A DNA stretch of 10,767 nt from Vulcanimicrobiota bacterium. Its GTDB lineage: Bacteria; Vulcanimicrobiota; Vulcanimicrobiia; Vulcanimicrobiales; Vulcanimicrobiaceae. Numbering within the stretch: the first letter of the stretch is position 1; every line of letters starts with the position of its first letter. The DNA is taken from assembly GCA_003133025.1 (NCBI GenBank), contig PKZK01000157.1, positions 3,252 through 14,018 on the forward strand, in the 5' to 3' direction. Positions 1 through 10,767 of this stretch are shown piece by piece. The notes beneath the pieces were generated by a model. That model ran no database searches. It was not told the origin of the DNA and saw only the letters and a list, made by a program, of their open reading frames with translations. The translations under genes and the position numbers were made by a program.

Positions 1-1109
1 TCGAGGAGGCTGCGGCCCAGCGCCGGCACGCGGCGCAAGCGCTCCGAAACGCGCGTCGAGACGAAGGGCACGTCGAGCATCAGGTCCACCGCGCGGCCCA
101 AGCGGCGACGGCCACGCAACAGGCGCGCGCGGCGCGCCGCATAACCGGCACAGTAGCGCGCTTCGCGCGCCGGATCGGCAAGCGATGCAGCGATCGTCGC
201 GGCGGCGTCGAGCCCGCCACGCAACGCCATGAACACGCCCGAACCCGTGAACGGGTTGAGGAAGCCGCTCGCATCGCCGGCCAACAGCGCACCCGGCGCC
301 GCGGCGGCGATCACGTCGAAGGCCAGGGGACCGATCGCGACGCGCGGACCGACGCGCGCCGCGACGTCGACGCCGCGCACGCCGCGCGCGAGTTGCGCGG
401 CCGTGCCGCGCATGCCCTCGTCGACGGCCGCCGACCACTCGCTCAATTGCGCTTCGCGCACCACGACCATGAGGTTGGCCAGGTCCGGTCCCAGCGGATT
501 GAGCGCGAAATACGCGCCGCCGCCGACGTACATCTCCACCCGCGCGCCGAGATCGCCGAAGCCGCGATAATGTCCGCCGAGCGCAAAGCGCTTCGGCCCG
601 CGCGAGGCGCGAACGAGCCCGAGTTTGCGCGCCGTGAGCGAGCCGCTGCCGTCCGCGCCGACCACGAACCGCGCGCGCAACTCGCGTTCGTCGCCCGCCG
701 GATCGCGCACGCGCACGCCCGCCGCACGGCCTCCGTCGAAGAGGATATCCTCGGCGCGCGCGAGCAGCACGCGGGCTCCGGCGGCGCGCGCGGCGTCGAG
801 CAAAAACGCGTCGAGGTCGGCGCGCGGCAACGAGCGCGCCGGTTCGCTGAAATCGAGTTCGAGCGGCTCGAGGCCGGGCGGCACGAGCCGGATGCCGTTG
901 AGCGGTACGCTTCGCGCGCGCACGCCCTCGCCCAGGCCCGCATCGTCGAGCAGGCGCAGCGCGCCCGCGTTGACGTACTCGCCGCAGGCTTTGGTGCGCG
1001 GAAAGGTCGCGCGCTCGATCACGGTCACCGCGATGCCGCGTCGCGCGAGGCCGAGCGCACAGATCGAGCCGGCCGGGCCGCCGCCGACGACGAGGACCTC
1101 AGAGTCCAT
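1..1109 (-). CDS. FAD-dependent oxidoreductase, geranylgeranyl reductase/FixC-like family (3' partial, runs off window start)
   Basis: Not in the ORF track because there is no stop inside the window. Manual translation from ATG at 1109 gives MDSEVLVVGGGPAGSICALGLARRGIAVTVIERATFPRTKACGEY (GxGxxG Rossmann motif, FPRxKxCG), then RADLDAFLL, FVVGADGSGS and LLAGDASGFLNPFTGSG (second FAD motif). The frame is open for 369 codons to the window edge. The start overlaps the methyltransferase 3' end by 11 nt. Confidence 0.92.
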   Translation of the reverse strand, partial: MDSEVLVVGGGPAGSICALGLARRGIAVTVIERATFPRTKACGEYVNAGALRLLDDAGLGEGVRARSVPLNGIRLVPPGLEPLELDFSEPARSLPRADLDAFLLDAARAAGARVLLARAEDILFDGGRAAGVRVRDPAGDERELRARFVVGADGSGSLTARKLGLVRASRGPKRFALGGHYRGFGDLGARVEMYVGGGAYFALNPLGPDLANLMVVVREAQLSEWSAAVDEGMRGTAAQLARGVRGVDVAARVGPRVAIGPLAFDVIAAAAPGALLAGDASGFLNPFTGSGVFMALRGGLDAAATIAASLADPAREARYCAGYAARRARLLRGRRRLGRAVDLMLDVPFVSTRVSERLRRVPALGRSLL

Positions 1110-1773
1110 CGTGCATCATCATCCGGAAGAACGGCTGCGGAACGGCGCTGGGCAGATTCCAGCCCGCGGAGCGTGCGAGGTCTTCGGCCTCGGCCGGGGT
1201 GTAGGCGCGCTGGACCGAGAGCGGACCGTCGTGACGCGTCAACGGGCTCGTCGCAAAGAGCGCGACGTAGAGGCGTGAAGCGGCGTGCGCGAGCGGCGAG
1301 CGGCTCAGATCGCAAACCAGCGGCGTGACCCGCGCGACGCGCCGCATCTCACGCAGCACCGCGATCGCCTCCTCGGGCTCGAAATGGTGCAGCGCGAGAT
1401 TACAGGTCACGATGTCGAAGCTCGCGTCGGGAAAAGGCAACGACGCGCCGTCGCCGCGGGTGAAGCGCAGCGCCGCATCGCCGTGCGAACGTTGGCGGGC
1501 GATGTCGAGCACGGTCTCGCTGCGATCGAGGCACACGATCTCGAGGCGCCGGCCGCGGCGGCGCGCCTCGGCCAGCAGGGCGCGCGGAATGTCGCCGCTG
1601 CCGCAGCCCACGTCGAGCAGCCACTCCGCCGGCCGCGCGAAGACTTCGCGCAGCACCGGCGCCACGCCGCCGAACCAGCGATTGGCGCGTTCGATGTCGT
1701 CGAAGTTGCGCGCCAATTCGGCCGGATCGACGCGCGGATCGTCCATCAATTCGTCGGCCGTGACGCGCTGCAT
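1099..1773 (-). CDS. Class I SAM-dependent methyltransferase (224 aa)
   Basis: Motif I LLDVGCGSGD, acidic end of strand 2 (CLDRS), and GDGASLPFPDASFDIVTCNLALHHF. The N-terminal ELMDD...NRWFGG and C-terminal HDGPLSVQRAYT resemble the methyltransferase subfamily typically encoded beside FAD oxidoreductases and type III PKS genes. Confidence 0.92.
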   Translation of the reverse strand: MQRVTADELMDDPRVDPAELARNFDDIERANRWFGGVAPVLREVFARPAEWLLDVGCGSGDIPRALLAEARRRGRRLEIVCLDRSETVLDIARQRSHGDAALRFTRGDGASLPFPDASFDIVTCNLALHHFEPEEAIAVLREMRRVARVTPLVCDLSRSPLAHAASRLYVALFATSPLTRHDGPLSVQRAYTPAEAEDLARSAGWNLPSAVPQPFFRMMMHDGL

Positions 1774-1783
1774 CAGCGCATCC

Positions 1784-1799
1784 CGCGGCTCGCGCCGCG
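1784..1799 (-). other. GC-rich stem-loop with GNRA tetraloop between ferredoxin and methyltransferase
   Basis: Minus strand reads CGCGGC-GCGA-GCCGCG (6-bp perfect stem). There is no U-tract, so it is not a canonical intrinsic terminator. Confidence 0.4.
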
Positions 1800-1815
1800 C
1801 CCGCCGCTTAGACCG

Positions 1816-2061
1816 CTAGACTTTCTTGAAATAGTCCGCGTTGATTTCGATGTAGTTCTTCCACTTGTCCGGAAGATCGGCATCGGCGTAAATCGCTTCG
1901 ACCGGGCAGGCCGAGACGCAGGCGCCGCAGTCGATGCAGACCTCGGGGTCGATGAACAACATCTTGTCGTCATCTTTTCCGTGGATGCAATCGACCGGAC
2001 ACACGTCGACGCACGACTTGTCCTTCGTACCGATACAAGGTTCTGTGATCACGTAGGCCAT
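1816..2061 (-). CDS. fdxA: Dicluster ferredoxin, 7Fe ([3Fe-4S][4Fe-4S]) type, short form (81 aa)
   Basis: [27 protein letters not shown] (C-x7-C-x3-CP) and [21 protein letters not shown] (CxxCxxCxxxCP), the signature of FdxA/Azotobacter FdI-like 7Fe ferredoxins. It lacks the long FdI C-terminal extension. Confidence 0.95.
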
Positions 2062-2241
2062 GGCTTGGCGCTATTGGGGGCGCCCAACGGCCGGTCCTCT
2101 CCGCCGGGGAGCGTTTTCGCACGACTTTTCATGCAGGTGGGAGTCCTGCCGCTGCTGGGAGCGACGGCTTTTGCCGAACACCGGGATAGCATGCCGACGG
2201 CCCCGCTTTCGCGAACGGGTACATATGGTGACCTCGTTCCG
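2062..2241. promoter_or_regulatory. 180-bp divergent intergenic region (ferredoxin / Clp ATPase), expected to hold both promoters
   Basis: The flanking genes diverge. SD-like GGTGA at 2227-2231 lies 10 nt before ATG 2242, and SD-like GGAGAGGA is on the minus strand at 2095-2102. Several short inverted repeats are present. No consensus -35/-10 pair was confidently identified. Confidence 0.55.
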
Positions 2242-4191
2242 ATGACCACGCTCTGCGAAACGTGCGGGCAACGTCCCGCGACCGTTCGAGATTTCACGCT
2301 GCGTTCGGGCTCTTGGGTCGAAGCGGAGGTCTGCGACAGTTGCGCCCGCCGCCGCCGCACCTCGGCGCTGCCCGTCGTGGGCTCGGCGCTGGCCGCCGTG
2401 GCGCTCGCGGTAGGGACCACCTTTGCCATCGACCGCCTGACCCGCAATCCGGAGCGCGAAGCGCAGCCCGGCAGCGATCCGCGCGAGTGGACCAAGCGTC
2501 TGCGCGGCGGCTCGCCCACGCTCGCGGCGTACTCGCGCGATTTGACCGCCGCCGCCCGCAACGGCGAACTCGACCCGGTCATCGGCCGGGACGACGAAAT
2601 CGAACGGGTCATCGCGATCCTGGCGCGGCGCAGCAAGAACAACCCGGTGCTCGTCGGCGAACCCGGCGTGGGCAAGACGGCGGTCGTCGAGGGCTTGGCC
2701 CAACGCATCGCGCGCGGTGAGGTTCCGGCAGTATTACGCGACAAGCGCGTGCTCTCGCTCGCCTTGGGTCCGCTCGTTGCCGGCACCAAGTATCGCGGCG
2801 AATTCGAAGCCCGCGTCAAGCGCATTCTCGACGAGGTGCGGCGGTCGGCGCGCGAGATCGTGCTCTTCATCGACGAACTCCATACGCTGGTCGGCGCCGG
2901 CGCGGCCGAAGGATCGCTCGACCTCTCGTCGATGATCAAGCCGGAACTCGCCCGCGGCGAGTTGCAGTGCATCGGCGCGACCACCTTCGACGAATACCGC
3001 AAGCACATCGAGGCCGACTCCGCACTCGAACGGCGCTTCCAACCCGTGACCGTGGCCGAGCCGACGATCGAGCAGACCGTCGCCATCCTGCGCGGACTCA
3101 GCAGCAAGTACGCCGTGCATCACGGCGTGACGATCGACGACGCGGCGCTCGAGGCGGCCGCATCGCTTGCGGCGCGCTACATCGCCGACCGCTTCTTGCC
3201 CGACAAGGCGATCGATCTGGTCGACGAAGCCGCGGCCTCCGTCGCTTTGCGCGGCGGCGTGTCGGTGAGCGTCGAAGACGTCTCGGGCATCGTCTCCAAG
3301 TGGACCGGCATCCCGCAAGGCTCGCTCGACGAAGCGCAGACGCGCAGTTTGCTGGCGCTCGAGAGCGCGCTCGGCAAGCGGGTCATCGGTCAATCCGAAG
3401 CGATCCGTTCGGTGGCCCAAGCGATCCGGCGCGGCCGGGCCGGCCTCAAGGATCCGCGCAAACCGCTGGGCGGATTCCTCTTCGTGGGCGCGAGCGGCGT
3501 GGGCAAGACCGAACTCGCCAAGGCGCTGGCCGGCGAACTCTTCGGCACCGAGGATGCGATCGTGCGCATCGACCTCAGCGAATACACCGAATCGCACACG
3601 GTCTCGCGTCTGCTCGGCGCGCCGCCGGGATACGCGGGTCACGACGAGCCGGGCCAATTGACCGAGCCCGTGCGCCGCAGGCCGTACTGCGTGGTGCTCT
3701 TCGACGAGTTTGAGAAAGCCCACGGCGACGTGGCCGCGATCCTGTTGCAGATCCTCGACGACGGACGCGTGACCGACTCGAAGGGCCGCACCGTCGACTT
3801 CCGTCACGCGATCGTGATCCTGACCAGCAACGCGGATCCCACCGAACTCGAGATGTTCATCCGGCCCGAGTTGCTCAACCGCATCGACGACATCGTGCGC
3901 TTCCACGACCTCGACCTCAGCGACATCGGCTCGATCGTCGAACTGCAGATGCACGAAGTGGCCAAGCGGCTCGGCGCGTTGCACATCACGATCGCCTTGA
4001 GCGAGCCGGCGCGCGAATTCTTGGCCAAGGAGAGCGTGGCCGCCGGCAGCGGCGCGCGCTACGTCGCGCGGACGATCGCGCGCTTCGTGACCAACCCGCT
4101 CTCGAGCGCCATCCTGCGCGGCGACATCAAAGAAGGCGGCAGCGCCAAGGTCGAGTTGCGCGGCGAGATGATCGACGTGATCGCCGCATGA
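2242..4191 (+). CDS. Atypical class I Clp/Hsp100 AAA+ ATPase (649 aa): ClpE/McsA-like Zn finger + hydrophobic helix + two AAA+ domains, no middle domain, no IGF/L loop
   Basis: NBD1: [22 protein letters not shown], pore loop [43 protein letters not shown]2: [38 protein letters not shown]. Start placed at ATG 2242 (MTTLCETC) because ClpE/McsA-type zinc fingers begin at the N-terminus and an SD-like GGTGA precedes it. The longer 968-aa ORF overlaps real opposite-strand genes. Confidence 0.93.
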
Positions 4192-4751
4192 ACGTCGCGG
4201 CGTTGGGCCTCGCGGCGACGCTGCTCGCCGCGACCGCGCCCGCGGTGCACACGCTGCCCGGCGGCGCGGCGCGCGCGCTCACGGTCGGCTTCGGATTCGT
4301 CACGCTGCACCAAACGCAGACCGCGGGCACGCTCGCCGGCATCGACGTGCACATCGGCGACTTGCCCGGCTGCTATCGGCTCAGTTTCGTGCCCGGCGAC
4401 CCGTCGAAGACCTCGACCGTGCGCATGGCCAAAGGCGGCGACGCGGGAGCGGCCGGCTGTCCCGACGGTCCCGCACCGGAATGGGTCGTGCCCGGCGCAG
4501 AGGCCGAAGCGATTGCCGCCGTGGTGCGGGCGTGGAGCAACGGCGCGCTGCCCGGGGCGCCGAGCCCCGACTTGATTGCCGCCGAGACGTTCTCGGTGAC
4601 GACGAGCGTCGTGCCCGAGGGTTCGAACGCGCCGGAACCCGGCACGATCGAGGTCGGCATCGTGCCCCAGCCCGCCAAGGCGGGCGTGTGCCCCAGATAC
4701 GATTACGATCCTGCGAGCGGCGAAATCGCGAAGCTACCCTCGACCTGCTGA
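4188..4751 (+). CDS. Hypothetical putative secreted protein (187 aa, 4 Cys)
   Basis: ATGA overlap with the Clp stop codon, GC-rich third positions like neighbouring genes, and a hydrophobic N-terminus [19 protein letters not shown] ending in A-x-A (no basic n-region). It fills the gap to the convergent gene. No family recognised with confidence. Confidence 0.75.
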   Translation: MNVAALGLAATLLAATAPAVHTLPGGAARALTVGFGFVTLHQTQTAGTLAGIDVHIGDLPGCYRLSFVPGDPSKTSTVRMAKGGDAGAAGCPDGPAPEWVVPGAEAEAIAAVVRAWSNGALPGAPSPDLIAAETFSVTTSVVPEGSNAPEPGTIEVGIVPQPAKAGVCPRYDYDPASGEIAKLPSTC

Positions 4752-4770
4752 AGGCTGACTTCTTCGCGAC

Positions 4771-5271
4771 CTACTTCTTGACGATTTCCTTGATCGCGTC
4801 TTCGATCTCTTGGTTCGACATCTCGCCTAATCGATAGGTGCTGATCTTGCCGTCGCGAGCGATGAACACGTGTACCGGCAGCGCCAACGTGCCGTACTCC
4901 TTGCCGGTCGAGCCGCTATCGTCGAGCAGCACCGTGAACGGCAGCTTATATTGATCGACGAACGATTTCGCTTTCGCCTCCGGGTCCAACTCGTTGACGC
5001 CCAGCGCGACCAAGCCTTGCGGGTGATACTTCTTGTAGAGCTTGACGATCGAAGGCGCTTCCTCGTTGCACGGGCCGCACCACGACGCGAAGAAGTTCAG
5101 ATAGACGGGTTTGCCCTTGAATGCGGCCAGCGTCTGCGTCTTGCCGCTGCCCAGAATCTTGAGCGAGATCGGCGGCGCGACGTCGCCCGCGCGCGGAACG
5201 GCGAGCGCGGCGAGCGGCAGCGCGGCAACGGCGGCCGCGAACAGCGCGGCTTGGGGCATGCGAGCGGGCAT
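4771..5271 (-). CDS. TlpA/ResA-family thiol-disulfide oxidoreductase with N-terminal export signal (166 aa)
   Basis: GDVAPPISL, FKGKPVYLNFFASWCGPCNEEAP (WCxxC active site), cis-Pro motif ALPVHVFIARDGKI, and hydrophobic leader ALFAAAVAALPLAALA. ATG 5271 was chosen because GAGGAG lies just upstream; GTG 5283 and ATG 5259 are alternatives. Confidence 0.92.
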   Translation of the reverse strand: MPARMPQAALFAAAVAALPLAALAVPRAGDVAPPISLKILGSGKTQTLAAFKGKPVYLNFFASWCGPCNEEAPSIVKLYKKYHPQGLVALGVNELDPEAKAKSFVDQYKLPFTVLLDDSGSTGKEYGTLALPVHVFIARDGKISTYRLGEMSNQEIEDAIKEIVKK

Positions 5272-5279
5272 CGATCTCC

Positions 5280-6206
5280 TCACGAAACGGTGAAGGCGGG
5301 AAAGCGGACGTTACCGGCGTCGTCCTGCATCTGCGCGACCAGTTCCTCGGACGAGCCGAACGCGCGCTGATCGCGAACGAAGGCGAAGTCGCGTAGCGCC
5401 AGTTCTTCGCCGTAGATCGTTTGGCGGAAATCTTGCAGCCACGCTTCGATGGTCTTGGCCCCCGGCCCGAAGGTCGGATTGTCGCCGATCGATACGAGGC
5501 CGCGATAGTCCCGACCGGCATAGCGTCCGGTGGCGGTGTACACGCCTTCCTTGGGCACGAGTTTTCCCGGCGGCACGTCGAGGTTGGCCGTGGGAAAACC
5601 GAGGTCGTGACCGCGCCCGTGTCCGAGCACGACCCGTCCGCGTAGCGCGTAGGGTTCGCACAAGAGCCGGTCGGCCAGAGCGAAATCGCCGCGCTCGATC
5701 GCGGCGCGCACCCGCGTGCTCGAGATGCGCTCGCCGCCTTCGAGCACCGGCGGCACGAAGTGCGCCGTCGCGCCGCGCTCGGCGAGTACGGCGGCAGCGA
5801 GCGCGCTATCGCCGCGACGGCCGGAACCGAAGCGGAAGTTGGCGCCCGTGACGAGCGCGCGCGCGCCCAGGCGGCCGAGCACGATCTCGTCGAGGAACGC
5901 GCGCGCTTCGCAGCCCGCGAGTTCGGCATCGAAGGGCACGAGATAGAGTTCGTCGATGCCCGAGGCCGCGAGCAGGTTGACCCGCTCTTCGGTGGTGGTG
6001 ATCAGCGGCGGTACGCTCTCCGGACGCAAGTGCGTGGCCGGATGATTGCGGAAACTGAGCACGGCGGCGCGATAGCCCGGACGGCGCAAGCGCAAGAGCG
6101 CGCGGACGATCTCGCGGTGGCCGCGGTGGAACCCGTCGAAGAAACCGATGGCCAGGACCAGCGGCCGGTCGGACTCGCGCGGCGTCAGCGCGTGATGGAT
6201 CTTCAC
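5280..6206 (-). CDS. ribF: Bifunctional riboflavin kinase / FMN adenylyltransferase (308 aa)
   Basis: IGFFDGFHRGH (HxGH), GANFRFG, ISSTRVR, GRGHDLGFPTANL, SIGDNPTF. Start GTG at 6206 overlaps the truB stop (GTGA), matching canonical truB-ribF synteny. Confidence 0.96.
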   Translation of the reverse strand: MKIHHALTPRESDRPLVLAIGFFDGFHRGHREIVRALLRLRRPGYRAAVLSFRNHPATHLRPESVPPLITTTEERVNLLAASGIDELYLVPFDAELAGCEARAFLDEIVLGRLGARALVTGANFRFGSGRRGDSALAAAVLAERGATAHFVPPVLEGGERISSTRVRAAIERGDFALADRLLCEPYALRGRVVLGHGRGHDLGFPTANLDVPPGKLVPKEGVYTATGRYAGRDYRGLVSIGDNPTFGPGAKTIEAWLQDFRQTIYGEELALRDFAFVRDQRAFGSSEELVAQMQDDAGNVRFPAFTVS

Positions 6207-7072
6207 ACGAAGACCTTCCGCGGCGCGAGCAGCGCGCCGATGGCTTCGCCGACGCCGACCAGCACGCGCGACGAGTCGCGCACGAAGACGTGCTTCGAGC
6301 CGGCGCCTTGCGGCAACGGTACCAACCGTCCCGCGCAGAAGTCGGTCGCGCCGCGCCCGTCGAGCACGATCGTGGGCAACGGAATCACGCGTTCGGGCGG
6401 CACGAGCGACCCGAGCGGGTCGGCGACGATCTGCTCGAGCGTCAAACTTTCGTAGAGCACGAACGGACCCGCGCCCTCGCGCAGCAGCGCACCCATGTGC
6501 GCGACGGTGCCGATGGCCGCGCCCAAATCCTCGCACAGCGTGCGCACGTACGTGCCTTCCGAACAGGCGCAGCGCATCCGTGCGACGCCGCCGGCAAAGC
6601 CCAACAGTCGCAGGCCGTAGATCGTGACGGGCCGCGGCGGACGGTCGACGGTGATGCCTTCGCGCGCCAATTGGTAGAGACGACGGCCTTCGTGATGGAG
6701 CGCGCTGACCATCGGCGGAATCTGTTCGATGCGGCCCACGAATTGCGGCAGCACGTCGAGCAGGCGTTGCTCGGCGTCGGCGGGCACCTCGGCCTCGCGC
6801 AGCGTCTCGCCCGACGCGTCGCCGCTGGCCGTGGCGCGCCCGAGCACGAGCGTGAAGGCATACGCCTTGCGCCGGTCCTCGATCAGCGGGATGAGGCGCG
6901 TCGCTTTGCCGAGCGCGAGCGGAAGCACGCCGGCGGCCGCGGGATCGAGCGTGCCCACGTGCCCCACGGGGAGCTTCGCATCGAGCGCGCTCTCGAAGAC
7001 GCGGCGCACGCGCGCGCCGAGTTGCGTCGACGAAGGTCCCGAAGGCTTGAAGACGTTGAGGAAGCCGATCAC
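6203..7072 (-). CDS. truB: tRNA pseudouridine(55) synthase (289 aa)
   Basis: FLNVFKPSG, catalytic GHVGTLDPAAAGVLP, QIPPMVSA...GRRLYQLAREG, CSEGTYVRTL. GTG start with AGGAG upstream, plus conserved synteny. Confidence 0.95.
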   Translation of the reverse strand: MIGFLNVFKPSGPSSTQLGARVRRVFESALDAKLPVGHVGTLDPAAAGVLPLALGKATRLIPLIEDRRKAYAFTLVLGRATASGDASGETLREAEVPADAEQRLLDVLPQFVGRIEQIPPMVSALHHEGRRLYQLAREGITVDRPPRPVTIYGLRLLGFAGGVARMRCACSEGTYVRTLCEDLGAAIGTVAHMGALLREGAGPFVLYESLTLEQIVADPLGSLVPPERVIPLPTIVLDGRGATDFCAGRLVPLPQGAGSKHVFVRDSSRVLVGVGEAIGALLAPRKVFV

Positions 7073-7086
7073 GTTGAAACCGGCTC

Positions 7087-8085
7087 CTACAAACCCTCCG
7101 CGAGCAAAGCCGCGTGCACCGCCTCGATCGCTTCGGCGAGCGGCCCGCGATAGGTCAAGCCCGACGCACGGAAGTGTCCGCCGCCGCCCAGTCTACCTGC
7201 AGCCGACTGCACGTTGACCCGCCCGTTGCTGCGCAGGCTGACCCGCACCTCACCGTCATAGGCCTTGAACAAGGCCGCCACGTCGACGCCTTCGACCGCG
7301 CGCAGATGCTGCACGATCTCCTCGGTATCTTCGCCGTCCGCGCCCGCCGCGGCCAGCATCGCATCGTCGACCAGCGACCAGCAATACCGTCCGCCGTCTT
7401 CGAGCTTCGCCCGCTCCAGCGACGCACCCACGATCTTGATCGCCGCAAAGCGCTTATTCGAGAAGATCTCGGTGGTGATCAATTCCTTGTCGGCGCCCGC
7501 ATCGATCATCTCCGCCGCCAGCCGCAGTACCTGGGCGTTGGTGTTCGAATGCATGAACGCGCCGGTATCGGTCATGATCGTCGTCAATAGACAGGTCGCG
7601 ATCTCGGGCGTCACGCGCGCGCCCAGCGCGCGCAAAATCCGCAGCACGACGGTGCCCGTCGAACACTCGTCCTCGAGAATGTAGTTCAACCCGCCGAAGC
7701 GCGAATTGGCCAGATGATGATCGATGTCGAGCATATTCCGCCGCTCGAGCGCCGGCAAAAACTCACCGGCCCGCGAGCTGTCGCTCATATCGCAAAACAC
7801 CCAAAGCGCATCCGCCGGCAAGTCCGCAGGCAACGCCCGAGCAACCCGCTCCGCATCGGGCAAAAACCGCAAATTCCGCGGCACCGGATCTTGCTGAAAA
7901 TAGTTGACCCGCTTGCCCATCGCGCGCAACGCCAGCCCCAAAGCCAACCCCGCGCCGAGCGTATCCCCATCGGGCTTCACGTGCGAAACGAAAACGAACG
8001 CTTCGCGCGCCCGCAACTCCGCCACGACGTCGTCGAGCGAAGAATTGGCGGCAGAACGTTCCGGAGCAGCCTCAGTCGGCGTCAT
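7087..8085 (-). CDS. nrnA: DHH/DHHA1 family phosphoesterase, NrnA-like (oligoribonuclease/pAp phosphatase) (332 aa)
   Basis: SHVKPDGD, FCD, IDHH, TDTGAF, VSLRS and GGGH motifs, located between rbfA and truB. ATG 8085 is preferred over 8100 because GAGGAAG precedes it; it overlaps the rbfA 3' end by 14 nt. Confidence 0.9.
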   Translation of the reverse strand: MTPTEAAPERSAANSSLDDVVAELRAREAFVFVSHVKPDGDTLGAGLALGLALRAMGKRVNYFQQDPVPRNLRFLPDAERVARALPADLPADALWVFCDMSDSSRAGEFLPALERRNMLDIDHHLANSRFGGLNYILEDECSTGTVVLRILRALGARVTPEIATCLLTTIMTDTGAFMHSNTNAQVLRLAAEMIDAGADKELITTEIFSNKRFAAIKIVGASLERAKLEDGGRYCWSLVDDAMLAAAGADGEDTEEIVQHLRAVEGVDVAALFKAYDGEVRVSLRSNGRVNVQSAAGRLGGGGHFRASGLTYRGPLAEAIEAVHAALLAEGL

Positions 8086-8476
8086 CGTGCACTTCCTCAT
8101 CAGCCGAAGCCGCAGCCGACGCAGCGGCAGCCGAAGCCGCCGAGGTCTGCGCCAAAACGCGACTCAGTTCGATAGCCCGCTCGGTGGACCGGTCTTCGAC
8201 GAACGAAAGTTCGGGCGTGTGCCGCAAAGCGATAGCATGCCCCAACTCCCCGCGCAAAAACCCCTTAGCCGACTCCAAGGCCAAAAGGCTCTGCTTCGCC
8301 ACATGCCGGTCCCCGATAACGGAAACGAACACCTTCGCATGCTGCAAATCCTGAGTGATCTCAACCCGCGTGACCGTCACGAATCCCAGTCGCGGATCCT
8401 TCAACTCAGTCGAAAGCAGCCGAGCCATCTCGCGCTGTATCTCATGATCGATCCGAGCCCGCCGCTCAGCCTTCAA
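8072..8476 (-). CDS. rbfA: 30S ribosome-binding factor A (134 aa)
   Basis: ELKDPRLGFVTVTRVEITQDLQHAKVFVS, AKGFLRGELG...LRHTPELSFVED. TTG start with GGAGG 9 nt upstream; directly downstream of infB. Confidence 0.96.
   Translation of the reverse strand: MKAERRARIDHEIQREMARLLSTELKDPRLGFVTVTRVEITQDLQHAKVFVSVIGDRHVAKQSLLALESAKGFLRGELGHAIALRHTPELSFVEDRSTERAIELSRVLAQTSAASAAAASAAASADEEVHDDAD
8101..8140. repeat. Short direct repeat encoding the Ala/Ser-rich RbfA C-terminal linker
   Basis: CAGCCGAAGCCGC at 8101-8113 and 8128-8140, with a partial copy CAGCCGA at 8113-8119. It encodes part of SAASAAAASAAASA. Confidence 0.6.
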
Positions 8477-8530
8477 GGCGCGGCCCTCCGAGCGCGCGCC
8501 GGCAAGCGACGTGACCGAACGGCACAGACA

Positions 8531-10767
8531 CTAAGCGGGCACCGCTTCGGGCGCGACGAGCTCCGAGGTGAACGCCTCGATGACGTCGCCCTGCTTGAGG
8601 TCCGAATACCGCGCAATCTGCACGCCGCACTCGAACGACTCGGCAACTTCCTTGACATCGTCCTTGAAGCGGCGTAGCGATTCGAGTTCGCCTTCGAAGA
8701 CGACGGCGGAGTCGCGCAGGATGCGCACCTTGGCATTGCGGGTGAGCTTGCCGCTCTGGACGTAGCAGCCCGCAATGGTGCCGACCTTGGAAACCTTGAA
8801 GACTTCGCGCACTTCCGCGCGGCCGAGGATGACCTCGCGGAACTTCGGCGCGAGCATGCCCACGAGCGCCTTCTTGAGGTCGTTTTCGACTTCGTAGATG
8901 ACGTTATAGAAACGCAGGTCGACGAGTTCGTTCTCGGCGAGGCGCTTGACCGTCTCGTCGGGCCGGATGTTGAAGCCGATGAGCACGGCGTTGGAGGCGC
9001 TGGCCAGGTTGACGTCGTTGGGCGTGATCGCACCGACGCCCGCGTAGATGACGCGGATGTCGGCTTCGGCGTTCGAGAGGCCTTCGATCCGGCCGCGTAG
9101 CGCTTCGACCGCACCTTGGCCGTCGGCCTTGAGGATGAGGTTGAGCGATTTGCGCCCGCCGCCGTCGGCCGGCGTGGACATGAAGCTCTCGAGCGAGATG
9201 CGCGGACCCGAAGACGCCGCGATGCGGACTTCCTGACGCCGCGAACTGCGCTTGGCCGCGGCTTCGCGCGCGACGCGTTCGTCGGAGACGACCATCAAGG
9301 CGTCGCCGGCGCTGGGCACGTCGGAGAGACCCATGATCTCGACCGGAATCGAGGGGCCGGCCTTCTTGACCTGTTTGCCTTTGTCGTCCATGAGCGCGCG
9401 AATCTTGCCGTAGGCGCTGCCGACCACGACCACGTCGCCCGCGCGCAACGTGCCGTTCTGCACGAGCACGGTGGCGACCGCGCCGCGGCCCTTGTCGAGC
9501 GCCGACTCGATCACGACGCCTTGCGCGCGGCGCGTCTTGTTGGCCTTGAGATCGCGGATGTCGGCTTCGAGCAACACGGTTTCGAGCAGGTGATCGATGC
9601 CTTCACCCGTGCGGGCGGAGACAGGCACCATTTCGATCGTGCCGCCCCAATCGACGGGCTGCAGACCCTGTTCGGAGAGCTGCGACTTGACCCGGTCGGG
9701 TTGTGCGTTCTCGCGGTCCATCTTGTTGATGGCCACGACGATCGGCACGTTGGCCGCCTTGATGTGCGAGATCGCTTCGATCGTTTGCGGCATGACGCCG
9801 TCGTCGGCCGCGACCACGAGGATCGCGACGTCGGTGACCTTGGCGCCGCGCGCGCGCATCGCGGTGAACGCTTCGTGACCGGGCGTATCGATGAAGGTGA
9901 TCTTGCGATCGTTCCGTTCGACCGTGTAGGCGCCGATGCGCTGCGTGATGCCGCCCGCTTCGCCCGCGGCCACGTCGGCCGAACGGATCTTGTCGAGCAA
10001 CGACGTTTTGCCGTGGTCGACGTGACCGAGCACGGTGACCACCGGCGGCCGCGTCGAGAGTAACTCGGGCCGGTCTTCTTCTTGCTCGACCACCACTTCT
10101 TCGCCGGCCTCTTTGATGACCGCGTTGAAGCCGAACTTCTTTGCGACGTTTTGAGCGACGGTCGCGGGGATGTTCTGATTGATCGTCGCCATGGTGCCCA
10201 TCTTGATGAGCTCCTTGATGACGTCTTTGGCGGGCACGATCATCGACGTGGCCAGTTCTTGAACGGTCAGCACGTCGGGGATCTCGATCGTCTCGAGAAT
10301 GGTAGGCGCGATCGCAGGCGCCGCATCGAGCGAACCGCCGCGCTTCTTGCGCTGACGCTCCTTGTCGAGCAGCATCTCCTTTTCGCGGTCCTTCTTGGCC
10401 GCCGCGTCGTCGCGATCGCGACCGCGCTGCGGTCCGCGCGGACCGCCCGAGCCGGAACTCGGCGTCGGAGACTGCGTGGTCGGGCCGCCCGGTGCGGGAC
10501 GCTGGTTGGGATTGAAGGGACGCGGGCCGTTGGGATTGGGCGCGCCGGGGCCACCCGGTGGCGTCAGCGGCCGGAACGGGCCGTTGCCGACCGGACGCCG
10601 GCCTTGGATCGGCTGACCGGGCCGTGCCGGCGCGCCGGGCTGGCCGGGACGATAGCCCTGGCCGGGAACGCCGACCTGGCCGGGCCGCGGAGCGACGCCC
10701 GGACGGCCGGGGATGCCGGTCGAGGGTCCGGGCGCCGCCGAAGCGGCAACGCCGTTGGGCGGGGGTT
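8531..10767 (-). CDS. infB: Translation initiation factor IF-2 (5' partial; start lies beyond window end)
   Basis: [20 protein letters not shown] (G1), [28 protein letters not shown] (G3), AINKMD (G4), [20 protein letters not shown]...FECG. The frame stays open for 130 more codons upstream of ATG 10375 to the window edge, encoding a Pro/Gly/Arg-rich N-terminal region. Confidence 0.98.

Follow-up and report, generated by a model that had tools for sequence, protein, structure and literature searches.

This locus raises the question of what kind of Clp/Hsp100 ATPase it encodes. Bacterial Clp/Hsp100s are known as soluble proteins that depend on ClpP, on DnaK or on an aggregate-binding head (as in ClpG and ClpL), and the original prediction from the 10,767-nucleotide stretch of DNA analysed here (the window) was of a protein with a zinc finger, a membrane-like helix and two AAA+ modules within 649 aa. 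The open reading frame, the Pfam matches and the motif map all agree with this layout (Table 1). The reading that we favour, with a probability of about one half, is that the protein works without partners as an unfoldase, tethered to the cytoplasmic membrane on its inner side, in envelope stress.

Table 1. Features of the Clp locus and its surroundings, in window coordinates. The labels f1, f2 and f3 denote families of relatives; residue numbers are those of the 649-aa protein.
Feature	Position	Strand	Remarks
4Fe-4S ferredoxin gene, divergent	1816..2061	-	adjoins in 17/17 f1/f2 loci, 0/3 f3 loci
GGGTAC, possible remnant -10 box	2217..2222	+	ECF-type promoter of relatives
Clp/Hsp100 gene	2242..4191	+	649-aa class-1 ATPase: zinc finger, hydrophobic helix, D1, D2
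Cys4 zinc finger (C5, C8, C31, C34)	2254..2343	+	McsA/ClpE-N/ClpG-N1 type
Uncharged Ala/Gly/Leu helix, 24 residues (40-63)	2359..2430	+	from hydrophobicity and alignment
Basic amphipathic helix (residues 80-88), directly ahead of D1	2479..2505	+	
D1 catalytic motifs	2656..3039	+	Walker A, pore loop, Walker B, Arg finger
D1 Walker A	2656-2679	+	residues 139-146
D1 pore loop KYRG	2788-2799	+	residues 183-186
D1 Walker B	2866-2877	+	residues 209-212
D1 Arg finger	3028-3039	+	residues 263-266
D1-D2 junction without coiled-coil M-domain	3226..3282	+	about 60 residues shorter than ClpC
D2 Walker A, pore loop, Walker B block	3487..3708	+	
D2 Walker A	3487-3510	+	residues 416-423
D2 pore loop GYAG (canonical GYVG)	3628-3639	+	residues 463-466
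D2 Walker B	3697-3708	+	residues 486-489
19-residue stretch in place of IGF/L ClpP-docking loop, then D2 Arg finger	3823..3888	+	
D2 Arg finger NRID		+	residues 546-549
Sensor-2 GAR	4051..4059	+	residues 604-606
187-aa ORF, signal-peptide-like start	4188..4751	+	overlaps Clp stop (ATGA)
TlpA/ResA-like redoxin	4771..5283	-	neighbour in 17/17 f1/f2 loci

The reading frame has no internal stops, and its product matches the Pfam domains AAA, AAA_lid_9, AAA_2 and ClpB_D2-small. Two AAA+ modules with Walker A and B motifs, pore-loop tyrosines, Arg fingers and sensor-2 place it among the class-1 Clp/Hsp100s, and by analogy with known Clp families it would form an ATP-driven, substrate-threading hexamer. 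It reaches the cut-off of none of the NCBIfam Clp classes, scoring 803 bits against a cut-off of 1232 for ClpB (TIGR03346), 676 against 993 for ClpA (TIGR02639), 654 against 885 for ClpV and 624 against 1900 for ClpG. The claim that all catalytic motifs are intact holds for the motifs mapped, with the exception of the D2 pore loop, which is GYAG and not GYVG. This loop is usually GY[A/S/Q]G in the family, the valine being lost in 21 of 27 orthologs, and a D2 pore loop without the GYVG valine would have a weaker grip. The D1 Walker motifs are fully conserved (144/144 rows), and f2 and f3 members carry changes at sensor-1 and Walker B2.

The predicted lack of a Clp_N domain, an M-domain and an IGF/L loop is supported both by Pfam and by the junction lengths. 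The best 25 of 44 Pfam matches of the protein include neither Clp_N nor UVR, and Clp_N has no score in its first 90 residues. At the M site the distance from P320 to G356 is 36 residues, close to the 40 of Escherichia coli ClpA (b0882), and the corresponding distances are 97-100 in ClpC (99-100 in that of relatives), 157-169 in ClpB, 97 in ClpG/K and 88 in ClpL. The ClpP-loop site (T528-R547) spans 19 residues, compared with 47-53 in ClpC (51-52 in that of relatives, which has IGF), 39 in ClpA, which has IGL, and 37-46 in ClpB, and alignment to ClpA leaves a 20-residue gap here. Across the family (rows partly redundant) the M-site junction is 24-29 residues in 148/148 rows and the loop site is 23 or 27 residues in 145/145 measurable rows, none of which has an IGF-like motif. 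Since these docking parts are missing, we infer that the protein is independent of ClpP and DnaK. Judging from known families, loss of the M-domain would leave neither DnaK binding nor the repression seen in ClpB and ClpC, and loss of the IGF/L loop would prevent ClpP docking, so that substrates would be released and not degraded. The suggestion that this combination fits no known class is right for the N-terminal module and too broad for the rest: both the M-domain and the IGF loop are also missing from a separate clade of Clp_N-headed proteins, which belongs to other classes of the phylum, and from two plasmid Clps, and the distinctive part of the family is therefore its N-terminal module.

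One copy of the gene is present in 112 of the 121 genomes of this class of soil bacteria (probably Vulcanimicrobiia/Eremiobacteria), and the relatives examined also have canonical ClpC and ClpB as separate genes. In a tree of the AAA core the family forms its own clade (99/99), apart from a ClpE+ClpL branch (100/96, with one ClpE row), and its branching order relative to ClpB and ClpC collapses into a polytomy. The proposed derivation from ClpC/ClpE is thus not established by this tree, whereas the candidate Hsp100 subfamily is upheld by a clade that is class-wide and single-copy. An actinobacterial third Clp (L334, ClpI-like by our own assignment) falls beside ClpG/K, outside the family, and orthology with the Clp_N-headed, M-less Clps of other classes was rejected, with no grouping in any of four trees. 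We found no description of the family in the literature, and it is apparently an undescribed, conserved and separate subfamily. Two deletions relative to ClpC and the 80%-complete assembly of the window's genome might suggest decay of a duplicated ClpC gene or an error of assembly, but this has a negligible chance: the deletions are not private to this sequence but shared across the class, with junction lengths in the narrow ranges given above at the M site and the loop site, and dN/dS for D1 and D2 is far below 1 in 5/5 pairs, so the gene is under purifying selection.

The four cysteines of the zinc finger head are invariant in 27/27 orthologs, and 17 database matches without the Cys4 site begin at an internal Met past the first CxxC and are taken as probable late start calls. 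The head resembles McsA (8wtb, E=1.3e-4), ClpE (29hb, E=0.04) and ClpG N1 (8p66, E=0.07); the E-values of the ClpE zinc-domain match are weak, yet all four Cys are aligned. In Foldseek 8p66 is the top row (E=0.09), and a wide fold search gave no Z of 5 or more, with 8p66 at 4.0 and the Lsr2 dimerisation domain at 4.9. ESM Atlas searches returned three clusters without names (0.81-0.82) for the head and, with the full-length protein, clusters of generic Clps, and a complex prediction with three copies of the N-terminal region plus zinc was uninformative (score 0.01).

These similarities bear on the main rival explanation, a soluble stand-alone disaggregase of the ClpG/ClpL kind, in which the helix would be a sticky tentacle on aggregates, working by avidity, and the protein a natural 'N1 + D1 + D2' minimal ClpG. 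In its favour, the head shares homology with ClpG N1 and with the N-domain of ClpE, and among its accessory parts ClpG requires N1 only, activity surviving removal of N2, of the M-domain or of the C-terminal extension (PMC8024975). Also, a hydrophobic, Phe-rich stretch at the same place in ClpE, right past the zinc core, binds soluble aggregates and is crucial for aggregate targeting (PMC13125188), and the ClpP loop is missing in ClpG and ClpL as it is here. However, V17 and L21, which are crucial in ClpG (PMC10641755), are replaced in the window's protein by D17 and R21. Position 17 is Asp in 21/27 orthologs and position 21 is Arg or Lys in 14/17 full-length hairpins, the zinc hairpin being shortened in 10/27, whereas McsA-like fingers have Ile, Leu, Val or Met at the aggregate-site position in 14/17. 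The ClpG-type aggregate site is lost in the family head. The ClpL and ClpE patches are short and aromatic, unlike the uncharged Ala/Gly/Leu run of the family with its transmembrane-level hydrophobicity; the valine is lost from the D2 pore loop, D2 being the main threading motor of ClpG; the hosts retain ClpB; and the ECF-type promoter described below also argues against this explanation, which we consider unlikely, if the strongest of the rivals.

The hydrophobic helix has a Kyte-Doolittle 19-residue maximum of 2.08, and the maxima are 1.72-2.33 across 27/27 orthologs, a range whose lower bound is reached or exceeded (at least 1.72) by just 1 of 86 soluble neighbour proteins. Estimates of its insertion energy are -0.22 to 1.74 across the family, while six transmembrane segments of MarC give -0.49 to 2.8 and the best of the soluble controls gives 1.86. 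Its hydrophobicity equals that of true transmembrane segments. The uncharged run is 19-25 residues long in 25/27 orthologs and 40 in two (median 23), with basic residues before it and D/E, then R/K, after it. The helix dN/dS is 0.04-0.18 in 5/5 pairs and below that of the adjacent linker in every pair, and AlphaFold confidence is low over the helix. The amphipathic helix ahead of D1 is found in families f1 and f2 and is absent from f3. Kinship of the hydrophobic helix with DUF2076 was considered and judged compositional: 4/27 members match, all below the cut-off (best E=0.0014), the helix profile listed neither of two DUF2076 proteins, and a search of 41 class genomes gave no DUF2076. A signal peptide was likewise rejected, the alignment viewed by eye having no conserved twin-arginine or A-x-A site.

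How such a helix could sit in the membrane is constrained by what flanks it. Length and hydrophobicity suit one span, and the flanking charge (+2.4 before, +0.3 after) reads like that of an ordinary N-in/C-out signal anchor rather than a re-entrant helix. However, with a single span one of the two flanking parts, zinc finger or motor, would end up outside the cytoplasm. An exported ATPase (N-in), which positive-inside bias favours, would put conserved D1 Walker motifs in a compartment thought to be free of ATP; a periplasmic zinc finger serving as a redox or metal sensor (N-out) would presumably place a Cys4 site in an oxidising compartment, contrary to the charge bias and with no signal peptide. 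A true span is on these grounds very improbable. Since the cytoplasm is presumably required for zinc finger and ATPase alike, the helix would be embedded in a single leaflet, or paired with a transmembrane segment that is exposed, without crossing the bilayer. The membrane role originally proposed thus gains from the hydrophobicity of the helix and from the sigmaW-like promoter, whereas its simplest form, a single-span anchor, is topologically awkward.

Conservation of the helix goes beyond hydrophobicity to position (G58 in 27/27 orthologs, G47 in 25/27, A49 in 25/27 and D/E64 in 26/27). This would suit a dedicated ClpV-style remodeller, in which a small-residue face (G47, A51/A52, A54, G58) docks one membrane complex or adaptor that the motor disassembles or feeds, as would the strictly single copy, the narrow range, the altered D2 pore loop and the f2/f3 changes. 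Small-residue stripes are, on the other hand, ordinary in transmembrane helices, and no candidate partner is co-located. The neighbours of f1 and f2 (ferredoxin, SIMPL, GlsB/YeaQ-type, TlpA) differ from those of f3 (NUDIX, Lon-N, IscX, YciI), with no conserved membrane partner in the loci of any of the three families; we regard this explanation as quite improbable. The TlpA/ResA-like redoxin is the end of a convergent infB-rbfA-DHH-truB-ribF string. The downstream 187-aa ORF was rejected as a partner, being present in 0/20 related loci and having two database homologs. A role in phage defence was also set aside, as the D2 or D1 ring only partly matches DolB, PDC-M37B and others and the context is housekeeping.

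The promoter gives a separate line of evidence. An ECF-type promoter, GAAAC-N16/17-xGTA, lies 8-12 nt ahead of the ATG in 15/18 f1 loci, a count that is partly circular because the pattern was derived from Clp upstream regions; shuffles gave a mean of 0.04 and a maximum of 2 (of 500). Independently, the same motif stands ahead of a gene for a SigW/RpoE-like ECF sigma factor in 16/20 orthologs and of yccA (Bax1-I) in 11/24. In one genome (G000) a gene begins 6-14 nt downstream of 9/110 motif matches compared with 11/638 controls (p about 0.001), and these nine genes show no significant excess of membrane proteins (5/9 vs 930/3052, p=0.11). TGAAAC/CGTA is the signature of Bacillus subtilis sigmaW, whose regulon answers membrane-active agents (PMC5758882), and the f1 element is, by its sequence, a conserved putative sigmaW-like ECF promoter. 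The window's own copy lacks the GAAAC -35 box and has a longer spacing to the ATG, and the promoter is at the gene start in 0/5 f2 and 0/5 f3 loci, so the regulon link is not universal. Regulation through CIRCE was considered and rejected: G000 has no exact match to the consensus and a single lax one, and 15 clpB/clpC starts in relatives have none upstream. The matches in RNA runs were limited to short pieces of contigs, most of them 90-95% alike and stacked on conserved Clp motifs, with the family-specific head almost uncovered.

A plausible scenario for the membrane-tethered unfoldase is that this third, single-copy class-1 Clp, assembled as a hexamer, would use its hydrophobic helix to stay on the inner side of the cytoplasmic membrane and would pull misfolded or mistargeted envelope proteins under envelope stress. 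In its support, ClpG without an M-domain is still a disaggregase, and derepressed ClpB becomes autonomous on fusion to N1 (PMC8024975). Six helices per ring would provide avidity and confine an unrepressed motor, and collateral damage may be limited by the lack of a ClpP loop and by a less bulky residue in the pore loop; ClpC M-domain mutants are toxic in E. coli only with ClpP (PMC5699869). We offer more tentatively, as possible though not probable, that the protein is an Msp1/ATAD1 analogue built on a Clp motor, under an ECF sigma factor of envelope stress together with the FtsH modulator YccA and extracting membrane proteins without ClpP or DnaK; its helix, seated in the inner leaflet, would imitate a transmembrane segment and thereby pick out membrane proteins that are damaged or mistargeted. 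Among bacterial AAA+ proteins membrane quality control is usually the task of FtsH, and a membrane role, if true, would extend the Clp/Hsp100 family to this function. Even as a soluble disaggregase the protein would be a natural minimal unfoldase and a model for the safety of an M-less motor, and the family probes whether loss of the ClpP loop and the pore-loop valine substitutes for M-domain repression. The narrow taxonomic range limits this significance; the conserved promoter is a first handle on an ECF regulon in a mostly uncultured class.

Among known systems the nearest motors by identity are the hosts' own ClpB and ClpC (D1 65-67%, D2 51-53%), which unlike the family have Clp_N and M-domains; ClpC has IGF, and ClpB shares the lack of a ClpP loop but has a two-wing M-domain. 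ClpA (43% identity) is M-less like the family but has Clp_N and an IGL loop, and ClpV/TssH has a long M region that is missing here, as is T6SS gene context around the family gene. ClpG and ClpK (NF033607, NF033606) have in common with it a homologous zinc-binding N1 head, two AAA+ rings and the lack of a ClpP loop. The family differs from them in having no N2 (Clp_N), M-domain or C-terminal extension, a Cys4 site compared with Cys3His in ClpG, D/R for V17/L21, an added transmembrane-like helix and a separate clade; its gene also occurs once per genome and in conserved synteny, in contrast to ClpK, for which the records found are plasmid-borne. ClpE (29hb; PMC13125188) likewise has a Cys4 finger straight before D1, no Clp_N and a hydrophobic element past the zinc core, but has an M-domain, a VGF ClpP loop and a protease partner and clusters with ClpL. 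ClpL (PMC11006417) and ClpIb of Actinomycetota (PMC10149685) are, from the available portions of these papers, independent unfoldases without a ClpP motif, and ClpIb is also very short at the LGF site; both keep an M-domain of ClpC length, with an aromatic, N/Q-rich head in ClpL and a Clp_N-type head in ClpI, neither of which the family has, and those portions describe no zinc finger or hydrophobic helix. The Clp_N-headed Clps of the phylum's other classes (L061-L080, L097) also lack the M-domain and IGF/L, although one of 21 has LGL, and L063 has a 19-residue loop identical in length to that of the family; their GY[V/I]G pore loop is canonical in 21/21. The plasmid Clps L181 and L182 are similarly M-less and IGF/L-less. 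Both sets, for which we found no description in the literature, lie on separate branches and have a Clp_N head or no head, unlike the family. The analogy to Msp1/ATAD1 and the M1 form of spastin is purely functional: these too are AAA+ motors without a protease partner that an N-terminal hydrophobic segment targets to the membrane, but they are eukaryotic, have a single AAA ring and belong to other AAA+ clades.

Domain searches detect both AAA+ modules in the 649-aa Clp/Hsp100 protein, which reaches the cut-off of no Clp class model in the profile search. Alignment to S. aureus ClpC is interrupted at query position 339, where about 60 ClpC residues (the M-domain) are skipped, and again at 535-537, where about 25 residues (the ClpP loop) are skipped. 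Measured between fixed anchors, the M junction of the window protein is 36 residues long, against 99-100 in the ClpC of its relatives, 157-169 in ClpB, 97 in ClpG/K, 88 in ClpL, 148-167 in ClpV and 40 in E. coli ClpA; the loop segment is 19 residues, against 51-52 in relatives' ClpC (IGF), 39 in ClpA (IGL) and 37-46 in ClpB. The AlphaFold model (mean pLDDT 80) best matches ClpC and ClpB hexamer subunits. The anatomy of the original prediction, with two AAA+ modules but neither M-domain nor ClpP loop, is thus confirmed by the ORF, domain matches, anchor distances and alignment gaps; its statement that all catalytic motifs are intact needs qualifying at the D2 pore loop, which is GYAG.

Coordinates of the Clp gene and of other loci discussed
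Feature	Position	Strand	Basis
Clp/Hsp100 ATPase gene, 649 aa	window 2242-4191	+	translated ORF
187-aa ORF	window 4188-4751	+	
FAD-dependent oxidoreductase and SAM methyltransferase genes	window 1-1773	-	
597-aa plasmid Clp	L181:4980-6773		
ECF sigma locus (L269)	G000:C112:20340-22100		

The gene is neither private to the window nor decayed. A search profile built on the first 92 residues, applied to the 121 genomes of the class, gives exactly one match per genome in 112 of them: 98/99 in f1, 3/3 in f2 and 10/18 in f3 (bacterial families within the class), plus the window's genome. In whole-protein searches, scores exceed the ClpC level in 80/81 f1, 2/2 f2 and 7/10 f3 genomes; the 57 genomes of other classes were judged by this search alone, and the best matches listed there begin at query position 63 or later. 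Database homologs are labelled Vulcanimicrobiaceae and Candidatus Eremiobacteraeota, and the lineage of the class is deduced from these labels. Whether homologs share the layout, and whether the genome has separate clpB and clpC genes, had been left to be checked, and both prove to be so. The M-site junction is constant at 24-29 residues in 148/148 rows and the ClpP-loop site at 23 or 27 residues in 145/145 measurable rows, both row sets being partly redundant; in D1, 144/144 rows retain both Walker motifs (A and B) and the pore loop, and dN/dS is well below 1 for D1, D2 and the helix in 5/5 pairs. The window's genome also encodes a ClpC with M-domain and IGF (C187, interrupted by an N gap) and has clpP (C19); of ClpB it shows the first part, cut off where contig C218 ends. 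Full ClpC and ClpB frames are present in relatives (15 inspected). Unpublished genomes G018 and G030 supply 2/27 aligned orthologs, and G018 adds to the promoter counts below a single row for each of Clp, sigma and yccA; no conclusion rests on either alone. We note that the deeper f2 and f3 branches (L019-L028) show D2 drift, with His replacing Asn at sensor-1 in f2 and in part of f3, and Asp replacing Glu at Walker B2 in 3/5 f3 orthologs, which suggests a weakened second ring.

In a careful tree of 49 AAA cores (from 99 aligned rows, ClpA, ClpE and ClpL being represented by a single row apiece) the family is a single clade (99/99) that shares a polytomy with the groups of ClpB and ClpC, and lies outside the host-ClpC (97/92), ClpE+ClpL (100/96) and ClpG+ClpK (100/100) branches; three further trees are similar. 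This placement does not support the predicted descent from ClpC/ClpE. Nor is the double loss of M-domain and IGF loop a unique combination, as it recurs in Clp_N-headed Clps from other classes of the phylum (21 lacking the M-domain, 20/21 an IGF-like motif) and in two plasmid Clps, a headless 597-aa protein from Levilactobacillus and another from Clostridium, which lack both. The Clp_N-headed third Clps (L061-L080, L097) form a separate clade and often have long Pro/Gln-rich tails. The Levilactobacillus plasmid is conjugative, and its Clp gene, flanked by a topoisomerase on one side and a sortase region on the other, encodes no N-domain and is more minimal still than that of the window; single-piece matches of similar kind occur on other Lactobacillales plasmids. 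One actinobacterial third Clp (L334, G181:C46), whose Clp_N head is extended and which lacks an LGF motif, clusters with ClpG/ClpK (99/98); ClpI-like proteins may thus be connected with ClpG. M-less Clps whose loops read LGL/IGI and whose heads resemble Clp_N (L093-L096) also occur in other classes of the phylum; their layout is ClpA-like, and FastTree places them far from E. coli ClpA.

The zinc-finger head matches McsA (8wtb, E=1.3e-4), the ClpE N-domain (29hb, E=0.04) and ClpG/K N1 (8p66, E=0.07) by profile, and its predicted beta-hairpin and helix give 8p66 as top Foldseek row (E=0.09). The scores are weak singly but concordant, and agree in placing the head with these three domains, which PMC10641755 states to be homologous. 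The same paper gives V17 and L21 as aggregate-binding residues of ClpG. When numbered via the shared PAT motif, position 17 is Asp in 21/27 orthologs and position 21 is Arg/Lys in 14/17 full-length hairpins, the hairpin being shortened in 10/27; among hand-picked McsA-like fingers, 14/17 have Ile, Leu, Val or Met at position 17. Judged by these residues, the subfamily head is a putative zinc site retained without the ClpG-type aggregate patch. Among 1.84 billion representatives there are 84 matches, of which 33 are, by eye, family members or fragments thereof; because the other 51 cover the finger alone or a low-complexity helix alone, the finger-plus-helix unit appears confined to the family, and none was seen by eye on other kinds of protein among the 84.

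Residues 40-63 are without charge, and an uncharged run (median 23 residues) is present in 27/27 orthologs with a Kyte-Doolittle 19-mer maximum of 1.72-2.33; just 1/86 soluble neighbour proteins of the same loci reaches at least 1.72. Small residues are fixed at positions 47-49, 52, 54 and 58, and the run is closed by D/E and then R/K. An insertion-energy estimate (Hessa scale values, with our own weighting) puts the helix within the spread of six MarC transmembrane segments, and all soluble controls score higher. The flanking charge bias favours N-in. With a full span the ATPase would then be exported, and in the opposite orientation the Cys4 zinc site; a single span is thus very improbable, and the helix may rather occupy one leaflet or pair with substrate. 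Alternatively the protein could be a soluble ClpG-like disaggregase, a possible but less probable reading for which it speaks that a hydrophobic stretch at the same place in ClpE binds aggregates, according to PMC13125188.

Upstream regions of f1 orthologs have in common the motif GAAAC-N16/17-xGTA, 8-12 nt before the ATG, which is strict in 15/18 Clp loci and has one mismatch in two more; it is missing upstream of the window's own copy, and 0/5 f2 and 0/5 f3 Clp loci have it. It also precedes a SigW/RpoE-like ECF sigma gene (16/20 orthologs) and yccA (11/24), and a second, opposite-facing motif is present at the sigma gene in 14/15 loci checked, leading in genome G000 toward a DUF6249 gene. 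The sigmaW signature is given as TGAAAC and CGTA, and its regulon described as a response to membrane-active agents, in PMC5758882. The Clp/yccA promoter is a candidate for reading by an ECF sigma; Clp and yccA sites are mostly GGTA and the sigma gene's own site is CGTA, so that the reader may be this paralog or another. In G000, 9/110 motif matches lie just before a called gene, versus 11/638 control matches; these genes, a candidate regulon, include Bax1-I/YccA (yccA), TPM, DUF4126, DUF2807 and an aspartyl protease, and 5/9 have hydrophobic segments versus 30% (p=0.11, not significant). At the G000 sigma locus (orthologs L283-L302) a small membrane anti-sigma-like gene lies behind the sigma gene and the DUF6249 gene is divergent; the back-to-back GAAAC-N16/17-CGTA promoters are conserved across f1. 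Motif-bearing genes in relatives (L261, L264 and L265 of G013; L241 of G005) encode an unannotated 330-aa protein and small membrane proteins, namely PLDc_N, a 62-aa protein (motif-bearing also in G000:C92) and one of 71 aa whose hydrophobic helix is rich in Gly.

All 17 f1/f2 loci have the Clp gene between a divergent ferredoxin and a convergent tlpA-ribF-truB string, often with SIMPL (10/17) or transglycosylase-associated genes (8/17) upstream, counted by eye with two of each confirmed by Pfam; the neighbours differ in the three f3 loci. Action as a dedicated remodeller is unlikely, and no dedicated partner gene is apparent around these 20 loci. The lineage-restricted 187-aa ORF, translationally coupled to the Clp stop, has a signal-peptide-like start, four Cys and just two database homologs. 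The oxidoreductase and methyltransferase genes lie behind the ferredoxin and are followed in relatives (L032, L033, L038) by a gene that by eye resembles SRPBCC/cyclase, possibly a small tailoring cassette.

According to PMC8024975, ClpG keeps its disaggregase activity without the M-domain, and a fusion of N1 to derepressed ClpB acts autonomously. ClpC M-domain mutants depend on ClpP for their toxicity in E. coli (PMC5699869), although ClpL M-domain mutants are toxic despite having no ClpP motif (PMC11006417). By analogy, an M-less, loop-less motor can probably work alone but would need another brake. Confinement by the hydrophobic helix and stress-dependent expression are candidate brakes, as is the Val-less D2 pore loop; this residue is absent in 134/144 rows and 21/27 diverse orthologs versus 0/38 ClpB/C references. 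A plausible scenario, to which we assign a probability of about one half, is that the protein is a membrane-tethered unfoldase for envelope proteins.

The family is a real and apparently undescribed Hsp100 subfamily, annotated as 'ClpC' at JGI and under a generic Clp name at NCBI. Full-text searches, whose coverage excludes most subscription journals, found no description of it and no paper combining Eremiobacterota, Clp and chaperone, and the lineage is named in none of the 25 papers listed out of 998 matches; supplements, such as those of large Clp surveys, may list members. Msp1, spastin and FtsH are systems for comparison. ClpI, the nearest described 'third class', keeps both Clp_N and M-domain (PMC10149685), whereas the present family has neither.

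Follow-up and report, generated by a model that had tools for sequence, protein, structure and literature searches.

The window analysed here, the whole stretch of 10,767 nucleotides from a Vulcanimicrobiota bacterium, contains a gene whose product is assigned by both Pfam and Foldseek as a two-domain Clp/Hsp100 ATPase; the two AAA+ domains, with their Walker A and B motifs and arginine fingers, place it in class I of the Hsp100/Clp proteins (Table 1). The start codon is supported by the full-length orthologs, which begin a few residues before the first cysteine; as the orthologs start at the finger, in-frame upstream extensions to positions 1285 or 2131 are ruled out. An internal start behind the hydrophobic helix, which would yield a soluble isoform, was also rejected, a ribosome-site-like match being found in only 1 of 37 orthologs. 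The reading frame that follows the ATPase gene was set aside as a partner, having neither a Pfam nor an NCBIfam match and no place among the conserved neighbours. One DNA run, possibly from the source sample, spans positions 1996-2682 with three differences; contigs near-identical to 2693-2907 and 3545-3824 occur in three RNA libraries, two of which resemble one data set, with none of these contigs lying over the helix, and such matches do not show transcription.

Table 1. Features of the ATPase gene and its surroundings (positions in the window)
Feature	Position	Strand	Basis
Ferredoxin, SAM methyltransferase and FAD oxidoreductase genes, divergent from the ATPase gene	1-2061	-	
Gene, 649-aa class I Hsp100/Clp ATPase, separate subfamily	2242..4191	+	ORF; Pfam; tree
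Cys4 finger, McsA/ClpE/ClpG-N1 type (C5, C8, C31, C34)	2254..2343	+	profile match
RRRR, end of finger helix, run not conserved	2347..2358	+	alignment
Uncharged Gly/Ala-rich 24-residue segment, predicted helix, non-amphipathic, candidate membrane anchor	2359..2430	+	alignment, fragment model
Basic flexible linker to NBD1	2431..2514	+	alignment
Short basic amphipathic helix PREWTKRLR; in families f1 and f2, missing in f3	2479..2505	+	alignment, model
NBD1 core: Walker A, pore loop KYRG, Walker B, Arg pair, all intact	2656..3036	+	alignment
M-domain site: spacer of only 24-29 residues	3226..3315	+	vs ClpA 28, ClpC 85, ClpB 148-157
NBD2: Walker A, pore loop GYAG, Walker B, Arg finger, sensor 2	3487..4059	+	alignment
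ClpP-docking loop site: 9 residues, without xGF/xGL motif	3823..3882	+	comparison with host ClpC
187-aa ORF, signal-peptide-like start, overlaps ATPase stop by 4 nt	4188-4751	+	

The motor was compared with that of 37 orthologs, retrieved with the whole protein as query, from three families of the class (f1, f2 and f3). All 37 retain the aromatic pore loops of both rings (Y184 and Y464), the Walker B motif of NBD1, both arginine fingers and sensor 2; the Walker A motif of NBD1 served for picking the ortholog reading frames, and its own count is complete by construction. The Walker B glutamate of NBD2 is kept in 31 of 37 and the sensor-1 asparagine in 29 of 37, all losses falling outside f1: the glutamate is replaced by aspartate in six of the eight f3 orthologs and kept in two, and the asparagine is present in 0 of 5 f2 orthologs. 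Outside f1 (loci L025-L037), NBD2 has drifted, whereas NBD1 stays intact. The M-domain is absent, since the spacer at its site counts 24-29 residues as against 85 in ClpC and 148-157 in ClpB; the coiled-coil M-domain of ClpE, with 81-85 residues in the single-wing forms, is lacking by the same measure. The ClpP-docking motif, xGF or xGL, was found in 0 of 37 orthologs, where the loop is 9-13 residues long; host ClpC retains its IGF loop, and ClpP was found in 30 of 31 class genomes. Thus, the protein is a two-ring Hsp100 with intact pore tyrosines and with neither an M-domain nor a ClpP loop; like other class I Hsp100 proteins, it would form a hexamer with ATP-driven threading. In its own genome, the single strong clpP match is split in two pieces (G000:C19:689-1082), possibly by an assembly error or a frameshift.

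The protein scores below every NCBIfam cut-off for ClpA, ClpB, ClpV, ClpG and ClpK: 803 bits against a cut-off of 1232 for the ClpB model TIGR03346, 676 against 993 for the ClpA model TIGR02639, and 624 against 1900 for the ClpG/ClpK model. Databases name family members ClpC; the family has none of the tandem Clp_N repeats, M-domain and IGF loop of ClpC, nor the long M-domain of ClpB, nor the Clp_N repeats and ClpP loop of ClpA. Nor is the protein a ClpE, with which a preliminary description of this DNA had compared it, as it lacks the M-domain and the ClpP loop. A 44-row tree was drawn from 17 of the 37 orthologs, 15 host ClpB and ClpC proteins and 12 plasmid references, none of them annotated as ClpE. 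In it, the family stands as one clade (99/99), separate from the host ClpB and ClpC proteins, and its branching follows the host families; the deep branches single out neither ClpC nor ClpB as the parent of the motor. Clp ATPases of about 595 residues from lactobacillus plasmids (L094, L096), which have almost no N-domain and match the query in one piece, sit on a long separate branch.

A profile of the N-terminal module matched 302 of the 331 genomes of the class (281 of 296, 5 of 5 and 16 of 30 by family) and, elsewhere in the phylum, 4 of 69 genomes, all weakly; the named relatives belong to Ca. Eremiobacteraeota, Vulcanimicrobiaceae and Vulcanimicrobiota. Against 1.84 billion representatives, the same profile gave 96 matches, sorted by eye into 34 family members or fragments and 62 other finger proteins; two of the latter have a segment with an insertion energy (dG, see below) under 1, and neither has an AAA+ match. 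The longer proteins that bear the module, all 120 among the matches listed, carry AAA+ domains. A record titled Alphaproteobacteria contains the family's own sequence together with its neighbours and was not counted as spread outside the class. The open-access titles and abstracts retrieved in our literature search include none that deals with this family; alignments supplementing the ClpG and ClpE papers may be relevant to the comparison of fingers. Pfam gave no convincing family for 33 N-termini, and the ESM Atlas, queried with residues 1-95 of the homologue P0071, returned unnamed clusters with a best score of 0.83 and no lead.

Over its first 40 residues, the protein matches the McsA, ClpE and ClpG fingers (profile E 0.0057 to the ClpE type), with putative metal binding and four cysteines that are invariant among the orthologs. 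ClpG is reported to bind aggregates via Val17 and Leu21 of its finger (10.1101/2023.08.31.555675); these positions are occupied here by Asp17 and Arg21. A bulky hydrophobic residue at position 17 is found in 0 of 36 family members (Asp in 25 of 36), as against 44 of 51 other McsA/ClpE-type fingers with the same spacing, which argues against aggregate capture of the ClpG kind; position 21 is Arg or Lys in 20 of 23 full-length hairpins. Hence, to judge from these residues, the finger probably does not sense aggregates in the manner of ClpG. The finger hairpin is shortened in 13 of 36 members, and in one subclade (L011-L023) it has gone from 22 to 14-19 residues with the four cysteines retained. 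A structure search with a fragment model gave a best Z of 4.8, with ClpG N1 at 3.9, and nothing clear for the helix. McsA was considered as a partner and discarded, since 14 of 14 f1 genomes gave no match; an mcsA-like gene does lie directly upstream of clpC in an f2 genome (L222, G025:C74).

Behind the finger, the preliminary description had noted an uncharged segment following RRRR and had proposed it as a transmembrane anchor. The segment is real and runs from residue 40 to 63, two residues beyond the 42-63 given there (nucleotides 2347-2430 correspond to residues 36-63). No other stretch of the protein is as hydrophobic (Kyte-Doolittle 19-mer 2.08, the next being 1.13), and this hydrophobicity is conserved: the helix is retained in 37 of 37 orthologs across the three families, with an uncharged run of median 24 residues (22-26 in most), and alignment columns 44-63 hold no D, E, K or R in any of them. 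The hydrophobic moment is low (median 0.09) with no 100-degree period, so that the helix is not amphipathic; G47, A49 and G58 are nearly invariant, and the residues at G47, A48, A49, A52, A54 and G58 are small in 95-97%. The full AlphaFold2 model leaves the helix unpacked on the ATPase (pLDDT <50 for residues 42-90), and a fragment model predicts one free continuous helix, residues 45-68, with no kink and a modest pLDDT of 55-67.

Would such a helix enter a membrane? Insertion energies were predicted on a position-dependent scale of the Hessa type, re-implemented for this analysis; a test segment of 3 Leu and 16 Ala, for which about -0.01 is expected, gave -0.01. The 37 orthologs range from -1.15 to +0.69 kcal/mol, with all 37 below 1, 20 below 0 and 17 above 0; the range is the same when the three orthologs from genomes flagged unpublished (G020, G018, G036) are left out. 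By comparison, 20 anchors of TatA/B, AtpF and YtxH, taken from five class genomes, fall between -2.49 and +0.93, seven soluble proteins of the window between 1.18 and 4.05, and the N-domains of 98 Hsp100 proteins outside the family at 2.28 or higher (27 reference proteins, 3.18-9.30; 71 further ones, 2.28-12.17). None of these 98 approaches the helix. The protein itself scores +0.48, a borderline value on the shoulder that separates the membrane mode of its proteome from the soluble one; of 2442 predicted proteins, 27% lie at 0.5 or lower. Since the single value is borderline, it is conservation that carries the case for a membrane segment: together with the calibration on the 20 anchors, it sustains a membrane-compatible helix, and the proposed anchor stands to that extent, weakened by its own insertion energy. 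The 120 environmental homologues all score below 1, but they were retrieved with this region as query.

A soluble function of the helix has to be weighed against this. It might bind hydrophobic patches of misfolded or aggregated proteins, or pack above the ring into a bundle with the helices of the five other subunits; the protein would then be a stand-alone cytosolic disaggregase, as are ClpG, ClpL, or ClpE when it works without ClpP. The corresponding segment of ClpE, described earlier as a mere soluble linker, is disordered. Yet ClpE is reported to disaggregate without its finger, whereas a Leu/Phe stretch that directly follows the finger is required for this activity and for aggregate targeting (PMC13125188); this, the strongest point in favour of a soluble helix, keeps alive the substrate-binding helix that the preliminary description had listed among its alternatives. 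An LP-aromatic/aliphatic motif occupies the same place here, the position-specific conservation of Gly and Ala suggests close packing, and the insertion energies are marginal. The ClpE segment, however, has few hydrophobic residues and is no charge-free helix of 20 columns, and the non-amphipathic character of the helix means that, free in solution, it would be non-polar on every exposed side; the 98 other Hsp100 N-domains offer nothing near it. We consider a soluble helix unlikely, although it is the main alternative to a membrane tether.

If the helix does lie in the membrane, the question of topology arises. According to the preliminary description, the RRRR ahead of a single-pass helix would, by the positive-inside rule, point the ATPase outward, away from its ATP. 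The tetrad is present in this protein, and in 28 of 37 orthologs the net charge is greater N-terminal to the helix; however, four consecutive Lys/Arg residues on that side are a clade-specific trait that no more than 4 of the 37 share, an RR pair being present in 16, which makes the paradox weaker. Counted over 15 residues, Lys and Arg are more numerous on the N side in 17 of 37 orthologs and on the C side in 8, with 12 ties. The 30 residues after the helix contain a median of 6 Lys/Arg in 36 orthologs, which are kin and not independent, so that no p-value is attached (5.5 over 34 rows without the three unpublished genomes). The median is also 6 for the 20 TatA/B, AtpF and YtxH anchors, which face the cytoplasm in the case of TatA/B and AtpF and presumably also in that of YtxH. 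It is 3 both for random soluble windows and for 248 proteins of this genome that a rule selected as signal- or anchor-bearing, 6% of these having 6 or more. Net charge over 18 residues did not separate the family from the exported controls. Such a cytoplasm-like C flank makes an outward-facing ATPase unlikely. The N tail of 33-47 residues, with its Cys4 finger, carries 3-9 Lys/Arg (median 6). Thus, both flanks look cytoplasmic, to judge from their composition, which would fit a monotopic anchor or a soluble helix; a crossing with the N-terminus outside appears possible but awkward.

In that last arrangement, the ATPase would be cytoplasmic, as in Msp1, and the Cys4 finger periplasmic, where it might sense redox state or metal. 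Positive charges hinder the export of an N tail, and the tail here is long and basic, whereas the 20 control anchors mostly have short N tails that end in an acidic residue; moreover, the relatives of the finger in McsA, ClpE and ClpG are cytosolic. Against these objections stand the uncharged run of 22-26 residues within a continuous predicted helix, the resemblance of the C flank to those of TatA/B and AtpF, the charge distribution in f3, where the N flank is weak (mean 1.25 Lys/Arg in 15 residues) and the C flank stronger (2.9), and the Gram-negative envelope with a periplasm reported for a cultured member of the phylum (PMC9758169). On balance, we regard such a crossing as quite unlikely.

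The paradox taken literally, that is, a type II signal-anchor with the finger inside and the ATPase rings in the periplasm, is very improbable. The periplasm is not known to contain an ATP pool, whereas the ATP-binding and hydrolysis residues of NBD1 are invariant. The higher net charge on the N side and the folded N-domain would suit a signal-anchor, as would the Gly/Ala/Ser content, which resembles that of the organism's signal sequences (0.47 in controls). However, the C flank is twice as basic as in exported proteins, the region after a signal or anchor being usually neutral or acidic (PMC12190922), and no export signature is conserved, with a peptidase site (small residues at -3 and -1) in 6 of 37 orthologs and a Tat-like twin-arginine motif in 2 of 37. 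Equally improbable is that the ATPase sits on polyhydroxyalkanoate granules, held in their surface by the helix, with both ends cytoplasmic. PhaC is found in 25 of 31 class genomes, and the cultured member is reported to make such granules (PMC9758169); but three genomes that are 95-98% complete (G079, G025, G034) carry the ATPase with no PhaC match, two others (G035, G200) carry PhaC with no match to the family, and no pha gene is found among the conserved neighbours.

The upstream regions bear on the regulation of the gene. In 21 of 23 f1 orthologs (17 exact), a search within 60 nt of the start finds a motif GAAAC-N16/17-SGTA at a distance of 9-18 nt; among control windows, 4 of 680 contain it. 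Because the motif was read from these very genes, it was tested elsewhere, and was found upstream of yccA/Bax1-I in 10 of 16 genomes as compared to 0 of 48 controls. In this genome, gene-proximal matches number 6 with a spacer of 16 and 5 with a spacer of 17, versus 0-3 at 18 other spacers, and include ones before genes for an ECF sigma factor, YccA, a TPM protein, DUF4126 and DUF2807 proteins and an aspartyl protease. Four complete genomes contain 19 exact matches: three before the ATPase, two before hslV, and one each before yccA, an M48 peptidase gene and a hydrolase gene, the rest preceding no family or plausible gene. Since HslV is cytoplasmic and is preceded by the motif in two genomes, the regulon is not purely one of the envelope. 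The motif resembles the SigW consensus of B. subtilis (PMC5758882), and an initial reading as a SigB/SigF promoter was dropped in favour of the ECF one. It appears that an undescribed ECF promoter marks a SigW-like regulon, with an ECF sigma gene followed by a likely membrane anti-sigma gene (L005-L023; G000 genes L057-L066). The window's own gene lacks the motif in its upstream region (2062-2241), even with two mismatches allowed; it has GGGTAC about 20 nt upstream with no matching -35 element, and the promoter seems to have been lost or changed here and in L004. The motif is absent in 13 of 13 f2 and f3 orthologs; a search for promoters in these families found none in three f2 upstream regions, and in four of five f3 regions the matches fell inside coding sequence. 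The neighbours differ by family: SIMPL, GlsB-type and ferredoxin genes in f1 (ferredoxin is nearby in 19 of 37 loci), MarC-SIMPL in f2, and LON-domain and NUDIX genes in f3.

Taken together, these observations lead us to favour, with slightly less than even confidence, a stand-alone unfoldase that would be tethered to the cytoplasmic side of the membrane and would extract membrane proteins without cutting them. The helix probably sits in lipid, and the ATPase almost certainly stays in the cytoplasm; with both ends inside, the helix would be monotopic or re-entrant in the inner leaflet, an arrangement that appears considerably likelier than a crossing with the N-terminus outside. Six such anchors on linkers of 24-38 residues could hold the pore entry of NBD1 toward the membrane, as in Msp1, given the ring orientation of known Hsp100 structures. 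Misfolded or stuck membrane proteins would be pulled from the bilayer uncut, with no need for ClpP or for partners of an M-domain, and passed to soluble proteases or refolded; the ATPase may form part of an ECF-sigma envelope-stress response. Against the tether speak the marginal insertion energy, above zero in 17 of 37 orthologs, and the continuous helix of 22-26 residues, which is more in keeping with a spanning anchor than with a hairpin. The lack of the promoter motif at this gene and in f2 and f3, and the drift of NBD2 outside f1, also count against the proposal. A comparison of the neighbourhoods of 37 loci revealed no conserved membrane partner gene beside the ATPase.

The quality control of bacterial membrane proteins is usually credited to FtsH and other membrane proteases, which cut while extracting. 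A tethered Hsp100 with gripping loops but no ClpP docking would, if the proposal is correct, separate extraction from degradation, as Msp1 does in mitochondria. One may go further and envisage a bacterial counterpart of Msp1/ATAD1 built on an Hsp100 motor, a core extractase tethered to the membrane, with both rings working and no protease, which would clear the inner membrane of damaged proteins and be controlled by an ECF sigma factor for envelope stress; this is a tentative and, on present evidence, rather doubtful proposition. Even if the helix is soluble, the family would represent a minimal Hsp100 that lacks the M-domain and the ClpP loop, bears a new recognition head and is mislabelled as ClpC. 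It is near-universal in an abundant soil class, and the phylum has a cultured member (PMC9758169).

Among the known systems, ClpE of Enterococcus faecalis (PDB 29HB) shares the type of Cys4 finger, the short N-domain, the two AAA+ domains and the hydrophobic residues behind the finger, but its segment behind the finger is disordered, and it possesses an M-domain, a coiled coil, as well as a ClpP loop with VGF, whereas the protein described here has an uncharged helix of 24 residues and lacks both the M-domain and the loop (PMC13125188). ClpG/ClpK (N1, PDB 8P66) has a homologous finger, and ClpG is reported as a stand-alone disaggregase (10.1101/2023.08.31.555675); it differs in the Val17/Leu21 pair, replaced here by Asp and Arg, and in an N-region of about 260 residues as compared to about 90 here. 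With ClpC the family shares the class I Hsp100 fold (Foldseek E 1e-70) and an NBD1 that is 67-70% identical, and with ClpA the lack of an M-domain, but it is set apart from ClpC, ClpB and ClpA by the missing Clp_N repeats and ClpP loop, by scores below the NCBIfam cut-offs and by its own clade. As a functional model, Msp1/ATAD1 comes to mind, with its N-terminal hydrophobic anchor, linker, pore-loop AAA+ ring, lack of a protease and extraction of membrane proteins (PMC7018516); it is not related by descent, being eukaryotic, with a single AAA domain of the meiotic clade and no folded domain before the anchor. TorsinA, a Clp/Hsp100-related ATPase, is held at the membrane in a manner comparable to that proposed here, by an N-terminal hydrophobic domain and a flexible linker (PMC5425593), but it resides in the ER lumen, has no pore loops and needs LAP1 or LULL1, whereas the protein described here possesses pore tyrosines and arginine fingers of its own.
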